Below are positions 1 to 64,000 of a stretch of DNA of 64,000 nucleotides, piece by piece; position 1 is the stretch's first letter, and each line of letters starts with the position of its first letter. Position numbers and translations under genes: made by a program. The stretch is from Eledone cirrhosa (taxonomy: Eukaryota): contig OZ024743.1 of assembly GCA_964016885.1 (NCBI GenBank), positions 357,616,001 through 357,680,000 of the forward strand, written 5' to 3'. The notes under the pieces were generated by a model. The model did not search any database. It was not told where the DNA came from and saw only the letters and a list, made by a program, of their open reading frames with translations.

Positions 1-78
1 TAGAAATGACTTCCACATGACTAGAACTGATGACTTCATACGACTGAAACAGTTGTAGTCCTGTAGAAGTCATTTCTA
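1..78 (+). ncRNA. Degenerate hammerhead ribozyme inside a short fold-back palindrome
   Basis: CTGATGA (27-33), weak stem II, GAAA, ACAGTTGT-A. Bases 1-29 are the reverse complement of 50-78 with 3 mismatches; (TA)n follows. Confidence 0.5.
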
Positions 79-300
79 TATATATAATATATATATATGT
101 ACATATGTACATATATATATATACACACACACACATATATTTACGTAAGTTTGCTTTGAAACAGCAAGTGAGTTTGAAATAGAAAATAGGTTTCGCCGTA
201 TTTTTTTTTACTAAAGAAATTTTAGCCTGATAGTGGGGTTTAGAACCCTCTAAGAAATGGAAAAAAGATGAATATTGATATACTCATCTTAATTTCTATA

Positions 301-482
<182 letters not shown>

Positions 483-704
483 CATACATATATATATATA
501 TTTTTGAAAGCAGTGATTTCTTTGCATAAACTTTAATCTGTTATTTTAATAAATATTTGCTCTAAGGTTCTTATATATTTGATATATATTTATCCTTATC
601 GAGCGCTCTTTCGATTTGAGTCTTCAAATTTATTATTATTACTATATATATATATATATTAAGAGAGTAAAACAAAGAATCCTTTAATACATCAAAGGTT
701 TTTA

Positions 705-747
705 TTAGCCGACAATGTTTCGTCCTATTAAGGACTCATCAGGGCAA
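705..747 (-). ncRNA. Minimal type I hammerhead ribozyme in pLTR
   Basis: Minus strand reads GCC-CTGATGA-GTCC-TTAATA-GGAC-GAAA-CATT-GTC-GGC. Confidence 0.85.
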
Positions 748-2715
748 TCAAAACAACAAGAGGTAATATAGGCAGATACAAGCCAGAAACTCTGAAGAAT
801 ATGGAGTGTACATACACTAATGTCTTACAAAAATATATGATAATAAAAATGAAAATAAAGATAAAAATAATAAAAATATATAATAAGAATAACTAAGGAT
901 GTAGATAACATTAAGAACCATATTACAAATATAGTCCAAAGCAACTAACCTAAATCTAAACAAATTTGGTTATATAGAGCAGGAATTATATATAACACAA
1001 TATAATACATTATAATAATAATATACTTTTACCAACATTAAAATTCCAAATTAAAAATCAAAAGGTACAATATATACATGTATATATGTGCGCGCACACA
1101 CACACACATATATAACAACACACACATCTATGTTCCACTACACAAAAATTAAGCCCTATTAGAAGTTTGAATATTAAAAATAAGCATGATAAGAGTGAAA
1201 ATAATACTAATACATCTACACAATATACATGAGGCAATAATATGATATAATTACAAGAAACACATATAACAAATAATAAACAACAAAATTATATAATTCA
1301 ATATAATATAATAAAATAGATAATCCCCGGTTAATTTACAGAAACAATATAGATGTCACAATAAAATACAATGATAAACCGTTAACAGTGTACTAACATT
1401 TACCATAAACAATATATACAAATTGATTGATACTGGGTTACAGAATAAATGAGGAAAAATAAATTATATAATACTCAAAAAAACTATAATGGTACAGGGA
1501 AAAATTATGATGTTATAGAAAAAAATATGATGTTACAGAAAAAAATATACAGACATCTAACATGATATGTAAAGTCTAAATATCATAATGTTACATATAA
1601 TGAACAGTAAGTAATAAGGATCAATATTACAATATTACAAAAATCCAGACATCTTACATGATATATAAAGTTTAAATATCATAATGTTACATATAATGAA
1701 CAGTAAGTAATAAGGATCAATATTACATACAATATAATATAATATATTATAAATTGGCATAAAATATATAAATACTTATAATTACAAGGTTAGTAGACAG
1801 ACATATGTGGATGAGTGAGCGAAGCCAGACAGTGAATAGTAAATAGAATATAGAATAAAACAAATAAATACAATCAACCGGAAATTACAAAACAAAAGCA
1901 AATATATACACACTTAGGCCTCGCGTGCATTTAAGAAATTAGGTAAACACTAAGGAAAGCAATCATTTTAATTGACTCCAAACCCTATTTGATAAATTAA
2001 TATTAAAAATATCGAACCCGTCCAATAAGGTAGTATAATATTAGCTGTAGTTTAAGTCATTAAAGTATATAAACTTTAATGTATCGTTACAAATGTTTAC
2101 AAAAAGGAATGAAAATTATACTATCATATACGCAACGATATCTAAAAAAACTGACTTAAATAGAATTAAGGTAGGCTAATGGGGACAGAATTGACGAAAT
2201 ATATGGAGGGTGCGAAGTGGCATAAAATATAGTCGATATACTATAATAAATAATAGAACGGAGCATAAAAGAGGGGGGGGTTAAATATAATCATAGTCAA
2301 TCTGGAGGGGTTGACAATAAGTTTATGTGCGCATGGGGGGAAGGGGGGAGGGGGGAGGGGGGGGGGGGGTTGTCGATAGATAAATCAGAATAGACTTAGA
2401 AATAAAAATAGAATTAAAAATAAAATTAAAATTAAAATTAAAGTTAATAATAAAAAAAATATATAAAAAAAATAATAAAAATATATAATAAAAAAAATAT
2501 AAAGATAATAATAGAATAACGTAAGTGGCGTAACGTGTGTAATCTTATGTATATTAACAAGGTGTAATAGTGAAGACATAGATATGGTACAGTAGCCAAA
2601 TGATTATGAGAGCTAGAATGAAGAGTCATCAAAAACCAATGGTGATAATGATGATAACATTAATGTTGGCAAACAAAAGAACCCAAACAAAAAACTAAGT
2701 AATTGAATATATCTG

Positions 2716-4428
2716 CTAATGGGTACAATTTGTACTACTAGAACATTTGGGTTTATAATAAAAATAAGAATTAGAAATGGCATGGGGGCAAGAAGAGAAT
2801 ATCTCAGACTTTCTATTCAGTAAGGGTAGGCTAGAGAAAATAATAGAGTGTGTCTCAAGTATACAGAGATTACAAAACTTACTATGTGCAGAAAGGTGGT
2901 TAGATCGTGCTACTAAACTCCAGTTAAGGCTATATGGTATATAAGCTCCCTTAAGATCCCAGATATAACGCGCTAAAGAGGTAGAATTCTTAAACCTAAC
3001 ATGTTTGAAGTTAGAGATATGAGAGTTAAACCTAGTCTTAAAAGTGTTTGAAGTAGATCCTATATACGTTCTTTTAGAGGAATTAGTTAAAACCTCGCAA
3101 GCGTAGACAATGTTCTTAGAAAGGCAGTTACCGTTTAGAGGGCAGTTAGCACTCACTCTACAATTGCACTTCCGGGTGTTATTGGTTGGCTCGAGTGGTG
3201 ATGTATTACACGTAGGACCTCTATTAGATAAGGACTGTTCTGGTGGTAAAGCATTGTCAGATCCGTTCAGACTAGTAGTATGTAGAGAGGAGAATCCATC
3301 CCTAATTTTCCTATTATTAGTGCTAGCTAAATGAGAACTAATATTAGGGGTGGTAGAGAATGAGAGTTTAATAACATTTTTATTAAAAATACCATGGTAT
3401 TTGTGAGAAGGGGGGACATTTTTCTCTAAGATAGTGAAGAAAGACCTAGGGATATTAGTTGATACATCCTGATTATATGGCGGGTTGAAATAAGTATTTA
3501 ATCGCCTTCTATTTTTATTTTTATTCTTATCGACCCTACCTCTATCAAATGTCCCACCGTCGAGACTAGGGTTACTATCAGGAATAGTTGAAGCCACATT
3601 CATAGAATCAGCCATAATTTCGTTATGCCTATTATAGTTTCTACCTCCAGTAAATCCGCTGTTGTCCGGAATCCCTACAAGAGGATTAAGGCCAATGATA
3701 GGATCAGTAGGAGCAACATTATTAGAATAAGATCCAGCAAAACCAACACCAATGCGTGAGCGCACAGGGGGTTCGACTTGTCTCCTAGAGGTATTATATT
3801 TGCTATTACGAGTCCGGTGGGATAACTTATGGGTGGGTTCAGATACTCCTATATAAATTCTACGGTTACTATGTTTGCTACTCCCATTCATGGCCATGTT
3901 ATGTGATATAATGTTATTATTATTAAGAGTAAGCGGAGACTTTCTAAGGTTACTATTATTATAATTTATTTTACTAGAGTGACCTGAATTTGCTAGGGCA
4001 TTATTGTAGTACTCCGCATGTTCATTAAAAGTTCCTATGTCCTTAGATAGTGTGGAAATCCTATTAGAAACGCCCTTAATTATAGAGTTTATCATAGACT
4101 TAGGGTGGTTAGAGTTGGGGCTAACATAAGAAAGAATTTCATTAGGCTTATGGAAGGGTTTAAAACTATTGGTGGCCAAGTCCAAAGTCACATCTAAAAA
4201 GTTAACCGCTCTATCATTTCTATCTATCGTGATCGAAAGGTTGTAGCTTTTAAAAAACTTATAAAGCTTCTTCTTATTATGTTCTACATTGTTGGTGCTA
4301 GAGTTAATTACAAACAATGCAACATCACGATATAGTCCGCCTATAAGGTGCGGGAAGGTAGCGTATAGTTCATTAAGGAGGAACAACCCAACAAGATCAG
4401 TAACCTGGGCCGAATCACTCGAACCCAT
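2716..4428 (-). pseudogene. PLE polyprotein C-terminal part: RT palm/thumb, Cys-rich linker, GIY-YIG endonuclease
   Basis: Motifs MGSSDSAQVTDLVG, YRDV (catalytic YRDD mutated), VNFLDVTL, FNPPY, CNCRVSANCPLNGNC, IVY..YIGST..FKTRF, CNLC.LE and LLNRKSE..CPH. The N-terminal RT is missing. Confidence 0.9.
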
Positions 4429-4442
4429 TGTAACGTCGAAAT

Positions 4443-5970
4443 TATTTTTATTTCTAAGTCTATTCTGATTTATCTATCGACAACCCCCCCCCCCCCCTTC
4501 CCCCCCCATGCGCACATAAACTTATTGTCAACCCCTCCAGATTGACTATGATTATATTTAACCCCCCCTCTTTTATGCTCCGTTCTATTATTTATTATAG
4601 TATATCGAGTATATTTTATGCCACTTCGCACCCTCCATATATTTCGTCAATTCTGTCCCCATTAGCCTACCTTTAAGTCAGTTTTTTAGATATCGTTGCG
4701 TATATGATAGTATAATTTTCATTCCTTTTTGTAAACATTTGTAACGATACAATAAAGTTTATATACTTTAATGACTTAAACTACAGCTAATATCACTGTC
4801 TGGCTTCGCTCACTCATCCACATATGTCTGTCTACTAACCTTGTAATTATAAGTATTTATATATTTTATGCCAATTTATAATATATTATATTATATTGTA
4901 TGTAATATTGATCCTTATTACTTACTGTTCATTATATGTAACATTATGATATTTAAACTTTATATATCATGTAAGATGTCTGGATTTTTGTAATATTGTA
5001 ATATTGATCCTTATTACTTACTGTTCATTATATGTAACATTATGATATTTAGACTTTACATATCATGTTAGATGTCTGTATATTTTTTTCTGTAACATCA
5101 TATTTTTTTCTATAACATCATAATTTTTCCCTGTACCATTATAGTTTTTTTGAGTATTATATAATTTATTTTTCCTCATTTATTCTGTAACCCAGTATCA
5201 ATCAATTTGTATATATTGTTTATGGTAAATGTTAGTACACTGTTAACGGTTTATCATTGTATTTTATTGTGACATCTATATTGTTTCTGTAAATTAACCG
5301 GGGATTATCTATTTTATTATATTATATTGAATTATATAATTTTGTTGTTTATTATTTGTTATATGTGTTTCTTGTAATTATATCATATTATTGCCTCATG
5401 TATATTGGGTAGATGTATTAGTATTATTTTCACTCTTATCATGCTTATTTTTAATATTCAAACTTCTAATAGGGCTTAATTTTTGTGTAGTGGAACATAG
5501 ATGTGTGTGTTGTTATATATGTGTGTGTGTGTGCGCGCACATATATACATGTATATATTGTACCTTTTGATTTTTAATTTGGAATTTTAATGTTGGTAAA
5601 AGTATATTATTATTATAATGTATTATATTGTGTTATATATAATTCCTGCTCTATATAACCAAATTTGTTTAGATTTAGGTTAGTTGCTTTGGACTATATT
5701 TGTAATATGGTTCTTAATGTTATCTACATCCTTAGTTATTCTTATTATATATTTTTATTTTTTTTATCTTTATTTTCATTTTTATTATCATATATTTTTG
5801 TAAGACATTAGTGTATGTACACTCCATATTCTTCAGAGTTTCTGGCTTGTATCTGCCTATATTACCTCTTGTTGTTTTGATTGCCCTGATGAGTCCTTAA
5901 TAGGACGAAACATTGTCGGCTAATAAAAACTTTTGATGTATTAAAGGATTCTTTGTTTTACTCTCTTAAT
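4443..5970. repeat. Inverted copy of 658-2410 with a ~200 bp internal deletion
   Basis: Near-perfect reverse complement, including the G/C tract and a 96-bp-period tandem duplication. About 1836-2036 is absent from this arm. Confidence 0.95.
5881..5923 (+). ncRNA. Minimal type I hammerhead ribozyme in inverted pLTR
   Basis: ttGCC CTGATGA GTCC ttaata GGAC GAAA Catt GTC GGC. Confidence 0.85.
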
Positions 5971-6068
5971 TTTTTGGCTCTGTTTAACTGCATTGAGCTA
6001 TACCTTTTACTGTCATTTCTATAATACGAAGAGGGTGTTTGACTCAAACACGCTCCAGTATTCTAATC

Positions 6069-6730
<662 letters not shown>

Positions 6731-6757
6731 GATATATATAAATATATATATATACAT

Positions 6758-6839
<82 letters not shown>

Positions 6840-6883
6840 ACGTATATATATATATATATACGTATACATACTTATATATATAT

Positions 6884-7780
<897 letters not shown>

Positions 7781-8595
7781 TCAGTCGATTTGAAAACGAC
7801 AGAATAAGATGGCGTTGAAGCCGGTTTCAAGTCGTTTTTTATTGTTAAATCTCTCATATGTTTTAGATCAAATGACAAAATTTCGAAAGAAAATAAAAGA
7901 TATTTTTTTTTAAAACAAATATTATGGAAACGGTTTAAGAATATAAATCAGTTTTTATTCCCGTGTTTACGAAGAAATAAATGTACATCTGCAGGTGTAC
8001 ACATGCGTGAATGTATCACTGCATTGTGTATATATGTGTACATGTGTTTCCTATTTTTTAGATATATTTTAGAAAGTTTATAAACATATGCATCAATACG
8101 TAAACACCTATATATATGCATGTGTAATTATGTATATGCATATGTAAATACGTGTAAATATACGAATAATATGTTCTATACATATCAATAGATATTTATC
8201 TCTGAAAATGCGTAAGCTACACACACACACGTACATATACACAGTGTACATATCTATGTAATGTGTAAAATACGTCTATTCGTACAAACCTAGTATGAAC
8301 GTGTTTGTTCAAAAACTTTATACTATTTCCTTTCTCTTCTATACACAAATCAATCTTTAATTAGAAGATATATGTACATACGTGAACGTATCTGTGTAAT
8401 AACCCGGGGTTATGTATCAGGAAGCAAGTTTTGGCAAGAGGTGTTTCCACAATGAGATCATTAAAGTCTTATTATTTTTCTGTCTTGTGAGGTGAGGACG
8501 TTGTTCGATTCCGAAACTAGTTTTAGCATTCTAATTTAGAATTAAAATTTACAGCATATCTTTCAGTACAGCCTTCCGTTGTCGTTTTAAATATT

Positions 8596-8634
<39 letters not shown>

Positions 8635-8980
8635 CCGTGTTCCGTATGAATCCGGTGATATCATCAGGTATTCGAAATATAATAAATGAATGTAACAGAT
8701 AAAATCCATGGGGCTGAAAATCATAGACCCGAGGACGACCGACCATCTAGCATCTTCCACTTTAGCCGGTCATTGAAATGATCATAGTATAATAAACCTT
8801 TCAAGGATTTACACAAGTCCAGCCTCCTGTTATTTTATTATAATATTTGACTCCGTACTCGCACCAACCACTACAAAACGAAGACGGTTGAGCTGCTTTA
8901 CGTTGAGTACTCTCTATATTATTACATCAAGATTGACCATACGGAATGACCAGCTCTATCCAGTGGTGAACCGTCAAACC

Positions 8981-9346
<366 letters not shown>

Positions 9347-9499
9347 TTTTTCTTAAATTGAGACAGGCAAACCCAATTGTCTATAGTTAGTATTCTTTTC
9401 ACCTTAGCGATATATAAGGTTTATTCATAAGGTTTATTGTCATTCCTATAGAAATGAAACGATTTTGAGGAGAAAAAGTCGCATAGGTTCATATCAAGT

Positions 9500-9987
9500 G
9501 CCTTTTAAGGAATTATATTCTTTTCCATTAATAAAATATTGCAAACTTCGGAAAAAATGATAAGACTTGCTCACGAGAGAGTGAAGAGCAGTGCAGATGT
9601 TAACACGTTCTTTGATTGTTTTCACTCAGTTTATGTTGAATCTACTTGCCAAGCTTAGACACCATACCAAGTTCCTGTAAATGGTGATGGACGGTTGATA
9701 GCTCTGAATTAACCTCTTCTAACTCTTTAACAGTTGCTAGGGGAATATTTTTCAATAGCAGTTTTCAGCGTATCACTATCAAAAGAGACAGGGCGCCCAG
9801 AACGGCGGCAATCTTCCAAGTCAAAGTTACCTTGTCGAAATTTATTGAACCGTCGTTGGCACTTATGAACATTCAGAACACATTCACCATACACTTTTTG
9901 CACATTTTTTACAGTATTCGTATTACTGTTGCCTTTTTTGAACTTATAAAGCATGATGTGTCTAATATGTCGTTCTGTGATTTCCAT
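9500..9987 (-). pseudogene. Mariner (Mos1-like) transposase N-terminal fragment
   Basis: HIRHIMLYKFKKG..VYGE..RFNKFRQGNFDLED..RSGRP paired-HTH signature, followed by frameshifts and stops. Confidence 0.85.
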
Positions 9988-10189
9988 TTTGATGAAGGAT
10001 TATTAAAGCAACGTATTAAAAGTTACGTATCTGCTAGCTGGAAATTATCTGGTTAAAGCTTTTCTTTCTCTATATAAAGTATATAGCCGTGGAAAAATCT
10101 TTACACGTGATAGAATATGTTTTTACATACATTATAATGAACAAGAGAAAAATCATTCTATACATAGTGTAGAGTTACATAAGCCTACG

Positions 10190-10381
10190 CAAAGGCACAT
10201 GGCTCAACGAGGTCGGTGTTAGGAAGGGCATCCAGCTGGAGAAATCAAGCCAGAATCAGTTCTGAATGCTCAAGACATGGTCACCTGACCTGGCATTGCC
10301 CACAAGAGGACAACTTGACTAACCCATGCTAGCGTAAAAGAATGGACGTAAAACGGTGATGAGGTTGAGGATGATGATGAC
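10190..10381 (+). mobile_element. SINE/RTE-type 3' tail remnant
   Basis: AGGAAGGGCATCCAGC ... AACCCATGCTAGC ... GGACGTAAAAC and a (GAT)n tail; recalled as a common octopus repeat. Confidence 0.5.
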
Positions 10382-13300
10382 ATACCATTCTGAGGTTTGT
10401 ACCAGTAAGGAACTGTGTCAGTTTTAATAGATTACTCTTCCCAGTTGTACGCTAGAAATTACTCATGATTATCGAGAAGGCTGGCAAATGATAGAATCAG
10501 TGTAGGGATGGAGTAATTAGTTACGTCTCTAAATTTTTAGTTCAAATATTTCCGCAGTAAAATTTGCTATTCATTTCTCTGGGGTCAGTAAAAGTGTATC
10601 AATCATATATTCAATCGACTATCTACCTTCCAGTTTACATGTTTTGCCCTGTGTCTATCTAAGAAATCCTTATCGATAATATCGCTTATTGACTAAAGAA
10701 AAGACTAACATTTTTAGTTTTGATTAGCCATGAGGGAAGGCAGTGAGTATGACATCTTGCCAAAACTTCTGGGAATGTTGGGAGGAAAACTGTAATGTAT
10801 CCTTGAATTGGAGATCTGGCTCAAATGCTTGCAAGAATGTCAGATGCGATCCATGTCTACCAGCCAATAATTTAGAATGCAAAAAGCCGGAACTAATGAT
10901 GCAAGGTATCTCATCTAACGCTGGAAGAATTCGACCGACAACTACTCTCGACTGCTACTTTATTTTATCAATCGCAAACAGCAATAATTTAGTTGAGTGG
11001 ACTAGAGTATTGTGTTCCGGGAATCGAATCTACGACCTCATGATAAAAAAAGGCCGCTCTGAGTTTTTGCCGTGGATTCGTTCCTAGAGAAGAAACCATT
11101 GCAACATCAGCCTATTACATAATGAAAGGAAAACAGGATGAGGTTTAGATGTTAAAAAATGCATAATGTTTCAATAGATGCATGTTAGCAAGGATTTTAC
11201 TATTATATATGATATATATGAATTTAATATCTAAGTATATAAACTAAATACGTAACACAATAAATACTACCTGCATTGTTAAACGGTACTGTAAATAGCG
11301 ACGTCGGTGAGGCAAATTTTATAGCGCCACAATTTTAAATTTTGATCTCATCCAACAATCACACTAAATGCAACTTTACAACTGCAATGATGGCCCTAAT
11401 TGAGGAGAATGCACCGATGACGGACCAGGCTAGGGTCATGCACCTTCCTTAAAATATGCGACCAAAGTTGTTTGCCGTATCTTTCTTTTTTTATTCCTTA
11501 AACATCTCATAGGGTGCTAATACTATAATTAATTTTTTTTTTTTAAAGTTTACTTAGCTTCCACTTATTGTTCATTTCCCAACACTTTTCAAAGAGTTTA
11601 CACTAACAAGGAATCTTTTAAGGGCGCCTGTTTATATTATCTTCCCAACATACTCCGATTCATTTTCGTGCATATACTCCTTTTGTGCATATAGATTTTC
11701 TTCTAAATTTGCTAATTCTGCATTTACGTAGTTTGTAGTCACTTATTTCCAGGTAGTATCACTAAAATGGACAGCATTTCAAACGTTGAATCACCGCCAG
11801 TAATCTTATACAACCATATCAGAATTTGACTATTTTTGTAGGCGATTCCTGAAGGAAATACGCTTTGAAAGTTGATCCAACGACTGGAGAACAGGTGTTG
11901 TGTTTGGAGACATGTAAACTACGTTTACTTTAAGCTTCATTTGAACGTCATCAAGATTTGGCTAGAAGTGTCGTCTAACTGAAGAAAAGCTTGGACTGGC
12001 AAATTGTTTTCCCTTCAGATGTAGTACACAGCAGTGCAAAAACGTTTGTGTACCAGCCCAGGAATCAATTTCTGTATGAACTATGAATTCTTGTTCGACT
12101 TCCAATAACTTATTTAACCCGTTCAAATGCAGAAGGTGTTTCTAAGTGATAGACTAGCAGTCGCTTTCAGTTCAGAGTGGCGCAGCGATGAAAATTTGAA
12201 CTAACGCAAATTTCAAACTGGCGCAAATTAATTCGACGTAAATAAACATCAGAACTGTCTCTATAAATGCATATATGCGAATATTTTAATATTAACAAAA
12301 AAACCCATTCTAATAAACAATATTCGTAATTATTAAGTCAAAAGAGAAGCCTTGCTCCCATGTCACTTTTCGAGATTGGTGGGGAAAAAGGAGGAGGTTA
12401 TTCTCAGACAGAATTGGCCCAAATATTTGCAAATATTTGCCAACTGGCTTCTACACAGGTTCTGTCTAGCAAATTTCGCCTTCAAGGCATTCTTTGACGA
12501 CACATGACCAATGCATGGTGCAGCTGGATCAAGCCAAAAACTATGTAATTGCGAAACTAACCTTTTAACCACAGTAAAGCTGCACCGATTATTGACAGTC
12601 ACTAAAAGTGATATAGTTGAAGATATCAACATCACGCATATGAATACAATAATATCACAAGCATAAATGATTACACCCAACAACCACTATCATCAAAAGC
12701 AACAACAATACTGCTACTATAGCGACTACGATGAATATCCCCTCTATCACTACCAACAACAACACAACTGCCACTACAAGCCCCATCAACACCACAACCA
12801 TTTCACTCGTCATTATCGCTATACCACCATCACCAGCAACAATAATATCAACAACACTACAGCAGCTACCATAATCCTCATCACCACCACAACCACTGCA
12901 CTACTCACTACCAGTACAGTACCACTAACAACAACAACACTAATAAAAACTCAATAATGGAACCAAGAGCTTTAAACGAGTGTTTTTGTGCAATTGCAGT
13001 AGTAGATATGATATTTGATGACTTGCTTAGATGTGATCAAATGGTTTATCACAGGGTGTACACGGAATGAATCCAGTCCTTGTGAATATTTCCATTATCA
13101 TCACCATTACCAGCATTATCAACATCACCATCACTAACACTATCACAATATGAACCAACGAGAGAAACGGGGCCCATGTTTGTGGAAACTCAAGTTGCTA
13201 GAAATAGCATCCAAATATCCCACAATTCAAAGTTTACTGTCTTATATTTTTTTTATTTTGAAGCAAGAAACACATTGGATAATGTAATCTTAGATATATT

Positions 13301-14282
13301 ATGTCTGAGCTATAGACTGAGCAACCTGTGCAAGCATGGCTAATTTGAATCTAAGCAACAACACTAACGTCATCATCTTAAACACACCATGCCTCATATT
13401 AATCATCTCACGAAACATTTCATATCAACACCATCTCCACCTAAATTACTCCTCATCACCACCTTCATCATCAATAACAACTTTTTCAGCTATCAATGTC
13501 ATTAACATAAACACTGCCGTACCAATATAACAGCAGCAGCAGCAACAACAACAACAACAACAATAATAAATGTTGGAATAGCCATACATCAACAGCAACA
13601 ATAAAACAATCACGTTAACAACATTCATAACAATTTAAGCAGCAGGTATTTATATACAAGTGGAAGCACGACACCAGATACAACAACGAAATACAACAAT
13701 AACACTAATGTGAAATGCAACAATAATAACAACATCAGTGACAATAACAATAACAAATAGTGACAGGAATTGTATTATTTTTTTCACTGGTAAAATAATA
13801 TGTATTTGCATGACTAAACGATGATCTTGCCGAAAGGCTTGACATCTTTTAAAGAAATATCATCTGCTTTAATCAGTATTTTAGTTGATAAATTGACAGT
13901 GTTGTTACGAACATATTGTAGATGATATTTCCGAGAGATTTAGAGATTTTAATAGCAAAATGTCGACGCCATTTTTATGTAATCTTTCTTTCTTTAAAAC
14001 TCATTAGTCTTCCTCTACTTTCCGTACCTTTCTCGTTGTTTCCCATTTTCCATCATACAATGATCACCGATGTTCAATTTTTTTTTTTGTTATTGTTTCT
14101 CTTCAACCATTTTTGTTTATATTACTTTCTTTCTTTTTCACGCACCTGCCATCTTATAAAATTACACATTCTCTTTTTCTCACTGCCTTTCTTTCTTGGC
14201 TTCTACCCTGCCCTCATGCCTTTTCTTCTTAATCTTTCTCTGTCTCTCATATTGTGTCTATATGTCTCCTCCCTACTCTCCT

Positions 14283-14349
<67 letters not shown>

Positions 14350-15615
14350 TCTGTCTCTCTCTCTCTCTCTCTCTTTTTCACACACACACACTCTCTCTCT
14401 CTCTTTCTCAACACCTTTCTTATACTCTCCTCATTTCTTATATCTCAACGCCCTATCTTTATATTTGTGCTGCTCTATAATCTATCATACCACATTTTCC
14501 ATTCAAAATATTAAGTCATGTCTGCAAAGTAGGGGTCATGCTATTAGGTACAAGGATCAAAAACGAACTCGTAAAATATATATCATATATATCATATACA
14601 GCTTTTGCTGAACCTTATGTTCTTAGCGATACCATTTTTCATCGTTGTATTTCATGTATTTATGCCTTCATTTTGTGTCAAACTCCTGTTCCTATATTCG
14701 GTTATTAGGATGTTGGGTACTTCCTATAGACCTGTACTGACCTACATTCCGAGGGCTCATGGATACATTCTCCGTGCGTTGTTTGGCTCAGTTCAACCAA
14801 TCACTACCAGCGTAGGAAAATGTATTTCGACTTCCGCCCAGAGGGGGATTCCCGCGGCGATTCGAAACTCTCTATCTCTTGCAGCTCGACACCGTGAAGG
14901 TAAACATCACTTACTTTCGTTCCTCAAGCATAGACAATATGTAGCAACAGATATCACTACGGGTCTGCCTAACGCCTCAGCCAGTTGACCGTACCTTCTT
15001 AAATGCTTAATTAATAATTTCTCTTGGCATGCCATTTAAACCTTTATAACCTTTTTATTGATAACATTAACTATCCTCTCAAGAGACATTCTTCTAACCT
15101 TTGTAATCTGTAAATAAATTATATATAAACAATTATAAAGTCGTAAGATGCTATTTTCCACAACATTGCTTTTAACATTTTCAATGGTGACTTCTGTGAT
15201 ACAATACACAAATACACACTTTCTCAGCACAAACATCTACTAAATAATCTCTTCTAAAGACCCCTTAAGAGTAATTTCCTCTGGTGTTAAAATATATAAA
15301 ACTCTCGTTTCCATGTTTTTTTTTGCTTTTGACAATGCAAGATCAAAACGTTGTTTGTGCTGACTTCCATGAAAACTGACCGTTTGTTGTTTTTATTAGT
15401 TTCATTTGAATATGGTGGCGTGACAAATTGTGATATTTCACGTAGGAAAACTGTAAATAATTCTCAATGTTGATTAGAACCGACAAAATTAAATTGATAT
15501 TTTATTTTACGATACTGAGTTGTTTCTTTCGTTCATTATTACTATTACAATGCACTGGGTAATTGGTGGCCTTGTGCCTAAAGTAGAAACAATTATTACT
15601 ATTACAATAGAAACA

Positions 15616-15662
<47 letters not shown>

Positions 15663-15797
15663 TATTTCATATGAACTAATCCACTTTTGCTTTGTACTGT
15701 AAATGTGCATGTATATATAAACAAAAGACATTTTCAAATCTTTATTATTACCCCCGCCCACACACATATACATACATAGATACATATATACATACAT

Positions 15798-15884
<87 letters not shown>

Positions 15885-15899
15885 TGTTTCTATTGCAAT

Positions 15900-17907
15900 A
15901 GTAATAACGAACGAGCCCTAGCTTTTGACGGCAAAATTACAGGCACTAACAGCACCTTCAACCTGAAATCGAGAGCCTACCCTCCTAAGGTAACTGAACT
16001 TTCTCCTTTCGAGACGGACCTTCTTGACTTAGTCGCTAACATTTCCTTTCGCAAACACACTAACACCTTTCAAACGAAACTCAGAAATGATATTAAGAAA
16101 TTTAGGTCTTCTAATAACACCTTCGTTCTTTCCGACAAAACTAATAATATTTACGAAGTCGACAACACCACTTTCCGCCACCTGGCCCATAACGCTATTA
16201 CTTCTAAATATAAGAAAGCTAACCCTATGGCTTACCACGACATTAATACAGAAGCCAAGGAACTTGCCGCCGACCTTGAGGTAGATAAGAAGCTACAATC
16301 TCTAGCTAAGCGGGAGGCGTTCCTCACCCTGAAAGATCACAAGATAGACTTTACTTCTAACCCCACATGTAGACTAATAAACCCGGCACGCACAGATATG
16401 GGACTAGTCAGTAAGACCATACTTAGAAACATAGTTAAGACCATTAGGACCAAGTCCAACCTGTCCCAGTGGGAGAACAGCGACTCCGTAATTAAGTGGT
16501 TTAACTCATTAAAATCCAAAAAAGCGAAGTTCACACAGTTTGACATTGTTGATTTTTACCCGTCGATCTCAGAGACCCTGTTAAACAAAGCGTTGGACTT
16601 CACTACCACTTACACCACCGTCGATGATTTAGACAGGGAAATCATCGCTCACTACCGGAAAACCCTCCTCTTCAACGACAGAGTAGCTTGGGCAAAGAAG
16701 TCTACAACTTCAGACCTATTCGACGTCTCCAAGGGATCGTTTGACAGTGCTGACGTATGTGACTTGGTTGGCCTATTTATCTTAGACATATTACGTGTTA
16801 GATTCCCGGACTTCCACACGGGAATATACCGCGACGATGGACTGACTTTATCGAGCCATAAAAGTGGTCACGACCTCGACCGGTTTAAAAAAGACTTAGC
16901 TTCTACCTTCAATGAGTTAGGCCTTAGGATAACAGTAGCCACCAACCTCTCTAGTGTATATTTCTGAGTCATTAGTTTAGACCTTCGCACACACACACCC
17001 ACAGACCCTTCTATAAGCTAAACGAGAAACTTAATTACATTCACAAGGACTCATGCCACCCTCCCACTGTTTTTAGAAACTTCGTTAAGAATATCAATAC
17101 TAGAATCTCAAACCTCTCCTCTAATAAGGCTATCTTTGACAGGGCGGCACCCTACTATAACACGGCGTTGGCTAACAGCGGCTTCTCACAACCTATCAAT
17201 TATTCTCCCACTAGCAGCAACACCATTAAGAAAAGTAATCGCAACAATAGACAAACTATCTGGTTCTCTCCTCCCTTCTCACTCAACGTTAAAACCAATG
17301 TAGGAAAAAAATTCTAGCCCTCTTAGATAGACACTTTCCCATAGGTCATAAATACCGCTCCATATTTAACCGACACAAAGTTAAACTAGGATACTCCTGT
17401 GCTAAGAACATGAAGGCCCACATCACCAGCAGCCCTAGGAGCAACACCCCATCAGGGTGCTTTTGCCGTAAGCCTGAAGCTTGCCCCCTTCAACAGCAAT
17501 GCAACATACCAGCTGTAATTTATGAAGCTGTGGTCACTTCCAGCCGACCAAACGAACCACAGGAGGTCAAATTTTATGTGGGCATGGCGGAGGGCCGATT
17601 TAAGGAACGTTTCCTGAACCACCAGTCTACCTTGAGGTACCCGGACAGACGTTCATCCACGAAACTCGCGAGCCACATATGGTCCCTCAAGGACTGAAGT
17701 ATAGGGTACTCCATTCAATGGAAAGCCATCACTAAGTCCAAGCCATACGCAAGGGGAAATCCGACGTGTGGCTTATGTATTGACGAACGAATAACTATTC
17801 TAAAGAGATTACGCAATAGTGATTGCCTAAACACGAGAAATGAATTTTTCATACGTTGTCCACACGTCGCCAAACACCTATTGCATAACTACAAGGCTCC
17901 GGGCTGA
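15900..17907 (+). pseudogene. PLE RT + GIY-YIG pseudogene (ORF pieces 16227-16967 and 17410-17697)
   Basis: Motifs FLTLKDHK, CRLINP, FDIVDFYPSI, GSFDSADVCDLVG, YRDDG, CFCRKPEACPLQQQC and VIY..YVGMAEG.FKERF; contains stops and frameshifts. Confidence 0.9.
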
Positions 17908-18069
17908 TTCTTTGTAATTTTATTTTCAGCCTAAAAACTTTTCGGACTTTCACAGTTATCTTCCTTACACCTCTCGCACGCAGTCTAGTATTGCCTGTGT
18001 GAAGTGACCGGGTTTCTGCGCATGCGCGTTCGTACGGTTGTCCTTCCTGTTCCTAAAACCATGCCCATT

Positions 18070-18109
18070 CCGAGCTGAGGATCCGCTAAGGTGAAACAAT
18101 TGTTCTCGG
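18070..18109 (+). ncRNA. Minimal type I hammerhead ribozyme in pLTR
   Basis: CCGAG CTGAGGA t CC gctaa GG t GAAA CAATTG TT CTCGG. Confidence 0.75.
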
Positions 18110-18206
18110 TATGGTGAACTAACTGTTGTGTAACCACTTCTACCTAACTCGTCCCATGGACTGAGTGCTCTAACACTACGGATATTACCTTCCAGTGTTC
18201 CACCAC

Positions 18207-18263
<57 letters not shown>

Positions 18264-19589
18264 ATGTATGTATATTATACAATTTCAGCTAGAGATTAAA
18301 CGTGTAACTACACCATGTAAGCTACAAATATATAATGACAACAACAAAAGGCCAGAATCGAAATATTCTTTTAATGCGTATTTCTATGGTTACATCATCA
18401 GACCATTGGGTATGACTTTTGCAACGTTATCAGGTGTAGATTGCAATGATTGGGTAATCGATAACAGGATTACGGCAAACATAAAAAAAGAATAGACCTG
18501 ATTCAGAGACGGCCCATCATTTGGTGTTATTGTTGTGACGAACTGCTTCCGTCGCTAAATTCTTACATCATGATCTGATGATGTAACCAGGTCATACAAA
18601 TACGTTTTGTGATTTTACAACATTAAAAGAATATTTCGAGTTCAGCTTTCTGTTCTCTTTTGAATAAATATTCAACTCCGTCCCTACACCAACCACGAGA
18701 TACGATGGATGATTTGCATAATATCTGTCATTTTAATAAATATATAGATTTGCAAAAATTGTCATGGTTATCTAATTGGCTTTTGTACTAACCGTCTCCA
18801 CTATGAGTAGTAGCTTTTCGAAAGTTTCATTTTCATTAGTGCTGCGGCTGAATATATTTTACGCGTGTTGCTTTCTGCCGCTTACGTCCATTCTAAGACA
18901 AGGTACACAACTGGTTATACCCTTGTTCTCGCTTATGTTGTCATGAAAAAGCACGCAACTCTTGTTTCATTATTAATGGAATTAAGTGTCGTGTATTAGT
19001 GGACGTATAATGTGTTTAGTTTTGGTTTGTATTTAGGTATTGAGTAAATTTACTTATTAATACCTTGTTGCTCCGTTCTCGAATAGCTACATTACTAGAA
19101 AGGGAATATGTTAATTCAGATGGAATTTTCTGGTTCCTTAATTTGTTGATGGTGTACTCTCATCTCTGTGAGAGTGTGAGACCTGATTGACCAATGTAGT
19201 GTTTATGGCAACCTTTACATATATATTAAATAAACCTTTAAATATATATTAAATTGATGAGTTACATGAGAAGTTTGTAATTTTGTAAATAAACCCTTCT
19301 TTGAAGTGAAAATCGGATCCTTCTAATACATACGTGCAGATTCCGGGGTTTGGTTGGTTGCATTTTGTAATTTCAGGATTTTAATTATAAAATATCTTTT
19401 TTCGTAATTTTGCCTGTTCACAATTTTGCCTTTTATAATCAGATATTTCTAGTTGTTTTTCATTTTTTGTCCCTTAGTAGAATAAGTAGGTTTAGCTGTG
19501 TGTAAATAGATTTCGGCGTTATTTGTATCAAAAGTCGAAATATATCGTATAATCTTTTTTCATTTTTTGTTTTTGTTTCTTGTTATTGT

Positions 19590-20120
19590 AGGGCCTCCAC
19601 ACGCTTTCTTGTTGTCACAGTGCCGGCCGCATTCCACGCCATGCTGCCCTCAACGAGATCATTAAGCATGGCTTGGACGCTGCAGGCTTCCCTTCCCAGC
19701 TCGAGCCGGTGGGGCTGGATCGAGGGGACGGCAAAAGGCCAGATGGCATGACTATCTTCCCGTTCCGCGGTGGCAAACTCCTCGTCTGGTATGCCACTTG
19801 CACCGACACTTTCTGCAGCCGCAACCTGGTGCAGTCTGCGACTGACCCAGGTTCTGCTGCTGGTCGAACTGAAGGGGCCAAACTCCTCAAATACCGGTCG
19901 CTCTCCGATAGGTTTGCGGTCGTACCTCTGGCAGTGGAGACTTCTGGTGTCCTCGGCCCCAGGGCTACCTCCTTACTCACCACCATAGGCGCTGAGCTGG
20001 CCAGCCGTAGGTGTGAGCCCCGCGACTTGGAGTGGCTTTTCCAGCGGGTCTCCCTTGCCGTCCTCCGGGGTAACGCCTTCTCCATTCTGTCTGCCGGGGC
20101 TGTGGATGGGCCCCATCGCG
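19590..20120 (+). pseudogene. CRE-like non-LTR retrotransposon 3' fragment (restriction-like endonuclease domain)
   Basis: RH..LN..I, LEPVGL.RGDGKRPDG..FRGGKLLVW.ATC, AVETSGVLGP and LFQRVSLAVLRGNA motifs; a GC-rich island. Confidence 0.8.
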
Positions 20121-20399
20121 TACCGTTGTATTTGTTGTATACAGATAACTCATCAATCCCATTATTTATAACACATTTGTGTATGTTTAGCAACTAGTTG
20201 TATGAATTACATGAGAAGTTGTTAGCAATTTTGAAAATAGGTCCTTATGGGGGTGTGTTGTGAATAAGATGATGTAAAAAGTAGATACTAACGAGGGTCC
20301 ATAGGGTTTGAAATATGTATCAGTTTCTTTTCTGTTTTGATTTTGTTTTGTTTTTTGTTATTAGTGTATCTATCAAGATTTTCGTTACCTCCTTTCAGA

Positions 20400-21600
20400 A
20401 GATCTCTGCCGATAAATGTGCCAGGCCCAAAGCTATTAAAAGTTTAAATAGAAAAGGCATGGCTGATTTGTATGCCACGTGTAACCTGGATCTCTGGAAA
20501 GGCACCTCAGCAATGGCAATCGGGAGTGATAATCCCAATCTTCAAAAAGAGAGACAAGAAAGATTGTTAAACCTCCTCGGTAAAGTCTATGCTTGGTGCC
20601 TGGAAAAAAGATGTAGAGATATTGTCGAGTCACGGCTCGCTAACGAACTGTATGGTTTTCAGCCCGGACGTAGCACAGATATATATTTGTTTGGTGCATC
20701 TTGAAAAGGCATACGATCCAGTGCCATGGGATTTGCTGTGGAATGTTCAGCAAGAACATGAGACTAAGGGAGAGCTTCTTGTTGCCTCGAAATCTCTATA
20801 CGAATGCTATAGTATTTGTGTTCAAATAAATGGTGCTGAGTTGAAATTATTCAATGTGGGTGACGGACACCACTAGGGCTACATACTATCACCTCTCCCG
20901 TTCATAATATTCATGAAAAGGATTGACATATGCAGCCTGTGGTGAAGTGGTATACAAACCAGCAGGTGTAGATTCGGTTGATATTTATAGACGACATAGT
21001 ACTACTTAACTCGTCGGAACATGATCTCCCGGTATGCATTGAATAGTTTTGCTGTCGAGTAATGCAAGGCAAAAATGAAAATCAGTGCTGCGAAAAATAA
21101 GACATACTTCCACCAGAGAAACACCTGCGCTATGCACTCTTCATGAGAGTAGAGCTGCTCTGAAGTAGGTGGAGAAGTTCAAGTATAGCAGAGTCGTTTT
21201 CACGGGTGATGGAAGGAGGGAGGCTGAAATAAGTGCCAGAATTGCTAGAACTGGTGTAATAATGCGCCAGCTTCAGCACTCAGTTATTAGAAGAAAGTGG
21301 ATAGGTGTAAATGCCGAATTCACACTCTTCAAAGCAGTGATCGTGCGTATCCTTTACTATGGTCATGATTCTGGTTTAATGACCGAAAGTTTACAAACGC
21401 GAATATAAACGGCCAAATAGAGTTTGGGAGTAACGTTACTTGATAGGATACGTAAGTCGAAGATAAGAAGTCGCTTCAGCTAGAATAGCTACTTTGCATT
21501 GTGAGGTCACAGCTCGGTACTAAGGACGATGATTACAATCTCAAAACAAAGAACCGCAGAGCAGATTTTACGAGCAAAGCCAACCGAAATTGATTTCGCT
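20400..21600 (+). pseudogene. Highly degenerate RTE-type LINE reverse transcriptase
   Basis: Fragments YGFQPGRST, LEKAYDPVPW..LW, VEKFKY and ILYYGHDS in shifting frames. Confidence 0.75.
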
Positions 21601-21656
21601 TGGGGATCCATGCAATCATTCGGAGGCGGTACCTTCTGATAGAATAGTGTGGAAGT

Positions 21657-21697
<41 letters not shown>

Positions 21698-21823
21698 GCG
21701 CGCACATTTTTATATATATGACACCACCAGACGGCCTTAATCGCTGGTGTTTTGGCATAGCTACGACTCTCTAACTGTTTATTTTAAACATACCGTATTT
21801 CTTCTGAAATACGAAATTCCAAT

Positions 21824-21883
<60 letters not shown>

Positions 21884-21889
<6 letters not shown>

Positions 21890-22679
21890 CGGAGATTTCT
21901 TCATAAGAGCCTTTATTCTTATAGCTTGGTCTAATTGATTTTTTATATGGTTAATTATGCTAATTGGGAGAGGAAATGGTATATATTTTATCTAATAATT
22001 CTAAGGACATGATTTATGATATATTGCTCTGATTATTTTATTTATTTATTCTTCATAGAGCCAAAAAGTGACCGGTTGCAACATATATATCTATAACTTT
22101 ATGTATATGTAAACCTTTATATTTAATAATCTCCCGTTAGGTTGAGATACAATTTGGCGATATTTGGCTGCGCTTTCTAGCAACAAGCCTACCCGCCGTA
22201 AGCAACCAATCACATTCTTTCTAACTTGACCACTGCCACATTGCGATTCTTAGCCATTTTTTAATCTAATTTTGGCGCGATCACGTTGGAAAACTAAATG
22301 TCTAATTTTGAGTTTGTCTCCTGATGAATCCTAACTCTGGACATTTCCTATTAATTGGATGTCTAAAAATACGGATGAAATCATGGTAGAGATATAATTA
22401 CGGTATGTACACATTTCTTCTAAGTTTGAATTTACACCTAATTGTGTATGGTTGATGGTATATTTAGTCAGTTTCTACATGCTGTCGAAATGTTGGATAA
22501 ATACTCTATTGGGGCCACCGCGAAGAGGCCACTTTCGGTTATTTGTCGGAGATTTCTTCATAAGAGCCTTTATTCTTATAGCTTGGTGTAATTGATTTTT
22601 TATATGGTTAATTATGCTAATTGGGAGAGGAAATGGTATATATTTTATCTAATAATTCTAAGGACATGATTTATGATAT
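21884..22679 (+). mobile_element. Non-autonomous HHR element: 657-nt unit plus ~140-bp terminal direct repeat
   Basis: 21884-22023 is repeated at 22541-22680, the HHR is internal, and the flanks are (TA)n. Confidence 0.8.
22317..22392 (+). ncRNA. Type I hammerhead ribozyme with extended stem II
   Basis: TCTC CTGATGA ATCC[inner hairpin TGGACAT..ATGTCTA]GGAT GAAA TCATGG TA GAGA. Confidence 0.8.
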
Positions 22680-22748
22680 ATATATATATATAATAGAATT
22701 AAAATTTAGCTTCAGGTATATTTGTATACAGATATGTATTGGAATTTC

Positions 22749-22806
<58 letters not shown>

Positions 22807-23393
22807 TTATATAATATATTTAATACAGAAATGGCTTCTACAGAATTAGAAGTGTTTCATTCGTATGATTACATACGAATGAAACAGTTCCAGTTCCGTA
22901 GAGGCCATTTCCATATTAAATGTTGTTGTTCTCACTCTATTAATGCATGTAGTACCTTATTTACTGTGGGTACCCCCGATACCACACGGGATCTCGCGCA
23001 TATTCATATATATTTTCATACATATATATTCTAGAAGAAACAGCTAGCTGTGTGGTTACTGGATAAAGTGTATTTAATGCGTAGAAATGTCCATGATCTC
23101 CAGCAGACCACATATGGAAAATCTCCCGCGTTTGTGCTTTCCTCTTATTTCTAGATACTATATATATATATAAATGGAAAGCATGTTTCCATTTGGAAAC
23201 CATGTTTATTCCCTTTCAGAAACTAATTAGTTGGAGTGAAATTTTAGTAAGTAAGTTAATTTTCTTATTTTACGTCATTCATATAATTGTTCTGCATCCC
23301 CTTGCGTTGAACCACAAAGTTACTAAGACAAAACCTATATATTTGCTAGCATAGCTGTGCATCTGTAGATATATGTTGGTAGATATACTAATT

Positions 23394-23735
<342 letters not shown>

Positions 23736-23818
23736 CGACCTTTCAGACCTTTATTAGCTGGCAGGAGGTTGTATATTTTGTCGTTCCTGGGACGTTTAGC
23801 CCTAGGAAGGGAAAATGC

Positions 23819-23897
23819 TTCTCTGATGAGCTTTGGTTTTCCATCATAAATCCATCGGATTTATGAGGTTTTACAAAGCGAAACTGATCAGTAAGGG
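23819..23897 (+). ncRNA. Type I hammerhead ribozyme with extended stem II, copy 1
   Basis: TTCT CTGATGA GCTTTG[..TCATAAATCC atc GGATTTATGA..]CAAAGC GAAA CTGATCAG TA AGGG. Confidence 0.85.
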
Positions 23898-24303
23898 CCA
23901 CTAGAAGAGGTAAATATTTATATTATATTTTTTAATGTATTTTGAAAAATTGATTGAATTTTACTTGTTCTGCTTATCTTAATATTAAAGTTCTGGTGTA
24001 TCAAATTAACACCATTGAACAACCTTGAATCATAGACAACCTATGTATTTCCAGGGGTACCTAGTATCCCTGGACATATTAACTTCTACCTTTTTCTCCG
24101 TCCGTTGAGAACAATCCTGTTGCTCTACTTGGCTCCTATTTTTTTAGTAGTAATTGTAGACAGCAAGTCTTTGATTTTCCCGCTTTTACTTCGGCCCAGT
24201 TTACATACGGGTCAATTTTACGACCTTTCAGACCTTTATTAGCTGGCAGGAGGTTGTATATTTTGTCGTTCCTGGGACGTTCAGCCCTAGGAAGCGAAAA
24301 TGC

Positions 24304-24382
24304 TTCTCTGATGAGCTTTGGTTTTCCATCATAAATCCATCGGATTTATGAGTTTTTACAAAGCGAAACTGATCAGTAAGGG
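24304..24382 (+). ncRNA. Type I hammerhead ribozyme with extended stem II, copy 2
   Basis: Same motif 485 bp downstream of copy 1. Confidence 0.85.
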
Positions 24383-24466
24383 CCACTAGAAGAGGTAAAT
24401 ATTTATATTATATTTTTTAATGTATTTTGAAAAATTGATTGAATTTTACTTGTTCTGCTTATCTTA

Positions 24467-24563
<97 letters not shown>

Positions 24564-24921
24564 AAAATAACGGACCAAAGGACTCGTGTATAATCCTGTA
24601 ATTAAATGAGCTCAAGGAAATAGTTATCGTGGGCACTTTAAAATACAATATATAGAGGGAAAAGACACAAGAAAACTATAGAGTCTACATTCAACAGCAT
24701 TAACATAGAAGGTCTTAATATAGTAAAAAAAAACTTAAAATATCCGATAGAACCGAGCCTCTTACACCTTGTGAACCCACTTTTAATCTGAAAGATCATC
24801 AATGTAACTTCGAAACCAACCCTACTATTAGATTGATATGTCCTTCAAAATCAGATATAGGTAGAATTAGTAAGTTTATACTAGATAGAATATTACCACA
24901 AATTAAGAAACAACTAACTAT

Positions 24922-25376
24922 AACAGCAACGTGCTGTCCACACTCTTGTACGGAAGTGAAACATGGCACCTTAAGACCAGCCAAGAGAAGAAGTTGGACG
25001 CATTCGATTCCAGATGTCTGTGAATTATCCTAGAGATTAAATGGAGTGACCATGTAACAAACCAGGAAGTCAGGAACCGCACCAACCAGCAGCTAGTCTC
25101 TTCTACCATCTGCAAGAGACGCCTGGGCTGGTTTGGACACGCTTTGAGACTTTCCCCGGAGAGACTGGCGAACCAAGTACTTAAATGGAGCCCGCAGGGA
25201 AGTAGACGGAGAGGGCGACCCAAAATGAACTGGCGCCAGACAGTTGAGAGGGACCTGCGAGCGACAAACAGACAATGGCGGGACGCTGTGCAACTGGCTA
25301 CTGACCGAACGCGATGGAACACTATGATTGCCTCATGCGTCGCAAGACGCGGGAGCTTCTGAGTCTGAGTCTGAGT
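24922..25376 (+). mobile_element. 5'-truncated RTE LINE with (CTGAGT)3 tail and TAACTAT target-site duplication
   Basis: [20 protein letters not shown] and GSRRRGRPK motifs; TAACTAT occurs at 24915-24921 and 25376-25382. Confidence 0.88.
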
Positions 25377-25650
25377 AACTATCAAGCTCTGGGGTAACAC
25401 AAGTGAAGCAATAGACTGGTTCAACTCATTAGACAATAAAGAATCGTCCGACTTTATACAATTTGACATAAATGACTACTACTTTTCTATCTCCCCAGTC
25501 ATCCTTAATAAGGCATTATCCTTTGCCCAAAATCATTCGGATCTTTCAGCAGATGAAATTAAAATAATACTAGCCGCTAGACGAACTATCATTAAATTCG
25601 ACAACAGCTACTGGGAGCGAAAAAATAGACTGAATAACTTCGATATTACT

Positions 25651-26826
25651 ATGGGATCGAATCACTCAGCCCAGATCACAGACTTGGTTGGAATTTATAT
25701 AGCATATTTGTTACATAGGGAATTTGGTAACTTACAAGGTGGAATCTATAGAGATGATACTCTACTTTTAGCTAGAAACGTAAATAGCCAAAACTTAGAA
25801 AGATTAAGGAATAAGATTAGAGAATTCTTTAATAACTTAGGCCTTAGCATTACTTTTGAACCCAACTCTAAAAAAGTCAACTTCTTGGACGTATCGTTTA
25901 ACCTTAACTCAGGACTAATAGAACCCTTCCATAAAAATAATGAAAATTTAGCTTACATTGACTATAACTCGAACCATACTAGATCCATAATTAACTCCAT
26001 AGCGCATAGTATATCCCTTAGAATCTCGCGGCTACCCTCTAACCATGACATTTTTAACGAACACGCTAGCTACTACAACTTGGCTTTACTTAAGACAGGC
26101 TATAAAGAACGGCTCAAATACATACATGATACAAAAAATAACAACACAGTTAATGTTAACGATACTTCCCACAACCATAGAATCAACAAACCTAGGTCTA
26201 AACGCATAAATAGGCAGCATATACCTAATTTAAATAAACAAAATGCTAATACTAATACCACTAGCGGACATAGAAGATACAGAAATAGAAACTACTTATG
26301 GTTTAATCCAATGTTTAACTCCTCTATTAAAACTAAGCTTCCTCTCACTTTCTTTAAATTAGTTGAAAAACACTTCCCTAAAATACATAAATATCATAAA
26401 ATCTTTAATAGAAAAAATATCAAACTATCATACTCCACTGCTAACAACATAGAATCGCACATTCACAAAATTAACTACATAAGAATTCATAATCAAAGTA
26501 GCCCCCATATAAGTTCCATATCACCAAATACAGAACACACACATATTACATCATCGCAACCAAATACAGGCCAAAGAACACCACCACAATACACCAACAA
26601 ACCTAATTCGAAGCCCATACATAATCATATAGTAGAACCGGCGCATAGGAAAGCATTTCTATGCAATTGCCACTTACCCGACAATTGCCCTCTACTAAAC
26701 AGATGCCTTGAGAAAAACGTAGTATACTTGTGTACTATCAACTCAGGTAGCTTGGCATGGTATTACATTGGTTCCACAGCGTGTTTTCAAAAAACGGTGG
26801 TACGTGCACAGACATTCTATGATTAA
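25651..26826 (+). pseudogene. PLE RT C-terminus, linker and start of GIY-YIG
   Basis: GSNHSAQITDLVG, YRDD, VNFLDVSF, WFNP, CNCHLPDNCPLLNRC, VVY..YIGST, then a frameshift. Confidence 0.9.
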
Positions 26827-27750
26827 TAAGAATCAATTAAATACAACAACTCTTGCCAATAAAATATGGCAACTCAAGAATGCAGGCATTAAATACGTGA
26901 TTAGCTGGAAAATACTGTCAACTGCTAAGGCCTATTAAACTGGTATGTCCCATTGTAGGCTCTGTAATATGGAGCTCTTCCAAATTTTTAATTTTAGTAA
27001 AACCCTTCTTAACAGCAGAATTGAGCGAACTATCTTTTGCCGACATAAATCAGCAACGAAGTTCCTGAACTTTAGACCAACTTAACTCCATTTTCTACTC
27101 CTTATTCATTTTTATACTTTTAGCACCTATTACGATATCAAATTATCACAAACTTCATAATTACGTAAGAATAACTTAAAAACATTTTTATTAACATCAT
27201 TATTTTTATTTTTATTTGTAGTTACATCATTTATTATCTTATATATATACACCTTTCACCATTTGTCTTTGTATTTCTCCACTTAAACTTTTTTTATCTC
27301 GATCATTTTATCCTATAATATAATACATCTCATACATAGTAATGTATATTCATCCGTATGTTTATTTTATTTTCTCTCTTCTTCATATCCCCATATTCAT
27401 GATTAATTTGTATCCCCCTATGCTTCCTTACCCCTCTTAATCTTCCTCTATTTCTTTCTCATCTTCCTTACTTATCCTTCCTCTTTGCCTATGCTACATC
27501 CCCCCTTCTCTCTTTCTATATATATCTTTATTATTATTAATATTATATTTATTTTGATGTGATAGTTTGAATTCATAACTTTGCCGGTTATACATTCAAC
27601 TATATCTTCGTTCCTTCTTTCGTCATTTTCTTTCTTTCTCTCTCATTTCCATCTGTCCCCCTTCCTTTATTTATTTATCATTAATACTATTATTGATGTA
27701 GTAATTTGAATTTTTAATTTTACCGTCGCGCATATATTTTATATTTCTTA

Positions 27751-27854
27751 ATAGTTTCTGATGAAATGATTGATGTATTGTAAATTGAGTTATACTGTCT
27801 CCAGTATTTAACAATTTATAGACAATTCTATCATGGAAACAATTGTAAGACTGT
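27751..27854 (+). ncRNA. Type I hammerhead ribozyme with ~70-nt stem II in pLTR
   Basis: ATAGTTT CTGATGA aATGA[..TGTAAATTG..ATACTG tctc CAGTAT..CAATTTATA..]TCATg GAAA CAATTG TA AGACTGT. Confidence 0.75.
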
Positions 27855-27897
27855 AAATAAATATCCTTGTTTGTACTGTCAACCATGTTATTCTTCA

Positions 27898-27941
<44 letters not shown>

Positions 27942-28542
27942 TATTGAAGTTTGCTTGAAGCATTGTGGAATAATAGGTAAATATATTTAAGTCGTTTGGA
28001 AGCCTCGACAATGCAAATGGGTAAATCTCCGGGTAACAAGATCCGGTGGTGGAGAGAGAGATGTAAGTGGGTGTACGTTGAGATGCGTGGTGTGTATAAG
28101 ACGTGTAGAAGTATGAAGGAAAGAGTATAAAGGATAAAATAAAAATAAGAACACGAGAGAGAGTTACCATGGGAGAGATTTAATTGTCCCTATATATTTC
28201 GGATTCACATCCATCAACTGGGGTTTTTTTCCGGGGTGGGGGAAAGGTTGTCTGTCGGAAAGGTGCGAAACGTGTCCTCCGCTGTTTGTTGTTTTGAATA
28301 TCTGAGGTATTCAGCAGAGCGCGCATGCGCGTGAAATGGGGTCGGTCGGGCAGAGGTCAGCGGCCGAATGTGGGAGTGGGGTGGTGCTAGCTGTCAGGCC
28401 ATTCTCTGCCTGTTTGTTAAATGTTACTGTGTGTGTGTGTGCGTGTGTTGTTGTCTCGCTTGAGTGTGTGTGTGTGTGCGTGTGCGTGTGTAGTTATCTC
28501 GTTTGTGTGCCGGGAAATACACACATATACATATATATATAT

Positions 28543-28573
28543 ATGTCCTTGTGGGTGCGTGTGCTTGTGTAAG

Positions 28574-28661
<88 letters not shown>

Positions 28662-28772
28662 TGTGGGTGCGTGTGCTTGTGTAATTATGTATATCAATAT
28701 ATATATATATATATATATGTCCTTGTGGTGCGTGTGCTTGTGTAATTATGTATATCAATATATATATATATA
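28543..28772. repeat. Three copies of a ~37-bp unit separated by (TA)n
   Basis: ATGTCCTTGTGGGTGCGTGTGCTTGTGTAA occurs three times. Confidence 0.8.
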
Positions 28773-29068
28773 TAAAAACAAATAACGAAACGGAATTAAA
28801 TTTCGTTTCGTTTGTAACTCACTTTTGTATGACTGACGCTTAAACAATTAAGTTAAAAATGTACATCTACATATGCATACTGAAATACTAGTGTGTATAT
28901 GAATACACACACGTATACATATGTAGGTGTACCAAGTCTTTCACTGGTCGCTTTACAGTGAGCGGCCCAGCTATTCTGTATGTAAACACACAGACAAACC
29001 GGTTTCTAGAGTCATACTGGTTTTTCAGGGGAACACCTTCCCCCTATTCTCCAGAAAGCCAGACAAGG

Positions 29069-29113
29069 AATATTGAACTAGTTTCGTTGTTGTTACAACT
29101 CATCAGCAATATT
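29069..29113 (-). ncRNA. Type I hammerhead ribozyme
   Basis: AATATTG CTGATGA GTTGT aaca ACAAC GAAA CTAG TT CAATATT. Confidence 0.85.
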
Positions 29114-29852
29114 TACCTATCTACCGGCCTTTCTGGAGAATTGTAAAAGCACATATCGTTATATGCTTTTTCTATGAAAATTAGTAGTGGGCAGACTAAT
29201 TTGCATAGAGTGTGAGTACGCACCGGTTCAGCGGAGACGATAAAAACAAATAACGAAACGGAATTAAATTTCGTTTCGTTTGTAACTCACTTTTGTATGA
29301 CTGACGCTTAAACAATTAAGTTAAAAATGTACATCTACATATGCATACTGAAATACTAGTGTGTATATGAATACACACACGTATACATATGTAGGTGTAC
29401 CAAGTCTTTCACTGGTCGCTTTACAGTGAGCGGCCCAGCTATTCTGTATGTAAACACACAGACAAACCGGTTTCTAGAGTCATACTGGTTTTTCAGGGGA
29501 ACACCTGTGTGTTTACATACAGAATAGCTGGGCCGCTCACTGTAAAGCGACCAGTGAAAGACTTGGTACACCTACATATGTATACGTGTGTGTATTCATA
29601 TACACACTAGTATTTCAGTATGCATATGTAGATGTACATTTTTAACTTAATTGTTTAAGCGTCAGTCATACAAAAGTGAGTTACAAACGAAACGAAATTT
29701 AATTCCGTTTCGTTATTTGTTTTTATCGTCTCCGCTGAACCGGTGCGTACTCACACTCTATGCAAATTAGTCTGCCCACTACTAATTTTCATAGAAAAAG
29801 CATATAACGATATGTGCTTTTACAATTCTCCAGAAAGGCCGGTAGATAGGTA

Positions 29853-29897
29853 AATATTGCTGATGAGTTGTAACAACAACGAAACTAGTTCAATATT
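29853..29897 (+). ncRNA. Type I hammerhead ribozyme (inverted copy)
   Basis: Identical motif on the plus strand. Confidence 0.85.
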
Positions 29898-30117
29898 CCT
29901 TGTCTGGCTTTCTGGAGAATAGGGGGAAGGTGTTCCCCTGAAAAACCAGTATGACTCTAGAAACCGGTTTGTCTGTGTGTTTACATACAGAATAGCTGGG
30001 CCGCTCACTGTAAAGCGACCAGTGAAAGACTTGGTACACCTACATATGTATACGTGTGTGTATTCATATACACACTAGTATTTCAGTATGCATATGTAGA
30101 TGTACATTTTTAACTTA

Positions 30118-30171
<54 letters not shown>

Positions 30172-30255
30172 GGAAAAATTTGAACAGGGACAAGACAGAG
30201 AGGCAGTACAACAAATGTTTATTAATTTCACGCTCTTGAGAGTGGGGTGTTGGTG

Positions 30256-30294
30256 GGGGACGACGTTTCGGGCATAAGCCCTTCCTCAGGTGGG
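30256..30294 (-). ncRNA. Hammerhead-like motif, non-canonical
   Basis: CTGAGGA-A-GGGC ttat GCCC GAAA CGTC GTC; extra A after the core and no good stem I. Confidence 0.45.
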
Positions 30295-30439
30295 AAGTGT
30301 GTGGGAACAGAGTTCAAAGGGTGTGTAGGGGAGTGGTGGAGAGACATATAGCGAAAGGAAACGGTGCGAATTAAAAAATAAAAAATAAAGATAAAAATAA
30401 AAATAAAGCATGATCAAAATATATATATATGTGTGTGTG

Positions 30440-30667
30440 TGTGTAGGTGTGTGTGAATGAGTGAGTGTGTGTGTAATTTAGAACACTGTATATTTAAGGA
30501 CTTTCTTAAACCTAAGGTAGATATAACTACTGGTTTTCTTGTGGAAAGAATGAAATTTGAAGTGGAAATCAACTATTCCTTTGTACACAGAAAACCATAA
30601 GAGATTATTCTTCTAATGCTTTTCAAATAACTATGCCTATTGTATACACACACGTACACACACACGT

Positions 30668-30701
<34 letters not shown>

Positions 30702-31025
30702 CTATATATATATACAGTATATATATATATATATATATATATATTCATATACAGTATATATATATATGTGTATGTATGTGTGTGTGTCTGTGTGTATCTA
30801 TGTGTGTGTGCGTGTGTGTGTGTGTATACAATAGGCATAGTTATCTGAAAAGTATTAGAAGAATAATCTCTTATGGTTTTTTGTGTACAAAGGAATAGTT
30901 GTTTCCCACTTCAAATTTCATTCTTTCCACAAGAAAACCACCTAGTACCTTAGGTTTAAGAAAGTCCTTAAATATACAGTGTTCTAAATTACACACACAC
31001 TCACTCATTCACACACCTACACACA
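30440..31025. repeat. ~210-bp inverted repeats enclosing a CA/TA/TG microsatellite spacer
   Basis: 30440-30650 versus 30821-31025, roughly 90% matching by eye. Confidence 0.85.
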
Positions 31026-31435
31026 CGCAGTTACACACACATACACATATATATATATCTTTCAATTATTAAATAGGTTTTCCTCTGTCGTTTGATCATT
31101 CATTTTATATTTATCGCGTAATAATTTCTATCCCAAAACATTTTAATTATAACTTTGACACAGGAGATGATAGATATCCAAAATTGATTTGGGGATTAAT
31201 TAATAAATACATTTTGTTTTTGGAATCTTAGTCATATATACGACAAACGAGAAAGCCCGAATGTCCTTAATGTAAAGACTGAAATGTTGCAATGCATAAA
31301 ATGACCATTTTGTCAACTTTTTTGTAAAATTTTGATTAAAACTTTGATTGAAATCATTCAGCTTCTAAAGAGAAAATATTAAATGAAGTTCTCTTCAATT
31401 AATTTTTCCAAAATTCCACATATAGACTCTAAATT

Positions 31436-31635
<200 letters not shown>

Positions 31636-31678
31636 GGTGTGTGTGTATATATATATATATATGTATGTATGTGTGTGT

Positions 31679-31714
<36 letters not shown>

Positions 31715-31715
<1 letters not shown>

Positions 31716-31835
31716 CAGATTGAAGGCGGTAAAAACCAGCTAGACCATTACTCACCGGAGTACTCGATACCTAGGGTAGTAGAGTGGGTAATATGAAAAT
31801 ATTCAGGACCCCGACGGCTGAGCTCCGGCCGTTTT
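31715..31835 (-). mobile_element. Diverged member of the 'CCCCGACGGC' family
   Basis: Shares GAGTACTC.ATAC.TAGGGTAGTAGAGTGGG..GACCCCGACGGC with 23509, 44622 and 56929. Confidence 0.65.
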
Positions 31836-32093
31836 AACTTGAAGAAATGCCTTGAAAATGATAAACAAATCTGAGGACCTTGCGAGTGCAGAGTCGGGTT
31901 CGATCTATCATAGATCATGCCTTGAGCTGATCGTCGGAGAAACATATGTAATATGTTAATAAATTGTGTTTTAATGCAGCACTGATTCCTCGTTATCTAT
32001 AATAATATACTCTGCTCCGCCTGAGCATCGAGTGCCCAAATGACATACCGCCTACGGATGCATCTTTGCAACCTTACAACAACAACTATATAC

Positions 32094-32226
<133 letters not shown>

Positions 32227-32297
32227 CTTAAGTACGGCTGTTACTTAAGTATAATTATGTACACGTACATACATATATGTATACAGACGTACAGTAG

Positions 32298-32347
<50 letters not shown>

Positions 32348-32660
32348 CATGCACACATATATATATATGTACGTATGGATTCACCGAACATTTATTATAA
32401 TGCTCGGTGTGTTTGTAAACAAACATCCCGAATTAAGCCGTACAGTGTCTAGCAACCATCGTTGCTCATTTGTTCAACACTGACAAAGGAACGCTGTACT
32501 AGTTTCAAGCTTATTAGCTATCGTCAGCAACGTTGAACAAATGAGCAACGATGGTTGTTAGACACTGTACGGCTTAATACGGGATGTTTGTTTACAAACA
32601 CACCGAGCATTATAATAAATGTTCGGTGAATCCATACCTACATATATATATATGTGCATG

Positions 32661-32712
<52 letters not shown>

Positions 32713-32760
32713 CTACTGTACGTCTGTATACATATATGTATGTACGTGTACATACTTATA
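32227..32760. mobile_element. Palindromic copy of the 6884-7672 HHR family
   Basis: Arms 32250-32478 and 32532-32760 with the HHR in the spacer; (TA)n flanks. Confidence 0.85.
32492..32532 (-). ncRNA. Type I hammerhead ribozyme
   Basis: CGTTG CTGACGA t AGCT aata AGCT t GAAA CTAG TA CAGCG; core identical to 7362, with compensated stem I changes. Confidence 0.85.
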
Positions 32761-32783
32761 TATATATATATATATATATATTT

Positions 32784-33363
32784 GCTACTTTTCATATTGT
32801 TCTGGCATCTCGAATTAGTACCATTGAACCACAAATATTATAAACACCTTGCATATTTCTACAAGTACATTGTACCTGTTGAGGTATTCATCCACTTCTA
32901 TAATTTTTCTCCTTATGTAGAGAACAAAATGTTGAATAATGCTGCTAGTTTTAGTGGCAATATCAACATGTTTATAATAAACAGCTATTATCAGCGACCT
33001 GATTTTGCGTGTGTGTCATTTTAACGGCTTGACCGCATGCGTTAGGCAGGGAGCATAATATTTACTTGCTATAAGGCTTGCTACCTTATGGCGTGGAAAT
33101 AGGGCTGTCTGAAGATTCATTTCTTTCCATTGGAAATTCTCTGGATTTCCAATCTTTTGGAATGATGAAACCGTCGGTAACAGCAATTGAATAGGTGATT
33201 ATTTAATCATTTTTTAATTTATTTAGAGAATTGTTTAATAACCGCTTGCTCCGCTACTTTTTATATTGTTCTGGCATCTCGAATTAGTACCATTGAACCA
33301 CAAGTATTATAAACAACTTGAATATTTCTGCAAGTACATTGTACCTGTTGAGGTATTCATCCA

Positions 33364-33366
<3 letters not shown>
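32784..33366 (+). mobile_element. Non-autonomous HHR element: 469-nt unit plus ~114-bp terminal direct repeat
   Basis: 32784-32897 is repeated at 33253-33366; (TA)n flanks. Confidence 0.8.
33104..33184 (+). ncRNA. Type I hammerhead ribozyme with extended stem II
   Basis: GCTGT CTGAAGA t TCATTTC[..ATTGGAAATT ctct GGATTTCCAAT..]GGAATGA t GAAA CCGtCGG TA ACAGC. Confidence 0.85.
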
Positions 33367-33430
<64 letters not shown>

Positions 33431-33712
33431 CGCCTCGGAAAAACCTCTTTCCTAGAGCTAATTTTATTGTAAGAGACTATTTTGAGTTTCTAACTCAATT
33501 CATGTCTTTGATATATATATGTATATATTAATGTATATGTATAGGAAAACAAATACTAGACGTAAAGTATAGAAAGATGAAAAATTTAATCAAAAGTTCG
33601 TTCTTTAACATGTTTCAATACAATATAAGCCTACATAATGCTGGTTGCATATTAATATTATTATTATGCCCATTCAGTAGCAATACATTAAATATTGCAT
33701 TTCTTCAGAAAG

Positions 33713-33793
<81 letters not shown>

Positions 33794-33887
33794 AAAGGTA
33801 AACAGAAATAACAACACACTATATATATATATGTATATATATTAAAATACAAATATTAATAAAATAGATGTTCTTTTGATCAATTAC

Positions 33888-33940
33888 ATTTTATTATACA
33901 TATTTCGGATGTACAACAGTACGTCTTCATCAGACAAAAT
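33888..33940 (-). ncRNA. Type I hammerhead ribozyme
   Basis: ATTTTGT CTGATGA aGAcGTAC tgtt GTACaTCC GAAA TATGT ATA ATAAAAT. Confidence 0.7.
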
Positions 33941-34373
33941 ATAATGATGCATGACATACCCTGAGATGTTAAATGGTGAAGATTTAATCAAGGTAGTGAT
34001 TAACCCAAGAAAAATTTTACATTTATACCCTAATAATGAGAAAATGCGAAAACGTAATAAATTCAATAGAGAAAGTGCGAGTAAGAAAAACGTTGCTTAA
34101 TGTAACAGTTATATAGATATTAAGATGTATAATATACAATTTATAAATAGGGGGGGGGGGGGGGGGGGTAATATGCTGAAGGAGATTTATTTTTGCCGAA
34201 AGTTAAACGGTAATAATAGATTGATGCATGTTATGGTTAAATATACGCCTATATATAACAGGGTGTAAATACATTAATTATTCTTGGTTCAGAATAAACA
34301 TAATCAAGAAATTTAACTAAAAATTATGTAGGTAATATTCTATCTATGATGTTTTTACTGATTACTCCTATAT

Positions 34374-34474
<101 letters not shown>

Positions 34475-34486
34475 CATATATATATG

Positions 34487-34545
<59 letters not shown>

Positions 34546-35023
34546 GTATATATATGTATATATATGTATATATATATATGTATATACATATATATATGTA
34601 TATACATATATATATGTATATACATATATATATGTATATATATATATTTTAAAAAATATATATATATACATATATATATGTATATATATATATTTAAAAA
34701 AAAAAAAATCTTGAATCTTCACCCTATAATACCATAAATTAAATATTTTCAAAATTAACCGTTTAACTTTCGGCAAAAATAAATCTCCGTCAGCATATTA
34801 CCCCCCCCCCCCCCCCCCCAGCCTTATTTATAAATTGTAGTATCATACATCTTAATATCTCTATAACTGTTACATTAAGCAACGTTTTTCTTACTCGCAC
34901 TTTCTCTATTGAATTTATTACGTTTTCCAATTTCTCATTATTAGGGTGTAAATGTTAAATTTTTCTTGGGTTAATCACTACCTTGATTAAATGTTAACCA
35001 ATTAACATCTCATGTATCATTAT

Positions 35024-35076
35024 ATTTTGTCTGATGAGGACGTACTGTTGTACATCCGAAATATGTATAATAAAAT
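35024..35076 (+). ncRNA. Type I hammerhead ribozyme
   Basis: ATTTTGT CTGATGA GGAcGTAC tgtt GTACaTCC GAAA TATGT ATA ATAAAAT. Confidence 0.75.
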
Positions 35077-35250
35077 GTAATTGATCAAAAGAACATCTAT
35101 TTTATTAATATGTGTATTTTAATATCAATAACTCTGTAAAATTATTTATCGTAGAGTGCTTCCAATCTACTGTAAAACTCATTCTTTGACATACTCATTG
35201 AATCTTGTTTAACTATTTAAAATATGTAATATATATATATATAGATATAT

Positions 35251-35283
<33 letters not shown>

Positions 35284-35301
35284 GTGTGTATGTATATATA
35301 C

Positions 35302-35333
<32 letters not shown>

Positions 35334-35450
35334 GTATATATATGTATATATACATACGTATATATATATATGTATATATACATATGTATATATATATGTA
35401 TATATATATGTATATATATACATATGTATATATATGTATATATATGTATG

Positions 35451-35487
<37 letters not shown>

Positions 35488-35494
35488 GTGTGTG

Positions 35495-35526
<32 letters not shown>

Positions 35527-35528
35527 CT

Positions 35529-35586
<58 letters not shown>

Positions 35587-36059
35587 CACATACATATATT
35601 ACACACGCACACATAATTATTTGAAGCTCTAACATACGTGTTTCAGATTTTATTGAGAGTAAACCGTGCTGCAACCAATATGTTTAATTAACGTATATTT
35701 ACTCTCGTTTTGAAAATAGACTCATTTTTAAAACTCCAAGTATCTCACACATAAGATGGAAGATCGGATCGATTAATATTGGTCTTTGCTAAAGCTGAAT
35801 CACAATTTGTTTAATTCATTCTAGCTGCCGAGAGAGGAAATAGACAAATTCTGACAAATTGCTATGAGAAAGTATAGACAAAGATGTTACAACAGGTAAT
35901 ATGTTTAAATTCGGAAATTTAGTGAAGGTAGGCATCAGTTTTGCCTCGTCTTTAAATATATTCGTTATTCCACCAATGACAACAACAACACTAACATCAT
36001 CACACATTCTATGTGTGTGTGTGAAAGAGAGAGCGAAGGGGGGAGATAGAGATAGGCAG

Positions 36060-36095
<36 letters not shown>

Positions 36096-36096
36096 C

Positions 36097-36127
<31 letters not shown>

Positions 36128-36415
36128 AAGAGATAGAAAGAAAGAAAGAAAGAGAGTTTTTGGCGACAAATTGACCAACAATGGTTGGCGAAAATGTTAA
36201 TCATAGCTGTACTGTGCAATATGACGAAAAACATGTGGATGTCCCCCACTCCTATAAAAACATCCCTCTCGCGTACTCACCGCAGTCGTAGGTTGTTAAA
36301 GGGGTTGGATGTTATGATTCAGTGTTGGGCGGGTTATATAGTTTTGTAAAACGATAATGAGGGTTCAAAAGCTACTGACAGGTAATATACACGAAAGATA
36401 GATAGATAGATAGAT

Positions 36416-36472
<57 letters not shown>

Positions 36473-36473
36473 T

Positions 36474-36570
<97 letters not shown>

Positions 36571-37303
36571 ATGACAGAGACATGGAATGAGAATGATTCA
36601 GATGCGAGAGCGTGATAGATTATATATAGAGAGAGAGAGGCGAAAACAGATTGACTGAGAGACAAAGAGACAGATAGACACAGTTACAGTGATAGATAGA
36701 TAGATAGATTTCTTTATTAGCCACACATAGATAGGTAGGTACATACATACATAGATACAAACATACATACGTACGTACATACATACGTACGTACATACAT
36801 GATGGCTGCCCCTTCGTTATCGTGTATGGCCATTGCACGATATAACATTATTAATAATTATTTATTAATTCTATCGTGCTATGCCTGTGCATGAAGATTT
36901 TTTTTAAGTGAGAAAAGACTGTGCACTGAGCCAATCCCACTATCTGAGCGACAGTAGCTCTAGCCCGAAAAGAAGAAAAGATCAACATCATCGGTAACTA
37001 CCGAGCCGCAGGTTTTATGCCGGAGTTATCCCAGTTCCAGAGTTGCCTTCTCCTAGAAGAATGCCCTGACAAAGTCTAGGGGCGCTACACTCCCAGTGGT
37101 TTAACCGCGCGATGGCCGTTGACTCTTTTGAGTTCTTCCGCCCTTTGTCAGGTTTTGTTTTTTGTCCTGCAGGGTGTCCAAAATCACCCTCCTCACCAAG
37201 TAAACTTGGTGGAGTTGCCGGTTTAGTCGCCGACGACCCGACCATGCGACAGGTTGTACTGGGTTACATGTTACCAGTAGCACCCAAGAGTGACCCGACA
37301 TAG

Positions 37304-37740
37304 CATACATACATACATACATACATACATACATACATACATACATACATACATACATACATACACACATACATACATGATGACTGTCCACTCGTCAGAC
37401 GAGCACGTCCATCGCTGAGAGATTGACTCACAGTTGATTGTTCCTACGAACGTGAGATCGACAATGACTTTGGAAGACGGTGAGAGACTTGCAAAGTTTG
37501 CCACAAAGTCTACACACTATATCCAAATATATATTTACAGCCTCATAGTTAGGCCTCTTAATTAGAAGTTCCTTATTGGTCTTTAAGTGTCTTGTGAGTC
37601 CAGAGTGGCTCCTGTATATTTTGCCGCATACATCACAAATAAGTGGATCTGCAACAATGAACTTGGCATACTCTGTTAGCGAGTTGTCTATGTGACTTCC
37701 GGGGTGGCTTTGGAGTCCTGCGTTTGACAGACACATTCAA
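37304..37740 (-). mobile_element. LINE (RTE-like) 3' end with two decayed C2H2 zinc fingers and (TATG)n tail
   Basis: CDVCGKIYRSHSGLTRH and CRLCGKLCKSLTVFQSHCRSH, a short UTR, then a microsatellite tail. Confidence 0.55.
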
Positions 37741-38385
37741 CCATACTCATAACAAACAAACTGAGGAACCGCTGGACCTACTTTCTCTCTCTTGCGGGCA
37801 ACTCTTTTGTTCTTTGCCCACCGTATTTTCTTTGCATGGAGTGATCGACATCCTTCATATATTTTTTTCTCCACTTCCTAGTCGTGAAGGCCGATACTAA
37901 GTTGCAGCAACGAGTTTTTGACACAGTTCTTGAAACGCTTCTTGGGTCTTTGCTGAAGCCTTTTGCCTTCAGCCAGTTCTCCGTAAAGCACCTGCTTGGG
38001 GCTACGGCTATGGAACGTATTACTAAATAGCAATCAAATATAACACTACCGCTTTTATACTGGACCAACTCTGATAGAGAATTCAGTTACCAACTTTACG
38101 TCAATATGGTAAAATATAAAGAAGACATCGATGAACTATTGAGGAGGTCACGACCTTGTGTCCAAAATACATTTTCAATTCTAAACCCGTTATCATTACA
38201 GTGACATGGTATGCTATCAAACCTTCAGAAAAATATGGCTGCATTTAACTAATAATTTATATTCTACAGATGATCGTCATTTCTGAAACAATAAAAATTA
38301 AAGACGTTCGTAAATTGAAAAAGAGAATGTTTAGTTTCTCAAATAAGTACGAAAAGAACGAGATAAAGTCGTATGTATATATATA

Positions 38386-38574
38386 TAACTGTTTCTACTT
38401 TTGGCACAAGGCCAGCAAATACCCAGTGTATTACTGGTACTTTATTTTATCGACCCCGTAAGGATGAAAGGCAAAGTTAACCTTGACGGGATTTGAACTC
38501 AGACCGTAAAGGGACGTAACTATGCTGGAAAGAATGGCGTCCGACTCTCTACCGATACTGCCAATCCACCGCCC
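38386..38574 (-). mobile_element. tRNA-derived Nin/Deu-domain SINE
   Basis: Reverse complement of the family at 50079-53550. Confidence 0.85.
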
Positions 38575-38753
38575 ATATATATATAACATACAAAGATTAG
38601 CTTTGTTTAAAAACAGCGGAGAATTTGTAAATTAGATGATGAAATAGTGCTTCGCTGTATTTTTGACTAAGTAAATGAGCCTAATATATATATTGAGTAT
38701 TGAGTACTTTGGTGCGTTATGGTCCACTTGGTTCCTTACCACATTTCCTTCGT

Positions 38754-38798
<45 letters not shown>

Positions 38799-39154
38799 AT
38801 TGACGCTGGTTGTTTGTAACCAACAACGGAAGGTGTATGCAATATACACAGTCTAGAGTATAATTATATTTATTCGGCTAAGCTGTATGCTGTTACTTAA
38901 GTTTCGCATTTACTTGCTCGTTCACACGATAGTTCGATATACATACATACATACAAAACGGTGGGAGGTAAAGAAACAGTAAGAGATAGATGGATAAGTG
39001 GAAAAAAGTGGGAGATGAGAGACAGAAATGGGGTGGGGGAATGCATAAACAGTAATAAATAGATAGATAGATAGAAAGATAGATAGATACATAGGTAGGT
39101 AGGTAGGTAGGTAGGTAGATAGACAGAGAGACAGGGAGACAGACAGACTTATAA

Positions 39155-39202
<48 letters not shown>

Positions 39203-39739
39203 GAGAATGAGGGAGGAAGTCATTGAGAGAGTGGGAGAGAAAGGGAAGCGAGAGTGACTGAGTTAGAGGCGGTTATATGAAGAGAAAGAGAAACAAGATG
39301 ATAAGCAAAGCTGTAAACCAAAAGGCGTCGAGAAATACATAATGGCGGTGTGGAAGACAGGGCAAATAGCTATATTTTTCTCGACATCTCGTCGTTCGCC
39401 TTTCTCGTCTCTTCCGACCACAACAACCACCTTTTTCACAATGATTATAGATGGTCTTCATGTTCGGACATGGAACACTCTTTTGTTGGTAGGGCATCAT
39501 GGCACTTGTCTTCTTTGACATTCTACGAAATCCAAACGGCTTTAAATACGATTGAGCGATTCTAAAATATTATTAGCTCAACTTTATTCCTAGAACTCTT
39601 GTTTAAGACAAGAAATTACAGAGTGTGAAATGTCGTGCCAAAAATGCCAAGATCAAGATACATGGAGCAGTTATTTAGATCAATGATGTTTAAATTGACC
39701 ATTCCATAATTTCTGTGTCGTTTTTGAGTTGCTGTTGGT

Positions 39740-39944
39740 GGTGTTGTTGTTGTTGCTGATGTTTATGATGCTTTTGTTAGTGGTGGTAGTGTTGGGGATA
39801 TTGGTGGGAGTTTGCCGTTGTTTTAGTGCTGGGTTTGTTGGTGTTGTTGTTGGTGTTGCTGATGTTTATGATGCTTTTGTTAGTGGTGGTAGTGTTGGGG
39901 ATATTGGTGGGAGTTTGCCGTTGTTTTAGTGCTGGGTTTGTTGG

Positions 39945-39955
<11 letters not shown>
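39740..39955. repeat. 103-bp tandem duplication in GT-rich low-complexity sequence
   Basis: TGTTGCTGATGTTTATGATG... occurs at 39751 and 39854. Confidence 0.85.
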
Positions 39956-39975
<20 letters not shown>

Positions 39976-40298
39976 GGTGGTGGCGGTGGTGGAGGTGATG
40001 GTGGTAATGTTGGTTGTAGGTGTATGTGGCTATTTTAACGTTTAAGTTGTATTGTTGGTAGAAAGCAGCTAGATCTTTATTTCATCAATGTCACTCATTG
40101 TTATTTTATTAAAAGCAACGCAACTTTCTATTGGTAATGTATTGGTTGTAGCCACAGTGATGGTAGTGATAGTGATAGTGGTGGTGGCAGTGGTGGTGGT
40201 GGTGATGGTGGCGTCGATGGTGGTGGTAGTAGCGTCGGTGGTGGTAGCGGTGGTAGGGAAGAGAGTTATAATTTAAACAACACTATTATTATTATTAT

Positions 40299-40363
<65 letters not shown>

Positions 40364-40515
40364 TGTGATGGTGGTGGTGGTGTGGTGGTGATGGTGGTGT
40401 TGCTTGGTGTTGGTAGCGAAAACTGTTGGAGAGGTGGGATGGAATGAGCAAGATTATGTGGCCCTTAAATAGGCGAACTGTTATTATAAGTTCGCAGATA
40501 TACGGATCGAACGAC

Positions 40516-40546
<31 letters not shown>

Positions 40547-40722
40547 CACACATACATACATGTGTATACATAGTATATATATATGTATATATATATATAT
40601 GTATATATACACATATATATATGAATATACACATATACATATATACATATACATACACATATGTGCGTATGTATATAAATGTATATATGTATGTGTGTGT
40701 GTGTGTATACATGTGTGCGTTT

Positions 40723-40839
<117 letters not shown>

Positions 40840-41172
40840 GGGGAGAGAGGAATACAAAGAGGGAAAAATACACAGACATTAAGACAATGAAACTGAGAGA
40901 AAGGCAGCGAAAGAAATGTGAAGAAGGGGGGAAGGGTGAGAAAATGAGGGACAGAGGCCATTTGCAGCGAAACAAGAAGTCAGTTGCAGCGGTCTATCAT
41001 TGAATTAGTCCTCAAAATGAACCAGTCTCTATAGAAAACAGAAGCTTTCCTATGCCTGTTGATATAATGTGTGTGTGTGGCGGTATGTGTATCAGTGTGT
41101 GTGTGCATGTGTGTGTCTGTGTGTGCATGCATGTGTATCAGCGAATGTGTCTGTGTGTGAGTCTGTGTGTGA

Positions 41173-41220
<48 letters not shown>

Positions 41221-42034
41221 GTGAGTCTATGCGTGTGTGTTTGTCTGTGTGTGTGTGTATGTGTGGTATGGAAAATATATACTAAAAATTGGGCTTGACT
41301 GAGCTTGTTATCAATAACAAGAACAATTATATTATACACGCAGAAGTGTATAATATATATATATATATATATGAATAAAGTTAGTCCTTCATCAGTGATC
41401 TTCCAACCATCATTGGTATTTCATTGCTTTAAAGACCATATACCTCCGGTTGGTGCGAGCAACGGCTAAAAAAAGTCGTTGGGACACGTAAATAAAGGGG
41501 ACACGAGAGTGTAAACAAACAAAGATCGTGAAGCAACGAAAAGTGAGGAAGAAGGAGACAAGTCCCAAATTTCCATGAATATAAATTCGGTGAAATCGTG
41601 AACGAGAGAGAATAAAGACCATCAAACCTGGTTGGAATGTGAGCAAGGAGGGAATTCGAATTCCGTACAGGTCTAACGGGAGGAAGAAGGAATCTAGTCT
41701 GTGAATTCGGTGAACATAAGCTCTGTGAAATCGTAGACGAGAGAGAGAAAAAAAAGCGACCTGCCTGACCAAGCGTGCGAAAGAAAAGAATTACGCACAG
41801 GTCAAACGGGAAGAAGGAGGAGGAGGAGAGGTAGTAACAGAGAGTGAGTGAGTGAAGGGTGAGGAAGAGGCTAACAGAGAGAGTGACTGTTAGAGAGGGT
41901 AAAGATACAGAGAAAGAGGAAGCAGTAAGAACGAAATAGACGGGTCACAGAGGGGAAAAAATATGTGTAAATATGAAATAAACGTGCTGCGTGGTTGCTA
42001 ATGGGTTACATATGAATAAAGTTATATATATATA

Positions 42035-42795
<761 letters not shown>

Positions 42796-42898
42796 TATGA
42801 TTGGACTTTGACCTCGAAACTGGATACCAACCCGGAGTATACCTGAACTTCCACCAGGAAATCTTTCGTATCTTTGAAATTTTCTTTGCTTCTTATAT

Positions 42899-42950
<52 letters not shown>

Positions 42951-42958
<8 letters not shown>

Positions 42959-43668
42959 TTAGCGAGAATCGCATTTCGGCGGGTAGAAATTAGCGAAACG
43001 CAACTTCCGAATTGTGTTGACAAGCGCTCAATGGATATGAAGATACCAGAGCTATAAACATAAGTTAAAAAGGTCATACAAAACTGAGACGATGGTTAAG
43101 AAGCCATTAACCACCTAAGCCAAGAAGTGAACAAGCTAAATGGGTCAAACAAAATAAGATATGATTGAAATAGTTACCCGGACCCCGGGAATGATGGTAA
43201 AATCCGATATAGGGTTTCTGTGACACCTAAATCAATAATACTGTCTGCTTATAAAAAATAATAATCTTTTTGGTATAATGATCGAACAAGCATATCAATT
43301 TCTCAACAGGCATTTTGTTCTGTGTGCGCCAGGATTTCACAGTGTTCGAAAGCACATGTGAACTCCAAAGGGGAGAAAACACCTAGCTTTGGCAAATGAA
43401 TTTAGTATGTGTAGTCATTGCAAAAATTTGCAAAAATAGCACAACACGAATTAAGCTTTCAACCTAGTGGTTTTTAAAATAAACTTGAGCGATTAATCAG
43501 TCAATAGAATTAACTAAAAAAATCAAAAAATTAACTGGTTAATTGCTAGACCGGGGAGATTAATACAAATATAAATTTAGCGAGAATCGCATTTCGGCGG
43601 GTAGAAATTAGCGAAACGCAACTTCCGAATTGTGTTGACAAGCGCTCAATGGATATGAAGATACCAGA
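42951..43668. mobile_element. 618-nt unit with ~100-bp terminal direct repeat; no canonical HHR seen
   Basis: 42951-43050 is identical to 43569-43668; the left end lies in (TA)n. Confidence 0.65.
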
Positions 43669-43670
43669 TA

Positions 43671-44253
43671 CTCAATGGAAATCCGCTTTGATTATCCGTT
43701 TATTCTGGAGCTTGAAACCGCGGTAAAGGCACATATAGTAAGTACAGCGAATTTTTTAAAATTTATTTTAAAACTTTTTCTCTATTTACTAGATTTCATA
43801 TGTTCTGGCTTGTTAATTTATTGGCATACGGTTGGATAATAGTTGTTTCCTTATATGTAATTTTTACACGTAGGAATTCATACTTTATTATTATTGATCC
43901 ACCCCTAAGGTAGAGATAAAACTTGGCCGTTTGGACTGCTGCTATTTCTAGTGACAGGACATCGACCTGTCCACCCTGCCTTTTGTCTTTGCACATGGCA
44001 CCAGACAGAATTATTTCTTTCATCATTCGCTCTCATTTGGGAATGGTTTTGTATGGCGTCAGTTTGTGATTTGAACTCGGGAATTTTATATTCTCCGAGA
44101 GAGAAGAGCCTTCTGAAGATAACTCCCTTCTCAATGGAAGTCCGCTTGGATTTTCCGTTTATTCTGGAGCTTGAAACCGCGGTAAAGGCACATATAGTGA
44201 GTACAGCGAATTTCTTAAATTTTATTTTAAAATGTTTCTCTATTTGCTAGACC
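43671..44253 (+). mobile_element. Non-autonomous HHR element: 459-nt unit plus ~123-bp direct repeat starting inside HHR stem II
   Basis: 43671-43793 matches 44130-44251; the first repeat contains only the 3' half of the HHR. Confidence 0.8.
44108..44189 (+). ncRNA. Type I hammerhead ribozyme with extended stem II
   Basis: GCCTT CTGAAGA t AaCTCC[..ATGGAAGTCC gctt GGATTTTCCGT..]GGAGcT t GAAA CCGCGG TA AAGGC. Confidence 0.85.
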
Positions 44254-44279
44254 TTGATTTTATATATACATATATATAC

Positions 44280-44385
<106 letters not shown>

Positions 44386-44386
44386 C

Positions 44387-44431
<45 letters not shown>

Positions 44432-44525
44432 CACAGGTATATATAAATATATATATATTACATATATATATATATATAGATAATATATATATATATATAT
44501 ATTTATTATATATATATATATATAT

Positions 44526-44888
<363 letters not shown>

Positions 44889-44899
44889 GTATATATATA

Positions 44900-45287
44900 T
44901 AGCTGTGTATATGAAGTATGTATTTTTTGTATATCTAGCGATATACGGTATTTTTATTTTTATGAATAAACATTTTGAAACCCTTCAGCCATGAATTTGG
45001 AGACTGATGGCGTAGCACCATCTTCCGGATTGCAGCAGAAGGTAAGGGTGGGTAACTGACGACGATGACGTCATCGTTTCTGACTCTGGTCGTTATCAAG
45101 CCAGTACATCTTATTCCGCTCTCTCCTATAACTCAATATAGGCGAAAACATATAGTATAAACACCTATGTACATGGGCTGATGAGTCTCATTTGCATATA
45201 GATCTATCGGCTGGTTCGGCCGGAAAATAAAATTAAGGTGTTAGCTGTGTATAAGATGTGTGTATTTTTGTATATCTAGCGATATAC
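44900..45287 (+). mobile_element. ~342-nt unit with ~46-bp terminal direct repeat in (TA)n; incomplete HHR
   Basis: TAGCTGTGTAT..TGTATATCTAGCGATATAC at both ends; CTGATGAGTCT at 45178 lacks a GAAA half. Confidence 0.55.
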
Positions 45288-45501
<214 letters not shown>

Positions 45502-45635
45502 GGGGAAGCAAGAAAGTGTTGGTAAAATCCAGTACTTCAGTATGCGGATAGGGAGCACTCAACGAAGATATAAGTTCCTGAGTTATAATAGTGACGAAAC
45601 ATAAGTCAATTGCATGAACTCATAATCCTTTATTT

Positions 45636-45691
45636 ACTGCTATATATATTTCGATGATAGCCATTGAATGGCTATGACCTCATCAGACAGT
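45636..45691 (-). ncRNA. Type I hammerhead ribozyme in inverted pLTR
   Basis: ACTGT CTGATGA Ggtc ATAGCCA ttcaa TGGCTAT catC GAAA TATAT ATA GCAGT. Confidence 0.75.
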
Positions 45692-45938
45692 TAGTCAGTT
45701 CTTAGATATGCCAGCTCTGTGTTTATGGTGTTAATGGTATCAGAGCCTTGGCACATATGACCTTGTTAGGAATAATTTAATGTTGTCAGCAGGAAAATCT
45801 CTATTATAACTCGGGAACTTATATCTTCGTTGAGTGCTCCCTATCCGCATACTGAAGTACTGGATTTTACCAACACTTTCTTGCTTACCCCATGCTCCAC
45901 ACCCTGTTGAGCACTTCATACAGTGGCGGACCGCAGCC

Positions 45939-48274
45939 AATATGAATAAACTCACCACTCTGGCATCACTGAAGGACATCCCATTACCGGGCAAACGAGA
46001 ATACACCAGGAATCTCACTAAGAGTACTGACTCCCTAATACGCAGGCAGGATGAGGTGGAGGGCTTACCACTTTGATAGAGGAAACCCCAGTACTAATAA
46101 CAAAAAAACCATGGAGTGCCTCTTCTGATCAAGAAGGACCCCCCCCCCCCACAATAGACTATTGGAGGAGTTCGAGAACGAAATGATTGGCATTATTTCC
46201 AACATCAAATTTGCCGACCAATTATACCCGGGTCGAGAGTACCTTAGACGACTGGAAAATGGAATTACCGAGCTTAAGGAATCTACAGGAATACTCGTCC
46301 ATGCCGACAAAACCAACAACCTTTACAGCATGGACGTTCAACTTTACCATGAGCTAATCCTCAGGGAATTGAGAAAAAGCTACAAAAAAACGCCCGAGGT
46401 TACCCTGGAGGATATCAACATCAAGTCTTATGAGATCGTATCTGGTATTGGTATAGATGATAGGACGGTCCATGCCAACCAAGGGAGCAGAGGATTACCA
46501 TTAACGACCACAAACCAAACTTTGAGTCTAACCTGCCGGTCAAACTGATAGCCCCCTCCCGGTCAGACTAGGGGGTTATTAGCAAAAGCAATTTAGATAG
46601 GATCCTGCCCACACTTAAGAGTAAAATAAGGTTACAACTCTGGTCCTGCACCAGCCAGGTGCTGGACTGGTTTACATTTTTACCTGACAAACATAGGACT
46701 AGCTTCATACAACTAGACATCAACAATTACTACTCCTCTATCTCGCCCATAGTCCTGAACAAGGCACGCATATTCGCGATGAATAGGACAGACCTAACGC
46801 GCGACGAGGTCCGAATCATACACGCCGCCAGAAAGACCCTGATCCGATTCGGTGGGGACATATGGACCCGGAGTGACTGGCCAAATAACTTTGACATTAC
46901 AATGGGCTTACAATGGGCTCCAGTGACTCCGTAGTTAAGAGTGTCTCTGACAAGATCTCTAACTTGTCTGCCAATAAAGAGATCTTCAATAGTAATGCTG
47001 ATTACTATAACTCAGCGCTAGCTAAGGCGTCCCACAGCCATAGGATCAGCTATAACCCAAAGGGACATGATCGAGATGACGCAAAGGTACCCCGGGCCAA
47101 TAGCCTTAGGGGCATGAGTCGCCCACATAATATCTCGGTGACCAGTAGTAACACTCCCAGACCCCTATCCGTTACCACCCCTGGTAGAAGGTCCCGCATA
47201 ACACACCGGTCTAATACCTACAACTCTGAAGACAACTGCGGTGCGGAGAATAGGCACCCTTGCACCGGCCCCACCACCCGCCGAACCCTAATTGAGCAGG
47301 GAGGCCGCACCGCGCAGGTTTATAACCCCACGGTGGGCCCATATAACCCTCATGAGAGTGACCGCTCCGCACACCTGAGTGACACCAACCGAGCTCGACC
47401 TGAGCTGTGCACAACCCCGCGATGGACCACGGCAAACACCCAACAACCCCGCAAGAATAGGACCAGGAAGGTCACATGGTATAACCCCCCGTACTCGGTG
47501 GGTCTACGTACCAGCCTGGCTAGAACATTCTTTAGAGTACTGGATAAATGTTTCCCTAGGGCCCACAAGTGCCATAAAATATTCAACAGGCACACGGTGA
47601 AACTTTCCTACTCAACCACACGCTCCGTAGCCCAGCACATAGCCGGCATAAATAGGAATAGGCTCAATGCCTCTAATACCACCGTAAACCCCGGAGCCAC
47701 CCAACGGAACCAGCACGCAGGACGCACCAGACCCCGGACAAGCCCAACTAACACACCGGAACCCAACGACCCTGTGCTGATTGCGGCGGCTACCCAGCCA
47801 GCCCCGAGTGATGGTAACCACGCGGTACATGTGCTGGGGCTTAAGAAGTCATGCAATTGCAGAGACCCATCACTATGCCCCCTTAGTAATGAATGCATGA
47901 CGAAAAACGTAGTCTACAGGTGCAAGGTCACAACCCCTAACTCGGAGCACAACTACATAGGATTCGCGGCGACGAGCTTCAAAGATAGGTGGTATAACCA
48001 TCGCCATTCCTTTAACAGAATAGAAAAGGGGAAATGTACGGCCCTTTCTGAATTGATCTGGAAGCTCAAACTTGAAAAGACCCCGCACTCTCTGGTCTGG
48101 TCCGTGGTTAGAAAGGTTCTCCCAGACAGAGGCATGTCTGGTATTTGCAACCTCTGTCTTAGTGAGACATTCGAGATACTTCATGGCGGAACCAAGAGAT
48201 TAAACAGAAGGGCCGACTTATTCGGCACCTGCAGACACCTAAGGACGGGAACTTTCCTCAAGCTATATGGATAA
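45939..48274 (+). pseudogene. PLE polyprotein pseudogene; RT catalytic core deleted; C-terminal 453-aa ORF with GIY-YIG
   Basis: ADKTNNLY and FIQLDINNYYSSI motifs. MGSSDS is joined directly to the thumb region with no YRDD. WYNPPY, CNCRDPSLCPLSNEC, VVY..YIG..FKDRW and CNLCLSE follow. Confidence 0.9.
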
Positions 48275-49569
48275 ACCTCGGTTATGGCCTCCCACAACGC
48301 TCGCAGGTGCCCTACACCCCGTACCAATGACCAATGGACAACAACAACCACCTATAGTTTGTAGTCCCTACGGTAGATTGTCCACCGGATCCTCTACTGG
48401 TTAGGAGTCAACAAAACGACGTTTATTGAACCTGAGGACCCCCCCGGGAGTAGCCCATACAGGAAGAACAATTATCCCAAGGTACTAACCCTATACGCAT
48501 GAATGAGTGCCCGCAACCGTGCATTGTGTGTGTATACTGGGATTACGTGAATGTACACACTCATGTGAACGCAACAAAATACTAATACCCCAGGTTGCAT
48601 TTGAAAAATGTTCGAGTGTATGCTTAAGAGTATATTTGTATATGCTCTCTTGTATGAGTGCACATGTGTATATAGACATACACGCGCATCCAGAGGTATA
48701 AAAGTGTGGGTGGGTATATATGTCTGTACTAAGGGACTCGCCTAAGCTCCAAAGCCCCCAAGCTATTGCTGTGAAGATATATATCACACTCTACTTTTGT
48801 CTAGTCTAAACAATAACTTTTCCAAACACCCACTTTACTTTTCTTTAAAAATAACACCCACCTAGTTTTATGCCTGCCTTATACTTGAATTTGGGGGCCT
48901 CTGTTGTATATATATATATGCACTTGTACGTATATATATATACACACACCTGTATGGATTTGTGTGTGTAGATGTGTGTGTGTCTGAGAGGTAGGTGTGA
49001 GTGTATGTACAAGTCAACCAACATAAGTCGTTTTATTTCTAAAATTTCTAAACTTTCTAAGTATTTGACTCTAACCATAATTTTCAGTATTACCACCCCA
49101 CATAAATTCCTCAATTTGTATGTGTGGCTGTGTGTGTGTGTCTGTGGAGGTGGGTGTGAGTGTATGTGCAAGTCAACCAACATAAGTCTTTTTATATGTA
49201 AATTTTCAAGGATTCTACTCTAACCATAATTTTCAGTAGTACCACCCCACATAAATTCCTCAATTTAAGAATGACCTGTAGTATCGAATTTCATACTATA
49301 AACCTCAATTGAATATATATCTGACCAGGAATGCTTTTTGTGAAAATCAGTCATATGGAACTATTGTCATCTTGCCTGACGGTTTGAACTTTACAACACC
49401 ACCTGCCTCTTTGAGGTCAAATACCAACCTTACTAGCATTTACAAACTGACCAATAAGAATTAAGATTTTTCCTGCTGATAATATTAAATTATTCCTAAC
49501 AAGCTCATATGCCCCAAGGCTCTGATACCATCAACACCATAAACACAGAGCATATCTAAGAACTGACTA

Positions 49570-49602
49570 ACTGCCTGATGAGGTCGAAATATATATAGCA
49601 GT
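49570..49602 (+). ncRNA. Hammerhead remnant with stem II deleted
   Basis: ACTGC CTGATGA GGTC GAAA TATATATA GCAGT; 23 bp missing relative to 45636-45691. Confidence 0.65.
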
Positions 49603-50078
49603 AAATAAAGGATTATGAGTTCATGCAATTGACTTATGTTTCATCACTATATATGTATGCATATATATGTGATTTGTAGCCTTCGGAACCATATTATTCA
49701 AAGCCGTTTTAATTGGGGAATTTCTAAGCCATAAATTTATTTTCATGAGTTCTAAAGTGACGAAAGTGCTAAAAAGAAAAGAGAAATCATAGGATTTGAA
49801 GAATTATTTAGCAATAATTAGAAAATACGAATGTGGTGAGACAAAAGTAACAATAGGCAGAGAATAGTGCAGAATATTATTCAGGACAGGAAGTTTTATA
49901 AAGAGCAGGTCAAAGTTCTGTTTCATTGTCCAATTTATAAGCAATAAAATAAAACAGACTCTCCAATAATCATGATGAAACGTCTTTTATCAATTTGGAT
50001 CAAAGATTTTAATTTTTTTTTTCCGGTAATAATTTTTTGTTTCTTTTTTATCTATGTGCCTTTTATTTACATGTGAAT

Positions 50079-50760
50079 TGGCAGTATCGGTAGAGGGTTG
50101 GACGCCATGTTTTCTAGCATAGTTACGTCCCTTTACGGTCTGAGTTCAAATCCCGCCAAGGTTAACTTTGCCTTTCATCCTTACGGGGTCGATAAAATAA
50201 AGTACCAGTAATGTACTGGGTAATTGATGGCCTTGTGCCTAAAGTAGAAACAATTATTTTATATACTCATATACACCGGGTCCGAACTCAGAGGAACCAA
50301 TCTCGCACTGTCACTGCCTCCGTCTCTCCCGCTCTCCCCATCCCTCATTATTATGAGCAATGGATTGGCACTATCGGTAGAGAGTTGGACACCATGCTTT
50401 GCAGCGTAGAGTTACGGCCCTTTACGGTCTGAGTTCAAATCCCGCCGAGGTTAACTTTGCCTTTCATCCTTACAGGGTTGATAAAATAAAGTACTAGTAA
50501 CGTACTGGGGTCGATTTAATCGACTTTCCCCTCCCCAAAATTACTGGCTTTGTGCCTATAGTAGAAATCATGGATTGGCAGTATCAGTAGAGAGTCGGAC
50601 GCCATGCTTTGAAGCATAGAGTTACCTCCCTTTATGATCTGAGTTCAAATCCCGCCGAGGTTAACTTTGCCTTTCATTCTTACGGGGTCGATAAAATAAA
50701 GTACCAGTAATGCACTGGGATAATTGCTGGCCTTGTGCCAAAAGTAGAAACAATTATTAT
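50079..50760 (+). mobile_element. Three tandem tRNA-derived Nin/Deu-domain SINEs
   Basis: A-box-like TGGCAGTATCGG, B-box GAGTTCAAATCC and central ACTTTGCCTTTCATCCTTACGGGGTCGATAAAATAAAGTACCAG; copies start near 50079, 50366 and 50576. Confidence 0.88.
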
Positions 50761-52329
50761 GAGCAAATGGAGGTCCATGCGCTGGCCATCCCGCGCCTCC
50801 GGCGGACAAATAAAAGAACTTTAAAATGAAGGTAGTCAGTCCGTTTGCATGAATATGGAAAGAAGAAAACAAAACTGCAGTGAAAAACTAACGAACATTT
50901 AAAAAAAAAAGTTTTTAGGTGTTTCGATAGATTTAGAAAACTATGTGGAATCCACAATGTTAGAGTGGAATGGATAAAAGCGAGCGCAGATGTTAGTATA
51001 GCTACTAGACATCCCACTGAGTTTGAAAGAAAATGAAATAACTTTAAAATGGTGATTATTTTGATAAACAAATTATAATTGGATTATTGCGGAAACGAAT
51101 ACATAAAAAATATTTTTTTGTGAAAAAAGAAAATAATGCAATCTGGATTTAAAGATGCCGATGATCAGCTGAAACTTTTATTCAGTGGAAATAAAGGGGA
51201 TAAAAAAAATCCATGTTAATAAATCAATCAAAAAACCCTCGGCTTAACAAACATTCCCAAGCAATATTTTGAAAATTCAATAGAAAAGCTTTGTTTACGA
51301 AATATATATTTGAAGTTTTTTCTATAATAGTTTCCGTCCCGTGGCCGATATATATAAATTTAAATTTAAAATATTTATGAAATTTAGATATTGCTCCGAG
51401 ACACTCAAATGCACTTGATGATTTTTACCGAAATCATGTATATACACACCTAAATGTGTACATTTGCATGTATATACACAAGTACAATTGCCTTTCAAGG
51501 TCGATAAAAAAAGTACCAGTCTTGTACTGGGTTCGATTCTTCCTCTATATCTCTTTCACATTTCCTCTCTCTCTATCTTTCTCTGGAAGAAATCTTCTGT
51601 ACTAGGCCTGGGGAGAAATGGGTTCCGCCAGGCTTCAAATGCCCAAGAAACGCTCTATGTCAATTCTGCACCCCTACGACTCTATCAAGAATTACGGGAC
51701 CAAACATACATACACAAGTACAAAGGTTTTTATTATAATGAAAACTAATCTTAGAATCTGAATTACGACAGTAGCCTATCTGTATGCTATTAATGTGTAG
51801 ATACATCTCATTCATATGAGTGTAGTGTGAGGTCTTTTATAACATGTATTTACAAGCCTAAATCAATATTGTGTAAACTGTATATGTATACGTGTGAGTA
51901 TATATATCTGGAAATGAAAGTATATACATATACGTATATCAACATATATATGAATATATGTACATGCATGTTTATACTAACTTTCGTATGTACGTGTATG
52001 GGAGTGTACACATATAGACTAGTGCAAATATGTGTTTATGTATATATACCTATGCATATGTGTGTGTAAATGCGTGTGCTTACAATAGTGTATGCGAGTG
52101 TATGTTCGAATTTGCGCGTACGTGAGTATATATATGCGTATACGCAGGTTGGCGAGTATATGCATATAGTCACAATATATTTATACGTGCGGACAAGAGC
52201 GTGTTATTCTTTAAAGTGTTAATGTAATAAGTAACGACAGAAATGCTGTAATATATTTGAATCATATATTTACTAATCGAGGTAAGTTAGTAACGTTATT
52301 AGTAATATAAGTAGCATATTTTCAACATA

Positions 52330-53550
52330 ATTATTATACTTATTATTATTATTATCCCCTCTCCCTCAAATTGTTGACCCTGTGCCTAAAGCAGAAATCA
52401 TTATTATCATTGTCGATTGGCAGTATAGGTAGAGGGTCGGACGCCATGCTTTGACGCATAGAGTTACGGCCTTTGCCATTCTGAGTTCAAATCCCGCCGA
52501 GATTAACTTTGCCTTTCATCCTTACGGGGTCGATAAAATAAAGTACCAGTAATACACTGGTATAATTGCTGGTCTTGTGCCAAAAGTAGAAACAATTATT
52601 ATCATTGTTATTCCCGCCGAGGTTAACTTTGCCTTTCATCCTTACGGGGTCGATAAAATAAAGTACCAGTAATATACTGGTATAATTGCTGGTCTTGTGC
52701 CAAAAGTAGAAACAATTATTATCATTGTTATTCCCGCCGAGGTTAACTTTGCCTTTCATCCTTACGGAGTCGATAAAATAAAGTACCAGTAATTGCTGGC
52801 CTTGTGCCCAAAGAAGAAACAATTATCAGCATTGTTATTAGTATTATTATCATTGGAAGTATCAGTAGAGAGTCAGACACCATGCTTTGACACATAGAGT
52901 TACGGCCCTTTCCATTCTGAGTTCAAATCCCGCCGAGGTCAACTTTGCCTTTCATCCTTACGGGGTCGATAATATAAAGTATCAGTAATGTACTGGGTAT
53001 TTGCTGGCCTTATGCCAAAAGTAGAAACAATTATTATCATTTCATTATTATTATTAGTTTTATTACTGGTGCTACCATTATCATTATTGTTATTATTGTT
53101 GTTGTAAAGACAGTGTATTGGCAGTATTGGTAGAGCATCGGACAACATGCTTTATGGCATAGAATTACGGCCCTTTACGATAGAGTTCAAATCCTGCCGA
53201 GGTTAACTTTGCCTTCACGGGGTCGATAAAATAGAGTACCAGTAATGGACTGGGGTCGGTTTAATCGACTTTCACCTCGCCCAAAATTGTTGACCTTGTG
53301 CCTAAATCTGAAATCATTATTGTCGTTGTAAGGCCAGTATATTGGTAGTGTCGGTAGAGCGTCGGAGAACATGCTTTACGGCAAATAGTTACGACCCTTT
53401 ACGTTCTGAGTTCGAATCTCGCCGAGGTTAACTTTGCCTTTTATCCTTACGGTGTCGGTAAAATAAAGTACCAGTAACGCACTGGGGTCGATTTAATTGA
53501 CTTTCCCCTTCCCTTCAAACTGCTGGCCTTGTGCCAAATATAGAAACTAT
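52330..53550 (+). mobile_element. Head-to-tail SINE array (4 full copies, 2 headless 120-bp repeats, 1 tail)
   Basis: Same SINE family; TCCCGCCGA occurs at 52492, 52612 and 52732. Confidence 0.88.
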
Positions 53551-55149
53551 TCGGTTTATATAATAAACTATACACCGTTAGCTTATTACTATGTATGCAC
53601 ACTAGCTTTCTTTACCTGGTTGAATGGCTTAACACTCATTCCATTTATTCTATCTGCAAAGTAGGGCAAGACGTGTTTTCCTGGGCTCTGCTAGAGTTAG
53701 CAGCAACACACACAACCACGTGTTGCTACACGCAGGGGAAAAAATAACCCCCGAAATAGAGATATGCACATTTATATATTTATATCTAATTATCGTTATT
53801 ATTATTTACTGATGTCCCTCCATGTTTAACGTGAAATACAGGTTTATTAATATATGTACCTGTATATTTACCTATATGTATGTGTGTGCACCTACTCTTG
53901 ATTGGAAAAAAAGATTTCTGGACCTACGAATTCAACACCAAACGAGGTAAACATTTTCAACTTTTCCACATCCACTCTGCCTGAATGTTCTCTTAACGTA
54001 ATATCTGATCCAAGCTCTATTTAAGATTTGTTTACCATACATTGATGATCTTACGCTTGGATTACCCATTACTCAAATACTTTTGCGTTCCAAACATTCG
54101 AGGCATTAATACAGGCATGTCTAATACAGGATTCCCGGAATCAGAATGTGCTGCTATGATGGAATACATCCTAGAATAGAAACATAACCACAAATAATAA
54201 ATGCTATTAACCATTGATATAACGCAGCTCGTAGCTGTAGCTCTGTTACATATTCCCACGTGGAACAGTTATGCCTTTCTGTATTTTAGATACGATATTT
54301 TCCTGTAACGTTTTGAAGTATATCTGTCTTCACAGACTTTAGAATTTCTCAGTTTTTGAAGATCCCGGAATAGGGTTAAATTAAAGATTATAACTTAAAC
54401 TTTAATTTATTCAAGTAATAAGTATTTGCTCTACGGTTATAAATATTATTGTCGCAAACATATAGTTTTAACGCTTATGTATATGGACTTATTAGCTTCA
54501 TTTGCATACAGAAAATTAGGCTGATTCGGTCTGAACAAAAAATATAGTTATGATGTTCACTTCAACACAGATGTATACACACATTTATGTAAGGCTTGTA
54601 TATCGAATCATATACGATATGTTTACGAATAAACATTTGAAAGCCTTTAGCTATGAATTTTAAAGGTGATGGCTTTCAAATTAAACATTTCGGCATCACA
54701 CATAGCATGAGATGTCTACGCATGGCATATGTGGATACTCGAAACGGGAAAGGATTTCGCATTTGGAACTTAAATGTAACAAGCCTGGCACCGTTAAACA
54801 TTTAATGGTCAATTATTAGACATGCCTACCCATACGTACTTGGTAGCTTTCGTTTAAATATATTTTGTTTGATTCAGTTCCCAAATTTAGACGATAAGAT
54901 GTTATCAGAGGTTCCTTGGCTCAATAGTGAGAGCACTCAGTCGGTATCTCAAATACGAAGTTCGATTCCTCATAGCGGCCTTACCAAGGTCTTTTTTTCC
55001 GTCTCTATGGTTTTTACCCGATTTTTTATAAGCTATTTTATAGCAACTGACTGTAATTGCAATTATTTTCTGCGCCCAACCATCCTACATAAATTTATTT
55101 CCTCAGCGTTTCGTAAGTTCGAATGTTCAAGTTTCACACACGATGTTTG

Positions 55150-55184
<35 letters not shown>

Positions 55185-55185
<1 letters not shown>

Positions 55186-56222
55186 TAGCCGAAATACCCT
55201 CGCGTTGCTGCGTTTCACACATATATATATTTTTTTTTTTTTTTTTGTAAGAAAATGATGATTGATTTTAAATCAGTGATATAATTTATGGAGAAAAACT
55301 CTGCATTTCAACATTACTCAATGTAAAATGTAATGCATGAAAATCCCGCCGAGGTTAACTTTGCCTTTCATCCTTACGGGGTCGATAAAATAAAGTACCA
55401 GTAATACACTGGGTAATTGCGGGCCTTGTGCCAAAAAGTAGAAACAATTATTTTTTGTAATATATCAAATCAAAGTTACATTATTAAATCTTATTCTTAT
55501 TTTGTTTCTTTTTTTCACAATATCAATTTGTGAATAGCCATCATATCTTATCATTTACCTATGATTTAAATTTCACATAACTCGAAGGGAAAAAAATTTC
55601 AGCGGGGGTTTGTGCCCCCAGGGATCCCTAATAGGAGGTTTAACTCCCATTAGGGTGTCTTAATATTATTGATATTTGCTGAAATTTTGTGAATAGGCAT
55701 CATATCTTGTCATTTACATATGGTTTAAATTTCATATAAATCGAAGGGAGAACATTTTCAGCGGGGGTTTTCAGCGGGTTTTATCATTAAAATGAAATAT
55801 ACTTATCCAAGTACCCTGGGCAACGAAGTTTCAGAATATATATATGGTTATGGGGGTCTATCTCCAAAACCATACGAGGAGTTCGTGAAATCTTGTTCCA
55901 TTTATTGGTCAAAATTTTCACTATAGGGGTTTAACCCCCATTAGGGTGTCTTAATATTATTTAAATTTGCTGAAATTGTGTGACTAGACATCATATCTTG
56001 TCCTTTACCTATGGTTTAGATTTCATATAAATAGAAGGGATAACATTTTCAGCGGGGGTTTGTGCCTCCGGGGAACCCTATGATTAAAATGAAATATACT
56101 TATCCAAGTACCCTGGGCAATGTAGTTTCAGAATATATATATTTATGTGGGTTCTATCTCCAAAACCATAGGAGGAGTTCGTAAACAAACACACAAACAA
56201 AAATCAAACAGACAGGAACTAC

Positions 56223-56259
<37 letters not shown>
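55185..56259 (-). mobile_element. Non-autonomous Helitron-like element with internal tandem repeats and a nested SINE fragment
   Basis: The minus strand begins TC-(TA)n and ends CGCAGCAACGCGAGGG..CTAG|T. It has a ~290-bp internal duplication and a SINE piece at 55342-55452. Confidence 0.6.
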
Positions 56260-56272
<13 letters not shown>

Positions 56273-56279
<7 letters not shown>

Positions 56280-56870
56280 ATTGAGGTTGGTAATGGCACA
56301 TGGAATATATAAGAGACAGAATACTTTTTTGTGAAAAAACATATAATTTTATAAGGTAAGGAAATAATAAAGGGTATAAACAATGACCGGTTTCGATGGG
56401 TCTGCAAAAGCCATCTTTTCAAATGTTGATTAATATTAAGAAAAATTAATAATACGAAGAGTTAAAATTTGAGATTTGAAAATTCAAGTATAAAATTCAT
56501 TGTGGGATTTCATAGTAGTTTTCATCTAGGTAGCAACAACAGGTTGACTGCTGTGTCCCTTTCTGGTAGTGAATGAGCAGAAAGGGACACAGCAGTCAAC
56601 CTGTTGTTGCTACCTAGATGAAAACTACTATGAAATCCCACAATGAATTTTATACTTGAATTTTCAAATCTCAAATTTTAACTCTTCGTATTATTAATTT
56701 TTCTTAATATTAATCAACATTTGAAAAGATGGCTTTTGCAGACCCATCGAAACCGGTCATTTTTTATACCCTTTATTATTTCCTTACCTTATAAAATTAT
56801 ATGTTTTTTCACAAAAAAGTATTCTGTCTCTTATATATTCCATGTGCCATTACCAACCTCAATTTTCTCT
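56273..56870. repeat. Near-perfect palindrome: 293-bp arms, 12-bp spacer
   Basis: 56273-56565 versus 56578-56870, one mismatch seen. Confidence 0.95.
56716..56764 (+). ncRNA. Hammerhead-like motif with altered core (mirror copy at ~56379-56427 on minus)
   Basis: AACAT TTGAAAA GATGG cttttgcagac CCATC GAAA CCGG TC AT. Confidence 0.55.
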
Positions 56871-56928
56871 ATAACCTTCGTTTTGTGTAGAAAATTACAC
56901 TTTTTATATATATATATATATATATATA

Positions 56929-57125
56929 TAGGAAAAAATATGACCCCGACGGCAGAGCTCAAGCCGTTACGACGGCTATTTCTTAGTCCAGAAATAGCTG
57001 TCGAAACGGCTTGAGCTCTGCCGTCGGGGTCATATCTTTTCCTATTTCCCACTCTACTACCCTAAGTATTGAGTACTCTGGTGCGTTATGGTCCATCTGA
57101 TTCCTTACCACAATGCCTTTGTTAT
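56929..57125 (+). mobile_element. 'CCCCGACGGC' family copy preserving HHR stem II-GAAA-stem III-GUC
   Basis: GACGGCTATTTC ttagtcca GAAATAGCTGTC GAAA CGGC ttgagctct GCCG TC GGGGTC; the 5' core is replaced by an inverted copy. Confidence 0.7.
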
Positions 57126-57153
57126 ATATATATATATATATATACATAATGGG

Positions 57154-57259
57154 TGAATAGAGAGTCTTGTTACTCTGGAGTTTCGCTTGTTTATCACAGA
57201 TAATCTGATAACCCTGTGATAAACAGGCGAAACTCCAGAGTAACAAAACTCACTATTTA
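57154..57259. repeat. Palindrome centred on a putative HHR stem II
   Basis: GCTTGTTTATCACAG..CTGTGATAAACAGGC GAAA CTC ca GAG TA; the left arm is the mirror of the GAAA/stem III part. Confidence 0.7.
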
Positions 57260-57310
57260 GCTTTAATAAAATGAATATTAAAACTCTACTTCGGTATTGA
57301 GACCACATAC

Positions 57311-57388
<78 letters not shown>

Positions 57389-57409
57389 TTGATAATAATG
57401 GAGCTGCGG

Positions 57410-57462
<53 letters not shown>

Positions 57463-59444
57463 CAATGAATGTCTACAATCTGTATAAGGAAACTGATATA
57501 ATACACTATAGAACAATAGAACAATTGAATTATTATGATCCAGCTACATCCTAGAATTAGAAGTTATTTCTTGAGCCAATGAGGGAATTTCTAAAGGTTG
57601 TTAAGGCTGCTAGAAATATTAGTCAAATGTGCCTCAAACCACACACTACTATCTTTAAAATAGTGACGGACACACTGGAGAATATAGTCCTGGACATGCA
57701 ATGCTCAAAACAGGACGAGTTGCTCACGATAGAAACGCCTTTGTTCATACAATTAATTGTTTCTATTGTATTTAACCTTGCTCGAAAGTACAGTTTGGAT
57801 TATCCACATTATCTACGATTAATCTACATTTTACCTCTGTCTGTCTATTTGACATCTACACACTATGTCTAATCTATTTGACATCTACACACTATGTCTA
57901 ATCTATTTGACATACACAAGATGTATCTTCTATCCAACGTAAATTTACAAATTGTGTTCATCTGGTCAACATTTACCGTTAACATACCTCAACCACATCC
58001 AGATAACCCCAGCAAAAGGTGTCTCTGTTTTTATTCATTTTGATTGCTTGATTGATTAGTTCTGTGTCTGCTGTGTTATCTCAAAAACTACTGACTCTGA
58101 GAAGTCTAATAATTTTTTTTCTTCATCAAAATGAAAAAAAGAATGTTTTTGTTTCACGATTTTTTAGCAAGTTTGGGGGAATATATCATACGAATTATGT
58201 CTTATAGAAAAATCGAAATTAGTTAGTGAAAAAAATTAAATGCATTAGAAATACTGGTTTTGTGTAAACAAAGCCCTTTATACGAGAAATCATATGGAAA
58301 AGAAATACCTTCGTATACATAGTTATATTGTAGCACAATTTATGTGAGATATTAGTAAATATATCATTTAGTAAAACAAAATATATTCATGTACTGTAAA
58401 TAACTATTGATATGCAGCACAAACAGTATCCCTTACATATTGGGGTTGTTATAACTGATTTATATACATTAAAATACTGACCACATATGTCGACAAAATT
58501 AGTTAAACAGCAAATACGCTTATTTCAGATATTAGTTGACAGTTAATTATACGTTAAAACTTAATCTTATATAAAGATACACATATTATTACAGTTACAA
58601 CATATCTTCCATGTATTGGTGGTTATGATGGTTAGTAATAAATTATACATGTAAACACTAACCACATATGGAGAAATGCATACTAACATATGTAACATAT
58701 GCTACACAGTAACACGATATCTTTCATGTATTGGTAACTATTTCAGTAATGAAATATACAATCAACCATTGACTACATATGTAAATGAAAATATTTCGTT
58801 TTATTATCCAATGCTATATTTAATATTTAATTCTAGCTTTGACACAAAACAACACATTTTATAAGAGGGTATAGGAATTAAATCGACCTCAGTATTTGAT
58901 CGATTCTTCATTAAATCAACCCCAGAATGGGCGAGAGGCAAAATTCACATCGGTACAATTAGAAATGAAACATTTTTGTTTGTTATTAAGTTAAATATTT
59001 ATTTCAATTACCTAACAGAATGGCTAGAAAGAAATCAATTTGATTTAGTATAGGTACTTATTTCCCCTTTCACATTCATATAGTATGACATAAAAAGGAA
59101 AACTAGTCAAATAAAAACGGACATGAACTTGGCGTATACGTTATACATCTATATATATATATAATAGGTAGTTGTGTGGAGTGGAGAGGTTCATTGAGTC
59201 AAACATCCTCACAGCCATTGTAATAATAATTCATTCTCTCTAACCAACAGATAACGCTTCAATGGATACCGATCAAAATTATGCTGAAAAAAGGACGAGG
59301 AAAATCATGCTACTTTTACCTCTTTACAGACAACTGACGCTGCACACCAGGTCTGAACACAGAAGAGCCGAACTCCCACTGTCATCGCCTGCATCTCTCA
59401 CGCCCTATCCATCTCTCTCTCTATTATGAGAAAATGGGGTCCCA

Positions 59445-59670
59445 CATGCTGGCCGCCCCACGGCCCCGGCGGACAGAATGGTGAAGGCGTTTCCCTGGGG
59501 GATGGTAAGGGAGATGCGCTGGAAGAACCATTCCTTCTCGTGAGACTCACACCTGCGGCTAGCCAGATCAGCGCCTATGGTGGAAAGTAAGGCGGTAGCC
59601 CTGGGGCCAAGGACACCAGAAGTCTCCACTGCTATGGGCTCGATTGCAAATCTGTCGGAGAGCGATCGGT
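59445..59670 (-). pseudogene. Second CRE-like RLE 3' fragment, related to 19590-20120
   Basis: YRSLSDRFAIEPIAVETSGVLGPRAT..FFQRISL..QGNAF.ILSAGAV. Confidence 0.8.
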
Positions 59671-60091
59671 ATAGTAGACAAAATATTTGATTCAGGGTCC
59701 CATTTCACTGCGTGGAATCAAGTGTCATTTGTCATAGCTTGGGTTAACCAAGGCCATATGAGTTAACCAAGGCCATTGAGCTGACGAAAACTGTTTGGAA
59801 GCTCGTCAGATTGAGTATAATATAACTGGAATTCAATTCAAACGGCCAACCATGTTACACACAGTATCACACTGAATCTCCCTGAGAATTACGTTAAGAG
59901 TACAAATGTCTGTAGAATGCTCAGCCACATATAGGTCAATTTCATGAGCAGACTGCTCCGTTGGTCAAACACATGAAACGCTCACTGTAGAAATTAACCG
60001 TGATGCATTCTATCCCATATACAGTACTAGTGCATAAATTTTATCTAACTCGAAAAATATTGGAATACAAACTCTTAATACAAATATACAA

Positions 60092-63000
60092 TGTATGTAT
60101 GTATGTATGTATGTATATATGTATGTTTTCTCTTTCTCTTAATTTTGAGTATATTTTTTGACCGGCCACCTTCCTGGTGGCAAGGTTGTAAAAGAAAAGA
60201 AATTGTCATCCCTTGAATCGCAAGAATGTTTTGCAAATTTTGAAGGTGCCAGCTATCGCAGCCATTTGTAGACTATGAATTAGGGAGCTGCGCTTTTTGT
60301 CCGCAAATCCAAGTTCAGTCATACTTTGGTCCAAGCGGGTTGGTATATAACCCGTAGCACCAATAATGATGGGTATGAAGCTAAAGGTGTATCTTGGATA
60401 CTGGATTTGTAAACTCCTCATCAATGGTCCGTAGATGTCCTCCTTCTCCTGTATTTTTCTGACAACGTTTACATCAAGTGGGCAGCTGATCTCCACAACA
60501 GAACACGTTTTCAATGTGTGGTCCCAAACTACAATATCAGGCCGGTTGTGCTTTAATTTGGTGGCAGTTTTTATTTTCAGGTTCCACCAGTATTCCTTAG
60601 TGCCATCTGTCTCAATATATTCTTCCTCGTTTGTTGTTGATTTTGTTTTCCGAAGTGCGTTCCAGATGGTTCTAGCTATCCCATCGTGTCTCATGGGGAG
60701 GTAGTAGCGAGATGACATTCTTTCGCAGCTGGCAACAATGTGGCTTACATCCTCGATCTTTGTTTTACATAGCCTACATTTATTGTCAGCTGCTGGCCCT
60801 CCTCTTTTGTGCAGCAGATATTTGGTAGGGAGTTCTTGTTCCTGTATTGCATAGAGATATCCCTCAAGGTGTGATGTCATAAACTTGTCGGAACTCCATG
60901 CCAGGCTTTTTGAGTGGTTTATCCCCTCTATGGTCTGTGTTTTACGCCTCAAGTATCCATGCACAACTTTTTCTGTAAATTGGTCAATTTTTTTTTCTTG
61001 TTTGAACATTGAATAGGATCTTCCGATTTCTCTGGGTGAGAGATTTATATCGGGCTTTATTCCATATCTCTCCTCCAGATCAGTCGCTATTCTAATGATA
61101 TTTCTTTTTTCATGGTCATAAACCTGGGCAAGATGGTTGCCAACCTTTTTCCTCTGTTGAAGGTGTTGCTTCAGTGTCACTATCCGGGTCTCATATGTTG
61201 TTAATATTGATTTTAGACCCCGGCCACCTTCCTTGCGTGAGAAGTATAGCCTATCCACATCACCATTGATGTTAAAGTTCCCAGTAACACTGAGAAGTTT
61301 TCGAGTTCTAACATCCATCTCACTTAGTTCTTGCAATGACCAGTTCAGTAGGCCAAATGTTGGCGTTAGAATTGGCACAGCATAAGTATTGTGGGCAATG
61401 TATTTGTTGTATGCTGACAGTTCTGATGACCATATTTTCTTTACTCTTCTGAGGTATTCAGTTCTGGTTCTCTCCTTATTTATGGGTCTATCATATCTGA
61501 CATTCTCATCCTGTCCAAGATATCTGTAGTTGTCACCTGACTGCAGAGGTTGTATTGTCAGGCCGTTCATCTCTAGATTTCTAGAGGAGGGCACAGCTCT
61601 TCCACGTTTTACTGCCAAATATGCACACTTGGACTCACCAAATTTCATTTTGATGTCGGTTGAAAATTGTGTAATGAGGTCCAATTGTTTCTTGATGTCA
61701 TTGATATTTGGCCCATACAACTTCAGGTCATCAACAAAGAAAAGATGGGAGATACTTCTGGTCCCACTTCTTTGTCGACCTTGTTTCCTGAGTAGGTAAG
61801 ATAGTGGATTCAGTGAGAGAACGAAGAGTAGCACTGACAAGCTATCACCCTGAAAGATGCCCTTCTGGTAATGTATCTTATCAGTCTTAACCTGCTCCTT
61901 CTCACCTCTAAGGATCAAACTGGTGTACCAGTTCTTGGTCAGGCGTTCAACAGCAGCTACCAATGGTTGTGGGACTTTAGCTAACTGTAAAGCCTTAACA
62001 ATCCACCCATGAGGTACACTATCAAATGCTTTTTGATAGTCCAGCCACACGACAGTCATGTTTCTGCGATTCTTTGTTGTTTTTTCCTGAATCATTTTGT
62101 TAGTTAGTAGGTGATCTATGCAACCCCACACCTCCCTCTTTCCACCAGCTTGCTCAGGTGTTATGATGTTGTTGGTAGCACAGTGATCCTGTAAGAACAG
62201 GTTAAGGCACCCAGTATATAATTTATACATGATGTTTTGGCAGGCAATTGGGCGGTAATTTTTAGCAAGGGTGGTTTGGCTATTTTGGGGAATGAGGAGA
62301 GTAGAGGCAGTTGATAACCATCTGGGCAGTTCTTGTGTGCCCTTAATGGTTTCTGTAAACAGCCGTATGAGATCTTGCCGATAGAAAGTGAAATTCTTCA
62401 ACCAGTATCCTGTAATGAGGTCTGGGCCTGGCGATTTCCTATTCGACATTTTCTGTAGAGCTGTTTCCAGTATTGACCCATCTATGTCATATTGTTTTGT
62501 CTGGACATGTTGGCAGTAGTCCTGTTCCAGTTCTTTTAGCCAATTAGCTTGTCTGTTGAATCCGTCATCCGTTTCCCATACAGATCTCCAGTAGCTCTCA
62601 ACCTGTTCTTTTGAAGGGGTGTCATTTACAGAGATTGAGCTTTTGCCACCGAAGCTGCGATAAACTGATTTAGGATCTCTGGCAAACAATCTATTTAGCA
62701 CTTGTCGTTTATGTGCTGTTGACTTATATTTTAGTCTTTCTGTTGTAGCTGTGAGTTGTTGTTTCAACTGGTGTAATTTGGAGTTCAAAGTTTTAAATTT
62801 TGTATCTCCAAATCTTCTCTCTAACTTTTTCTTTAGGTCTTCCTGGTGTTGTGTGAAGTTGCTCTCTATGTTGCATTTCATAACGACTGCGATGTGTGAG
62901 ATACTTCGTCTCAGGGACAAAATTTTGGTTTTTAAATTTCGCATCCACGCTGGTTCAGGCTTTCTGTTTGTATCTTGATTGCGTGGTTTTAGATGTGTGT

Positions 63001-63800
63001 TATATGCTAGCAATGTGACAGCTGAAACATATAACAAAACATTAAGCGTTTCAAATGTCGTTTCTACACCTTTAGATCGTATAGCCTTCAGATAATTGCC
63101 AGCTATTTCGTTCACCGCTTCCAATTCCAATTTAGTGGGTTCTTTACTGACTCTAGTGTTGTATGGTCTGTCACTCACATTAAGGCTGTGTATCTCTTGA
63201 AACATATCATTCCATATCACTTGTAGGGAGCCCACAAGTTTTTGGTGCTCTGTTTGTTCAGTAGAGTCATGCATTTCAGCCTCGTTGTTGATGTGGTGAC
63301 AATTACTACTAGAGTCAGCTGACCTTTCTCGCTGTTCTTCAGTGGAAGTGGGATGAATTTCAGTAAAATTGTTGGTGAGCTGTTCACTGTTAGATTTAGC
63401 TGGCCATTCCCTTTGTCTGTCAGTGTAGGTGGGGTGGTTGTCTACAAGGGCTGTATTTGTAGTATCACTCGATTCCGTTAGATGTATCAATTTACATCTA
63501 ATGATACGTTTTGCCTGTTCATTTAAATGCTTTGGAGAAAAGTCTAATTCTGGGTGTTTGGAGTTCCATAAAGTTTTTAGCCTTTGCATAAAACCGAACT
63601 TTTGGGGTTCAGATTGTTTGTATGCTTCATATAATACTTTGTTAAGCTCGTAGGTCCACTGTATACAACGGTTGTAATTGCGATTTGGTCGAAGGAGACT
63701 TGTACTTTTTGCCATGATGAGTTCGTCTATTCACTAATATTTCGTATTTATTTTTCAAAATAGTCGATGATCTTCTTTAAAAGTTACGACAAAGTTCTGT
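60092..63800 (-). mobile_element. R4/Dong-type non-LTR retrotransposon, apparently full length (5' end uncertain)
   Basis: Single long ORF, ~80-nt 3' UTR and (TACA)n tail/target at 60092-60126. Confidence 0.85.
60206..63715 (-). CDS. RT + CCHC zinc knuckle + restriction-like endonuclease (R4/Dong clade), 1169 aa
   Basis: KSPGPD, YRPIAC, WLDYQKAFDSVPH, GIFQGDSLS, HLFFVDDLKLY, YRYLG, RKEGGRGL, CRLC..EDVSHIVASC, RHD, RPDIVV..VEISCP..K..Y; no internal stops. Confidence 0.93.
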   Translation of the reverse strand: MAKSTSLLRPNRNYNRCIQWTYELNKVLYEAYKQSEPQKFGFMQRLKTLWNSKHPELDFSPKHLNEQAKRIIRCKLIHLTESSDTTNTALVDNHPTYTDRQREWPAKSNSEQLTNNFTEIHPTSTEEQRERSADSSSNCHHINNEAEMHDSTEQTEHQKLVGSLQVIWNDMFQEIHSLNVSDRPYNTRVSKEPTKLELEAVNEIAGNYLKAIRSKGVETTFETLNVLLYVSAVTLLAYNTHLKPRNQDTNRKPEPAWMRNLKTKILSLRRSISHIAVVMKCNIESNFTQHQEDLKKKLERRFGDTKFKTLNSKLHQLKQQLTATTERLKYKSTAHKRQVLNRLFARDPKSVYRSFGGKSSISVNDTPSKEQVESYWRSVWETDDGFNRQANWLKELEQDYCQHVQTKQYDIDGSILETALQKMSNRKSPGPDLITGYWLKNFTFYRQDLIRLFTETIKGTQELPRWLSTASTLLIPQNSQTTLAKNYRPIACQNIMYKLYTGCLNLFLQDHCATNNIITPEQAGGKREVWGCIDHLLTNKMIQEKTTKNRRNMTVVWLDYQKAFDSVPHGWIVKALQLAKVPQPLVAAVERLTKNWYTSLILRGEKEQVKTDKIHYQKGIFQGDSLSVLLFVLSLNPLSYLLRKQGRQRSGTRSISHLFFVDDLKLYGPNINDIKKQLDLITQFSTDIKMKFGESKCAYLAVKRGRAVPSSRNLEMNGLTIQPLQSGDNYRYLGQDENVRYDRPINKERTRTEYLRRVKKIWSSELSAYNKYIAHNTYAVPILTPTFGLLNWSLQELSEMDVRTRKLLSVTGNFNINGDVDRLYFSRKEGGRGLKSILTTYETRIVTLKQHLQQRKKVGNHLAQVYDHEKRNIIRIATDLEERYGIKPDINLSPREIGRSYSMFKQEKKIDQFTEKVVHGYLRRKTQTIEGINHSKSLAWSSDKFMTSHLEGYLYAIQEQELPTKYLLHKRGGPAADNKCRLCKTKIEDVSHIVASCERMSSRYYLPMRHDGIARTIWNALRKTKSTTNEEEYIETDGTKEYWWNLKIKTATKLKHNRPDIVVWDHTLKTCSVVEISCPLDVNVVRKIQEKEDIYGPLMRSLQIQYPRYTFSFIPIIIGATGYIPTRLDQSMTELGFADKKRSSLIHSLQMAAIAGTFKICKTFLRFKG

Positions 63801-64000
63801 CAGAATCAAATTTAAAGTTATTCACAGCTTGAGTAATATTTCTTTTCAGTTAGTTTTTAATTCTACAACTGTGTTTTATATAAATGTAATATTTCTTTAT
63901 AAATGTAATATAACAACGTTGCATTTATATGTTAAAGTGTATGTATCGTTCATATATCATAAGTGTATGTATCGTTCATATAAATAGGTGTTTTACAACA

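What the first reader, a model, noticed from the sequence alone, without database searches (positions are those of the whole stretch)
56929..57259. Palindromes that turn around exactly on hammerhead stem II
Seen: two adjacent, unrelated palindromes (56929-57045 and 57154-57259) each read stem II hairpin-GAAA-stem III-NUH on the right. On the left, where CUGANGA should be, there is a mirror copy of the GAAA/stem III/downstream part. Inference: the nascent cDNA snapped back on the ribozyme's own helix and self-primed second-strand synthesis. This would give a structural explanation for inverted pLTR formation and would turn HHR elements into MITE-like hairpins.
Basis: partly seen in the sequence, partly recalled or inferred. 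Interest (0 to 1): 0.78.

Follow-up and report, generated by a model that had tools for sequence, protein, structure and literature searches.

The report
Penelope retroelement stubs, head-to-head hammerhead ends
The two hairpins are short leftover ends of Penelope-like jumping genes, each a head-to-head pair of truncated copies in a TA repeat that turns inside a hammerhead ribozyme but not on its stem II, which makes them ordinary examples of a known insertion pattern, likely made by priming from both target strands.

Summary
Both palindromes are real and both right arms read as hammerhead 3' halves. The stem II claim fails.

In P2 (57156-57257) the core is not replaced by a mirror. The true stem II lies wholly in the right arm, and the axis is at or just 5' of the core.

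In P1 (56928-57045), un-inverted relatives show a loop II of about 30 nt. P1 keeps only 6-9 nt of it, and its left arm is an inverted copy, not the native stem II strand. Its CUGANGA was not seen.

Both elements have a one-sided 3' tail (77 nt; about 78 nt) with a shared motif and sit in (TA)n. This is the published Penelope-like 'inverted truncated copy plus tail' pattern. Three window copies of the P1 family turn in different ways. In 8 of 10 shown read junctions the inverted arm holds sequence the direct copy lacks, which a simple snap-back cannot make.

Self-priming at Penelope inverted junctions was proposed in 2013. What stays open: the two arms often end near each other, and some turn points recur.

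The parts
56905..56930 (.). (TA)13 run, target left of P1 (shared with the tail end of the 56273-56904 element)
   Evidence: sequence
56928..56983 (-). P1 inverted, tail-less copy; reverse complement of 56990-57045
   Evidence: same outer end in the 23.5 kb and 44.7 kb copies; loose ends behind 57045 are (TA)n in 128 X1 contigs and 981 X21 reads
56983..56991 (+). P1 direct copy begins: 3' remnant of hammerhead loop II (spacer 56984-56989)
   Evidence: loose ends before 56983; T>G at 56984 in 49193 of 57218 depth in X1
56992..57031 (+). P1 hammerhead 3' half: stem II 3' strand 56992-57002, GAAA 57003-06, stem III 57007-10/57020-23, predicted cut after 57025, predicted stem I 3' strand 57026-31
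   Evidence: native complementary strand in loose ends; core not seen
57046..57122 (+). P1 one-sided 3' tail, 77 nt, with the ACTCTACT...GTATTGAG motif
   Evidence: present in four other window copies
57123..57144 (.). (TA)11 between the two insertions
57145..57155 (.). 11 unpaired bases outside the P2 left arm, origin unexplained
57156..57205 (-). P2 inverted, tail-less copy; clean pairing to 57199, decayed pairing to 57205 about an axis at 57206
   Evidence: read variants at 57200, 57202 and 57210 restore two of the pairs
57205..57211 (+). P2 hammerhead core, CTGATAA in this copy, CUGAUGA in the family
57213..57242 (+). P2 stem II 57213-17/57223-27, GAAA 57229-32, near-palindromic stem III 57233-40, predicted cut after 57242
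57258..57313 (+). P2 one-sided 3' tail, 56 nt here; the family has about 22 more nt after 57301 (about 78 nt)
   Evidence: loose end behind 57301 in 215 X1 contigs
57314..57385 (.). (TA)36 run right of P2
23509..23646 (+). P1-family copy, turn in loop III
44623..44783 (-). P1-family copy whose tail-less inverted arm (about 56 nt) is longer than the tail-bearing arm (about 30 nt)
31716..31834 (-). P1-family copy, 5'-truncated near GAAA, no inversion
38696..38754 (+). P1-family tail-only fragment before a TA run

Best explanation
P1 and P2 are two separate stub insertions of hammerhead-bearing Penelope-like element ends into a (TA)n tract, each a tail-bearing 5'-truncated copy joined head to head to a tail-less inverted copy, likely made when both nicked strands of the TA target primed reverse transcription from the two start sites that bound the tail. 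The two cDNAs would copy the same uncleaved RNA (or RNAs with the same 5' end), stop near each other, and be joined at 1-7 nt microhomologies or mini-palindromes (inferred). If the first enzyme is blocked at the inner start site, arms without overlap result (inferred). The turn falls inside the hammerhead because the ribozyme begins 15-20 nt from the inner end and the arms are only 50-60 nt long. It lies in loop II in P1 and at or just 5' of the core in P2, not on the stem II helix. Shown: anatomy, P2 core, un-inverted P1 relatives, spread of junctions. Inferred: P1 core, the mobilising enzyme, the two-ended priming. About 0.85 for the identity and 0.55-0.6 for the mechanism given that identity.
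For: Architecture matches the published one: inverted 5'-truncated copy, tail at one end, (TA)n targets (PMC8557442 passages; PMC3846280). The Poseidon protein PAc nicks and extends both strands, has two RT start sites that bound the tail, and uses uncleaved RNA (PMC11167929). One fixed outer end at 57045 abuts (TA)n in three window copies and in reads. Tail-less arms differ from their own partner by 1, 0 and 0 of 21 letters and from the other copies' partners by 1-5. Of 10 shown left-arm junctions, 8 have an inverted arm reaching further 5' than the direct copy and 5 have no overlap at all; 5 begin at 57041-57053, next to the inner end. In 3 of 9 measurable window inversions the tail-less arm is the longer one. 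The window holds 11 intact-core hammerhead sites and ORFs with RT, CxC...CxxxxC linker and GIY-YIG motifs inside inverted repeats. TTGAG occurs in the tails of P1, P2 and 3 of 6 other inversions, one beside an ORF-bearing element; background 5.6%, p about 0.003, motif chosen after the fact.
Against: Six of 9 measurable window inversions are nearly symmetric (shorter/longer arm 0.8 or more; p about 0.005 for independent lengths after dropping P1 and P2, about 0.015 if two tandem cases count as asymmetric), and in all six the tail-bearing arm is the longer one, exactly as fold-back predicts. The inner end of P1 and P2 falls at CT-ATT, and ATT is the preferred cut of PAc, which suits resolution of a fold-back by the nuclease. 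Junctions without overlap could be later one-sided deletions of palindromes, and hairpins are under-sequenced. Only 15 of 80 joints were shown. The P1 core was not seen, and no ORF was linked directly to either family. The tails are about twice the published 30-40 bp. P2's left arm is separated from (TA)n by 11 unexplained bases. Rfam found no hammerhead in either palindrome.
Confidence: 0.5

Rival explanations
1. Generic snap-back. One cDNA primed at the tail end stops, folds back on a 1-6 nt microhomology or mini-palindrome (the C3-U4-G5 mini-palindrome in P2, the 6-nt palindrome in loop III at 23.5 kb), copies itself, and is cut by the GIY-YIG nuclease at the tail boundary. Asymmetric junctions are later deletions from the hairpin tip.
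For: Six of 9 window inversions are near-symmetric with the tail-bearing arm longer. Snap-back junctions are documented for R2 proteins in cells (PMC11371274; PMC11331408). Self-priming at Penelope inverted junctions was proposed in PMC3846280 (there argued for an antisense template). Inner ends of inverted arms cluster near 56984-56993 while direct ends vary, as tip deletions would give. Two shown joints (56962>57000, 56966>57002) fit fold-back; the second could have turned on the small native hairpin around GAAA.
Against: Three of 9 window inversions and 8 of 10 shown read joints need an extra deletion. The 658-5970 element has the tail on the short arm and the ORF on the long arm, so neither arm contains the other. 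The fixed outer end needs an unshown nuclease step. The cluster of inner ends lies at the edge of what short contigs can show.
Confidence: 0.3
2. One reading: the cDNA snaps back on the ribozyme's own stem II helix, which explains inverted pLTRs in general.
For: Both palindromes turn inside the hammerhead. A diverged contig of the same length spans P1 (X1 record 1), and several inverted arms end a few nt 5' of the stem II 3' strand.
Against: None of the junctions seen keeps the native loop II as spacer. Inverted arms run past stem II into loop II. P2 turns at the core. Six of 12 hammerhead-bearing inversions in the window turn wholly outside the ribozyme. Naiad elements lack canonical hammerheads but form the same inversions (PMC8557442).
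Confidence: 0.07
3. P1 and P2 are non-autonomous DNA elements (MITE or Helentron-associated type) with a fixed subterminal hairpin whose centre mutates, and GAAA is a chance loop.
For: Fixed outer ends and very high abundance of the P1 family (23,939 contigs laid from X1, both families together). In P1 the two helices around GAAA resemble each other, and the core was not seen.
Against: P2 has a full CUGAUGA core in the family. Un-inverted and 5'-truncated copies exist. The inverted arm is subterminal on one side only. Arms follow each copy's own letters. No 3' terminal stem-loop or paired terminal repeats were seen.
Confidence: 0.06
4. The palindromes are assembly artefacts.
For: No listed contig spans the whole stretch. 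Penelope inversions are known to trouble assemblies.
Against: The arms carry 3 mismatches each. Eight shown X1 contigs span both arms of P1-like or P2-like copies (table 8). Three window copies have the same architecture.
Confidence: 0.02

Closest known systems
Head-to-head inverted pLTR insertions with a one-sided tail of endonuclease-bearing Penelope-like elements (Penelope/Poseidon, Neptune, Nematis; PMC3846280, PMC8557442)
   Same: Inverted 5'-truncated copy next to a direct copy, tail on one side only, palindrome at the junction, (TA)n targets, type I hammerhead near the 3' end.
   Different: Very short (arms of 50-60 nt, no ORF). Tails of 77-78 nt against 30-40 bp in print. The hammerhead is only 15-20 nt from the inner end, so the junction cuts into it. 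No target-site duplication can be read in (TA)n.
Minimal and variant type I hammerheads of metazoan PLEs (Cervera and de la Pena 2014, PMC4209133)
   Same: P2 has a short near-palindromic stem III, as in ribozymes that work as dimers. That paper notes pairs of motifs 100-700 bp apart on opposite strands.
   Different: P2 has C opposite C at 10.1/11.1 and a decayed core in this copy. P1 has a stable 4-bp stem III and a long loop II, like the intact motif at 9198 (-).
Animal non-LTR retrozymes (bioRxiv 10.64898/2026.07.22.740005)
   Same: Non-coding, type I hammerhead, proposed non-autonomous PLE derivatives; the P1 family's abundance would suit such a parasite.
   Different: Retrozymes are defined there as tandem repeats with complete hammerheads; P1 and P2 are single truncated stubs, and no tandem array of these families was seen.
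L1 5'-inverted insertions by twin priming (PMC11702581) and R2 snap-back junctions (PMC11371274)
   Same: Twin priming gives inner breakpoints close together with short deletions or duplications, like the non-overlapping P1-family joints near 57045. Snap-back gives an antisense copy at the 5' junction.
   Different: Here the second arm has one fixed outer end, and arms often overlap almost fully, which L1 twin priming does not give.

Membership tests
Penelope-like element (EN+) insertion | Inverted 5'-truncated copy adjacent to a direct copy | tested here: met
   un-inverted relatives
Penelope-like element (EN+) insertion | 3' tail on one end only | tested here: met
   57046-57122 and 57258-57313; longer than the 30-40 bp in PMC8557442
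Penelope-like element (EN+) insertion | AT-rich or (TA)n target | tested here: met
   TA runs flank both elements and the 23.5 kb and 44.7 kb copies; P2 has 11 extra bases on the left
Penelope-like element (EN+) insertion | RT plus GIY-YIG ORF belonging to the same family | tested here: inconclusive
   Such ORFs lie in the window (Pfam GIY-YIG only E=0.0034, below cut-off), but none ends in the P1 or P2 sequence; link only by the TTGAG tail motif
Penelope-like element (EN+) insertion | Target-site duplication | not testable with these tools
   cannot be read inside (TA)n; no empty allele seen
Type I hammerhead ribozyme (P2 family) | CUGANGA core, stem II, GAAA, stem III, NUH | tested here: met
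   A>G at 57210 in about 95% of X1 depth and 621 of 641 X21 reads
Type I hammerhead ribozyme (P2 family) | Stem I closed by a 5' strand upstream of the core | tested here: inconclusive
   1 bp in this copy, because the inversion removed the 5' strand; A>G at 57203 in 10 of 11 X21 reads would add a second pair
Type I hammerhead ribozyme (P2 family) | Purine-pyrimidine pair 10.1-11.1 | tested here: not met
   C57212 faces C57228 in this copy; three intact-core motifs in the window (two families) also have a mismatch there; family letter not among the 40 of 205 rows shown
Type I hammerhead ribozyme (P1 family) | CUGANGA 5' of stem II | tested here: inconclusive
   loose ends show only 30 letters, reaching the native stem II 5' strand but not the core; no copy found in public collections
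Type I hammerhead ribozyme (P1 family) | Stem II, GAAA, stem III, NUH | tested here: met
   8 letters of the X6 loose end and 6 of the X1 consensus complement 56992-56999
Type I hammerhead ribozyme | Self-cleavage | not testable with these tools
   needs an in vitro assay
MITE | Terminal inverted repeats at both ends, same in all copies | tested here: not met
   one arm is subterminal; un-inverted and truncated copies exist; arms follow copy-specific letters
Non-LTR retrozyme | Tandem units, each with a complete hammerhead | tested here: not met
   no tandem array of these families in the window; the rest of the genome could not be read

The most novel reading that the evidence does not exclude
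The fold of the uncleaved hammerhead sets preferred stops for reverse transcription (at C3 in the P2 family, at the 3' edge of loop II in the P1 family), and two enzymes of a Penelope dimer copy one RNA from the two tail-bounding start sites to that shared stop. The ribozyme would then shape where inversions turn without cutting and without snap-back on stem II. Hints: three of seven shown two-armed P2 contigs are within 1-2 nt of P2's length, a P2-family joint ends at 57204, a diverged contig has P1's length, and two of three inverted window copies end at 56990-56992. Display limits and shared ancestry could give the same picture.
Probability: 0.22. Interest if true: 0.55.

Novelty: new member of a known kind. 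Interest (0 to 1): 0.3.

Why it matters
How Penelope-like elements form their inverted repeats is still open (PMC8557442 calls these features undefined; PMC11167929 leaves the later steps unvalidated). These two stubs do not answer it and do not support a role for stem II. Their use is as a test bed: the P1 family is very abundant, short, and has one fixed outer end, so a genome-wide table of the two inner ends in young copies would separate two-ended priming from snap-back and show whether ribozyme helices are stop sites. The case also shows a trap for scans: any inversion just upstream of GAAA fakes a stem II.

Tried and rejected
One laying of reads was available; it showed 15 of 80 joints, 12 of 35 inserted-letter rows, 21 of 609 loose ends, 22 of 24,320 pieces and 40 of 205 variant rows.

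Rfam: no hammerhead hit on either palindrome; whole-window hits below gathering score at 704-748, 5880-5924, 29053-29124 and 29842-29913 (150 of 214 rows shown). miRNA hits are generic hairpin matches.

Pattern scans for P1-family sequence found 0 loci in metagenome, genome and viral collections. A looser tail motif found 5 metagenome loci, none with a hammerhead by my descriptor; about chance level by my rough estimate, not used. The native loop II motif is absent from the window.

Run search: no RNA holder listed. The X21 pile of ends at 57113 was set aside because the tool skips 57114-57155. Loose ends behind 57045 cannot tell tail-less direct copies from left arms read backwards, so they count only for the fixed end. 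Depths were not used as copy numbers. PDB search of the 585-aa ORF: nothing significant.

Considered and rejected: a decayed core at 56978-56989 in P1 (no stem II partner, not conserved in X6).

Literature searches listed no paper tying PLE inversion points to hammerhead helices; the library lacks most subscription papers, and no supplements were read.

Full report
Setting. The window is AT-rich animal-like DNA full of (TA)n runs and inverted repeats. A descriptor search finds 12 hammerhead-like sites, 11 with an intact core, against a mean of 0.51 in 100 shuffles. Several broken ORFs carry RT motifs, a cysteine linker and GIY-YIG motifs. The one at 2719-4473 has a weak Pfam GIY-YIG hit (E=0.0034, below cut-off), matches a second such ORF at E=9e-43, and its atlas neighbours include clusters with GIY-YIG and RT domains in a minority of members. 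I read these ORFs as Neptune- or Nematis-type Penelope-like elements (PLEs) from the linker described in PMC8557442 and from recalled motifs; no tree was built. No genome is held.

The observation. Both palindromes are real: 56-nt arms at 95% and 44-nt arms at 93%, with 0 of 200 shuffles as stable. Both right arms read C-GAAA-stem III-NUH. The arms are unrelated. P1 continues into a 77-nt tail (57046-57122) found in four other window copies, and P2 into a 56-nt tail; both sit in TA runs. A loose end in 215 contigs shows the P2 family tail is about 22 nt longer, so about 78 nt. The tails share the motif ACTCTACT...GTATTGAG. A third element of the same build, with 293-nt arms and a 34-nt tail, lies directly upstream (56273-56904).

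P2. The core is present. It is the only 1-mismatch hit in the window, and 0 of 100 shuffles gave a hit with short stem II and a stem III of 3 bp or more. Reads carry G at 57210: depth 15657 of 16518 in X1, and 458 of 463 and 163 of 178 reads in X21. Stem II is 57213-17/57223-27, inside the right arm. With window letters, clean pairing stops at 57199:57214, and 5 of 7 further pairs form about an axis at 57206. Variants at 57200 and 57202 (11 contigs each) with 57210 restore the other two. So the turn is at C3-U4-G5, or at the least between stem I and stem II. Seven shown X1 contigs span both arms; against the reference they are +1, +1, +2, -4, +5, +11 and -12 nt long (table 8). One shown joint links 57204 to 57269 on opposite strands. 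Against the ribozyme reading: C faces C at 10.1/11.1, stem I has 1 bp in this copy, and Rfam gives no hammerhead hit.

P1. Loose ends before 56983 (114 contigs in X1, 2 in X5, 1 in X6, the latter about 100 letters long and lying on nothing in the stretch) show un-inverted relatives. About 30 nt upstream they carry letters complementary to 56992-56999, the native 5' strand of a long stem II. Only 30 letters are printed, so the core, expected just beyond, was not seen, and five collection scans found no copy. P1 keeps 6-9 nt of that loop. Its left arm ends in the complement of 56990-56991, not in the native loop letters, so it is an inverted copy and not the native stem II strand. Other contigs extend the inverted arm 3-4 nt further (table 5c). 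A snap-back on stem II would keep the whole loop; no junction shown does.

Spread of turn points. Of four other window copies, one turns in loop III (23.5 kb), one has a tail-less arm of about 56 nt against a tail-bearing arm of about 30 nt (44.7 kb), one is truncated near GAAA without inversion, and one is tail only. All three inverted copies share the outer end 57045. Their tail-less arms differ from their own partners by 1, 0 and 0 of 21 letters and from other copies' partners by 1-5, so the mirror arm is likely made anew each time, though gene conversion could do the same. Of 15 shown joints (80 in all), 10 run from the left arm to the right arm or tail. In 2 the inverted arm is contained in the direct copy, in 8 it is not, and in 5 the arms do not overlap. 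Three more P1 joints are on opposite strands, one is a plain deletion, and one belongs to P2. Limits: short contigs only show inverted arms that end within a few nt of 56983 or downstream, the best-supported rows were kept, and hairpins sequence poorly. Among 12 hammerhead-bearing inversions in the window, 6 have at least one inner end inside the ribozyme (three P1-family copies, P2, 9087-9347, 32250-32760) and 6 turn outside it (my hand tally, counting the decayed motif near 56710).

Mechanism. The build is the published one: an inverted 5'-truncated copy, a tail at one end, (TA)n targets (PMC8557442, passages), with palindromes at the junction (PMC3846280, abstract and passages). PAc nicks and extends both strands, starts at two sites that bound the tail, and does not need ribozyme cleavage (PMC11167929, main text). 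I favour priming from both strands of the symmetric TA target. It gives the fixed outer end, arms of either length order, and the non-overlapping joints near 57045 that resemble L1 twin priming (PMC11702581, passages). It must also explain coupling: 6 of 9 measurable inversions have arm ratios of 0.8 or more, against 0.117 expected per case for independent exponential lengths (p about 0.005 without P1 and P2; arm lengths set by hand, and detection favours symmetric cases). A shared template end would explain this, but so does snap-back, and in all six the tail-bearing arm is the longer one. Snap-back is documented for R2 (PMC11371274 and PMC11331408, passages), and self-priming was proposed for Penelope in 2013, there on an antisense template. 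It needs a nuclease cut at the tail boundary, which does fall at ATT in P1 and P2, and later deletions for the asymmetric cases. I put two-ended priming at 0.5, generic snap-back at 0.3 and stem II snap-back at 0.07.

Comparison and novelty. These are new members of a known kind. Hammerheads in pLTRs and opposite-strand pairs are described in PMC4209133 (parts 1-2 of 4 read), and non-coding PLE derivatives in bioRxiv 10.64898/2026.07.22.740005 (part 1 of 5). Naiads lack canonical hammerheads and still invert, so the ribozyme is not needed. Seven searches listed no paper linking turn points to ribozyme helices; key older papers are outside the library and no supplements were read. Earlier AI notes on other genomes describe similar stubs; they are leads, not support, and one pointed me to PMC3846280. 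What remains is a hint of preferred stops at C3 and at the loop II edge, which display limits or shared ancestry could also produce. Interest 0.3.

Noticed in passing
window 56273-56904: Third element of the same build in the same TA tract: 293-nt arms, 12-nt spacer, 34-nt one-sided tail, and a decayed hammerhead-like motif near 56710-56745 in each arm, about 135 nt from the turn.
   Followed up: partly
window 49560-49600 against 45686 (-): The direct terminal repeat behind the 46129-48274 ORF has lost almost all of stem II (core joined to GAAA after four letters), while the inverted copy keeps it.
   Followed up: no
window 28772-30125: Young insertion (99-100% identity between parts) of a 468-nt hammerhead-bearing tandem unit without ORF, head to head with a 46-nt spacer; retrozyme-like.
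   Followed up: partly
window 23730-24470: Partial tandem of a 485-nt unit with an intact hammerhead, long stem II and palindromic stem III, directly behind the 23.5 kb P1-family copy.
   Followed up: no
window 32250-32760: Inversion whose direct copy starts about 7-10 nt upstream of the hammerhead core, at stem I.
   Followed up: partly
window 60209-63730 (-): Uninterrupted 1174-aa ORF with RVT_1 (E=7e-24) and zf-RVT; likely a non-LTR element with a restriction-like endonuclease (recalled motifs).
   Followed up: no
window 57145-57155: Eleven bases between (TA)11 and the P2 left arm that do not pair with the right side; read outward they resemble the start of the P1 tail.
   Followed up: no
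window 57018-57025, 7184-7191, 32230-32240, and the P2-family loose end behind 57301: The motif CAGCCGT recurs near the 3' ends of three different families (P1-family copies, P2-family tail, 7.3/32.5 kb family tail); significance not tested.
   Followed up: no
runs X5 and X6 (organisms B and C): Both hold the P1 family (39 and 6 contigs), including un-inverted forms, but show no depth on P2.
   Followed up: partly
window 658-5970: PLE insertion with 1.5-kb inverted repeats, a 5'-truncated RT-GIY-YIG ORF on the long tail-less arm and the tail on the short arm.
   Followed up: partly
L002 (rc 61-85 and 239-609): Metagenome locus with the tail-like motif next to a short TA run and nested inverted repeats; no hammerhead found.
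   Followed up: no
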